DNA of 64,000 bases from Eledone cirrhosa. Its lineage: Eukaryota. The notes below the pieces were generated by a model that did not search any database, had not been told where the DNA came from, and worked only from the letters and a program-made list of their open reading frames with translations. This document shows, in pieces, positions 1 through 64,000 of this stretch. The stretch spans positions 253,208,001-253,272,000 of the forward strand of contig OZ024740.1 of assembly GCA_964016885.1 (NCBI GenBank). The letters run 5' to 3'. Each line of letters begins with the position of its first letter. Position 1 is the first letter of the stretch. The translations under genes were made by a program, and so were the position numbers.

Positions 1-430
1 TCGGGATCCTGAGCGGAATCTTCCGGAGCCGCCTGAGCCGAGCGATGTTGACCAGCGAGGCTTGGGCATCAGGCAAGCTTGCTGTCTCATCTGGTGGAGT
101 GCCAGATGGCCGTGGCTGTGCAGACGAGGGGAAGAGACAGTTTCTGCATCTCCACGCTTCGAGGACACTGGAAGCTCGACGCGTCAAGCCAACACAAGTG
201 AGGTGGTGGAAGCAGCTGCACCACGAATAGTTCCATCCCCTCTTCCATCTGTTCGTGGTGCTGCGACTGGTGGGGATGGAGGATGGGGCGTGGAGCCGGG
301 GACTGGGGCACCAAGCGGCATCAGGAGTGAGTGGCTGGTTGTCATCATCCTAAGTGCTAGGCACAACTGCACGTGGATAGAAGGGAAAGTGTTGGTATGA
401 GTGAGGCCTCATAGCTCACCTACATCAGAT
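1..430 (-). mobile_element. 5' fragment of CRE-like non-LTR retrotransposon (same family as 19900-21830)
   Basis: Reverse complement of 1-230 aligns with 20240-20460 (e.g. ...gctcaggcggctc(c/t)ggaagattccgctca...); runs off the window edge. Confidence 0.6.
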
Positions 431-479
431 ATGGAGGCGACAGAAGACAAGATAAAAGAGAAAGGGGGCACACATACAC

Positions 480-1173
480 GTCAGCGTGTTGAAAAAAAAT
501 CCTAATCTCTTTCACTCTCTCTCTCTATATATATATCTGTCACATAATCACTCTATCTATCTGTATCTCTCTCATCACACACTCTCTCTTTCTATATATA
601 ATGTAGTTGAAGTGGTGGTGGCGGCGGCAACATACCGGAAGTGTAGAAATTTGAAACTTTTAAAAGAAGTCAATTTTAAATAGACAATAAAATTATTTAT
701 ATTTAATCAAGAGTTACGAAATTTAGTACATAAATTATGTAATATTCATTCATTAGGTTGACTTTGCCTTTCATCCTTATGGGGTCGATAAAATAAAGTA
801 CCAGTAATACACTGGATAATTGCTGGCCTTGTGCCAAAAGTAGAAACAATTATTTATTCAAAGTAATCGGTGGATTGGCAGTATCGGTAGAGGGTCGGAC
901 GCCATGTTTTGCAGCACAGAGTTACGGCCCTTTATGATCTGAGTTCAAATGCCGCCGAAGTTAACTTTGCCTTTCATCCTTACGGGGTCGCTAAAATAAA
1001 GTACCAGTAACGTACTGGGGTCGATTTAATCGACTTTCCCTCCCCCCAAATTACTGGCCTTGTGCTTATACTAGAAATCATTATTTATTCGAAGTAATCC
1101 ATTATTTTACTAACTGGATTAAAAGAAATAAATCGGATGCTGTCCGGCACTCCTCCCTTTATTATAGTATAGA
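480..1173 (-). mobile_element. Non-autonomous Helitron-like element carrying SINEs (family of 27292-27797)
   Basis: Minus-strand 5' end TCTATACTATAATAAAG at 1173; internal similarity to 27292-27600 in inverted orientation; 3' end not identified. Confidence 0.55.
758..1083 (+). mobile_element. Two tandem tRNA-derived SINE copies (partial 758-850, near full 868-1083)
   Basis: A-box-like TGGCAGTATCGG, B-box-like GAGTTCAAAT, conserved core actttgcctttcatccttacggggtcgataaaataaagtaccagt repeated many times in the window. Confidence 0.85.
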
Positions 1174-2327
1174 CTAGCAGCAGGACCCGGCTTTGCACGG
1201 GGTAGGAAACATGAAATAACAACACGCATATGCAAAGATTGAGCAATGTAGCTGTGTACTTTTTGAATTCCCTTATTCTCAGAGAATGATTGTTCATCTA
1301 CTGGAAACGTAGAACACCAGCAGGCAGAATCCACTAGTAGCGGTGTCAGTGGGCTGATTGCGGAAATCCTGTATGCGAAAGAAGTAAGTAAGTGTTGTGA
1401 TGTATGTTCACGAATCACGTCACAGATGGGGAACAGACGTCAGTCTGACGGAGCGACGTAGTCAATTGTGTGAAAACCAAGTAGGGATAAACGTTTAAAG
1501 TAGGGATATTGAGATGACGAAATCAGCGTGGTAACGCAGCTGCAGCAGAAGGGGGTCATAGTGCAATTAGCACAAACACTGGGCGGCACTGGTTGCACTG
1601 CATTTACACAGCAACAAAGGTGCGACAAAAGGGGTCATTGCGGAATTAGCACAACCGCTGTTCAGCGTACTTGCGCAGGACGTTCATACTGCAGTGTAGG
1701 TGCAACAGAAGGGGTCTTAGTAGAAGTAGCACAGACGTGAGTTTTACGGTGTCAATAACACGGCAACGTACACAGGGCCCAGATTTGTGCGTGATCAAAG
1801 TACGAAGCGTCAACAGGATGCTGACAAATATTTTAAGGTCCTCCTCATTTCCTCAACCCCACGAAATGGTCCTGCTTAAAAGTAAGTAAGTGTTGTGTCC
1901 TCTGTTAAATAAACCAAATTTTTTAACGAAATATTATACGTTACTTACGATGTTTAAGTAGCGTTTATATTGAAAATGAAAAAGGCAGGTAATGCCCAAT
2001 GCTAATTCGTAAATTTCCTAGAAACCATTAATGGAATCGGAAATCTTTTTTTCCACAGCAATGTGAGGCGACTAACTAATGTGTGCTGCAAATTTCGAGG
2101 AAATCAGTTGGATTATCTTTAAGTAACGCCTCAAAAAAGACTAAAAATGCCTAAAAATGCGGGTTTTCGCCTAATGCAGACCCTAGGGCAGAAAAAGTTA
2201 ACATTTTTTAGCCCATTGCACTTCAAGAAATATAAGTAACGTATGTGTAAAGTTTAAAAAAGTCGGTTGGGTACTTCTCGAGTCTTAGGGATTTACACAG
2301 ACAGACATCCTCTGTTTTATATATATA
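1174..2327 (-). mobile_element. Non-autonomous Helitron
   Basis: Minus-strand 3' end is a GC hairpin (acccggctttgcacggggt on +) followed by CTAG; 5' end (acag)n/TA-rich like other copies; no ORF. Confidence 0.7.
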
Positions 2328-3179
2328 CTAGCAAATGACCCCCGTCCATTGGACGGTGTCAGTTCTTGGTAGGGCTGCAATGTTAATGGTCAATTTCCGT
2401 GTTGTATGTTTAACTTGGAGGATAATTTTACCTGATCAACTCTTTCAATAAAAAAAAATGAGACGGTATTCAAAAAGAGCAAGTTTTATTTACAGATATG
2501 TGTCATTAAAATGTGAACGTAGAGAAATGTATCGTTAGCCGTGTCGGTTGAACAATGTGTATTTTTAAAACATCCATTATGTACACACAAACACATACAC
2601 ACACAAACACACACACACATACGCACACAATCCCAAGACGTGACGTTGTGGAAGGGGGAGAGTTAAGAAGTGTAATAAATAAGTTAAAATTATAAACGCT
2701 GTATTTATCATATTCGCGTCACACACACTCCTCTCTTTCTTTATTTTACTCTCTCTCTCACTCCTCTCTTTCTATCTCCCTCTCACACATCCTTCTCTCT
2801 CTGGCCGTTATGGAAATTACACACACACACACACACACACATGCACGCACACATACACACACAAACACATACACACACATATACACACGCACATACACAT
2901 ACAATCCCATAACGTCGTGTTGTGGAAGGGGGAGAGTTAAGAAGTGTGTAAAAGGAACGCTCTCTCTCTTTATGGCCATCATGGAATTTGTTAGTGCAAA
3001 AGTCTATAAGATTATAAAATCGAAGTTTGTGACTTCGAAATTAATCATTATGAAATAATTTTTTCTTGATGTTACAAATGGTAGCCTATTTTGGCTGTGT
3101 TTAATTTGACAGAGATCGATGGAATATTTTCCAAGTGAAACTCTTTTACACACACACAGAACGGGAATTATACATAAGA
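2328..3179 (-). mobile_element. Non-autonomous Helitron
   Basis: CTAG at 2328 with hairpin ccgtccattggacgg; TC 5' terminus on minus strand at 3179. Confidence 0.7.
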
Positions 3180-3286
3180 TATACACGTCCAGCTCTTGCT
3201 AGCAAGGAAAGTGGACATTTAAAACAACAACCTGCAAAATTTTATATAGACTTTAGTCTATTTCCATGCCAGTATGGATTGAATGT

Positions 3287-3335
3287 GTGTCACTGATGAA
3301 AGATTAACAAATCTTGAAACAACACTGTCTGGCAT
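3287..3335 (+). ncRNA. Type I hammerhead ribozyme
   Basis: gtgtca-CTGATGA-aagatt(aaca)aatctt-GAAA-c..GTC^tggcat; stem I extends via tgccagt/actggca. Confidence 0.75.
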
Positions 3336-4072
3336 CCTTGAGTGGACTGGCAACTCTGTTATATATTATTAGAGGAAAATAGAGACAAATAAATTGCATT
3401 GTTACGAAAAAATAATTTTCTCTGATAGCAAATGAACATGTTTTCATCTGCACCCCTATAATGCTTAAACACGTAAGATAGAAATCTGATTTTATTTTAT
3501 TGCTCTCTCTCTCTCTCTTTTCTTGCTCTATCTCTCCTCTCTCTCTTACTCTTACTTGCTGTCTCTCTCTCCCACTTCTACTCAATGAATTCTTATACAA
3601 AGTTCTCTTATTCGATTGTTTACTTTCAACTACTCCCAGTATGTGAGTGGCCAGAAGTAAATATAAGTTTGAAAAACTTGTTGAAACTATAAAACGAATG
3701 AAATGGTAAAAATGCATTACATAATGGAGTTATGAAACAAAAACTATATTTTAAACGACACTTAAACCATTTTAAACATCAAAATATTAAAACTTCATAA
3801 ATATATTTAATACTCATGAGTATTTCAAAACCTCACCATCTAAACATAATGTGTTGATTAGCAACCTCAGCTTATAAACGGGTTTTCGATTTTTGCCCAT
3901 TTCTCAAGCATAAAATAGGAGTTTAGATTATATTTAGATCAGTTGATATTTGAGTATATATGGTAATGTCTCTGTTATGTCTAATTTAGGGAAAATAGAA
4001 AAAATAGAGAGGATAACAAACTATTATCAAAGTAACGCCCTCTGGTGATGTCCAGCAGAAGCAAGGGGGCCA

Positions 4073-4116
4073 ACCGTCTATGCATTTCAGGCTTAACTGG
4101 TCTTCGTCAGGACGGT
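4073..4116 (-). ncRNA. Type I hammerhead ribozyme (inverted copy)
   Basis: Reverse complement accgtc-CTGACGA-agac(cagttaa)gcct-GAAA-tgc-ATA^gacggt; one stem II mismatch. Confidence 0.75.
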
Positions 4117-4408
4117 CCCTCCCACCGCTTGCGACTGCTGGACTAGAAAACAGCTGAGAATATATACTTTCTCGTCTGAGGTGATTAATCTCATTTGATA
4201 TGAAGCTGCATAAGGCTCAAATTACGAAATATTTATACATATTGTATAAAGCTATGCTTGAAGCGAAATCCTATTTCTTTTTTATTATAAGTTGAGCCAA
4301 CTTATGCAGCTTCATATGCAAATGAGATTAATCACCTCATTTACACAGACTAGAAAAGTATATATTCTCAGTTGTCTTCTAGTCCAGCAGTCACAAGCGG
4401 TAGGAGGG

Positions 4409-4452
4409 ACCGTCCTGACGAAGGCCAGTTAAGCCTGAAATGCATAGACGGT
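4409..4452 (+). ncRNA. Type I hammerhead ribozyme
   Basis: accgtc-CTGACGA-aggc(cagttaa)gcct-GAAA-tgc-ATA^gacggt; palindromic stem III ATGCAT; stem I extended by gtccagcag/ctgctggac. Confidence 0.9.
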
Positions 4453-4580
4453 TGTCCCCCTTGCTTCTGCTGGACATCACCAAACGTTGTTTGCATAGCT
4501 ACGGCTTCCTAAAATTGTATTTCTTTGGAGATACGAAATATTTATACATATTGTATAAAGCTATGCTTGAAGCGAAATTC

Positions 4581-4644
<64 letters not shown>

Positions 4645-4678
4645 GAAGAAATTAAAAGATGGTTAAAAAAGTTCCATA

Positions 4679-4748
4679 TATTTTATTATGCGCATTTCGA
4701 AAACAACATCATCCTGGGACAAAAATTGTGTTCTCATCAGATAAAATA
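4679..4748 (-). ncRNA. Type I hammerhead ribozyme
   Basis: Reverse complement tattttat-CTGATGA-gaacacaat...gttgttttc-GAAA-tgcgc-ATA^ataaaata; about 40 nt from (TA)n. Confidence 0.85.
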
Positions 4749-5731
4749 AGGTAACATGATATGAGGCCTAAAAACACTTGTCAACAGGAATATTTTAATA
4801 AATATTATAGCATCTACTTATTCTGACAAAAATCGAAATATCTAATCCTCTGCAAGTGGTGGAAATTTGTTATACTCTGCGCGTTCCATAAAAGGGAAAT
4901 AACTCGTCTCTCATCTCTATTTACATATTTGAACTGAAAAATCAATACATTATAATTTCGATTTTTGCACTTGGCGTGGGTCGATTTGAAAATTTGTTTG
5001 ACCGATGTCTCCGCCGGACCTTCATCTATAAGTGTAGTAATTTCACCGAAATTTGAACATACGGTTTAGGAGGAGATGTGTGCCGACGGTTTTAGTAGAC
5101 AGACAGAAAACCTCAGATATAGATAGATTATTATTATTTTTTTTATAAAAACCGCTAAATGCCTTGTAACAACCCCTTCTCACAAGCTCCTTTGCTATGA
5201 TCTGGATATATGTTTTAAATATAACATTTATATGATCAGATTCATACACTGGAGAACTGAATTTTTATTTTCATTTCTTTATTTCACTGCTTCTGTTTTT
5301 AAGCACACTTTTCATCACTTTAAAATGTAATAACACCAGACATGATGTTTTTTTTTATTTTTTGCTTTATGAGTCTGACCTGTATTATGTCACCTTTTGC
5401 TCGTTTGTATTTGAATGATTACAACATCTATGCTCCTGAGCAGCGGACCGGTCTCCAGTATATCTATTGAGGCACAACCCTCCCTCCTACATTGAAACAT
5501 TCATAGAGTAAAATAATGTTGTAAATCTTAACTGGTTATTCATTGTTATTTTATTAAAATTTTGAGCTCTGCAGTTCATACCATAACAGTCCATAACGTA
5601 GTCTACAGAGGTTGAAAATCATCCAGCCTTTTGGATTACTGATTGACCAAGGATACTGATTAGCATTGAGCTTCTATAATCTTCACGAGGATATATATTG
5701 ATAAACTCTAATATAACTTAACATACATATA

Positions 5732-6955
5732 TATAGCGATTATTTGGATGGTCAAATTGGAAGTTGGTCAGTTGATTGAGTTGTGGTGTTGATTTTATAA
5801 CAACGAGGGTTATTATGATAATTAATGGTTTTACATCAAGTCGGAATACCACGTATCGAATATTCCCCGCTATTATTGTCTGTTTATCATTATAAAGGCC
5901 GCACAAGTTATTGGTAGTAGCGCTACGAGAGACCAGTTCTGTAGAAAGATGTGGTAAGAACATCGACAACGAACTTTGTCTGGTTTTACATTATTTATTA
6001 ACAAGGTTGAGCTGAGTAGAGCAGGCATGCCAAGAATGATAAAACAAACGAATTAAGGATTTCAGAAGACACGGTCCACTGGCTGAAGTGTTGCCAGGCC
6101 GTGGTTAAGTTGTTGTGTTACATGTTGGCTAGTGATTTCACGACGAAAGAAAGTTAGTTGTTTACCTTTTCACAGTCAGGAAGCGGGAAGTTCTCCCTCG
6201 GGGCGCGCAGAAACACATTCTCTTCTACTGGCGCTGATTGGCTGAGCTTAGCCAAATCACGCACAGAGAATGTATGTGAGCCCGCGGAGTGTAGGTCACT
6301 ACAATTTCTTTGTTGCGTGTGTGCTCACTTGTAGCTTGCTGTGTCGTGTGGTCACTGTTGTGTGATACAGTGTGACCAGAGGTTGCATGTGTGTAGTTAA
6401 GTAAGTAAGTGTTCATTAAGATGATGATGATATGATAGTTCCTTGATCACGTAGAAAATGAATATATATAAATGACCACGATAACACCAAACCGCTAAAT
6501 TATTAATTTATTGATTATAACTCACCCCGAAGTTATACGAAAAATACACAAGAATTATGGACGTTATTTGTTTGTTTGTAAAAGTAGAGTTAAAGTCGTA
6601 TTTACCAAGAAAACCTCATGAACTTCACTGACTTGGTTAAGAGAGAGACCAAGAGATAGAGATTGAGTGAAAGAGAGACAGTAAGAGAAAGTAAGAGTCT
6701 GTAAGACCTCAAGGGGTCAGTAGAAAGCAATAGTCTACATGTTTACTCTATCAAGAACCGTTCCGAATTGCTACCTCTGCTGGTCTAGGGCAGGCTATTT
6801 ATCTAGGTCGCTTCCTCTGTCCCCAAGCCTTAAGAATAAAGGCTGACTTTTAGAGGTCGTCCACTCTCAGACCTATTGACGCCCGAAAGGAGATAAGCCA
6901 AAATATGGCCATTAAATGTCACCTAGGGGTCAAGTTTTGGACAGATTTCGCTACA
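5732..6955 (-). mobile_element. Solo LTR (TGTAGCG...CGCTATA) interrupted by a second solo LTR
   Basis: Terminal inverted repeat; similar to 24192-24967; host sequence becomes continuous when 5797-6303 is removed. Confidence 0.6.
5797..6303 (-). mobile_element. Nested solo LTR related to the LTRs at 40331/42513
   Basis: 6220-6303 nearly identical to 40829-40912; target duplication ATTT(T/C). Confidence 0.7.
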
Positions 6956-7129
6956 TATATATATTACGTGTAAACGAAACTTACTCGTTTTTTCTAATAT
7001 ATACACTCTGCCTGTGCATAGAGTGCTTGCTTTGTTACCAACACAAGTAATTCATTGAATCACCTACACTATATAAGAGACTTGTGGCTGGAGCAAAACT
7101 CTAACCAGACAGGTGGTGGAACATCACGG

Positions 7130-9775
7130 TAGATAGAGCCATTAAAAACAAAAACAAGCATGCAAAGATTGGAAAAATTGGAGGAGTAGAGACCAATACT
7201 CAGCCGCTAAAAGCGAGTCTAGACGTCAGGTATACTTAGTACGCAGTGAAGCTGAGAGTAGGAGGTTTGCCAATGTTCTGCGACGAGAGGATCAGAGATG
7301 TGACGTGTTCCACATTGCAAGGCAGTGTGTCAGTGTAAATCAGGATGTTGTTGGAGAAATGTGTGTCCGAAATGATGCTGGTGCTCAGAAAAAGGAGGCC
7401 TGGAAATGACATTATGAGAGACTGATGAATGTTGAGAATGAATGGGAAAGAGAGAAACTATCCCCACAGACCCAACAGCTATTGAGGTTGACGACTAAAG
7501 GGTCAAAGAAGCAATTAAGGAAATGAAAAGTGGCAAAGCTGCTGGACCATCGGGGATAGTTGCTTAGATGGTGAAGGCATCTGGAGAAGTAGGAACTAAA
7601 CTGGTTGCACGCATAGTCAATCAAGCTATATATGGCGGATTATACGTAAAGACTGGTGCAACAGTATTCTTATAAATTGCTACAAAGGTAAAGGGGATGC
7701 TTTGGAGAGGAGCAATTATAGGGGTATAAAACTGATGGATCAGGTTATGAAAGTGACAGAAAGGGTCAAATTAGATGAGATACAGTTTGGTTTTGTGCCC
7801 TGGAAAAGTACAACAGATGCCCTCTTCTTAGTGAGACAGCTACAATAGAAGTTCTTAGAGACGAATAAGCCACTATACTTAGCTTTTGTTGACCTAGAGA
7901 AGACCTTTGATAAAGTATCCCGATCTGTCATCTGGTGGCCCCTAAGGAAACTAGGTGTAGAGGAATGGCTTGTGAGGACAGTGCAAGCTATGTACAGAGG
8001 ATCTGTCAGTAAAGTGAGAGTAGGAATGGAGCTTAGTGAGGAATTACAGATACAAGTAACAGTTCATCGGGGTTGGGTCCTCAGCCCACTCTTATTCATT
8101 ATAGATTTCCAATCCATAACAGGAGTTTAAGACTGGCTGCCCATGGGAACTTCTCTATGCTGATGATCTGGTACTTATGGCAGAATCAGTAGAGGAGCTA
8201 GAAAATAAATTCTGACTATGGAAACAGCAGTTGGAATCAAGGGGGCAAAGACTAAAGTATTGATAAGTAGGAAAGAGGATAAGACTCTGATTCCATCAGA
8301 GAAATAGCCATGCTCGATATGTAGAAAAGGAGTTGGCATAAATTCTATAAAATGTACACAATGCAGATCTGTAGCGAAATCTGTCCGCGCCTTGAACTTT
8401 GGGTGATACCTAAAGGTTAAATCCTAGGTCAACACTCTCTTTGGTGTAGACAGGTGGATTCATTGGCTATCCTCTCAATGGGGGGGGGGGGAGTGACAGC
8501 TATATATAGACCATGTACAAACCAATTCTAAACAGAGACATCGAAGCGATAGGATATGCAACTAACTATGTAAGGATTACTGTTATCAACAGACCCCCGT
8601 GGTCTACCAACAGATCCCATGAGGCCTACAGATACACACACAGAGATTGGAACCTCTATTACCACATACCATGTACAAGCCACGGTAGTTCACAGTTACT
8701 ACAGACAATTCGGAGATATACAAGCCATATCTTACTAACTAAGGTCTCAACTACTACCACGGACAACAATTATCTGTAACTCGCTGTTGTAACACCAACA
8801 ACAACAATTAGACTACAACAGCCTACACATCAACAACAAAATAATATTGTCAATCTTTGCAACTTATGGTAACTTGTTTATTGTACCTTTTAATTGATTC
8901 ATGTGAAGTAAACTATATATAACCAAATCATTTATTCTTATATTCTTTATATTCTTTATATTCCTATTATTACATATATTCTTATTATTCAGGTTATTTC
9001 ACATATCTAAATAGCCACATAAAACAATTCAAATTTTTCATTATTACCATTCGTTAAAGATCTTGGATACACAAGAGGTGTAGTGGGATAGTAATCAAAC
9101 TAACAGGAAAGGAAAACTTCATATGTAGTAGATGTTCAGGGAAAATTCACAGTAATTGGCACATTTTTCAAACGCAGGTTGGATTTATAGAGGTGGTTGA
9201 TAGCTTCCGGTATCTAGGTGATCAAATTAGCAAGGGAGGGGGATGCTCTGGGGCCATAGTATCTAGAATAAGAACAGGATGGAAGAAGTTTAGGGAGCTG
9301 CTTCCTCTGTTGACAACAAAGTGTTCCTCCCTACGATGAAAGATGGGTTGTATGATGTGCAATGCTGCATGGTAGTGAGACATGAGCAGCAACTGTGGAG
9401 AATATGTGAAGGCAAGCATGCTCTGATTGATGTGCAATGTCAGTATGTGTAAACGACCAAGCATGGACGAGTTGAGAGTGAACATGTGTACAAGAGGAAT
9501 AAACTGTAGTGTGCAGGAGAGATGACTATGTTGGTATGGCCATGTGATGTGCATGGAAGATGATAGCTGGGTGAACAAGTGCCAAGGAATCCTGATGGAA
9601 GGAAGACGTAGTAGGGGAAGATTACGAAAACCATGCGCGGAGTTGGTGAGAGCTGACCTCAGATTGCTGAAGCTCACAGAGGAGATGATGAAGGACCGCG
9701 ATGAATGGAGAGATGCTGTGCTGAAGAGGACCCATCCCACCCTTGCAAGCAAGGAAAAGTAAACAAATGTTAAAG
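7130..9775 (+). mobile_element. Degenerate 5'-truncated RTE-clade LINE (RT, PHD-like finger, RTE C-terminus)
   Basis: Translatable remnants KGKGDALERSNYRGIKL, QFGFVP, AFVDLEK, WELLYADDLV, GRRSRGR; many stops and frameshifts; homologous to 46453-47890. Confidence 0.9.
8370..9057 (+). mobile_element. Solo LTR (TGTAGCG...TTAA) inserted in the RTE
   Basis: 5-bp target duplication AGATC (8365-8369, 9058-9062); terminal similarity to 45281-45990. Confidence 0.85.
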
Positions 9776-10451
9776 TTAAATCCTGTCATATGAGGTTTAT
9801 TAAACTGGAGATTGTCTTGGTTTCATGTTAAGCAACTGAGAGAAGAGTATGCTAGTCAGAACCAACCTCTATATACTGTTGGTATTCCATTTTTTCAGCT
9901 GAGTGAACTGGAGCTATATGACATGAAGTGACTTGTTGAAGAACACATTAGCATGGCCACTTCTGTGATGGCAGTAAAGCGCTGTCTTCTTTCTGACAAA
10001 AAAAAACTAATGTTTACTTAGGAGCTTCTTGATTTTATTTTTGGTGTTTCTTATCTCAATCTTCAGCAGATTCAATTACAAGAAATATTATAAACAGAAG
10101 TGTGTGTAAAGTACCAATCAAGTATACATGCATAGCCCATAACGTCTTGTTGTGTTGTAGGGGCACCATCATAACATAAACATATCTTAGGCATTTAATT
10201 TAGGCAGAGTCCATCTCTCTCCAAGTTGGAACAAAACTGAAGGAGGAAAAAAAGTGCAGTATTTCTAACTCTTTTTCAGTGCCCTGAGGTGGGAGAGAGA
10301 GCAGTAATTCTGAGAATCATGGGTGAGAGAGAGAAAAACTGTTTCTGTCTGACACTGGTGAGAGAGAGAGAGAGAGAGTTCTTCCAAGCCTGGTGAGAGG
10401 AAGAGAGAGAACAATGATTCTGAAACAGGAGAGAGAGATAGGAAGAAAGAA

Positions 10452-10547
<96 letters not shown>

Positions 10548-10772
10548 TCATTTAAATTATTGACGTATTGTTTTATTGATATTTTTTATCTGTTTGTCCC
10601 GAATCTTCTATTATCGATTTTTTATCGTATGGTTGATTGTAGACTTGTTCTATATGTGACGGTATTTTAACGATAGTTATAGCTCTGATTCATCTGAATT
10701 ATTGAGCCCTCTGCCGCTCATTTCGAATCTTGTTTATCGTGAACTCGTGCGCCGATTTTTCGATACTCGATC

Positions 10773-10889
<117 letters not shown>

Positions 10890-11716
10890 TGCTCAAGACC
10901 TCTTTCAATGCCTCCTAGACCTTGTCCAAATGTTTTAATATTATTTATATTTTCTTTATTTAATTTTTTCTTTAAATTTATTTTTAGAATTGATTATTTA
11001 TTTTGGTGCTGTCCTGGCTTCTGGAATAAGCATCATTACAATCATTGTGTTAGCCTGGTACCTCAATACTCAGTAAGTAGCCACCTTTTACTTTACTTTA
11101 CTACAAAATATTGCTAGTTTAGTCAGAGGAAGCTGGTTATTGGCCTCTGTAGTCTCTCACTGCAGACATCACCACCACCACTGCTGCCGTCATCATTACT
11201 ACCACTACCACCACCACCACCATCACCATCATCACCTCATCTTTCTTCTTCTTACTGTTGCTGCCTCAGGTTGTAGTCATTCACCTAATCAAAATCAGAG
11301 ATCAGTTTTTGGAGCCCACCATGAGGACGTTGACAACTTGGCATCATTTTATGCCCACTTTCCATATTAGTGTGGATTGGTATCACAGTCCAGGACCATG
11401 TGTGTCAGAGCAACCTCATCTTGCTTTTAGTAGGCATTATCTCTTTTTAGCAAGATTGCCACTTTAGGAAGATGGAGATGTAGAAGTGTTCTAATGTTTC
11501 AAAAAATATATTAGAAGGCATAGTTTTTATAGAAAAATAATTTATTTTTGATTGGTTTGAACATGTATCAAAGTGTATGCAGCAAGGTTTTCTCTGTGAA
11601 GATGTCAGTGAAATAAATGATTTTAGTAGGCTAAAAATGTAGTGAGACAGGCACTAATTTATCCTTACTTACTATTAAAGTTGGTAAAATTTCCAAAGCT
11701 GGTTGTAGGAAGGATA

Positions 11717-11853
11717 ATAATTGTTTCTATTTTAGGCACAATGCCAGCAATTACCCAGTACATTACTGGTACTTTATTTTATCGACCCCGTAAGGATGAA
11801 AGGCAAAGTTAACCTCGGCCAAGCATATCCGACCCTCTACCGATACTGCCAAT
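11717..11853 (-). mobile_element. tRNA-derived SINE (internally deleted)
   Basis: Reverse complement of SINE core and head. Confidence 0.8.
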
Positions 11854-12314
11854 TCAAGGATAATAATGTTGACAGATTAATGGTAAATCTTCGAAAGGCC
11901 GTTTAACGAACTACTCTCAATTTGGAGAGAAAAATCAAAACAGTGGGAAGGCGAGATATGAGCTGTTGCACAGTCAACGTCCAAAACGCGACTGTTTTGA
12001 AAAAGGCGCGTTCTACTGCTGGGCGGAAGTGGTTATTTGTATTCATATGTCGTGCTCGGTCAATCACCAGCCCTGTAGGGTTGGTGATTGACCGAGCACG
12101 ACTAAATCATGCCACAGTGATATCATGTCTCGCTACATGCTTATTATGCTTATTATGTTCCATATATGGCTGGGTGCTCAGTTTGTATTCTGAGTTCATT
12201 TTCTGCCTAGAAATTAAAATCACATTAATGGCCAGAGCTAATAACCTGAATACAGGGCAACAACTGATTATAAAATCTGCAATGGATGGAGGAAGATTGT
12301 AACTGCTACTAAAG

Positions 12315-12710
12315 TGAATGGTGGTGTGTATGTGTAGATGGTAGTTTGTAGATGTAGACAGTGGTGTGTAGATGAAGATGGTGGTGTGTAGTTGTAGATG
12401 GTAGTGTGTATGTGGTAATGGTGGTATGTATGTGTAGATGTACATGATGGTGTGTATGTGTTGATGGTGGTGTGTATGTGTAGAGGGGTGTGTATGTGTA
12501 GATGTGGTGTGTATGTGTACATTGTGGTCTGTATATGTAGATGGGGTGTGTATGTGTAGATAGTGGTGTGTATGTGTAGATGGGGTGTGTATGTATTAAT
12601 GGTAGTGTATATGTGTAGATGGTGGTGTGTATGTGTAGATGGTGGTTTGTATGTGTAGATGGTGATGTGTGTATGTACATGGCTGTGTGTATGTACATGG
12701 CTGTGTGTAT
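12315..12710. repeat. ~20-bp minisatellite (gtagatggtggtgtgtatgt)n
   Basis: Visible degenerate tandem array. Confidence 0.9.
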
Positions 12711-12984
12711 GTATTCTGCAGTTCTATGGATTCCGTCAGACCTTTTGCCCACATCTCACAATTCCTTGTATAATGTTATAATTATTCATACTTAACAGAA
12801 CGCTAGTGCATTGAATGGAATAATTTACAGCTTTCTGATATACCGTATATACCGTATATATAAGCCAAGAAATATGTGACGAAAATTCAATGGTAAAATA
12901 AGGGGTTGGCATATATTCAAAGTAAATATTTTGCAGATTTTCACCAACTTCAAAATTCTACATAAATGAGACGCTAAAATATTT

Positions 12985-13257
12985 TTGCTTTGGAGGTGAA
13001 TATTAATTGGTTTCACTTTGGAGATGAATATTACACCGGTTTCACTTTGGAGGTGAATATTTTACCGGTTTCACTTTGGAGGTGAATATTATACCGGTTT
13101 CACTTTTAGAGGTAAATATTACGCCAGTTTCACGTTGGAGATGATTATTACACAGGTTTCACTTTGGAGGTAAATATCGCACCAGTTTCACTTTGGAGGT
13201 GAATATTGCACCGGTTTCACTTTGGAGGTGAATATTACACTAGTTTTACTTTTGACA
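12985..13257. repeat. 29-bp tandem repeat, ~9 units (ggtttcactttggaggtgaatattacacc)
   Basis: Contiguous units without spacers; downstream 13330-13525 is similar to 3720-3990 (dispersed repeat). Confidence 0.9.
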
Positions 13258-13778
13258 TGAAATTCGTTTTTGATGTGTTTTGAATGAATATTGTCTTCAA
13301 TGCGGTCAGAAATTGGTAAAAAATCATTAGATAATGGAGTTGGGAAATAAAAACTACACTTTAAACGACACTTAGAACATTTAAAATATCAAAATATTAA
13401 AACTTCATGAGAATTTTAGAACTGCACCATCTAAATATGTGTTGATTACCTGCCTTGAAGTTATGGTTTTTACTGATTTCTCAGACATAAAATAGGCTTA
13501 TATTTGAGAATATATGGTAATTTTATTTAAGGGCAATGGATTAGTAGAATTGTTAGTGTGTTGTGTGGAATGACTTGGAGTATTTAGTTAAGGCTTTTTA
13601 GATTTTGAATTGAAATCTTGCCGAAGTCAACTTTATCAGGATTGATAAAATAAAGTATCAGTAAAAATTACTGGGGTTGAGTGAATCAAATTTGCCCCAC
13701 CTCTCATTCACCATAAAATTGTTGACCTTGTGTTTAAATCAGAAGTCATGTGATATAACTTTTTTTTCTTTCCCACAG

Positions 13779-14100
13779 CAAGAGTGTAAATTTTGAGTAA
13801 GTTCCACCAGAAGCCAATGACGGAACTGACAATAACCCCAACGTCTATGATAAACCATATGATAACTTTGAATATGTGAAATCAGTGTCCAGAAATAAAT
13901 ACAGCAGCACCTCAGAAAGCTATGACAACAGAACGAATGTGGATAGTGTTGTTTATGAGAACCCAACGTTACGAAGAGAACTAGATGTAGAAGGTGAAAA
14001 CTATTGCGGAGAAACTCGGACAGAAATTTACCACAATACTATACAACATGGACATAGTGAAACACGGCACACATCTGAGATATATATGAATATGAATTGA
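13779..14100 (+). other. Putative terminal coding exon encoding a Tyr-motif-rich cytoplasmic tail (possibly pseudogenic)
   Basis: Strong acceptor tttttttctttcccacag at 13778; open frame 13801-14100 with YDKP, YDNF, YDNR, YENP, YHNT, YMNM; in-frame TAA at 13798; not repeated elsewhere in the window. Confidence 0.45.
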
Positions 14101-14350
14101 TAGAAGAAATATTATGGCCAGACATTGATTAATTGTAAATATTTTACTATTGTTTATATAAATATTGTGGGATATGTGGTTATGGTTTACGTAGATAGAC
14201 AAACAGAGAGATAGACAGGAAGGCAATAGATAGATAGATAGATAGACTGGTGTATAATTTAATAGATGTCTAAATGGATAGATTAATAGATAGATATTTA
14301 GGTGGACAAACATACAGGGAGACACACACATACAAACACACACATATATA

Positions 14351-14816
14351 GTTATACTTTGGGAGGGTCATTCTGCCAATAAAAACACACGCACCTGTTG
14401 GTTTTCACTTCTATTTATTATAAATTTCTGGTTGGTTGGTTGGTTTGATAACCGGAAGGCTGTTTATAAATTGTCAAAGCTCTTTCGTCACACATTCTGT
14501 GACCTCCTTAGTGACTAGGTTTTTCTTTTGTGACTCTCCTTTGTTCTGTCCTCCACCATCTTGTTTTTGTGTAGATGGTGTAGGACATAACAAAGGAGAG
14601 ACACAAAATAAAAATCTAGTCACTGAGGAAGTCACAGAATGTGTGACGAAAGAGCTTGTGTGACGATAACCTTCCAGTTATCGAACCAACCAACCGAAAA
14701 CTTATAATAAATTGATGTGTTTTTATGGGTAGCATGATCCTCCCAAAGTATAGCAATATCTGTTTCAACACACGTTTTCAGATAAGAAATCTCGTAAAAC
14801 AAATTCAAAAACGAAT
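14351..14816 (+). mobile_element. Fold-back hairpin element (~200-bp arms) with degenerate hammerhead-like motifs
   Basis: 14351-14560 is inverted at 14572-14754; CTGAGGA..gtcaca/tgtgac..GAAA at 14619-14664 (+) and mirror copy at 14473-14515 (-); flanked by TA runs. Confidence 0.7.
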
Positions 14817-14892
14817 TATATATATATATGCATATATATATTATAAAGTGAAATGACAGGAGGCCAAATATGTTGAATTTCCTTAGTTTTTA

Positions 14893-14949
14893 ACACTATG
14901 CACATTTCAGTGGCCAGGTTGCGTAAGAACCCATGACCTCATCAGGTGT
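14893..14949 (-). ncRNA. Hammerhead ribozyme motif (imperfect stem II), probable PLE 3'-end remnant
   Basis: Reverse complement acac-CTGATGA-ggtca...tggccact-GAAA-tgtgc-ATA^gtgt, about 50 nt from (TA)n. Confidence 0.6.
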
Positions 14950-15915
14950 AAATTGCGTAATAGATGTATACCAACGGAATGCTCGTAAACCTTAAGGAAA
15001 CAAGTAAAGAAAAACAAAGAAGAAAAAGTGTGTGCTATGCTTTTGACCCAGAGACGGATGTAGTAGCATGTTGCTCGCCTGCCTCTCAATGAGGTTATTT
15101 TTAACAAATCTTTCCTGCTAGTTTGCTAGCGGGTATGGGGATGTATAGAATATTGTGTACAGAAAATGATAATTCGCCTGGGTCAAGCTAAGCTCTATGT
15201 ACTCATGGAAAGCATACAACATATGGTAGAGAAAAAATATTTCGGTTAGAAATGTATATAAGTTGGAGTTAAGATTAAATAAGTAGACCACTTACGTTAA
15301 TGATTCCAATTATAGAGTTGTATAAATCAGGGACCTAATAAGACAAATAACACAATGTTAGTTAGTCTAAGCTCAGTTGCTACCCGCTTTGGATTCCCAT
15401 CAAAGTTCAATGTTATATTATATTAAATTACGGTAGTAGTAAGGTATGGTGGTTAACAACAACTGAGAAAGGTGCCCCCCGACACAGGGCCCAAAAGTCC
15501 ACCAACCGTTTATTTCCCGAAAAGGGAAATTTAGTTTATTTCCAAACACTCAAGGGGGTGGACAGATCCAGTTGCCTCGAGTGCAGCTAGAAGGGTATCC
15601 ATAGCCAGCCGGTGTCGTAACATGCCATGAGTTCTTAGCCATCCATGATAGGGAAGTTAGTTCTAAAATCGAGAAGTATCATAATTGAAGCTACGGAGGA
15701 TACAATGAGATAAGAAAAACTATACACAATCCCCAGCTGTCCCTAGGTTCTATGCGCCAGTCAGTCCAATAATCATATTGGGTGTAATCCACATAGGCAA
15801 GGCACATACATTCAAACCAAACTATCACCATAATATGAAGACATTATCATATATTATATAGCAAATGTATCCCAAGGGGTAGGTGGGACAATCAATCAGA
15901 CATATATATAGTTAA

Positions 15916-16298
15916 CTAGCAGATTTACCCGGCGTTGCCCGGGGTTTGAAATGCAACAAAGAATAAACAAGAAACAAACGATAATATTAGTGATTTATCT
16001 TCAAATTAATCTGATGTTTATATTTCTGTCAACAAAGTTGGTTATCTCCCTTTTTTATAAGGATTGTCAATAAAGTTGGTTATCTCCCTTACATCAATTT
16101 TGCTACCGATAATTTTGATATCGATATTTTATTGCTCAACGTGGGTCGATTGGAAAATCTTTTGTGATGTGACCATCTTAGCGACCTGTGTAACGTGCAC
16201 AGAAGATTTGATCAAATTCGGTTGGTAATTGTAAAAGCCTTAGGTATCCAATGTTGTACACAGACACACACACATCCTCGCTTTTATTTATATAAAGA
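15916..16298 (-). mobile_element. Non-autonomous Helitron
   Basis: CTAG plus hairpin cccggcgttgcccgggg; TC 5' end; sits between A and T. Confidence 0.8.
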
Positions 16299-16932
16299 TG
16301 GTAAATATGCAAAGGATTATTTAATGGAAAGTATAATGTATCAGGGACATAGAAAGTAAAAGAATTTAGGTAAAGGATGAGTGACATAATATATATTGTT
16401 ATACTTTGGGAGGGTCATGCTGCCAATATTCAAAAACGAAGTATATATATATATATATGTATATATACACATATATAGTTCAAGGAGACAATAAACAGAG
16501 GTATAAAAAGTCTTGGTAATGAGTTGAAACGCAAAGTATGTATATTAGTGTTGTTATATGTGTGAGTGTAAGTGTATGTTTAAACGAGTGTGATTTTTAA
16601 AGGTATATTGTGTAAAGTATCAAAGATAGTATGAGATGGAATAGATAGAAGTGGAGCAGATAGATAGAAGTGGACATATATGAGTGATGTATGTAAATTG
16701 AATGTGTGTACTGTATATGTGCGTTGAAGTAATTTTGTGTGTGTAAAGTATCTGGCAGTGTTTGTGTATGTCTGTGAGATGTGTGGATATGTATGTGTGA
16801 GTGTATGATTACATTTTAATTTGTGTATGTTAAAGTTTATGTGTACAAGTAAAGTATCTAATTGTGATTTGTATGTAAGCGTGTATGTATTAACGAGTAC
16901 GTGTCAGAGGATAGAGGAAGTATGTTTAGTTT

Positions 16933-17045
<113 letters not shown>

Positions 17046-17076
17046 ATGTATATATGTATGTATGTGCATGTGTGTG

Positions 17077-17716
<640 letters not shown>

Positions 17717-18653
17717 ACGTGTGTGGTTATCGACTGAGCCCGACTCTGGAATTGATAGCTCATCAGACTCGACAGGAGATATTTGTGTACTACTTTAAAT
17801 TTCCATTACACATTCAATTGAGGCACCGGAGTTGGTTGAGTTTGATTGGTTGGTTAGTTTGGGGGAAGAATAGAATAAATAAAAGAAAAAAGAAAGGGGA
17901 AGAGGGTAGAAGAAGGGAAAAGAAGGAAGAAGAAAAAAAAATGAGAAAGCAAGCTTGGAAAAGCAAATGTAAGGGAGAGGGAAGAAAGAAAGAAAAAGAA
18001 AGAGAAAAAGATCAAGAATATGCAAGATAAAAAAATAAAAATCATCTTATAATTCTTGGTGCGTTTCATCCATTTGTTCATCACATTGGGGCAAGATTGG
18101 ACGGGAGACTGTGTCTTTCTCGTAGAGGACTGTTTCTGGCAGGTTTTCTGCGACTGGATACCCTTCCTAACGCCAACCACATTTATAGTATGGACTGGGA
18201 GCCTTTTTGTCGTGTCACCTACATGACCACTTTAAAGTGGACGGAAGGAGGAGAATGGAGGATGGGTGTAGGGTGGGGTGTATATTAGGTTAAGAGATGC
18301 CATAAAATCTATGTAATGATTGAGGAAGCAATGAGCATTCCAAGATTAGCTACACTTGTGTGAGTGTATGTGTGTTTGTGCTTTTATATTTATATACTCA
18401 TACATATAACTGTATACATATACATATAAACATACACACACACACAATTGTAATGAATTGTGTGTGTGTGTGTACAGAGACATGAGGAAATGAATGAAGA
18501 ACAGAGGCATCCAAGAACTATATGTATGCAAACACCAGGCGGTGCTATTAAATTAGACATGGCCTGGGCCAATACTGGCCGAAACTTATCAAAGTTATCA
18601 AAGTAAACACACATACACATGGACATGAAAATGTCCACATACACGCATGTAAT

Positions 18654-19103
18654 ACTAGACCTGAAAAATACGCAAGCTCAAAAGAGCCACAGAATGTTAT
18701 AATAAACCTTCAAAAGTGTGGGACTAGAGTTGTTGCTCAAAAATATTGTAATCATTATCTATCGTACACTCTGTGGCATCCTTTTATAAAAAAAAAAGAG
18801 ACTCATAACGAACTCAAGACGACACGATAATTATGTAAGCTAATGTTCAATAGCTCATATTAGATGTTTAGTAATGATTAATACGAAATGCACTTAAACC
18901 GAATTCTATATTATAAATTCACTTAAATAATTATCGTGTCATCTTGAGTTCGTTATGAGTCTCTTTTTTACAAAATGATGCCACAGAGTGTACGATAGAT
19001 AATGATTACAATATTTTTGAGCAACACCTCTAGTCCCACACTTTTTAAGGTTTATTATAACATTCTGTGGCTCTTTTGAGCTTGGACATTTTTCAGGTCT
19101 AGT
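18654..19103. repeat. Fold-back/MITE-like inverted repeat, ~180-bp arms and ~95-bp spacer
   Basis: 18654-18833 is the reverse complement of 18928-19103 with few mismatches. Confidence 0.85.
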
Positions 19104-19899
19104 TTAATTTTTTTTTAAGGCAACGCTTGTAATAACTCTAGTTAAACATGATATATATTAATAATAAATTATCGTAGTAATGTAATTAGATTATATAATT
19201 GTTATTTTATAAATGATCTTATAAGATGTATAAAAATACTTTCAGACTTTTAGTATAAACAACTACAAAAAACAATCAATATTAAATAAATATATTTTAC
19301 ATAATAATTGTTATAGTTGAATTAATAAAAATTAAATATTACATACAAATAGTCTAACATAATAAAAAAAATAATCTAACATAATAATAATAAAATAATC
19401 TAACATAAAACGAACAATAATATGGACAAATATACAAGTAAATATGATACAACCAATATTATAAGCATGTTATAACTGAAAAAAAATTAGTTAATATAAA
19501 TTTAAAAAATCATATATAAATTAACAATATAACTTACCAAAACGAGAAAAATATTTTGATGATAAACGACGAAATACAGAAGGAAGATTCGAAAGCGAAA
19601 CGATAAATAAACGTGCAAACAAAGTGGCGGATGCTTTTCAGCAACAATTACTCTCATTGGTTGATTAGTCAATAAGACGATGAAATTAGCCAATAAGACG
19701 ATACATTACAAAAGGTGTTTGGCAGGGATCACCACGGCGAGCGAAACCTCTTGAATTTTTTATTCACAAGTTACGCATATATGTCAGACATGCAGACTTA
19801 AAACATTCTGTTGTTAGTCACTGCGTGTCTAACAGATAACATATACTTTGGTGTCATAGCCAAAACTTGGGAGTGCATGTATGTGTGTGTGTATGCATA

Positions 19900-21830
19900 T
19901 ATACATAGATCTCCAAGACTTTTCTCTGGAACACCACTTGTTTTTTTTAGGTCCCACTTTTTTGTCTTTTCTTCTATTGCCTTTAGATCTAGTGTTGATG
20001 AGATATGATACCTCCTTCATATCATCACCCTGCCTACTTCCCTTGATTCCAGTTTCTCCTTTCCACCCACCGTTGAGCCAAGCACCCTGGCCAGGAACAA
20101 CCAACCACACACCCATGTTGCCACCTAGTGCTCCAGTCCACAGCTCCACACTTCACCCTCCATCCCCACCAGCTAACACCTGCAGCACATGCACCCCCAA
20201 GAACAGGCAGAAGAAAGGCCGGAACTGTTTGGGGTTCGGCTGTTTCAACCACCTTTCTTGTGTTTGCTGGATGCATCGAGCCTCCAGTGCCCTCAGAGTG
20301 TGGAGATGCAGCAACTGGCTCTTTCTCCTGTCTGCAGAGCTGCGACCGTCCTCTACAACACTAGATGAGACAGTGAGCTTGTCTGATGCTGAAGCCTCAC
20401 TGGTCAATATCACTTGGCTCAGGCGGCTCTGGAAGATTCCGCTCAAGATCCCAAGAGCAGCCTGGATGCTGCTGGCCGACGCTCTCGCATCCTCAATCGA
20501 AGGGCTCTAATCGAGCTAGTGACTGGGAGTGCCTATTCTATTTCGCCCCACTTGACTGCGGCCTCCTAAACTGTGGTGCTGACCGAGGCAGCCTGTAGAC
20601 AGCAGTTTTGTCAAGGCCAACATTTCATCCCTTGGGCAAGCGCCCATCCCAAGTGTGCCCAAGGAAACCTCATCCTCTGCTCTCAGAGGCCAGCACAAAG
20701 TGTTTACGCAACTGCATAAACGCCAAACTAATCGAAGGGGATGTCTTGGCCGCAGTCAGAGTGGTCACGATGGATGACACTCCTCCACCCCACTGATGAG
20801 GTCCTAGCTGCTCTTCAGCTGAGGTGCCCACAGACCTGGGACACATACCCCCACCTGATCCTCACCTACATCTGTCTCAGACGTGCGATTCACTCTTCGC
20901 CAGGTGCAGGTGACCTTGAAAGAGGTCACCTTGCATTGCCGACCTTCCCGTTGGCCATCCATTCTACCATCAGGTCCAGGCTCCAGCAGCTCACGACCCT
21001 TACAAGAAGACTGAGCCTGATTGATGCCCATCTAGCCCTTTTCCTGTTGAGAAACTGTTTTGCCATGCCAAAGCTCCTCTACACACTCTGTAGCGCTCCT
21101 TGCTACAGCCACGCATCTCTCCTCGCTGACCTCGACACTTGTATCCAAGTGGCAGCTGAGGAGATATGCAACGTCAGGTTTGACGACTTTGGACGGAATC
21201 AGACCACCTTGCCTGTTAGAAACGGTCATGTTGGCTTTGCCGGCATTTCTTTTATCGGTAACCTCTTGATGAATCCTCATCAACATGGTTCGCCACAACA
21301 CAATGGAACCCACTGCAATCTAGGATCATGAGGCTGCCTGCGAGACATGGAACTGGCTCGGACTCCGCCCATTTGACATCCCTTCTCTTCTCCCTGTAGA
21401 CGTCAAATCACCCAGAGCATATGGGCTAGCACAGCAGCTCGACCAGCACCACCTTGCTTGTTTTCGCTTGGCCTCGGAACCCCGCAGTGGTGCCTGGCTC
21501 AATATTTTACCCTCCTTTTCAACTGGCACGCAGCTGGATAAGGATAGCCACACAATTGTTATTGCGCCAGCCGGTGGGGCTGGACTAAGGGGACGGCAAA
21601 AGATTAGATGGCATGACTATCTTTCCATTCTATGGTGGTAAACCCTTCATCTGGGATGCCACATACAGCAGCAACCTGGTGCAGTCTGCGATTAACCTAG
21701 GCTCCAAATATCAGTCGCTCTCTAACAGAGCTGGCTATCCGCAGGTGTGACCTGGAATGGCTCTTCCAGTGCGTCTCCCTCACCATCCCATGAGGAAACG
21801 GCTTCTCTATTTTGTCAGCCAGTGCCACGG
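19900..21830 (+). mobile_element. Degenerate, internally deleted CRE-like non-LTR retrotransposon (RT C-terminus plus restriction-like endonuclease)
   Basis: Remnants HLALFLLRNCFAMPKLLYTL, TLPVRNG, SGAWLNILP, DGKRLDGMTIFPF, GKPFIWDAT. Confidence 0.7.
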
Positions 21831-22328
21831 GTTGGCCAGCACGTGGGCCCCTATTTGTGCATGTTTGAGTCCATAAGCAAGGGAAAGCGGATCTTCTGTA
21901 TTACTGCATAACGCCAAAGATCTTGATCCTGTGTCATTGTCTTTGAGAGGTGCAATTGTGCAAGGTCAGCTTTTATCATCTCATCCCAAGTCTTCCTACT
22001 CCATAGCTTCCATCAATTTTGATCACCCTGCACCTTTTTATACAGCTGTCATCCTTCATATGCATCACATGACCATATCAATTCAATCTCCTCTCTAGTA
22101 TACATAAACAGATACACAGACAACCGAAGCACACACACACATATACATAAATAATTATTACAAGTGGTGAAATGATATGTATGTGTTTGTGTTAGAACAT
22201 GTGTATGTGTATGTGAGAGTGTATGTGCGTGTCAGTGTATGTGTGAATGTATGTATGTTTGCATATTTATATTTATATACTCATACATATAAATGTATAC
22301 ATATGCATATACACATCTTCTTGTGACG

Positions 22329-23015
22329 CTAAACTCCACCAGTTGCAGACTCCGCATCAACATGTGATATCTCTCTCCATAAAGTTCGATCACCAGCAGC
22401 AGAGTTCAAAGAGCAAAGATCAAGTCTAGTCCATAAGTTGACATTGTCAAGCCATCGTTTTGACTGCCAGCCTCCGCTTCTCTTACCAGCCAACCTTCCT
22501 TCCATGCATAACCTACTCATACCACGAGTTGATCTTTTTATATGGTTGTATAGTTTGAGTACTCTTGACTTGACAATTGAGGTAATTGATCTAAGTTTGG
22601 TAATGTTGAGCAGCTCACTGATACAGATACGGTCACTGAGTCGCTGGACAGTCATAAGTCTCATGATGTGGTTCTGGAATGTAGAGAGCTTCTGAAGTGA
22701 CCTTGTCGTCCTATTAACACAATAAAGACCACATAACACAACTGGTAGGATGTAAGTATTAAAGATCTTAGCCTTCAAATGATAGAAAACTCATTTTGAT
22801 GTGAGTACTTCCTTGTTGTTGTTGAAAGCTGCTCAACCTAGAGCGATTCAATATTGCGCAGCAACCATTCCATTGTTGTTTGATGATAGTTTGTGACAGA
22901 GATATACAAACTACGTAACTTGAGCAATTTGCTGGTTGGAGATTGGCATTGTTTTTATCAGTTGTCATATATTTTGTTTTAGAGATGTTGATCTGCAAGC
23001 CAGCATCCAGCGAAT
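22329..23015 (-). mobile_element. 3' fragment of an RTE-like LINE
   Basis: GLQINISKTKYM, KIFNTYILPVVL, MEGRLAGKRSGG..KRWLDNV. Confidence 0.8.
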
Positions 23016-23172
23016 GTTTGACCAGTGCTACTGGTAACATGTAACCTAGTACAACCTGTTACATGGTCAGGTCGTCGACGACTAAACTGGCAACCCCACC
23101 AAGTATAATTGGTGAGGAGGGTGATTCTGGACACCCTGTAGGACAAAAAACATATACACATACATACACACA

Positions 23173-23364
23173 ATAATTGTTTCTACTTTTGGCACAAGGA
23201 CAGCAATTATCCCAAGGTATTACTGGTACTTTATTTTATCGACCCCATAAGGATGAAAGGCAAAGTTAACCTCGGCGGGATTTGAACTCAGATCATAAAG
23301 GGCCGTAACTCTTTGCTGCAAAGCAAGGCGTCCGACTCTCTACCGATACTGCCAATCCACCGCC
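23173..23364 (-). mobile_element. tRNA-derived SINE
   Basis: Full-length reverse-complement copy. Confidence 0.9.
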
Positions 23365-23526
23365 CTTACATACATACACACAATAATGATTCCTGGAATG
23401 CAATGATGTGTATGTATTTATGTGATAACTGAAGAAGGATGTGCGTGGTGAAACAGTATGTGTGTGTTTGTGTGAATGTATGTCTGGGTGTGTTTGTGTT
23501 AGTATATGTATGTGAATGTATGGGTG

Positions 23527-24191
23527 TGTAAGAAGATATATAACGACCACAGTTGCAAGGTATACATAATCTCTTTGAAGGAGGCCAGGAAGCAATTGCA
23601 TTTTGCAGGAACATCTGTAATTACAACTGTGCATTTTCTTTTGCATCATTTGGTCTTAAACTTGCCTTACCACCTGGTAGAGGCTCATATTGCTTTGGTA
23701 TTCAGGGTCAAACATATCAGAATACCACATCTCTGTACCCTGCAGAAAATACACCACAATATGGTCAGCTATATATTATTGACGCAAATGAAAATGTGCA
23801 GCTCAGATTGGAAGAGCCGCCAAATAATGACTGCTCACCACAAACAATGACTATGATAAGTGAGGTGTTACATGTCGAAGTGTACAATACACTTCCTGCC
23901 ATCGAATAAGAAGAGCAGCAAAGAGCAAGAAGAGAAAATCGTCACATACAGAACTATGAATGAAGATTTACCAGAAGATCAGATATGAGACGCTACAATT
24001 TACCAACTAGTAATGAAATAGCTGTTGTTTTTGTGGGGATAGATGGTGCACCACCTGTACACAGAGATATTGTCATCTACTCAGAAAATATCATATACTT
24101 CATGCCACTTAGACACCATAACCTACCCTTTATTGTTTCCACATGGTAAATTTGGGTGGCATAGTGGCATGCAGGATGTGGAGGAATGTAG
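23527..24191 (+). mobile_element. Helitron RepHel coding fragment (N-terminal region), degenerate
   Basis: RNICNYNCAFSFASFG..PPGRGSYCFGIQGQTY..PQYGQLYIID, then RRYNLPTSNEIAVVF and TYPLLFPHG, typical of Helitron RepHel proteins. Confidence 0.85.
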
Positions 24192-24967
24192 TGTAACAGC
24201 AATTTGATACTCTTTCCAATAATTGCATTATCTTACACTGTCAAATTGGCCACCATAGAAGCTGACCTATTGGGCCTCATAGAACCACATTGTGAATGGC
24301 TTTTGAGTGCCAATATGCCTGAGGTTTTAACATATCAGAGTGTCATCTGCTTCTTCTCAGGTCTCGGAGACAGGGAAGCGATATACATAAATAGCCAGCT
24401 CTCGACTAAGCTAGTAGAGTCGCAGAGTTGAATTCTAAGAGTTAACATGTAGTCAGTCCACTGCCTTACACAGACTCTCTTGGTCTCTGTTACTCTCTCT
24501 TACGCTCTCTCACTTGCACTCTCTCTCTCGGTCTCTCAGAAGTATGGTAAATACAACTTTAATAATATTTTTACAAACAAACACTCATACACTTTTTAAC
24601 AAACAACGTCACACAATTCATCTGTGTTTATTTGTTCTTCGTATATTGTCTTATAACTTCGGCGAAAGTTATATTTAATAAATTAGTAACATAGCTGATT
24701 CATGTTATCATGGTTTTTATATATTTCATTTCCTACGCGATTAAAGTAAATTACTTACCTAAGGAAACATGTCTTAATGAACACTGTTACTCACTTATTT
24801 GCACACACGCAATCTCTGGTCACACTGTATCAGGCACATCAAGCTTCTCTCGCCTAGACTTTACGCAACAGTGATCACACAACTGAGCAATCCACAAGTG
24901 AATACACACTCAACAACAGAATCAACACCACAATTAAAACATTTGTATCACCATTCGACCCGCTATA
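24192..24967 (+). mobile_element. Solo LTR inserted in the Helitron fragment
   Basis: TGTAAC...CGCTATA with 4-bp target duplication GTAG; similar to 5732-6955. Confidence 0.75.
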
Positions 24968-24989
24968 GTAGGACTCATCTCCGTAACAA

Positions 24990-25695
24990 TAAATTTGTTC
25001 CATGACCGAGCTCGTTTTGCGATTTACTCGTTTTACAAATCAATTTTCCCTATTGAAATTAATTACAATATACTTAATCCATTCAAGACCCCCCCCCCCT
25101 TTTTATGGGTTTTAAAACAGAAAATGTGCAGTTACAAGGAAAATGACAATTTTAAAACATAATAAAAGAGAATGCAAAAGAAATATGCAAACTGGTTTTA
25201 TTAACTTCGAGGACAGATGTGCATTGCTTGGAGTCCACTACACGCACTCCCCTCTCATGTTTGTCAATGATATCCTTCTTAATTCTATCGTAAACAGATT
25301 TTTCTTCTTCTCAGCACTGTCCTTTGCACTAACCTTCTTAGGATCCGTGGCTAACACAACTAATTAATATAAAATAATATATGCATAAAACTAAATAATA
25401 AATGCATAAAAATAATAAATGCATAAAACTAAAAAAAACACTGGGAAAAACACAATAGAGATGTTGCTACAATGAGATAAATACGTGAACTGAGCAAGCA
25501 GAGGATGTGCTTGTTGGCAGAGCGCGTGCGAGCTCAGTGCTGTCTAGCGGTCACTTGTATAAAACTAGCTCGTACTGCAGATTTCCACTCGTACTACAAG
25601 AAAAAAATTTGCACGAGTCTCAGTTTGTGCAGCAAATTACTCATACAAATTACTCGTACTGCGAGGTAATAAATTACTCGTACTGTAGAGGTAAT
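24990..25695. mobile_element. Pogo/Tigger-like non-autonomous DNA transposon remnant
   Basis: Repeated (a/g)ctcgt subterminal motifs at both ends and an aattttccctattgaaattaat motif recalled from Tigger-type MITEs. Confidence 0.45.
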
Positions 25696-25983
25696 AAATA
25701 ATTTTTAAAATGATGGTGAAAGTTTATCAGCGGTTGTTTTTGCTTGGTTTATTTTTCCATTTATAGTAGTAGTGATAAAATATGAAGTTGATGAGTGAGT
25801 AGCTTGTTGGTTAATAGAAGTTATTGTTGTTGTTTGGTCCTAGTCTAAGCCTAAGTGATCTCCAATGTGACTTTCCTTATTTAATGACAGACAAGTCTGT
25901 GAATCATATGCTATTTCTCATATAGACGCACCCGTCTAAGGTGAAACAAATTGTTCTCGGAAATGAAATATATATATTATATA

Positions 25984-26430
<447 letters not shown>

Positions 26431-26435
26431 ACACT

Positions 26436-26645
<210 letters not shown>

Positions 26646-26778
26646 GGAGTGTAACTTGGAGTTACTGTAGGTTCACCCGGGTGAGCACTCGATGTTTAGG
26701 TTCACTTCAGTGTCAAGGTGTAGAGCTAGACAGAGTGTATTATAGTGAAAAGATAACAAGGACGATTGGTTACTCGTT

Positions 26779-26884
26779 CATTACAGGTTGGTGACGCGCG
26801 TTTCGCCACTGATCAGCTAAAGGTTCGATCTGTATCGATCTTACCCGACTCTGTAATCTGCGATTCGTCGGACCCCTTGTAATG
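26779..26884 (-). ncRNA. Hammerhead-like motif with long stem II (more degenerate sense copy at 30944-31038)
   Basis: Reverse complement cattaca..ggt-CCGACGA-(~60 nt)-GAAA-cgcgc-GTC^acc..tgtaatg; U4C core change. Confidence 0.55.
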
Positions 26885-27291
26885 CTAGTAGAAAATGAAT
26901 ACATGCTATATGATAAAGTCAGAAGTTCATATGTTGGTCAATAAGGCTTGTTTTGATTGGTGGAATAGATCATAGGGATGTTTTTGCCTGTAGTGTATGT
27001 ATGTGGGTGGTGTGTGTGTGGGGGGGGTGTGATAACATGGTGGTGACGGTCGCAGGCTGAAGGGGGTCGTGAAATGGGGGTGCTGGTTGTCGGTAGACAG
27101 ATTGACATGTAGTTGAGGCTGATTTTTGTGTGTGGTGTGGTGTGGTGTTGTTGCTTGTGGTAATAGTGGTTATGGTGGTGTGATGAATGTGTTGGTGGTG
27201 TCAAATACAATGAGGACATACATACATAGACACACTTAGTCTGACAAATACGTTGTATACATACACATGTGCGTATATATATATATATCAA

Positions 27292-27797
27292 TCTAAACTA
27301 TAATAAAGGAAGGTCTGCGGGACAGCGTACGGGTTTTTTTTATCCCGTTAGTAAAATAAGTTGGATTACTTTGAATAAATAATTGTTTCTACTTTAGGCA
27401 CAAGGCCAGCAATTACACAGTACATTACTGGTACTTTATTTTATCAACCCCGTAAGGATGAAAGGCAGTTAACCTCGGCGGGATTTGAACTCAGACTGTA
27501 AAATTGACTTTTTTTCAAAGTTGCACTTCCGGTATATCGTTGCCACCACCACCACCACTTCGACTACCATATATATAGAAAGAGAGAGTGTGTGATGTCA
27601 ACACTTCCGGTGGCGATCACTTAAATAAACATACTAATTTTCTGTCACTAATTTTCTCCTAATGCAGTTTATATAATATCATCTTTTTTTAATGTATCAT
27701 GGATTACGTTACTGATTTTATTTGATGTATCATATCTACATGTATGCACACTACACATGCTAGCAGAAAACCACCCGAGGGGTGGTTTTTCTGCTAG
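27292..27797 (+). mobile_element. Non-autonomous Helitron containing a SINE (27379-27495, minus)
   Basis: A|TCTAAAC 5' end; palindromic 3' end ...ttctgCTAG|T. Confidence 0.7.
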
Positions 27798-27837
27798 TGA
27801 TATTAATAAATGGAAACTATATTTATAAAACCTCATT

Positions 27838-27898
27838 TATTCTATTATATATATTTCAAGGGTACCAACACTTTGGTACGCTCTCATCAGATAAAATA
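27838..27898 (-). ncRNA. Type I hammerhead ribozyme in a ~160-bp PLE-2-family 3' fragment
   Basis: Reverse complement tattttat-CTGATGA-gagcgtaccaa..ttggtaccctt-GAAA-tatat-ATA^atagaata. Confidence 0.9.
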
Positions 27899-27971
27899 CA
27901 AAGTTTGTTTTATAAATATTGACAAATCCAGGAATAAGATCTTAACGGTTCAAATTTTTCCTGGATACACA

Positions 27972-28023
<52 letters not shown>

Positions 28024-28048
28024 TAAGAGGAATTCCTATCTATCTATC

Positions 28049-28163
<115 letters not shown>

Positions 28164-28699
28164 CGATATATATAGAGAGAGAGAGCCAGTGGAGATGGCG
28201 TTGTATAAATAAATATACCTACACATAGACACACACATGCGTTGTTTAGAGAGGGATGATATATGTTGGTGATGATGATTGTTGAAGTATGGAGATGTGC
28301 CTGGTGGTGGCGGTGGTGTTGTGTGCGACAAAATATTTACAGGATCGAATTTTACGATGGATTAGATGGGTTAAAAAATGACAGGGAACACGGGGAAAAC
28401 AAGGTTGGGAATGAGGGATGGTGGATGTATAGCGATGTGTATGGTGGTGGTGGTGGCAGTGGGGTGATATGTTCGACATTATATATACAGGATCGGATGT
28501 TACGATGGCTTACAAGGTAAAACCTGACAAAGAGGACAGATAGAACACAATGGTTCTGAGATGAGGGATGTATGGCTATGTGTCTGTTGGTGGGGGTGAT
28601 GGATGCGACATGATATTTACAAAATCTGAACTTACAAAGGGTTACGTGTTATATAAGACAAATGCACTGAGATGAGGGACGGTGTGGCACTATGTTGAG

Positions 28700-29966
28700 T
28701 CATAAACCAAATGAAAACCAAATGAAAACCTCAAATATGTCAACAGACACTCCAACCACCCTAGGAGCATAATTAACTCAATAGTTAAAAGCGTTTCCTA
28801 TAGAGTGTCCACCCTGTCGGTAAATGGAACTATCTTCAACCAGCATGCGGAATACTATAACTCCGCACTTGAAAAAGCTGGTTATATTGAGAAGATATCT
28901 TACAATGGCCTAACTAGAAACGCAACGCCGTTAAACCTAATCAGACCCTTAGAAACACGCATAGACGACGACACCACACTTAGAACAAATACTAACCTAA
29001 GACTCTCTTTAGCCGACAGGACAGGCAGCGTTACACACAACTGCCAACTAGATATAGCTATACTCTCCAACCACAATAAGGACTCTGAACATCGCACGCG
29101 TATACGTAATAATAGAAACCCGAGACATAACGCAAATAGAATAGTAGGAAACCCTACGACAAATACGCCTGACCAAAACGCACCCACGCAACCACCAAAC
29201 CACAACAACCATACTAAACACCGTAAAGCCCGAAGTAGACCTGTGACATGGTACGTTGCCACCAATATAACGGGAACCTTCTTCAGAGCTCTGGGACAAT
29301 CCTTCCCACCCACACATAAATACCACAAGCTCTTCAATAGACACACTGTCAAATTCGCTTTCTCCACAGCACCAAATCTAGGCGATACGATAGCACACAC
29401 TAATAGGACAAAAATACGCAAACAAATGGTAGCTCCACAACAAACCACTAGCACAACCCAGAACGAAACGACACACACAATACATCACAACAACCTACAT
29501 GCCAGCTCCACACAGAATACGAACAACCGACAACGTGCCATCAAACCTGTAACCCCCAACTGCAACTGCAAAAAACGGGTAGAATGCCCACTAAACAGGG
29601 AGTGCCTCGTTAAAAACATTATTTACCGGTTCGATGTCACAGCAGGCAGAAAAGAGTGCCCCTATATAGGTGCGACCTCGACTACGTTTAAGGAAAAACT
29701 CCTTTAAACATAGGCTCAAACGATCCCAAACTAGACTGGCCGATTTGATCTGGGACCTCAAAGACAAGAACATCGAATTCCAGATCATATGGTCAGTTAA
29801 AAGACGCGTGGCCCAACTCCCCAGTGACAGAAACCACTGCAGGTTATGCCTGGCCGAGGTGGCTGAGATCATTAAATTGAAATCTGCCATAAACTATAGG
29901 TCGGACATAATTAAAAATTGTAGACACACCAGGTTGAACACCTTCTCTGCACAAACATTTGGCTGA
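28700..29966 (+). pseudogene. PLE RT thumb, linker and GIY-YIG endonuclease, frameshifted near 29700
   Basis: KPNENLKYV..SNHP, CNCKKRVECPLNRECLVKNIIY, YIGATSTTFKE, CRLCLAE, CRH. Confidence 0.9.
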
Positions 29967-30521
29967 GGGCCACACACTAACCATGACCCAACATAATATT
30001 AACCACCTTTGCCCTGTCTCACCGTCCCTCATCTCAGTGCATTTGTCTTATATAACATGTAACCCTTTGTAAGTTCAGATTTTGTAAATATCATGTGCAT
30101 CCACCACCGCCACCAACAGACACATAGCCATACATCCCTCATCTCAGAACCATTGTGTTCTATCTGTCCTCTTTGTCAGGTTTTACCTTGTAAACCATCG
30201 TAATATCTGATCCTGTAAATATAATGTCGAATATATTACCCCACCGCCACCGCCACCACCACCACCATACACATCGCTATACATCCACCATCCCCCATTC
30301 CCAACCTTATTTTCCCCGTGTTCCCTATGTCATTTTTTAACCTGTAATCCATCGTAAAATCTGATCCTGTATATATTTTGTCGCACACACCACCACCGCC
30401 ACCACCAGGCACATCTCCATACTTCAACAATCATCATCACCAACATATATCGTCTCTCCCTAAACAACGCATGTGTGTGTGTCTATGTGTATATTTATTT
30501 ATACAACGCCATGTCCACTGA

Positions 30522-30554
<33 letters not shown>

Positions 30555-31140
30555 CGCACATGTGTATATATACAACGTATTTGTCAGACTAAGTGTGTCT
30601 ATGTATGTATCTCCTTATTGAAATTGACACCACCAACACATTCATCACGCCACCATAACCACTATTACCACAACCAACAACACCACACCCACACCACACA
30701 CAAAAATCAGCCTCAGCTAAACTACATGTCAATCTGTCTACCGACAACCAGCACCCCCACACCATCGTCCACTTCAGCCTGCGACCGTCACCACCATCTT
30801 ATTACCCCCCCCCCCCCACACACACACACATTCAGTACAGGCAAAAACATCCCTATGAACTAATCCACCAATCAAAACAAACTTTATTGACCAACATATG
30901 AACTTCTGACTTTATCATATAGCATGTATTCATTTTCTACTAACATTACAAGGGATCCGTCAAGCCGCAGATTACAGAGTCGGGTAAGATCGATACAGAT
31001 CGAACCTTTAGCTGATCAGTGGCGAAACGCGCGTCACCAACCAATAAATATAATGAACGAGTAACCAATCGGCCTTGTTATCTTTTCACAATATATATAT
31101 ATTTTTTATATTAATTCTTTGTTTTTTTTAATAAACATAC

Positions 31141-31283
31141 TTCATCATTTCTGAAGATGGCATGTATATGTGAAGGTATGTATATCTCCTCTGATAATTT
31201 GTAATATTTTTTTACATAGATCTTTATCATGATATACATATCAATACACATATATATCCCAGAAACGATCGTAAAATGATGAA
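31141..31283 (+). ncRNA. Type I hammerhead ribozyme with ~104-nt stem II
   Basis: ttcatcattt-CTGAAGA-tgg...cca-GAAA-cgatc-GTA^aaatgatgaa; perfect 10-bp stem I. Confidence 0.85.
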
Positions 31284-31339
31284 TTTTTCAATATAAGGGA
31301 CCTGTTCTTTGTTTTTATTTCATTGTTTTTATTAATTTA

Positions 31340-31445
<106 letters not shown>

Positions 31446-31595
31446 TATGTAATATTTATAAATATATATATATATATATAAGTATGTAATATATATAAGT
31501 ATGTAAAAAATGAAATTTCGTTTAGTTTTTTTCCGTTTATATATATATATACAATGATATTAACTAAATGGAAACTATATTTATAAAACCATATT

Positions 31596-31656
31596 TATTC
31601 TATTATATATATTTCAAGGGTACCAAAACTTTGGTACACTTTCATCAGATAAAATA
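31596..31656 (-). ncRNA. Type I hammerhead ribozyme (PLE-2)
   Basis: Same motif as 38556-38616, on the reverse strand. Confidence 0.9.
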
Positions 31657-32815
31657 CGAAGTGTGTTTTATAAATGTTGACATAACCAATGTTGACATAA
31701 CCAATGTTGACATAACCTTAACGATTCAAGTTTTCCTTGGATAGTGAAGGGTAAGAAAAGTCAGATATTTCAAATTGTTAAAATGAGTATGCAAAGGAGT
31801 ATGCAAATGAGGTTGAGGTAAAGGGCTGAAAAAACGTTATTTTAGACGCTATGGAGAATTTAAATAATTATGATATGTGTTTGTATGCGTAGGAAAGAAG
31901 AGAAAGGAAGAAGAGCTAGTATTTACGTTAATTTGAGGGGAAAAGGTGGAATATGATTCCAGAGTTTAAATTTTAATTTATTTACCTATATTATGAGTTA
32001 TAATATTGTATATATAATCAATTAGATTATATGAAGAATTATGGTTGTAAGTATTTTTATCTTATTACATTACAATAGGTTATATGTATATAAATATTTA
32101 TATAGATTAATAATTACGTATGTATTAGTATTATAGAAATAGAAATAATTTACAATTATTAGTTGTTTATATTTCTAATATGAGTTACGAAGGAAGTTGA
32201 TTTTGTATTTTACATAAACAAATAGGTGGTTCAAGTTTTGAGAGGAGAACAATTTGTAGATTCGAATATTTTGTTCAACATTGAAAATGTTTTCAGAATA
32301 TTGTTAATTTAGCGAAGTTATATAGATTATCATACATAATATGTTTATGTTTGCACGATTGAGAAAGGAAAGATAACTCCAATTTTGTTTGTTAACCGTT
32401 AAATTTGATGAGGGATTTACTCAAAAATATATAGAGAAAATTATATATTATTTTGCGTGAGATTAATTATTTTAGTCGAAAGATGTGTGAATGTTTGAAT
32501 ATCAACAAGAGAGGAAAAACGAAATGTGCTTTTCGAAGAACTATTGTAAAGAGGTTAAATTTTCAGATTATCAATCTGATTATGCATCTAAAAAAATATA
32601 TTTAGAAGGGTGTCATTAGAAAAATAATGTCAGAATTAAAAATATTAAATATATATATTTAAAAAAATTAATGTGAAAAGGTAAAAATATTAGAAATATT
32701 AGAGATATTTAAAAAAATTAGAAATATTAAAAATATTAAAAATATTAAAAAATTAAAAAAAATTATATTTAAATTTTTAAAGAAGGTAGGATCATTTTGA
32801 AGGTGTATAGGAATA

Positions 32816-34545
32816 TTATAAATTAAAAATAGTTCTGAACGTGGAATTTTGGCGATGTCTGCAAGAAGAAAATAATTCTGTTCTAAGATTAATAGAGTTT
32901 TGACAGTTAATTATATAAAAAATTTCTTCGATATACAAGTTAAAGAATCTTGATAAAGCCATATTTCGGTATGCAGGTGCTTTCGAAATCGTTCTCCAAG
33001 ATATTGAATAGTCTATATTGTTGTCTTTTAAGTTCCAAATTGGATGTGAAAGTGAAGTAGAAGATTTTTTATCAGATCTCCTAAATGCGTGTTTATGGTT
33101 ATTCCAGCGTTCTTTGAATGTTGTTGAAGTGGCACCAATATAATTAAATATTTTGTCTCTAGTTTTAACTGTGCATTTATACACTACGTTTTTGTCTAAA
33201 CAATTATTTTGTAAAGGGCAGTTTGATTTGATTCTATAGTTACATTTTCTGGAGTTGTTGTTCGGAACGGTACTATTATTCTGAATATTGTTGGTAAAAA
33301 TATTATTATTGCTATTTTGGTTAGTTTGGTTAGGGTTTAAATTTAAGTTCCTATTATTAATTCTATTTATATTTTGTGCTATGTTCATAGTAGGATAGTT
33401 TTATAGAGTGGTATTTGTGGGCTTTAGGAAAACATTTATCTAGTGCTTTAAAGAATAGCTTTGCTGAAGGTGTTAACGCGTAATGAGAATGGGGGAGAGT
33501 ACCAAATAATATTTCTAGTTCTAGTTTTTTTGTTTGGTTCAGTGTTTATGTTAAATTGTTGATTATTATTATAATTAATACTAGGAGGATTTGTCATTTA
33601 ATTTTATTCGAGTATCCTGCTCTATGTAAAGCTTCATTATAATATTCAGCCTTATCATAAAAAATATTTTTATTAGCAGAGATGTGTGAAATCCGTTGTT
33701 GGACGCTATTGACAATAGTGTTTTTAATACTTCTAGGATGATTAGAATTGAAACTTACATAATTTAGATTTTCGTTAATTTTATGGAAAGGATAGTAAAG
33801 ACCTGTCTAAGGTTTAAGGTTACATCTAAGAAGTTAACGAGTTTGTACTTATTCTCTATTTCTAACTTAAGGTTGTAGTTGTTGAAAAATTGTATTATGG
33901 ATTTCCTTTTCCTATTAAATTCACTATTGCTATGGTTTTCAATTAAAAGCAGTATATCGTCACAATATAAACACCCGGTCATCTCTGGCATTTTCCTATG
34001 CAGTACATTATTAATAAATAATCCAACGAGGTCCGTTACTTGCGCCGAGTCAGATGATCCCATAGTGATATCAAAATTGTTTTTTCTGTCGGTTATTGTC
34101 CAGTGATGATTATTAAATTCTATTAGTGTTTTACATGCTGTTAGAATTATATTCATATCATCACTAAATAGGTCTGTATGTTTAGACGCGTAGATAAGTG
34201 CCTTAATAAGTAAACTAGAGGTAATAGAGGAGTTGTAATTTACAATATCCATTTGAATGAATGTTTTGTTATGATTTAATTTTATGTTATTGAACCAATC
34301 TATAACTTCATTAGTACCGTTCCATAGTTTAAGGTGTGATTTTTCTTTAAGTATAATATAATTCTTTATAATTCTATCTAATATATGTTTGCTAATTATG
34401 CCTAAGTCCGAATTAAATGGTGCGATGAGTCTGACTGGTAGTTCAAATTCAAAATTTGTTTGTGGTCCTTCATGTTAATTTTCGGTTTTCTAGGTATAAA
34501 GGGTTCAGTCCTAATTTGTATGCCTAATTTATAAATAATTTCAGA
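32816..34545 (-). pseudogene. PLE RT plus GIY-YIG (inverted, truncated, frameshifted copy)
   Basis: ORFs 33764-34252 and 32816-33388 nearly identical to 35976-36464 and 36833-37408. Confidence 0.9.
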
Positions 34546-35024
34546 ATTATTTCTATTTCTATAATACTAATACATACGCAATTATTAATCTATATAGATA
34601 TTTATATACATATAACCTATTGTAATGTAATAAGATAAAATTACTTACAACCATAATTCTTCATATAATCTAATTGATTATATCTACAATATTATAACTA
34701 CAATATTAACATATAGGTAAATAAATTAAAATTTAAACTCTGGAATCATATTCCACCTTTTCCTCCAAAATTAACGTAACTTCTTCCTTTTTCTTCTTTC
34801 CTACGCATACAAACAGATATCATAATTATTTAAATTCTCCATAGCGTCTAAAATAACGTTTTTTCCGCCCTTTACCTCAACCTCATTTGCATACTCATTT
34901 GCATACTCATCTTAACAATTTGAAATATCTGACTTTTCTTCTCTTATCCCTTCACGATCCAAGGAAAACTTGAACCGTTAAGGTATTTTCCTAGGTTATG
35001 TCAAAATTTATAAAACACACTTCG

Positions 35025-35084
35025 TATTTTATCTGATGAAGCGTACCAAAGTTTTGGTACCCTTGAAATATATATAATAGAATA
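35025..35084 (+). ncRNA. Type I hammerhead ribozyme in the 5' pseudo-LTR, ~140 nt upstream of the ATG
   Basis: tattttat-CTGATGA-agcgtaccaaa..tttggtaccctt-GAAA-tatat-ATA^atagaata. Confidence 0.85.
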
Positions 35085-35222
35085 AATATGGTTTTATAAA
35101 TATAGTTTCCAGTTATTTAATATCATTGAATCAGTTATAAACATTTATATTTGAATATCCCTTCTGCTTATAAATATCTCATTTAATGTTGAGCACTTTA
35201 AACTATAACTGATTGCAAAATA

Positions 35223-37408
35223 ATGGAATTCTTTAGGATTTCTTCTTCTCTAAAAGATGTACCCTTACCTAAAAATAAGGAATATCTAAAACAACTCATT
35301 GAGAAATCTGACTCCTTTATACGAAGACTTAGATGTCGTGCTTTCCATTTTGATAGAAAATCGGATCACAAAATAAATAAATCCAGTTACAACTTTGATC
35401 TTATCTTCAAATCTAAGAAGAATCCACCTAGCAACAAATTACTAGCCGAATTTGAAAATGAAGTAATATCTATTATACAAAACATTAAATAAAAAAACAA
35501 AACAATTTATAGGCCAGGAATAATATAGACAATCTAGAAAAAACTAAAAGGATCCTCATAAAATCTGATAAAACAAATAATTGATATGGTATGGAAAAGG
35601 GCAAATATAATAACCTTATATTGAAAGAAGTCAGAAAAAAACTACAAAATAACATCAAATGAAGATCTTTCAACGTTAAATAGAGAAGCTTCTGAAATTA
35701 TTTATAAATTAGGCATCCAAAATAGGACTGAATCCTTTATACCTAGAAAACCGAAAATTAACCCGAAGGACCACAAAAGAAATTTTGAAATTGAACTACC
35801 AGTCAGATTCATCACACCATCTAATTCGGACTTAAGCATAATTAGCAAACATATATTAGATAGAATTATACCATAACTTAAAGAAAAATCACACCTTAAA
35901 CTATGGAACGGTACTAATGAAGTTATAGATTGGTTCAATAACATAAAATTAAAACTTAACAAAAAATTCATTCAAATGGATATTGCAAATTACTACTCCT
36001 CTATTACCCCTAGTTTACTTAATAAGGCACTTATCTACGCGTCTAAACATACAGACCTATTTAGTGATGAAATGAATATAATTCTAACAGCACGTAAAAC
36101 ACTAATAGAATTTAATAATCATCACTGGACAAGAACCGACAGAAAAAACAATTTTGATATCACTATGGGATCATCTGACTCGGCGCAAGTAACGGACCTC
36201 GTTGGATTATTTATTAATAATGTACTGCATAGGAAAATGCCAGAGATGACCGGAGGTTTATATCGTGACGAGATGTTGCTTTTAATTGAAAACCATAGCA
36301 ATAGTGAATTTAATAGGAAAAGGAAATCCATAATACAATTTTTCAACAACTACAACCTTAAGTTAGAAATAGAGAATAAGTACAAACTCGTTAACTTCTT
36401 AGATGTAACCTTAAACCTTAGACAGGTCTTTACTATCCTTTCCATAAAATTAACGAAAATCTAAATTATGTAAGTTTCAATTCTAATCATCCCAGAAGTA
36501 TTAAAAACACTATTGTCAATAGCGTCCAACAACGGATTTCACGCATCTCTGCTAATAAAAATATTTTTTATGATAAGGCTGAATATTATAAGCAGGATAC
36601 TCGAATAAAATTAAATGACAAATCATCCTAGTATTAATTATAATAATAATCAACAATTTAACTTAAACACTGAACCAAACAAAAAACTAGAACTAGAAAT
36701 ATTATTTGGTACTCTCCCCCATTCTCATTACGCGTTGACACACCTTTAGCAAAGCTATTCTTTAAAGCACTAGATAAATGTTTTCCTAAAGCCCACAGAT
36801 ACCACTCTATAAAACTATCCTACTCTACTACTATGAACATAGCACAAAATATAAATAGAATTAATAATAGGAACTTAAATTTAAACCCTAACCAAACTAA
36901 CCAAAATAGCAATAATAATATTTCTAACAACAATATTCAGAATAATAGTACAGTTCCGAACAACAACAACTCCAGAAAATGTAACTATAGAATCAAATCA
37001 AACTGCCCTTTACAAAATAATTGTTTAGACAAAAACGTAGTGTATAAATGCACAGTTAAAACTAGAGACAAAATATTTAACTATATTGGTGCCACTTCAA
37101 CAACATTCAAAGAACGCTGGAATAACCATAAACACGCATTTAGGAGATCTGATAAAAAATCTTCTACTTCACTTTCACATCCAATTTGGAACTTAAAAGA
37201 CAACAATATAGACTATTCAATATCTTGGAGAACGATTTCGAAAGCACCTGCATACCGAAATATGGCTTTATCAAGATTCTTTAACTTGTGTATCGAAGAT
37301 ATTTTTTATATAATTAAATGTCAAAACTCTATTAATCTTAGAACAGAATTATTTTCTTCTTGCAGACATCGCCAAAATTCCACGTTCAGAACTATTTTTA
37401 ATTTATAA
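35223..37408 (+). pseudogene. PLE polyprotein (N-terminal SLKDVP region, RT, GIY-YIG), disrupted
   Basis: SLKDVPLP..FIRRLR, SDKT, FDITMGSSDSAQ, GLYRDE, VNFLDVTLNL, CPLQNNCL..VVYKC, YIGATSTTFKERW; several frameshifts and stops. Confidence 0.95.
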
Positions 37409-38555
37409 TATTCCTATACACCTTCAAAATGATCCTACCTTCTTTAAAAATTTAAATATAAATTTTTTTAATTTTTTAATATTTTTAATATTTTTAATAT
37501 TTCTAATTTTTTTTAATATCTCTAATATTTCTAATATTTTTACCTTTTCACATTAATTTTTTTAAATATATATATTTAATATTTTTAATTCTGACATTAT
37601 TTTTCTAATGACACCCTTCTAAATATATTTTTTTAGATGCATAATCAGATTGATAATCTGAAAATTTAACCTCTTTACAATAGTTCTTCGAAAAGCACAT
37701 TTCGTTTTTCCTCTCTTGTTGATATTCAAACATTCACACATCTTTCGACTAAAATAATTAATCTCACGCAAAATAATATATAATTTTCTCTATATATTTT
37801 TGAGTAAATCACTCATCAAATTTAACGGTTAACAAACAAAATTGGAGTTATCTTTCCTTTCTCAATCGTGCAAACATAAACATATTATGTATGATAATCT
37901 ATATAACTTCGCTAAATTAACAATATTCTGAAAACATTTTCAATGTTGAACAAAATATTCGAATCTACAAATTGTTCTCCTCTCACAACTTGAACCATCT
38001 ATTTGTTTATGTAAAATACAAAATCAACTTCCTTCGTAACTCATATTAGAAATATAAACAACTAATAATTGTAAATTATTTCTATTTCTATAATACTAAT
38101 ACATACGTAATTATTAATCTATATAGATATTTATATACATATAACCTATTGTAATGTAATAAGATAAAAATACTTACAACCATAATTCTTCATATAATCT
38201 AATTGATTATATATACAATATTATAACTCATAATATAGGTAAATAAATTAAAATTTAAACTCTGGAATCATATTCCACCTTTTCCCCTCAAATTAACGTA
38301 AATACTAGCTCTTCTTCTTTTCTCTTCTTTCCTACGCATACAAACACATATCATAATTATTTAAATTCTCCATAGCGTCTAAAATAACGTTTTTTCAGCC
38401 TTTTACCTCAACCTCATTTGCATACTCCTTTGCATACTCATTTTAACAATTTGAAATATCTTACTTTTCTTCTCTTATCCCTCCACTATCCAAGGAAAAC
38501 TTGAATCGTTAAGGTATTTTCCTTGGTTATGTCAAAATTTATAAAACACACTTCG

Positions 38556-38616
38556 TATTTTATCTGATGAAAGCGTACCAAAGTTTTGGTACCCTTGAAA
38601 TATATATAATAGAATA
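38556..38616 (+). ncRNA. Type I hammerhead ribozyme in the 3' pseudo-LTR
   Basis: tattttat-CTGATGA-aagcgtaccaaa..tttggtaccctt-GAAA-tatat-ATA^atagaata. Confidence 0.9.
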
Positions 38617-38802
38617 AATATGGTTTTATAAATTTAGTTTCCATTTATTTAATATCAGTTATAAACATTTATATTTATTGAATTACCAACAAATTGAATA
38701 TCCCTTCTGCTTATATACATATATATATATATATACATATATATTTATTATTCAAATTGTTAATAAATGAAAAATATTCTCATACTCGAAATATATATTT
38801 TA

Positions 38803-39659
38803 CTAGCAATAAAGCCCGGCGTTGCTCGGGGTCGCTCAGTAGCTGTGTTAAAGTTACAATGTTAAGTTTCTTTCTTGGCTTAAAAACTGTAGTGTCTACT
38901 GTGCAGACTTGCATGTGGTGTTTTTGATTAATATTCCCTCAACCAACAATATGCCTTATGAAGTTAAGAAAACATAACGATAACCCGAATGTTATAACAA
39001 AAGAGGATGCTGGGGATAGAAACTGCACTGGTTATTTTTTAACAAAGATCGAAAATGTAAACACTGCAACGCAGAGAAAAACATTAGCGTAACCAAATTA
39101 TCAGTTATGTCTGTCTGCACGCCTATATCACCTCTCTGCACGACTGTCTGTCTGCACGCCTATATCACCTCTCTGCACGACTGTCTGTCTGCACGCGTAT
39201 ATCACCTCTCTGCACGACTGTCTGTCTGCACGCCTAACGACGAAATATTTGCTTGTTTTACGTAGTCTTTAAATAGACTTGTTTTCAAGTAAAAATATTG
39301 TTTTAAAATGTTTTTAAATGGAAATGAAGCAAAACGGAAGCTTAGTGTTCGAACTGATGAATTTTGCAGGTCAATATTTTTCTGGCTCGACAACTGTTAA
39401 AGCCAGCGTAATTTTTTACGTAAGACGCTCAATGTAAACAGAACAAAGGGAAATAACTGATAACTTACGCTCAAAAATCGATACATTATATTCGATTTCG
39501 TCACATAGGGTGGGTCAATTTGAAATTTTTTTTTCCCGATGTCTTCGCTAGGGCTCAATGTACAAGTATAGCAATTTCGGTGCAATTCCGTGAGAGATTC
39601 TAAGAGGAGATGTGTGCCAAAAATCGATAGACAGACAACCACAGTTTTATATATATAGA
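38803..39659 (-). mobile_element. Non-autonomous Helitron with internal ~37-bp tandem repeat (39107-39235)
   Basis: CTAG plus hairpin cccggcgttgctcgggg; TC 5' end; removing it restores the PLE-3 inverted repeat at an A|T site. Confidence 0.85.
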
Positions 39660-40330
39660 TTATACATATTTCAAAGGTACTATATTGTTTAAGTACAAAA
39701 TATATGATTTGATATGTGACATACCGCTACGGTTTTGATTATTCAATTCCAGTATTGGCAGTGATTTATTTCATCAAATCTCAATGTGATAATATGATAA
39801 ACTTAAATAATATGATAAACTTAAAGAAGGACGTAGAGCAAGTTAGAAATATAAGAGGGGGTGCAAAGAAAATGAAAAGACAATAAATAAATAAATAAAT
39901 AAATAAATGGATGACTGAATAAAAGAAGAAAAGAAATATATAAAAGAAAAGAGGAATAAAGACAAAAGAGAGGGAAGATGTGGGGAGAGTAAAGGGGAAA
40001 CGAAGAGGAATAAAGAACAACGAAGAAAACGAAGAAAAAAACATGAAATAGAGGGGAATAAAAAAACTGTTGTTTTCAAATGCTAGATAAAACAAGAAAT
40101 CAAAATTCTATTCACATATATCAATGAATATCGCTTGTATTGGATTATGTTTTAGCTAATTATACTTTTATATTATATCTAGATTATTAGGTATAGATTA
40201 CTTTCTATAGCAATCACATATTTAAGTTAATTACAAATTTATATAATTTAAATTAGCTCATTATAGATTATTATAATTTTTAATTATAAGGTAAGATATT
40301 ATATTAATATTTTACTACATCAATACATAT

Positions 40331-43094
40331 TTAGCAGTATTGGTTATAGAGTAGTCGCCACTTTAGCAGGGTGGTAGAATCAGTGGTCGTTACTTTAATA
40401 GGGTAGATGATTGAAGGTCGTTAGTTGCCAGTGTGGTAAGTGATAGTATCCTCGTTGGATTATCTTGTTGACATAGACGTGAGGGAAGGTCCCTCGATCT
40501 ATTTACCATCTATTTACAATATTCCTTTCGTCAGGTCGCCAATACCAGCAGCATGGATTATAGATGTTATTGAGACACGAGTAACATAATAATGATTTCA
40601 ACAGCAGTAATTAGAGATGAAATGTATGTTTATTTATATGGTTGAAGTTACAGATAAAAAGAGGTTACAAAATGGAATGTGCCATTTCGCCGTTAAGCCG
40701 GCGAGGCTAGGGGTGCAATATCTCACTGTTACATTATGCGTGTTGCTGGCTCGAAGTTTCTGGTACAAGAGAGAGATTCTTCAAATCTTCGCGGGGAATT
40801 TCTTCCTCAGGGCGCGTAGGGATACATCCTCTTCTACTGGCGCTGATTGGCTGAACTGAGCCAAATCACGCACAGAGAATGTATGTGAGCCCGCGGAATG
40901 TAGGTCACTACATCACCTCCGACCAGATTTTCAGCCGAAAATCGATAACGAAGAAACCAAGGACCCACATATTATTGAATCAGCAAGAACAAATGCTGAA
41001 AGAGCACATCAGTGAAAAAATAATTGAGCAGAAAGATTCATGCAAGAACAAAAAAAAAAATTAGGCGCGACGGGCTGTGTTGAGCCGCTGTCAAATGACT
41101 AGCTGTTTTGTAGTTTAAACGAGACCCTCAAGGGCCTACCAGAAAACAGATAAAGTCTGACATGGGCGAAGTTGCTGTTCTTGCATTAAATGTTAATGGT
41201 AAGCGTTGTACCAGTAGCTGTGAACGAAGCTATTATGGTAGTTTACCAGTGCTGGCAAGAAAATGATGGCCCCCAGATGTATTGTCGAATGTGCTGTGGA
41301 GCCAGGAAAAAATGTCTGGTTGCTTTGTAAAGAAAAAAAAAAGGCATGTTTAATCTGTAGGTGGGTTGCAGTGTAAATTCCATAATTCGGGCGAATCCAC
41401 TGAAGTGGCTGAAATATTGACAAGTCCAGTTCAATTTGTTGCTTTCCCAGCGAGTCGGGCAAAAACAACAAGACGGATGGCCGTCATGGACGATCAGTGT
41501 GCAACGAGATGCGAAGCTGTTTGAGTTCAGCTGCAGTTAGAATGCTCGTGTTGCGGTGCCTGTTTGAATCCAGTGGATTAAGCTCTGTGAACTGCTAGCA
41601 TGTGACAGCATCTCAACCAGGTGAAAAGGGACTCGCAGAATATTACGTTTGAAGAACATATACCAAGAACAACATGGTGTGTGATAAAAAAAATGTGTGC
41701 ATATGCAGTCATGTAAAACAGCAAAGAATGTGAATGAACAAAAACCATTAGCAAGCACATAGCAAAAGAGCACAAAACAAGTAAATGCATTCTACAAAGA
41801 AATATGTGAATGTAACAAACTGATAATTCAAAGTCAATCTAGGGGAGCAGAGAAATTGCTCAATAAGTTCAAAGTTTTTCAAAGTCAAATAGTTCACACA
41901 TCACCAGTGTACAGACACTAGTTCTATCTGAAAACTGAAAAAGAAGTTTGCTAATGCCGTTAGGGGTTAGATGTATGGTGTTTTGTGAGATTTCGTGGCC
42001 ATCTTGTGTGGCATAAGGTTGTGTTGCTTATTGTTAAAGCAAAGTCAAAGAATCTTCTGTAGAGTAGCGGTCACCAAATATGGCACCCACGTCTGACGCC
42101 ATAATGGTGAGAAAACTACTGTCTCAATTTCTCGCGTCCCTGTGGTAACGAGACAGAAGGTATGGTGGTTGCGTCGGTAAAGTTACAAGCCGTTTTGAAA
42201 TTTCCGATGTGTGGTGGTTTGCGTCGGTAAGGCTATGAAGCTGCCACTCACTATTCCCTGCTTTGGTCAGTGGCTAAACAATGTTGTCGTTGCTGCTGCT
42301 GTTGTTGTTGTCAAGTGTAGCCAGGAGATGTCGGTAGCCATCTTGAAATTTTTTCGTGGCGAAAAAGTTTTTGAAATACTGCTAATTTTTCAAAAATCTT
42401 AAAAGGAATATTTTGTATCTTCGCAAGTTGCGAAAAGGTTGGCAAAGGGGCAATAAAAGTTCAACTGAATGAAAAAGAAGGGCTGCGTTAAATTCTTACA
42501 TCGGTTACCACTTTAAAAGTATTGGTTATAGAGTAGTCGCCACTTTAGCATGGTGGTAGAATCAGTGGTCGTTACTTTAACAGGGTAGATGATTGAAGGT
42601 CGTTAGTTGCCAGTGTGGTAAGTGATAGTATCCTCGTTGGATTATCTTGTTGACATAGACGTGAGGGAAGGTCCCTCGATCTATTTACCATCTATTTACA
42701 ATATTCCTTTCGTCAGGTCGCCAATTCCAGCAGCATGGATTATAGATGTTATTGAGACACGAGTAACATAATAATGATTTCAACAGCAGTAATTAGAGAT
42801 GAAATGTATGTTTATTTATATGGTTGAAGTTACAGATAAAAAGAGGTTACAAAAGGGAATGTGCCATTGCGCCGTTAAGCCGGCGAGGCTAGGGGTGCAA
42901 TATCTCACTGTTACATTATGCGTGTTGCTGGCTCGAAGTTTCTGGTACAAGAGAGAGATTCTTCAAATCTTCGCGGGGAATTTCTTCCTCAGGGCGCGTA
43001 GGGATACATCCTCTTCTACTGGCGCTGATTGGCTGAACTGAACCAAATCACGCACAGAGAATGTATGTGAGCCCGCGGAATGTAGGTCACTACA
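40331..43094 (-). mobile_element. Non-autonomous LTR retrotransposon (582-bp LTRs 40331-40912 and 42513-43094, 1.6-kb non-coding interior)
   Basis: Near-identical direct repeats; target duplication CATAT; minus-strand PBS-like TGGTAACCGATG just after the 5' LTR; weak purine tract GGAGGTGA. Confidence 0.9.
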
Positions 43095-44744
43095 CATATA
43101 ATATATTTTGTTCATTTATTACCCAAATTAATTTATTTTAATTTAGAAATTCGCTTTATAAAAGCTTAACTATTCTTTGATTTTCATTTATTTCTTAAAA
43201 TCCAACTGTGGTTATATTTACTCTCTATAATTTTATTTCATTTATTTAATGAATGGTTATAATTACTTCTGTATTTAATTATTTTGATATTCTATATATT
43301 ATTAAACTTCATATTTCATATTTAATAGGTTTTAACAAGCTAGTCAAAAAGAAATTTTAACGGACAATGTAAACAAAAGGAAGATAACTCATTCACCGTA
43401 TAAGCATTTATAACTTATCTCTACTCTCACGTCCAGCGATAATTCAAAAGCCGTAAATCATCTATTGTATATATCATAATTGATGTCTAATTAAATATTG
43501 AACTATCCTAATCAAAGCATAGGATAAAGAGACTCTTAATGAAATTATTTCAATACATATAAATATCGATAAATTATACTTCAATAAGGCAAAATTTATA
43601 TATATTTAAATTATTAATTGCCATTATTTTTTGGAAACTGGTACATTGCTTGGAAAGTTTTACCAATTTTATGGTGACAACTACTAAATAATTAATTTTT
43701 TTTTTATTGTTGATTAAATTGTCATAGTTTGTGATAATCTGTAGAATCTCTTCATTGCAAAGATTGCAAATTTCTGAGATTGTTGAGTTCTGGTAGAAAG
43801 TAGCATACTTTAATTTCCTCCAACAGATGGAGTATTTAATATTACTGTCCTAATTGCGAAAGTGAAGTTGAACATTTCTTATCTGGTCTATTAAAAGTAT
43901 GTCTAAAATTAATCAAGGTTCGCCTCGCTGTTAATATAATATTTATCTCCTCACTAGATAGGTCTAGCATATGATAGTGCCTTATTTAATAGATTAGGAG
44001 TCAACGAGGAATAATAACTGGCTATATGCATTTGAATGAACTTATAATTATTTTTATGTTTAATATTTTTGAACCAATCTATAACTTCACTAGTGCCTTT
44101 CCATAGATTTAGCTGCGATTTCAATTTAAGTGTTGGTAAAATCCTATCTATTATATTTTTACTAATTATTACAAGATCGGATTTAGGTGATATGAGTCTA
44201 ACTGGTAAATCATCCTCAAAATTTCTTTTATGGTCTTTAAAATTAATCCGCGGTTGTTTTGATTTGAAAGGTTCTGTCTTCCGCTCTATTCCAAGATTGG
44301 TGATAATTTTGAATGCCTCATTATTAATGAAATATGTATAATAAAATATATATTTTGATTATGAGAATATTTTTCATTTATTAACATTTTGAATAATATT
44401 AAAGACTCCAGGAAAATCAACCGTTGAGTGCTTCTAATCTATTGTAATATTGTATTCGTTGAGTAATCAACGAACCATATTAATCTTTGATTATATATAT
44501 ATATATATTACATAAAAGAAAAAAAACGGTTTGAGACAGTAGTTTTGTGACAGCACACAGATAAGTGTTGATTTTTCAATTTCATAGATTTCTTTAGATG
44601 TTCAGATATATAGATATGTGTGATTATATATAGTTATATATATGTGTGCCTATATATATATATGTAATTTTCTTATATAGGTATGTAAATGTATATGTGT
44701 ATATATTTGCGTGCAATAAAGCTGTGTTAAATGTTTGATTATAT

Positions 44745-45225
44745 CATCGTTTAACGTCCATCTTCCACGCTAGCATGGGTTAGACGTTTGTGTTCCATTT
44801 GATGCGAGAATGGTTGGGAGACCGTGTCTCACTCATGTGGAAGTGTCTCTGGCAGGTTTTCTATGGCTGGGTGCCCTTCCTAACACCAACCACCTTTACA
44901 GTGTGGACTGGGAGCCTTTTTACAATGTATCCTACACTTGCTGTGTAGACTGGGAGCTTTTTGTCGTGTCACCTACGCGACCACATTACAGTGGATGGAA
45001 ATGTAGGATGGGATAGGGTGTGTGGGGTGGGGTGTATATTGGGTTAAGAGTGCCTACTGACTGTAGGTTTGTATGCAAGGGAAGGCGGTTCTTCTGTACA
45101 ACTGCATGGCGCCAAGGATTTCGATCCAGCAACATTGTCTTAGAGAGGTGTAAGTGAGCAAGGTCAGTTTTTATCACCTTATCCCAAGTTTTTTTTTATC
45201 TACCCACTCCGTAGCTTCCATCAAT
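44745..45225 (-). mobile_element. RTE-tail-related non-autonomous repeat (relatives at ~18080-18290, 21860-22100, 55585-55960)
   Basis: Shared ctggcaggttttct..gcccttcctaacaccaaccac..gtggactggg motifs and catcat..ttaacgtcc tail. Confidence 0.6.
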
Positions 45226-45280
45226 TTGTGTGTTAAATGTGTGTCTCTCTCGTAATTTTCTTATATAGGTATGTAAATAT

Positions 45281-45990
45281 TTAACGAAGGGTAAAAATAA
45301 GAAATAGTTATTGTTAGATGGATTAACAAAGTTATTAGAGGAAATAACATGAATAATAATAAATGATTTTAGCCTATATATGGTTTACTTCACGTGAATC
45401 AATTAAAAAGTACAATAAAACAGTTACCAAGAGTTGTTAATTTTGTTATTATTGTTGATGTGAAAACAGTGAGCGAACAGATAATGTTGTTGTTGGAAGT
45501 TGGAGTCCGTGGTAGTAATTCTGAGACCGTAGTGAGTAAGAGAGAGAGAGAGGTTTGTATACCTCTGTTATGGTCTGTAGTAACTGTGAACCACTGTGGC
45601 CTGCAGACAGCGGTGAGTCTTCCACATTTGTGTTCTGCAGTAGTAGGGCTCCAATCACTCTGTATTTCTGTAGACCTCTGAGATCTGTAGTAACTGTGAA
45701 TCTTTACATCGTTAGCTGCTAGCGTAATGCTCCGATCTTTCTTGTCTTTCTGTAGACAACTGGGGTCTGTTGATAGTGGTGAATCTTTCACATAGCTTGT
45801 TCTGTAGTGGGGTGCTCCGATGACTCTATGTAAATGTGGGATGATAAAGGCTTTATATACCTGTCACTTCCTGCCTCTCACCTTTAGGGGATAGCCAACG
45901 CATCAACCTGTTCACACCAAAAGGGTGGTGACCTAGAATTTGACCTTTAGGTGTCTCCCAAGGTTCAAGGCGTGGACAGATCTCGCTACA
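45281..45990 (-). mobile_element. Solo LTR (TGTAGCG...GTTAA)
   Basis: 5-bp target duplication AATAT; same family as 8370-9057. Confidence 0.85.
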
Positions 45991-46411
45991 AATATATGTG
46001 TGGTGAGATAATGTTATTCTTTGATGTTTGATAAGAAGAATAATGCCAGGATGTTGACAATTATGTGACAGAATTTATCGCTATATTATTTGATGGCTAG
46101 CTACTTCGAGCTAACGTGCATGCATGTATCAATACGACGGTACAATATAAGTGATTCAACAGGAAGACGCAAGAATAGATAAAAACAGAAGTAAACAGTA
46201 TAATCGAACCTGAGAGTGTGTGTGTGTGTGTGTGTATCCTTTCTGTATTTATCATTGTTGTGGTATATTATGGCCACTACCATCAGTCGTTTTTCTTGGT
46301 GTCACACATTTTAACTGATTACTATGGATGGTAACGTATTAACATAATTGAATGCTTTGTGATTGTCTCAAGTAACTCGAGTAGTACCTGCTATATATCG
46401 ATCCATAACTA

Positions 46412-46452
<41 letters not shown>

Positions 46453-47890
46453 CATCATCATTTTATGTCCGCTTTTCCTTGCTTGCAAGGGTGGGACTGG
46501 TCCTTTTCAGCACCGCATCTCTCCATTCGTCATGATCCTTTGTCATCTCCTCTGTGAGCTTCAGCGATCTGAGGTCAGCTATCACCACCTCCGCCCATGT
46601 TTTTCGTGGTCTTCCTCTACTGCACCTTCTTTCCACCGGGATTTCTTGGCACTTCTTCACCCAGCGGTCATCTTCCATGGGCATACCAACGCAGTCTTCT
46701 CCCCCGCACACTACAGATTATTCCTCTTATACACAGTTTCACTCTCAACTCGTCCATGATTGGTCATTCACACACATTGATACTGCAAATCCATTGGAGC
46801 ATGCTTGCTTCATTTCTTTCCAGCCTCCGCATATCCTCCACGGTTGCTGCTCATGTCTCATTACCATGCAACATCTCACACAAGCATCAGTTGGCCTTTC
46901 ATCACATTGGGAGAAACCCAATCTAGATACTAAGGCCTTGGAGCATCGTCCTCCCTTGCTAATTTGATCACCTAGATATTGGAAGCTATCAACCACCTCT
47001 ATAGATTCTACCTGCATTTGAAAAATGTGTCTATCACTGACACTCTTCTACAATCAATTTTCCCTGAACATCTACTACATATGAAGTTTTCCTTTCCTGT
47101 TAGTTTGCAGGCTATCCCACTACATCTCTTGTGTACCCAAGATCTGCATTGTGTACATTCTACAGAATTTATGCCAACTCCTTTTCTACATATCAAACAT
47201 GGCCATTTCCCTGATGGAATCAGAGTTTTGTCTTCTTTCCTTACTTATCAACACTTCATTCTTAGCTAGGTTCACTCTCAGTCCTTTTGATTCCAACTGC
47301 TGTTTCTATAGTCAGAATTTATTTTCTAGCTCCTCTACTGATTCTGCTATAACAACCAGATCATCAGCATAGAGAAGTCCCCATGGGCAGCCAGTCTTAA
47401 ACTCCTCTGTTATGGCTTGGAGAACTATAATGAATAAAAGTGGGCTGAGGACCAAACCCTGATGAACTCCTACTTGTATCCGGAATTCCTCACTAAACTC
47501 CATTCCTACTCTCACTTTACTGACAGATCCTCTGTACATAGCTTGTATTGTTCTCACAAGCCATTCCTCTACACCTGGTTTCCTTAGGGACCACCAGATG
47601 ACAGATTGGGGTACCCTATCGAAGGCCTTCTCTAGGTCAACAAAAGCTAAGTATAGTGGCTTATTCTTCTCTAAGAACTTCTCTTGTAGTTGTCTCACTA
47701 AGAAGACGGCATCAGTTGTACTTTTCCCAGGCACAAAACCAAACTGCATCTCATCTACTTTGACTCTTTCTCTAAATAGTTGTGCTAGCATTTTTTCTGT
47801 CACTTTCATAACTTGATCCATCAGTTTTATGCCCCTATAATTGCTCCTCTCCAGAGCATCTCCTTTACCTTTGTAACAATTAACAAGAAT
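46453..47890 (-). mobile_element. 5'-truncated RTE-clade LINE
   Basis: ORF 47312-47821 with QFGFVPGKST, FVDLEKAFDRV, GVHQG..LSP, LYADD; PHD-like 47008-47196; RGRPRKTW; short (TGA)n tail. Confidence 0.92.
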
Positions 47891-47923
47891 TGAGTTATAT
47901 TTGAAATGTGTGCGTGTGTGTGC

Positions 47924-48029
<106 letters not shown>

Positions 48030-48040
48030 AATATAGAAAT

Positions 48041-48095
48041 GGCTTCTACAGGATTAGAACAACAGTTTCATTCGAAGGAAATCATCAGGAAAGCC
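48041..48095 (-). ncRNA. Degenerate hammerhead in an older PLE 3'-end relic (from 48025)
   Basis: Reverse complement ggctttc-CTGATGA-tttc..gaat-GAAA-c..GTA^gaagcc; homologous to 48865-48915. Confidence 0.5.
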
Positions 48096-48659
48096 GATTG
48101 TCAATATGTTATGGTGATATTTATACATTTTCTGGTGAATGGGATGGGTGGAAGTCATTGGCCAATGGATATAAAGAATGGGGATTCTTTGAAAAAACTA
48201 TACTTAGAGAATAATAGTCATACAGAAGTATACAAAAGCAGGCACTTGGGAAACGCCTTCTATATTCTGTCCGCCGGGGTTGTGGGGAGACAAGCTGATT
48301 ATATTACGAATTCTGTTGAATAGTCTTAAATACTTCAATACTTTGAGAAGTGTTTCCTATGTAACAGCTTTTGATCCTGTGTATATGTATTATATAATGT
48401 TTTTACATGTTCACAACATAGTTTCATCGATTTATCATGATTCTTGTAATGTTTCCTTTGTGATTTCCATGAATTATCCAATGATTTCGACATACTTCCA
48501 AATCCAATATTTGATGAAATAAATAAGACTATTTTAGACAAACATTATGCTAAGCAAACAAAAGGATTTTCTTTAAGTGGCTGTATTAACATGGTGTGTT
48601 AAAGTCAACAAAATAAATACTTATACACCCACACACACATATATATATATACACATACA

Positions 48660-48695
<36 letters not shown>

Positions 48696-48864
48696 TATGT
48701 ATACATATATACAAACATATATATATATGTATACATATATACACATGTATACATATATACACACATACACATATATATATACGTTATTCCGGGTTGAATC
48801 GGAGGTAACCACAGTAAGTAAGGTACTCAATACATAGCAGAGTATAACAGTTTTAATATAGATG

Positions 48865-48915
48865 AGATTCTACAGGACTAGAACTGTTTCATTCATTAGA
48901 AATCATCAGGAATCT
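48865..48915 (-). ncRNA. Type I hammerhead ribozyme (PLE-4 3' end)
   Basis: Reverse complement agattc-CTGATGA-tttc(taat)gaat-GAAA-cag..ct-GTA^gaatct. Confidence 0.7.
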
Positions 48916-49537
48916 GGGTATCAAAAAATAAATATGGTATTTATAGGTCTCTACAAGTGGTAGGAGAGGGTGGGGAGTGGGATGGGTGCAGGTCATTGGT
49001 TGATAGAAAAGGGAATTCATTAAAAGCTAATTCTACAAAGCTATAGTTTATTTTTATTTATTTATGTTTTTAGAGTAACAAGGGCAGACAGAATTCTATA
49101 AACAGGTTCCGGATGGCATACCATTCCTTGTCAATAAGTTTCTCTTAAGCTAACAGATGTCTATAAAATCAGTGGGGGGTCAGTCATGGTCGATAGAATT
49201 AAAGAAAAGGGAGATTCTTTAAAAGCTAAAGTCATTAAGGTTCTACTAAGTGACAAAGGTCTAGGGAATTCTGCAGACAGATTCAAAATACTGAGTGCAT
49301 ATCTTACTATTATCTTCGAACTTCTCTTAAACTAATCAACTATATGCCAAAAATCAGCAGACACATTCACAAAAAAACAAAAAAACACATACTCACTCAC
49401 ACACTTACGCGCAACCATAAACACACACACAAACACATATACACACATAAAAACACACACACATATATAAAAATATATAAATATATATTCATGTACACAC
49501 ACATACATACACACATACATAGATACATACATATATA

Positions 49538-49626
<89 letters not shown>

Positions 49627-49639
49627 TATACACATATAT

Positions 49640-49680
<41 letters not shown>

Positions 49681-49866
49681 TACACACACACATACACATA
49701 CATACACACACACACACATATATACACAAATAAATACACTCACACGCATACATACAAACACGAATATACATGTATATACACACAAATACATATAGACATA
49801 TATACATACACATACACAGACACATATACACACACATATATATATATATATATATCTATATATACA

Positions 49867-49898
<32 letters not shown>

Positions 49899-50023
49899 CA
49901 CACATACACACATACATACATACACATACATATATACACACACACACGTATACATATATATATATATATACACATACATATATATATATATACATTCATA
50001 TATACATACATACACATACACAC

Positions 50024-50072
<49 letters not shown>

Positions 50073-50115
50073 TAAACAAATATATACACATACAAACACA
50101 CACACACACATACAT

Positions 50116-50254
<139 letters not shown>

Positions 50255-50395
50255 CATACATACACACACATATATACACACACATACACATACATACACA
50301 AATATAAGGAAAGAGCACCATACATACATATATATATATGTATACATATATATATACACACACACATATATACACACATACACACACACACATAT

Positions 50396-50472
<77 letters not shown>

Positions 50473-50496
50473 TGTATACACATATATACACATATA

Positions 50497-51103
50497 TGGT
50501 GGCTGCCAACTCGTTTTCGAGTACGGCCACTACTTTATATCCATGTAGGAGAACCCCTACCGATGCGCTGAACGAGTGTGACTTTTGAGTCCAGCCAGCG
50601 ACTTGATAACTCTGGTACAAACACTACACTTGTGACAATTATTGACACATAGTGCTGGGCCCATGGTACCATGTGACAAGTGCAGAGAGATCTCCAGATA
50701 TAAAGCAATGCCTGTGCCATGAAGCTTTTATAGTGAGCAAAGGCATTGCACAGAGCCAGTCCCACTCTCTTAACCAAGATGATATTTACCAAAAAGTAGA
50801 ACAAGTCAACATCATTGGATACCATCAGGGTTGCAGGTGTTATATCAGAGTTTTCCTTCTCCTAGAATTCTGCCTTGACAAAGGCTAAGGGGTCATCTCT
50901 CCCGGTGATTTTGGATGGCCATTGACTCTTAAGAGCTTCTTTGCCCCTTGACAGGTTTTGTTTTTAGTCCTGCAGGATGTCCAAAGTCACCCTCCTCACC
51001 AAGAAACCTTGGTGGGGTTGCCAGTTTAGTCGCCAACGACCCGACCATGAAACAGGTTGTACTGGGATACATGTTACCAGTAGCACCAACTGGTGACCTG
51101 ACA
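50497..51103 (-). mobile_element. Probable 5' end of an RTE-like LINE with a structured leader
   Basis: Reverse complement of 50960-51095 matches 23020-23148; contains ctaggagaaggaaaactctga, a motif recalled from RTE 5' UTRs. Confidence 0.5.
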
Positions 51104-51301
51104 TAAATATATACACATATATACACACATATATACACACACCCACACATATACATATATACAAATATACACACACACATACACACACATACACATATAC
51201 ATATGTATATACATATATATATATATACACATATACATACACACAAATATATACATATATATTAAAAGAAAAAAAATATATACACACACATACATACACA
51301 C

Positions 51302-51372
<71 letters not shown>

Positions 51373-51669
51373 CACATATATACATATACACATACATATG
51401 CATACATATATATATATATATATACACATACAAACACACATACAAACATACATATACACATACATACATATAAACACATATATGCACACATATATACACG
51501 TATGTACATACATATATACATATATATACACACATATATATATATATATACACATATACACATATACATACACATATACATACATATATTTTTACACACA
51601 CATATATACATATTATATATACACATATACACACACATACACACACACATATATACACATACATACATA

Positions 51670-51703
<34 letters not shown>

Positions 51704-51704
51704 T

Positions 51705-51789
<85 letters not shown>

Positions 51790-51926
51790 TACACATACAT
51801 ACATACATATATACATACACATACATACAAATACACACATATATATACACGCACACACATATATATACACACACACACATATATATACACACACACACAC
51901 ATACACATGCATATGTATAAATATCT

Positions 51927-52032
<106 letters not shown>

Positions 52033-52121
52033 ATACATATACAAATATACACATACATACACAGACCTATACATAAATATACACATATATATACAGACAT
52101 ATAACGCATATATACACACAC

Positions 52122-52204
<83 letters not shown>

Positions 52205-52291
52205 CAAATATATATATATATACACACACGCGCATACACACATACACACACACACACACAAATATATATACACACTCTCTCTCTCACGCAC

Positions 52292-52336
<45 letters not shown>

Positions 52337-52525
52337 TAGAAGTTAATATGTCCAGGGATACTAGGTACCCCTAGAAATACATAGGTTGTCTATGATTCAA
52401 GGTTGTTCAATGGTGTTAATTTGATACACCAGAACTTTAATATTAAGATAAGCAGAACAAGTAAAATTCAATCAATTTTTCAAAATACATTAAAAAATTT
52501 AATATAAATATTTACCTCTTCTAGT

Positions 52526-52608
52526 GGCCCTTACTGATCAGTTTCGCTTTGTAAAACCTCATAAATCCGATGGATTTATGATGGAAAACCAAAGCTCATC
52601 AGAGAAGC
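52526..52608 (-). ncRNA. Type I hammerhead ribozyme
   Basis: Mirror copy of 52938-53020. Confidence 0.85.
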
Positions 52609-52937
52609 ATTTTCCCTTCCTAGGGCTAAACGTCCCAGGAACGACAAAATATACAACCTCCTGCCAGCTAATAAAGGTCTGAAAGGTCGTAAAAGTGACC
52701 CGTATGTAAACTGGACCGAAGTAAAAGCGGGAAAATCAAAGACTTGCTGTCTACAATTACTACTAAAAAAATAGCAGCCAAGTAGAGCAACAGATTTGTT
52801 CTCAACGGACGGAGAAAAAGGTAGAAGTTAATATGTCCAGGGATACTAGGTACCCCTAGAAATACATAGGTTGTCTATGATTCAAGGTTGTTCAATGGTG
52901 TTAATTTGATACACCAGAACTTTAATATTAAGAAAAT

Positions 52938-53020
52938 GCTTCTCTGATGAGCTTTGGTTTTCCATCATAAATCCATCGGATTTATGAGGTTTTACAAAGC
53001 GAAACTGATCAGTAAGGGCC
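52938..53020 (+). ncRNA. Type I hammerhead ribozyme with 50-nt stem II
   Basis: gcttct-CTGATGA-gctttg..tcataaatcc(atc)ggatttatga..caaagc-GAAA-ctgatca-GTA^aggg; palindromic stem III ACTGATCAGT. Confidence 0.85.
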
Positions 53021-53099
53021 ACTAGAAGAGGTAAATATTTATATTAAATTTTTTAATGTATTTTGAAAAATTGATTGAATTTTACTTGTTCTGCTTATC

Positions 53100-53149
<50 letters not shown>

Positions 53150-53290
53150 CACATACATACACACATATATACACACATACACACATACACATACACAGAC
53201 ACATATATATACATATATATACACATATATACACACATACACACACACACATATATATATATACACATATACATACATATACATATACAC

Positions 53291-53349
<59 letters not shown>

Positions 53350-53445
53350 CATATACACACATATACAAACACATATACATATATATACATACAAATGCAC
53401 ACACACACACACATATATATATATATACACACCTGCCCACACAAC

Positions 53446-53515
<70 letters not shown>

Positions 53516-53533
53516 CACACTTATATACACATA

Positions 53534-53565
<32 letters not shown>

Positions 53566-53700
53566 CATACATATATATACACATATATACATATATATAC
53601 ATATATATACATATACACACATATACATACACACATACACATACACATACATATACATAAACATACATACATACACATACATACATACATACACATATAT

Positions 53701-53741
<41 letters not shown>

Positions 53742-53811
53742 CATATACACAAATATATACATACATATACATACATAAATATACACACATTAAACACATA
53801 TACACACAAAC

Positions 53812-53910
<99 letters not shown>

Positions 53911-54127
53911 CACATATACACACATACAAACAAATATATACACATACAAGTAAATAGGTACTCAATAAATATACGCATATACGCAGGCACATAAAGACAC
54001 CTCTACAGGCAGAAAATGTAGATACGAAAGAGGTACTCACATAACCATAGTGGCCGTATTTCAGGTTGAGGAGGGGTGTGGGGTAGGGTGGTGAGGAGGT
54101 ATAGGGGCCAATAGGGGGAGGTCGTTT

Positions 54128-55292
54128 TTAGCCATCGGACTTTAACACTGGCTTAAAGTGTTTGAATGTTGCAAAGTTCTTGTGCATGCAGTTCGGGCAG
54201 TGTTCAGAGAGTTTGTTCAGTAGCGGGCCCTTGGCGAATAAAATTTCGTAGCTCTCTGAAATACAAAGGTCGCAGCCCTTGTGTCCTCCGTTGTAAGAGC
54301 GCGCTTTCTGGAGTATTAAGCGTGAAGGGGGTGGAGTTCCTTTTGAGGTCCCAAACGTAGGAGGCGAGTGTTGTCTGATTTGATTTATCCGGTCTCCTGA
54401 AGGAGTGGGTATGGGCATACCAACTGGTCTTAAAGTTGTTGGAGGTCATGCCGATGTAAGTTTTTTTTGCAATCCTCGGTGCCTGAGATGACATCGCATT
54501 TGTATACGATGTCATTTGTGAGGCATTTGTTTTCAAGTGGGCATGCTTCCTTATTTAGGCAATTACATAGAGCCCCAGTCCGGGGATTGGTTTCGGAGGT
54601 GGTTGGCTTATTTAGTTTAGAATTGTGGTTGGCTATATTCCTAGCTAGGTTAGGTGTGGTGGAGTAAGACAGTCTTATAGTGTTCTTATTAAAGATGGTG
54701 TAGTACCTATGTTGTATGGGGAAGTGTAATTTCAGTAAAGTGAAGAAAATCCTAGCTATCGGAGTAGATACCTCTCTATTGAAGGGAGGGTTGTACCAGC
54801 TAATCTGCCTATGTCTATTCCTCCTCTGCAATCTTGCGGTGGTTTCTAGGTAAGTTATCTTATCTTTAAATCCGCTACGGGCTAGGGCGTCATTGTAGTA
54901 GGAGGCAGATGCATTAAAAATATCTTTGTTGGCGGAGAGGCCAAATATTCTAATAGAGACGCTTTTTACTAGGTTATCAGTGATGTTTTGGGGGTGGTTT
55001 GAATTAACATTAATATATTTAAGGGACTCGTTAGGTTTGTGGTACGGGTAATAGAGGGAAGTATCTAGATCGAGAGTGACATCTAAGAAGTTGGCCCTAG
55101 TCAAATTAGAATCTATAGTTATACTAAATCCTAGATTAGAGAAGAAAGAGCTTAAGTTTTTCCGAAACCCATCGGTGGTTCTGGGGCTAACCTTATGCAG
55201 GGCGAAGAGGCCGTCGTCTCGGTATAAACCTCCAGTTAGGCCGGTAAAGAGGTTCTTCAGGTTATGTAGGATGTACAGGCCCACAAGGTCGC
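54128..55292 (-). pseudogene. PLE RT (from motif B) plus GIY-YIG, frameshifted
   Basis: GGLYRDDGL, NFLDVTLDL, SNHP, WYNPPF, CNCLNKEACPLENKCL, YIGMTSNNFK, CDLCISE. Confidence 0.92.
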
Positions 55293-55453
55293 TAAAAACA
55301 TAAATAAATAAAAATAAAAATAAAAATAAACTATAGCTTTAGCTTTTAATGAATTCCCTTTTCTATCAACCAATGACCTGCACCCATCCCACTCCCCACC
55401 CTCTCCTACCACTTGTAGAGACCTATAAATACCATATTTATTTTTTGATACCC

Positions 55454-55504
55454 AGATTCCTGATGATTTCTAATGAATGAAACAGTTCTAGTCCTGTAGA
55501 ATCT
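55454..55504 (+). ncRNA. Type I hammerhead ribozyme (inverted 5' arm of PLE-4)
   Basis: agattc-CTGATGA-tttctaatgaat-GAAA-cagttctagtcct-GTA^gaatct. Confidence 0.7.
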
Positions 55505-55516
55505 CATCTATATTAA

Positions 55517-55584
<68 letters not shown>

Positions 55585-56170
55585 TCATCATCATCATCAT
55601 CATCATCATTTTACGCCCACTTTTCCCTGCTTGCAAGGGTGGGAGGGGAACTGATTCTGGCTTGATTCCCTTCCTAACACCAACCTCATTTACAGTAAGT
55701 GCTGGGTGCTTTTTTCCGTGGCACCTACACTTCCACTTTACAGTGTGGGCTGGGCGCTTTTTTTTGCCGTGGCACCTCCACGACCACTTTGCAATGGAAT
55801 GATAGGGACCTCAGTCCCTATCATCTCATTTCTACAGCTGAGTAAACTGGAGCAATGTGAAATAAAGTGTCTTGTTGAAGGAAACAGCACATCACCCGGT
55901 CTGAAAATTGAACACACAACGTTTCGATTGCAAGCCCATGCTTGCTCCAACCATGTGCCTCCATATATATATATATAGATAAATCTACCAAAAGTTTACG
56001 GTAGTGTCCAATCCGTATGAAGAACTCAATGTAATCCGGATATCATGAAAAGAGAAGATGCATTCAAAAACTATTTTCGGTGAAAAATAAACGGAAAACA
56101 GAGTCAAGATAAATTATTAAAAAAATAATGAATAAACAAAGAAAACAGTTCCTTATATTAAAAAAAATTC

Positions 56171-56310
56171 ATTATTTTACGATCGTTTCTAGGATATATA
56201 TGTGTTAGAGTTGGTATGCATATTCTATAGATCTATGTACAATATTCATACAAACTATCAGAGGGAATATACATACCTTCACATATATATATGCTGTCTT
56301 CAGAAATAAT
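56171..56310 (-). ncRNA. Hammerhead ribozyme with ~105-nt stem II (inverted arm)
   Basis: Mirror copy of 62844-62981. Confidence 0.75.
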
Positions 56311-56686
56311 TGTTTCTACGTTAGGCACAAGGCCAGCAATTACCCAGTGCATTACTGGTACTTTATTTTATCGACCCCGTAAGGATGAAAGGCAAAGTTA
56401 ACCTCGGCGGGATTTGAACTCAGATCGTAAAGGGACGTAACTATGCTGGAAAGCATGGCGTCCAACCCTCTACCGATACTGCCAATCCACCGCCCTTCAG
56501 AAATAATTGTTTCTACTTTAGGCACAAGGCCAGCAACTATCCAGTGCCTCACTGGTACTTTATTTTATCGACCCCGTAAGGATGAAAGGCAAAGTCAACC
56601 TCGGCGGGATTTGAACTCAGATCGTAAAGGGACGTAACTATGCTAGAAAGCATGGCGTCCGACCCTCTACCGATACTGCCAATCCA
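56306..56686 (-). mobile_element. Two tandem tRNA-derived SINEs
   Basis: Two full copies; cagaaataat occurs before, between and after them. Confidence 0.9.
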
Positions 56687-57396
56687 CAGAAATAATGATA
56701 CTTGTTTATTGATAAGAACAAAGATTCAATACAATAGGTCTGTTTGGGAACAGGTTTTGAATTGACCAATCAGGAGATAGTGTGGGTCAAGATAGTGATA
56801 TAGAATTAGGAGAACCTTAAATTATGGGTAGAGGAAGGTAGATTTCAGTTTTGGATGGAAAAGAGTATTATGAATGAAGGATTACTTTAGGGAAGAAGTA
56901 GGTCATATGTTGACCTCAGAAATAATTTTATTTGTTCATTGAATAAAACCAACAAAGATAAAATATATTCTGTCTGTTTGGTAAGAGGTTTAGAATTAAC
57001 CAATAGAAAGTTAATAATTGGCCAAATGGTAAAATAGTAGTAATTGAAACTTATTTTAGGGGTGAAACTAGGTCAGGTGGTCAGTAGAAGGTATACAAGC
57101 AGTTGCTGTTATAAAATAGTAATGCCAATACAAATATCTAAGGTGACCAGAGTTTTAAGATAAGGATGTTAGTGAAAAAAATACATCTATGAAAAGGATA
57201 TAAAATTAATTTAATTGATGGGTATATTTATATTGATAAAATTATACTAATACATATAGATATGATAAATAAGAGTTAGATGCAGTTGAAAAGTGCTGTT
57301 AAGGATGAGGGGAGATTAAAAGAATATAAAAATGATATATATATATATATATATATACATATATATACCTACATATATATACATACACACACACAT

Positions 57397-57429
<33 letters not shown>

Positions 57430-57521
57430 CACATACATACACATACACACACAAATATATACCTATATATATATATATATATATATACGCATATACACAT
57501 GTACATATACATACACACACA

Positions 57522-57573
<52 letters not shown>

Positions 57574-57576
57574 TAT

Positions 57577-57643
<67 letters not shown>

Positions 57644-58541
57644 CATATATATTTTTTTTTTTACACTCACATACATACTTATATACACACACATCTCACA
57701 TACACACTTATATACACACACATCCACACTTACATATACATATAATTATTGGGGGGGGGGGGGAGATTAAATTTATTAGTGGGAAATAGTAAATATATAT
57801 AGGTTTCAAGGAACATAGAGTCATAACCTGAAGTTAAAGCATTATATATGTTTACTTAATGGTATCAGTTTTAGGAGATGATATTTGTAAGAAGGAAAGC
57901 CAAATTATGTAGTTCATCATTAGTAGAATATTAATTATAGGTTAACTAAAATAAAAATAGTTTATATATTAATTTCTAAGGTGTATATTAATTAGGTTTA
58001 TAATATTTAAAGCAGAATTATGTAGTTCATCAGTACTAGAATATTAATTATAGGTTAACTAAATTAAAAATAATTACATATGTTTACTTAATGGTATCAG
58101 TTTTAGGAAATGATATTTGTAAGAAGGAAAGCCAAATTATGTAGTTCATCAGTAGTAGAATATTAATTATAGGTTAACTAAATTAAAATTAATTTATATA
58201 TTAATTTCTAATATAAGGAACTGTTTTCTTTGTTTATTCATTATTTTTTTTATAATTTATCTTGACTCTGTTTTCCGTTTATTTTTCACCGAAAGTAGTT
58301 TTTGAATGCATCTTCTCTTTTCATGATATCCGGATTACATTGAGTTCTTCATATGGATTGGACACTACCGTAAACTCTTGGTAGATTTATCTACATACTT
58401 TGCTCCTATTTTCACGGGGATATTCTTATTTTTGCATTGTATGTGTATGTAAATTTATATATATATACATATATGTGTATGGCTTTATAACTCCATATAC
58501 AAATAGTTGAGCTCTTTTTCTTGTCCATTATCCATATCACA

Positions 58542-60999
58542 ATGGAAAAACAATACTTGGGAACTTCTTTAAAGAATATACCATTACCTTCTAAGGATGA
58601 TTTCTTACTTCTTATGATACAAAAAACCAACCAATTTATCAGAAGAGTCAAATGGAGGGCCTACCACTTCGATAAAAAATCAAAATGTACAGATAGGAAA
58701 TATCTGTATGATTTCACTACATATAAAAATCCACCACACAACTCTTTACTTGAAAACTTTGAGAAAGACCTTTTTAATTTAATCAAATACCTCAAATTTA
58801 AGAGGTATAAATCTAACTTTCAAAAGGACCTTGATTCTACCCTATTGGACCTAAAAAAAATCTAAAAAAATCTAAAAAAATCCATGTCCACTCGGACAAA
58901 ACTGGAAACCTATATCACATGGATATTGAAAATTACAATGAGTTCATATATAAAGAACTCAGGAAAAATTATAGAAAAACAAATAATGCGTCACTTACCA
59001 ACATCAACAACAAAACACACAGCATAGTGAATAGACTTAATATTGAAGATAGAACTGAACCTTTGGCATTGAAAAACCACACTTCAACCTGAAAGATCAT
59101 AAATCCAACTTTAACTCTAATCCTTCTATAAGACTTATATGCCCTTTCCAAATCTGATATTGGAATAATTAGTAAAAAATTTTTTAGATAGAGTCATCCC
59201 ACAAATAAGAAAACATGTTAATTTACCACTCTGGGAAAACACATCCCAGGTAATTAACTGGTTTAATAATATTATATATAAATCCTCTGCTTCATTTCTA
59301 CAATTTGATATAGATAATTATTATTCTTCTATATCACCTATACTCCTGAACAAAGCGTTGATATTTGCTAAAAATAGATCTAACTTAACTTTGGATGACA
59401 TTAATATTATTACACATGCTAGACTAACACTACTGGAATTTCAGAATGAATACTGGACCAGAAACACATATAGTAATATATTTGATATTACTATGGGCTC
59501 AAGCGATTCTACCCAAATTACTGATTTTGTGGGCCTCTTTCTTCTTTTTAACATAAATGCTTCCTTTCCCCCCCTTAAAGGTGGTTTATATCGTGACGAC
59601 TGTCTTCTTCTTTCCAATAACCTTAGCCTCTCAGAGATAGAAAAAAATAAAAAGCTTATTAGAACCTTCCTTAAAGACTATTATAGTCTAGATATTACAT
59701 TTGAAAGCACAAGTAAAGTAGTTAATTTCCTAGATATAACATTAAACTTATCTACGGATATCTACCAACCTTACCATAAACCCAACCAAAATTTACACTA
59801 CATACACTCACAACTTAATCACCCTAAATCTATCCTTAAAAACCTTGCATATAATATATCACTTAGAATTTCTAACCTTTCGTCTAACCAAGATGTATTT
59901 GATAAAAATGCGACCTTTTATAACGAAGCTCTAGCTAGAAGTGGCCACAAAAATAGATTAGTATATATACCTTCTACCAATAATACTACAAACATACAAC
60001 CTAATATTACCAACAAACACCAAATGAAACGTACACACCTAAATGCCACTCACACTATACCCCAAAATACCAACATAAAACCAAATTTCTCTAACTCTTC
60101 TAATATACAGTATAGTAACTCTCAAAAAACTACTCATCCTACAACTCTAATAAATGTTAATAATAAAACTCCTAATAAACAAGCTAAAACACCTAAATCA
60201 ATAAATCTAATTAAAAATGTGTGTGGAGAGGTCATTAACAATAATTCTCCTAGTAAACATCAGGATGCATCCTATAAAAACAATAAACAACATAGAAACC
60301 GACGAGTTACTTGGTATAATGCTCCATTTAATTTACAAGTTAAGGATAATATACCTAAAAAATTCTTTAATATCCTAGAGAAAAACTTCCCGCCAAACCA
60401 CAAATACCATCAAATCTTAAATAGATCAACAGTTAAATTCTCCTACTCAACAACCAAAAACATAAAACAAAATATAAGTGCCTATAATGCATATAAATGT
60501 AAAACACCCATAAGTATACCACCAGTACATCAAACTAACCATAATATCTCCTCAGATACAGGATTCACGAAAAGTTGTAACTGTAGAAACAAGGCAAACT
60601 GTCCATTAAAAGGAAATTGCCTTGTTAATAACATAATATATAAATGTAAAGTTAACACTAAGGACTCTATTTATTCATATATAGGAGCTACCTCTAACAA
60701 TTTTAAGGTAAGATTTAATACCCACAAACATAGTTTTAAAAATACCGCACTAGCTAATACAACATCTCTAGCTGAAAAAATTAATAGTTATAGAAAGAGG
60801 AATATAGAATATGACCTGACCTGGAGTGTGCTCAAAAGGGCCACCCCTTATCAAAATAGTAGAAATGAATGTAGATTGTGTTCCCAAGAACTTTTCGAAA
60901 TAATGAAATCTAAGGATATCCTATTAAATAAGCGATAGGAATTAATAATATCGTGTAATCATAAACTGAGAAAAACATTTAAATATTATAAACCTAATT
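58542..60999 (+). pseudogene. PLE (Naiad-like) polyprotein RT plus GIY-YIG, few disruptions
   Basis: GTSLKNIPLP..FIRRVKWRAYHF, SDKTGNLY, FDITMGSSDS, GGLYRDDCL, CNCRNKANCPLKGNCL, YIGATSNNFKVRF, CRLCSQE; frameshifts ~58860-59180; TAG at 60936. Confidence 0.95.
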
Positions 61000-61702
61000 A
61001 ATATACACTTTAGAAATTAATATATAAATTAATTTTAATTTAGTTAACCTATAATTAATATTCTACTACAGATGAATTACAAAATTCTGCTTTAAATATT
61101 ATAAACCTAATTAATATACACTTTAGAAATTAATATATAAACTATTTTTAATTTAGTTAACCTATAATTAATATTCTACTACTGATGAACTACATAATTT
61201 GGCTTTCCTTCTTACAAATATCATTTCCTAAAACTGATACCATTAAGTAAACATATGTAATTATTTTTAATTAAGTTAACCTATAATTAATATTCTAGTA
61301 CTGATGAACTACATAATTCTGCTTTAAATATTATAAACCTAATTAATATACACCTTAGAAATTAATATATAAACTATTTTTATTTTAGTTAACCTATAAT
61401 TAATATTCTACTAATGATGAACTACATAATTTGGCTTTCCTTCTTACAAATATCATCTCCTAAAACTGATACCATTAAGTAAACATATATAATGCTTTAA
61501 CTTCAGGTTATGACTCTATGTTCCTTGAAACCTATATATATTTACTATTTCCCACTAATAAATTTAACCCCCCCCCCTCCCCCCAATAATTATATGTATA
61601 TGTAAGTGTGGATGTGTGTGTATATAAGTGTGTATGTATGTGTGTATGTATGTGAGTGTAAAAAAATATATATATATGTATATATATATATATATGTGTA
61701 TA

Positions 61703-61739
<37 letters not shown>

Positions 61740-62666
61740 GTCTGTGTGTGTGTGTGTGTGTGTATGTATATGTACATGTGTATATGCGTATATATATATA
61801 TATATGAATATGGGTATATATTTGTGTGTGTATGTATGTGTATATATATATATATATATGTGTGTGTGTATGTGTGTGTGTATGTATGTATATATATGTA
61901 GGTATATATATGTATATATATATATATATATATCATTTTTATATTCTTTTAATCTCCCCTCATCCTTAACAGCACTTTTCAACTGCATCTAACTCTTATT
62001 TATCATATCTATATGTATTAGTATAATTTTATCAATATAAATATACCCATCAATTAAATTAATTTTATATCCTTTTCATAGATGTATTTTTTTCACTAAC
62101 ATCCTTATCTTAAAACTCTGGTCACCTTAGATATTTGTATTGGCATTACTATTTTATAACAGCAACTGCTTGTATACCTTCTACTGACCACCTGACCTAG
62201 TTTCACCCCTAAAATAAGTTTCAATTACTACTATTTTACCATTTGGCCAATTATTAACTTTCTATTGGTTAATTCTAAACCTCTTACCAAACAGACAGAA
62301 TATATTTTATCTTTGTTGGTTTTATTCAATGAACAAATAAAATTATTTCTGAGGTCAACATATGACCTACTTCTTCCCTAAAGTAATCCATTATTATTGG
62401 ATCTTTGTTGGTTTTATTCAATGAACAAATAAAATTATTTCTGAGGTCAACATATGACCTACTTCTTCCCTAAAGTAATCCTTCATTCATAATACTCTTT
62501 TCCATCCAAAACTGAAATCTACCTGCCTCTACCCATAATTTAAGGTTCTCCTAATTCTATATCACTATCTTGACCCTCACTATCTCCTGATTGGTCAATT
62601 CAAAACCTGTTCCCAAACAGACCTATTGTATTGAATCTTTGTTCTTATCAATAAACAAGTATCATT

Positions 62667-62846
62667 GATTGGCAGTATCGGTAGAGGGTTTGACGCCATG
62701 CTTTCCAGCATAGTTACGTCCCTTTACGATCTGAGTTCAAATCCCGCCGAGGTTTACTTTGCCTTTCATCCTTACGGGGTCGATAAAATAAAGTACCAGT
62801 AATGCACTGGATAATTGCTGGCCTTGTGCCTAAAGTAGAAACAATT
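62667..62846 (+). mobile_element. tRNA-derived SINE in the PLE-5 3' UTR
   Basis: Near-full copy abutting hammerhead stem I. Confidence 0.9.
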
Positions 62847-62981
62847 ATTTCTGAAGACAGCATATATATGTGAAGGTATGTATATTCCCTCTGATAGTTT
62901 GTATGAATATTGTACATAGATCTATAGAATATGCATACCAACTCTAACACATATATATCCTAGAAACGATCGTAAAATAAT
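62844..62981 (+). ncRNA. Hammerhead ribozyme with 105-nt stem II (PLE-5 3' end)
   Basis: attattt-CTGAAGA-cag...cta-GAAA-cgatc-GTA^aaataat. Confidence 0.8.
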
Positions 62982-63064
62982 GATTTTTTTTTAATATAAG
63001 GAACTGTTTTCTTTGTTTATTCATTATTTTTTTAATAATTTATATATATATATATATAGCAACC

Positions 63065-64000
63065 ATGCCTTTTGAAGTGTTCCAAAAAATGGGGCTGGAC
63101 TAATATTCTTTAGCCATCCTTGGAAACTCTTTGAGATAGTACCTAGTACGACTATGACAATCGGGACGATCTTGATCTCATGGCAGTTCCAAATCCTTTT
63201 TAACTACCACTTTAAATCCTGGTATCGGTTAATTTTCTCCCTCTCCTTTTCTTGCACCCTCGTGTCAAATGAGCAGGCTACATCAGGCACAATCTTTTTT
63301 CCTTGTCCAAAACCACCAGGTCAGGCCTATTGTGTTCTAATTTCTTGTCCGTCTGTATCCTAAAATCCCATAGCACATTCACCTGATTGTTTTCTCATTA
63401 TGCTCTTACCACTGGGTTATGCTCATATCACATCTCAGAATGTGGTAAATAGATGCCAGTGAATCACCCTGCCTATCATATCATGTCTCCAGCCTTTATA
63501 GTGAGTCTGGTCTAGGTGTTTGCACTCGGATACAATGTGAACCACAGTCTTCTCTCTCTCTCCACATATCCTACACAGTGAGCTAGCCTCCTCCTTGTCA
63601 ATATGGTGTTTCACCCACTTCATTCTGAGGGCTTGCTCTTGCGCAGCCATTAGCATTCCTTCTGTAGCTTTTTTAAGGTCTCCTCTTTTTAGCCAGTTCC
63701 ATGTCTGTGGATCTCTGAATTCCGTTTTCTTAAAGAAGGTGCTATGAAGGGATTTTTCATGAAGGTTGTTCTTCCTCCTTGTTGTTATTTCCTCCTTGGA
63801 CATCCTCTGGTCTATTGTCCTCTCCTTCAGTACAATTTTGAGCATTGGCTCCCATGTCAGTCACATATTTGTGCAGGTTGTTTTTCTCCATCTGAACACA
63901 GTCCTCTATGCTGATAAGACCTCTTCCACCTTCAGATTTCTTTAAGTAGAGTCTATCAACATCACTCCTCTTGTGGAACACGTTGTAGATAGTAATTAGC
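63065..64000 (-). mobile_element. R4/Dong-like non-LTR retrotransposon fragment (RT C-terminus, CCHC knuckle, restriction-like endonuclease)
   Basis: SDVDRLYLKKSEGGRGLISIED, EGMLMAAQEQAL, CRICGE..HIVSEC, RHD, RPDLVV, EKINRYQDL. Confidence 0.88.

Follow-up and report, generated by a model that had tools for sequence, protein, structure and literature searches.

Is a hammerhead-bearing repeat that lies head to head with an inverted copy of itself a distinct class of mobile element, or does the inverted copy record the way in which a simpler, non-coding element was inserted? The question is raised by a short locus at positions 4033-4643 of a 64,000-nt stretch of Eledone cirrhosa DNA (the window), for which an earlier note had proposed, together with a second element near 52.3 kb, a general class of fold-back retrozymes. 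We consider it probable that the locus is an insertion of a non-coding, hammerhead-bearing family with a 323-nt unit, likely a non-autonomous Penelope-like element (PLE), or animal non-LTR retrozyme, copied in trans, and that the inverted arm was likely made during insertion and is not part of the element.

All parts of the layout described earlier, [inverted B]-A-x-B(hammerhead)-y-A-(TA)n, are present. An inverted head-to-head arm (4033-4224, minus strand; unit positions 66-270) is followed by a direct arm running on the plus strand from 4223 to ~4590, of which 4223-4586 amounts to ~1.15 units of the 323-nt family unit and ends at the long (tailed) 3′ end, and then by a (TA)n microsatellite (4587-4643, no strand), the inferred target. 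The core of the inverted repeat measures 137 nt and is 93% complementary. The upstream copy of repeat A (4223-4277, plus strand), a remnant of the previous tandem unit and the equivalent of a pseudo-LTR (pLTR), is 5′-truncated at the inversion junction, where it overlaps the inverted arm by 2 nt; with the copy at 4532-4586 it forms a direct repeat of 55 bp with one mismatch at a spacing of 309, so that the 54-bp repeat and the spacing reported earlier are borne out. The left edge has to be moved from 4043 to 4033, because the 14 nt that the plus arm lacks between 4484 and 4485 are partly kept by the inverted arm. It is also because of this deletion in the 323-nt family unit that the period at the locus is 309; the previously described 309-nt monomer is thus real at this position, but as a damaged copy rather than as the unit of the family. 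Further downstream on the plus strand lie the short-end hairpin (4541-4559), the loop of which marks the short 3′ end at unit positions ~17-20, and the tail of ~45 nt between the short and long 3′ ends (4551-4590).

The window copy is an atypical member of its family, as its inverted arm ends at unit position 270, which is neither of the standard 3′ ends, and not at the short one; this minor end occurs three times among the segments of 150 sampled loci. Close to the inversion junction, over a span of 70 nt, the inverted arm has lost 3, 1, 8 and 1 nt in four small deletions. A target-site duplication (more than 4 bp when present) is unreadable within the (TA)n flanks. Matches to miRNA models of Rfam at 4000-4900 were dismissed as artefacts of the inverted repeat. 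The same (TA)n is faced from the other side by the end of an unrelated repeat with a hammerhead core at 4740 (4640-4805, minus strand), relatives of which, 80-84% identical, occur at four sampled loci (L040, L045, L065 and L090), in some with inverted arms.

The ribozyme motif is an extended type I hammerhead (4382-4475, plus strand), as judged from folding, cofolding and covariation with a sister subfamily. It consists of the core (4415-4421), helix II (4422-4436), GAAA (4437-4440) and helix III (4441-4444), with cleavage predicted after 4446 and an extended stem I that reaches ~4382/4475, which agrees with the earlier description of a canonical hammerhead with extended stem I; it lies ~117 and ~161 nt upstream of the two 3′ ends. 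The fold has a z-score of -2.25, and none of 200 shuffles folds equally well. Helix III is palindromic, with predicted dimer pairing, and two copies of the motif cofold through this palindrome at -45.3 kcal/mol versus 2 x -20.8 kcal/mol, which predicts a dimeric fold. No Rfam match in the window reaches the gathering score, and no hammerhead model matches 4000-4900 even with E relaxed to 10. Across 22 sequences including the sister subfamily, the stems stay paired in 87% of cells, with compensatory changes between subfamilies, and their covariation score of 0.279, versus 0.177 for shuffled data, is reached by none of 500 shuffles; the core columns of this set are fixed by the search pattern, and the number of double-change pairs (7 of 19) is unexceptional, being equalled by 96 of the 500 shuffles. 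At 60 loci not selected for the hammerhead, non-CpG change amounts to 3.7% in the 42-nt motif versus 3.3% in the rest of the unit (p = 0.36), and to 2.1% versus 3.5% in the catalytic core (p = 0.055); the motif is thus no better conserved than the rest of the unit, and equal decay is expected for dead copies of a few donors.

The inverted arm holds a second, antisense hammerhead with one mismatch in helix II. The locus thus has one hammerhead per strand, where the "active" class of Li et al. (2026) has at least two in tandem, and therefore no unit-length RNA release is expected. According to the predicted pairing, the ribozyme of a read-through transcript would be enclosed in ~190 bp of duplex. 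Because of the single hammerhead per strand and of arms that are predicted to form this long duplex, the window copy is likely an inert, dead-end product.

Turning to the family, its unit is 323 nt long with a GC content of 0.437 and one type I hammerhead, and its size, lack of a reading frame and multiple copies fit the animal non-LTR retrozymes with which it had been compared. In the 3.0-Gb assembly, the exact 42-nt hammerhead core is matched far more often than by chance (268 times, versus 0 for the reversed control), the exact 19-nt short-end hairpin 885 times (5 for the control) and an exact 28-nt 3′ piece 252 times (0 for the control); the earlier note had named a single-copy locus as fatal to its reading, and the locus is clearly not that. 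A DNA search, in which 40 of 1,886 first-look candidates were scored, gave best matches of 90-93% identity. The 150 loci sampled comprise the 30 best matches, 60 hammerhead-pattern loci and 60 loci with a 3′ pattern that carries a minor allele; each set of 60 follows genome order (the hammerhead set from the first 100 matches listed), loci already sampled being skipped, and together the two sets form the 120 pattern-sampled loci. Copies differ from the majority sequence by a median of 3.2%. The exact 42-mer rate yields copy-number estimates of 1,855 and 3,591, which are biased upward because hammerhead-pattern loci already fetched were omitted from that sample, so that only the order of magnitude is retained.

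Of the genomic copies and tandem arrays that the earlier note had proposed to count, the former are plentiful, the family being dispersed over loci on the order of a thousand, and the latter are represented by short forms. A gapped pattern that demands an exact match to a 17-nt piece of the hammerhead in each unit finds 49 direct dimers genome-wide, and the 40 that were fetched contain 1.2-2.7 units, 37 of them under two. No two of the 49 dimers are consecutive, and no long array was found in the assembly, which may collapse arrays. Folded as a circle, the majority unit is far more stable than its shuffled versions (z = -8.2), and the window copy gives z = -3.9; the circular monomer envisaged earlier is thus well structured, as predicted by folding. 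A relaxed hammerhead pattern recovered, in 16 of 30 fetched loci, the older sister subfamily, 67-82% identical and with its units laid out in the same way; five loci show direct repeats at spacings of 326-342 nt, and several have inverted arms. Two sequencing runs of unrecorded kind also contain the repeat and its neighbours in many variants, which has no bearing on expression. At L073 (3110-4556), a family insertion shows alternating arms that repeat at a 530-nt period, which suggests local duplication of a whole two-armed insertion, and a further type I hammerhead, at L086 (3090-3175, plus strand), lies beside a family copy within a palindromic repeat; its helix III is long and its stem I extended.

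The anatomy of these copies bears directly on the origin of the inverted arm. At the 150 loci, 229 of 267 segments stop at one of two sites ~45 nt apart, a short end at unit positions 13-28, which sits in the hairpin loop, and a tailed end at unit positions 54-72. At the 60 hammerhead-pattern loci, a tract of at least (TA)3 adjoins 74 of the 96 short or tailed ends (45 of 50 tailed, 29 of 46 short). The 5′ ends are scattered and truncation is variable, with no enrichment of the cleavage site. A template with its 5′ end at the hammerhead cut was considered and rejected, since only 5 of 85 5′ ends in a 3′-anchored sample fall at unit positions 214-231, close to the uniform expectation, a result that by itself is compatible with uncleaved RNA as well as with a circle. 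Of the 120 pattern-sampled loci, 79 have a head-to-head arm and 41 have none, and the extent and junction of the arm differ at every locus; the junctions overlap by 0-9 nt in 74 of 106 cases. Where both ends of a two-armed insertion fall at these sites, one is short and the other tailed in 65 of 69 cases (binomial p = 3e-15 against 50%).

The two arms of an insertion differ by 4.5%, versus 5.9% between loci, and share rare variants ~8 times more often than arms of different loci; they therefore come from one template lineage. In a paired comparison at 56 loci, divergence between tandem units of an arm equals that between the two arms (medians of 4.9%, p = 0.84), and rare variants are shared at similar rates in both comparisons, which fits repeated copying of one monomer and also a freshly made, uniform multimer. 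A pooled difference between tandem units and arms (6.5% versus 5.0%) was discarded, being confounded by locus age and gone in the paired test.

These observations can be accommodated in the following scheme. A PLE protein with reverse transcriptase (RT) and GIY-YIG endonuclease domains would bind a multi-unit or circular RNA of the unit, and the endonuclease would cut both strands of a (TA)n tract. Each free end would then prime reverse transcription inside the RNA, at the hairpin loop (giving the short end) and ~45 nt further 3′ (giving the tailed end), possibly aided by a few bases of TA/UA pairing; in the window, the hairpin at 4541-4559 would correspond to the first priming site and the end of the tail at 4551-4590 to the second. 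Both cDNAs would pass the hammerhead site, stop at random and be joined head to head through 0-9 nt of microhomology. A more specific version, which we put forward tentatively and rate below even chances, regards the 323-nt unit as a genuine parasite in the form of circular RNA: a PLE dimer would reverse-transcribe it, priming from each of the two cut target strands at a fixed site of its own.

The first alternative is that of distinct fold-back retrozymes, in which the inverted arm either belongs to the element or arises by self-priming of the first cDNA, the latter having been proposed for the inverted junctions of PLEs (Arkhipova et al., 2013; PMC3846280). It draws on the arm being found at 79 of 120 loci, on the rare variants common to both arms and on a layout that recurs in two unrelated families. 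However, an arm that is missing from the other 41 loci, and whose length and junction are specific to each locus, hardly looks like a part of the element. If the first cDNA folded back, one arm would be contained in the other. In the 51 short-plus-tailed insertions of the pattern samples, 21 are nested in this way, as predicted, but 17 are mutually non-nested, and in the remaining group of 13 the longer, short-ended arm also holds a copy of the tail. The lengths of the two arms show a weak correlation (Spearman 0.33, p = 0.016), with differences of either sign. Two separate primings fit the 17 non-nested insertions better than fold-back and explain all three groups of arms, while the nested ones and the weak length correlation leave self-priming for at most part of the insertions. 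Together with the presence of the same arms on ORF-bearing PLEs, including one in the window, and in published PLE structures, this largely refutes fold-back retrozymes as a class, and we hold it quite improbable that they account for the locus.

The ORF-bearing PLE in question occupies 31470-38748 and has the layout of the locus: an inverted arm (31470-34558) with a short end, a hammerhead-bearing partial tandem, an interrupted ORF, a further hammerhead and a long end. Its hammerheads lie at 31648 (minus), 35033 (plus) and 38564 (plus), a 45-mer from them has 340 exact matches in the genome, and its inverted and direct arms stop 52 and 103 nt past the cleavage site, respectively. In a sample of 30 loci of this family (26 after removal of duplicates, ends read by eye), six of eight inverted pairs have one short end abutting (TA)n and one arm that runs on, and the other two have one irregular end each; no pair ends short at (TA)n on both sides. 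Another end with a related hammerhead occupies 27798-27967. The inverted pair of a Neptune-like, ORF-bearing element (L135) likewise combines a long with a short end. A Neptune-like family with long open frames is represented at L121, L122, L126, L128, L129 and L132, where no hammerhead core was found in the short 3′ region. A control family (P0002), in which open frames of 834 amino acids occur, also has inverted pairs, which end in microsatellite-like sequence that resists sorting into end types.

The element that the earlier note had placed beside the locus (52334-53106, minus strand) has a 485-nt unit and belongs to a young family, with copies 98-100% identical and arrays of up to ~15 units. 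As had been stated, it shares the layout of the locus and no similarity with it apart from (TA)n. Its 3′ ends lie 106 nt apart, and all six two-armed copies among 14 loci combine a short with a long end. The common layout of two unrelated families probably reflects insertion machinery of a common type. Over ~40 nt, (TA)n included, the short end of the 52.3-kb family is similar to the long end of the 35-38 kb PLE, which may point to a partner for this family. We also would like to point out further motifs and remnants in the window, namely a hammerhead motif at 14945 (minus), PLE coding remnants at 28715-29945 (plus) and 54131-55338 (minus), and a LINE-type reverse-transcriptase fragment (PF00078) at 47312-48067 (minus).

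A second alternative keeps the PLE and dispenses with the non-autonomous family: the copies would be 5′-truncated ends of an ORF-bearing PLE whose pLTR contains a tandem 323-nt repeat. Most PLE insertions are indeed 5′-truncated, and pairs of hammerheads on opposite strands, 100-700 bp apart, have been ascribed to truncated PLEs (Cervera and de la Pena, 2014; PMC4209133). The copies are short (median arm length 217-281 nt in the two pattern samples), and tandem repeats do occur in the 3′ region of a PLE at 59-61 kb of the window. That region carries CTGATGA motifs and a microsatellite-like end, and the accompanying ORF piece of 589 amino acids (59169-60938, plus strand), which gave no Pfam match, has RT and GIY-YIG motifs and a CxCX5C linker; its family is very abundant and has open frames of 834 amino acids elsewhere. 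Against this reading stands what lies upstream of the copies. Within 1.2 kb of 53 free 5′ ends, no same-strand match to any of 16 ORF pieces of this genome occurs, and the flanks do not continue into a common sequence from any fixed point. At 93 of the 150 loci an arm connects tail, spacer and hammerhead without a break or an intervening ORF, and the previous unit is therefore what lies upstream of the ribozyme; the restriction of homologues to the termini of ORF-bearing PLEs, which the earlier note had named as evidence against it, is thus not what is seen. The longest copies, of up to 2.7 units, repeat the unit only, the sister subfamily has the same unit layout, and none of 56 ORFs at the 60 hammerhead-pattern loci that has an RT or GIY-YIG match continues into the element. 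All 30 loci fetched by the 19-nt hairpin are plain family copies, whereas the ORF-bearing family extends at least 450 nt upstream into the body of the element at 7 of 30 loci. An RT and GIY-YIG ORF, the mark of an autonomous PLE, is absent from the family copies examined. We therefore regard truncation of a larger PLE as very unlikely.

The preferred reading, a family moved in trans by the protein of another element, would call for a partner PLE and a donor. The genome is rich in PLEs, endonuclease matches being abundant. The unit has no match in 50 GIY-YIG loci and the PLEs of the window, a sample of few of the many PLE families of this genome. Hammerhead scans of the same 50 loci and the window, and 60 motif-selected loci (from the 19-nt hairpin and from a relaxed hammerhead pattern excluding the family), likewise gave no ORF-bearing partner. 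Among the loci sampled, then, no ORF-bearing PLE with the unit as its terminus was found, nor any long tandem donor in the assembly, and both count against the trans-copied family.

Long inverted repeats and TA targets are typical of MITE-like and foldback DNA transposons. A self-priming palindromic DNA repeat of this sort, with the hammerhead a chance or passenger feature, is hardly credible, for although the locus has both these traits and the 42-nt motif is no better conserved at 60 loci than the rest of the unit, equal decay is expected for dead copies of a few donors, fixed 3′ ends with ragged 5′ ends are a signature of reverse transcription, the two termini are not mirror images, and stems I and II covary between subfamilies.

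The family is thus best filed, judging from its sequences, as a new family of animal non-LTR retrozymes, a non-autonomous PLE derivative, rather than as a new fold-back class. What it adds is mechanistic, since a known Penelope insertion signature is here found on another retrozyme family. How PLEs build inverted and tandem insertions is described as an open question (Craig et al., 2021, PMC8557442; Frangieh et al., 2024, PMC11167929), and short copies free of ORFs allow both ends of each insertion to be read easily. Two testable rules emerge, namely that two-armed insertions have one short and one tailed end, and that often neither arm could have been copied from the other. The structure of the insertions also supports, beyond phylogenetic evidence, the proposed movement of animal retrozymes by PLE proteins. 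Should the reading as a circular parasite copied by double priming be true, about a thousand natural insertions would settle the choice between double priming and self-priming for Penelope-like elements as a whole, and the family would provide a minimal, protein-free substrate for reconstituting PLE insertion. The literature within our search held no count of short/tailed pairing and no nesting test; most subscription papers and supplements lay outside its coverage, and supplements may hold the family or such counts.

As compared with the canonical metazoan hammerhead (Cervera and de la Pena, 2014; PMC4209133), a work that describes canonical and minimal forms and proposes a circular template, the motif has the same helix I of 6-7 bp, helix II of 4 bp and helix III of 2 bp with a palindromic loop. 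Differently from it, the first pair of helix II is A-U where G-C is conserved, the sister subfamily retaining G-C, and stem I is longer by ~20 bp. The Chlamys MRC1 elements (PMC8557442) are likewise ORF-less PLE derivatives with pLTRs and head-to-tail insertions. However, as that account has it, such derivatives generally show a likeness to an autonomous family at the 3′ end, and hammerheads are absent from most Chlamys, whereas here the hammerhead is present and no such partner was found among the loci sampled.

Retrozymes have been interpreted as non-autonomous derivatives of PLE pLTRs (Li, Clavereau and Pollet, 2026; bioRxiv 10.64898/2026.07.22.740005), non-LTR retrozymes having been defined by Cervera and de la Pena (2020; PMC7229834). 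The criteria for such elements include a unit of 150-450 bp, a GC content under 50% and no LTR, PBS or PPT. The present family resembles the animal members in its unit of ~300 nt, GC content of 44%, single type I hammerhead and absence of an ORF, in its strongly self-paired predicted circle, co-occurrence with PLEs and proposed PLE origin, and, at the family level, in having at least two tandem units with complete hammerheads. It differs in consisting almost wholly of dispersed, sub-dimeric copies. In the same preprint, families vary, with monomer fractions from 0 to 1 and 75% of them having at most seven units, and one of nine tested dimers was cleaved. Inverted arms and paired 3′ ends are not described in the parts of the two works available to us. 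Cleavage and circular RNA have been shown for some published retrozyme families; here cleavage is predicted from sequence and a circular RNA is putative.

The closest likeness is to the insertions of endonuclease-bearing PLEs, whose published structure includes direct and inverted pLTRs and an optional tail and for which action in trans has been considered (PMC3846280; PMC8557442; PMC11167929). A partial tandem, a head-to-head arm, a tail at one end and 5′ truncation are common to both, as are the (TA)n bias of the Hydra and Naiad clades and a hammerhead upstream of two 3′ ends; nearly all members of the Hydra clade, which is marked by the CxCX5C linker, insert into (TA)n (Craig et al., 2021). 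The family differs in being without the RT/GIY-YIG ORF and in its tail of ~45 nt versus 30-40 bp. In vitro work on an Anolis element (Frangieh et al., 2024) found two internal RT start sites that define the tail, extension of both strands, use of uncleaved RNA, no strand preference between the start sites and priming without target homology. In contrast, the ends of the family described here are paired, one short and one tailed, with TA microhomology at both.
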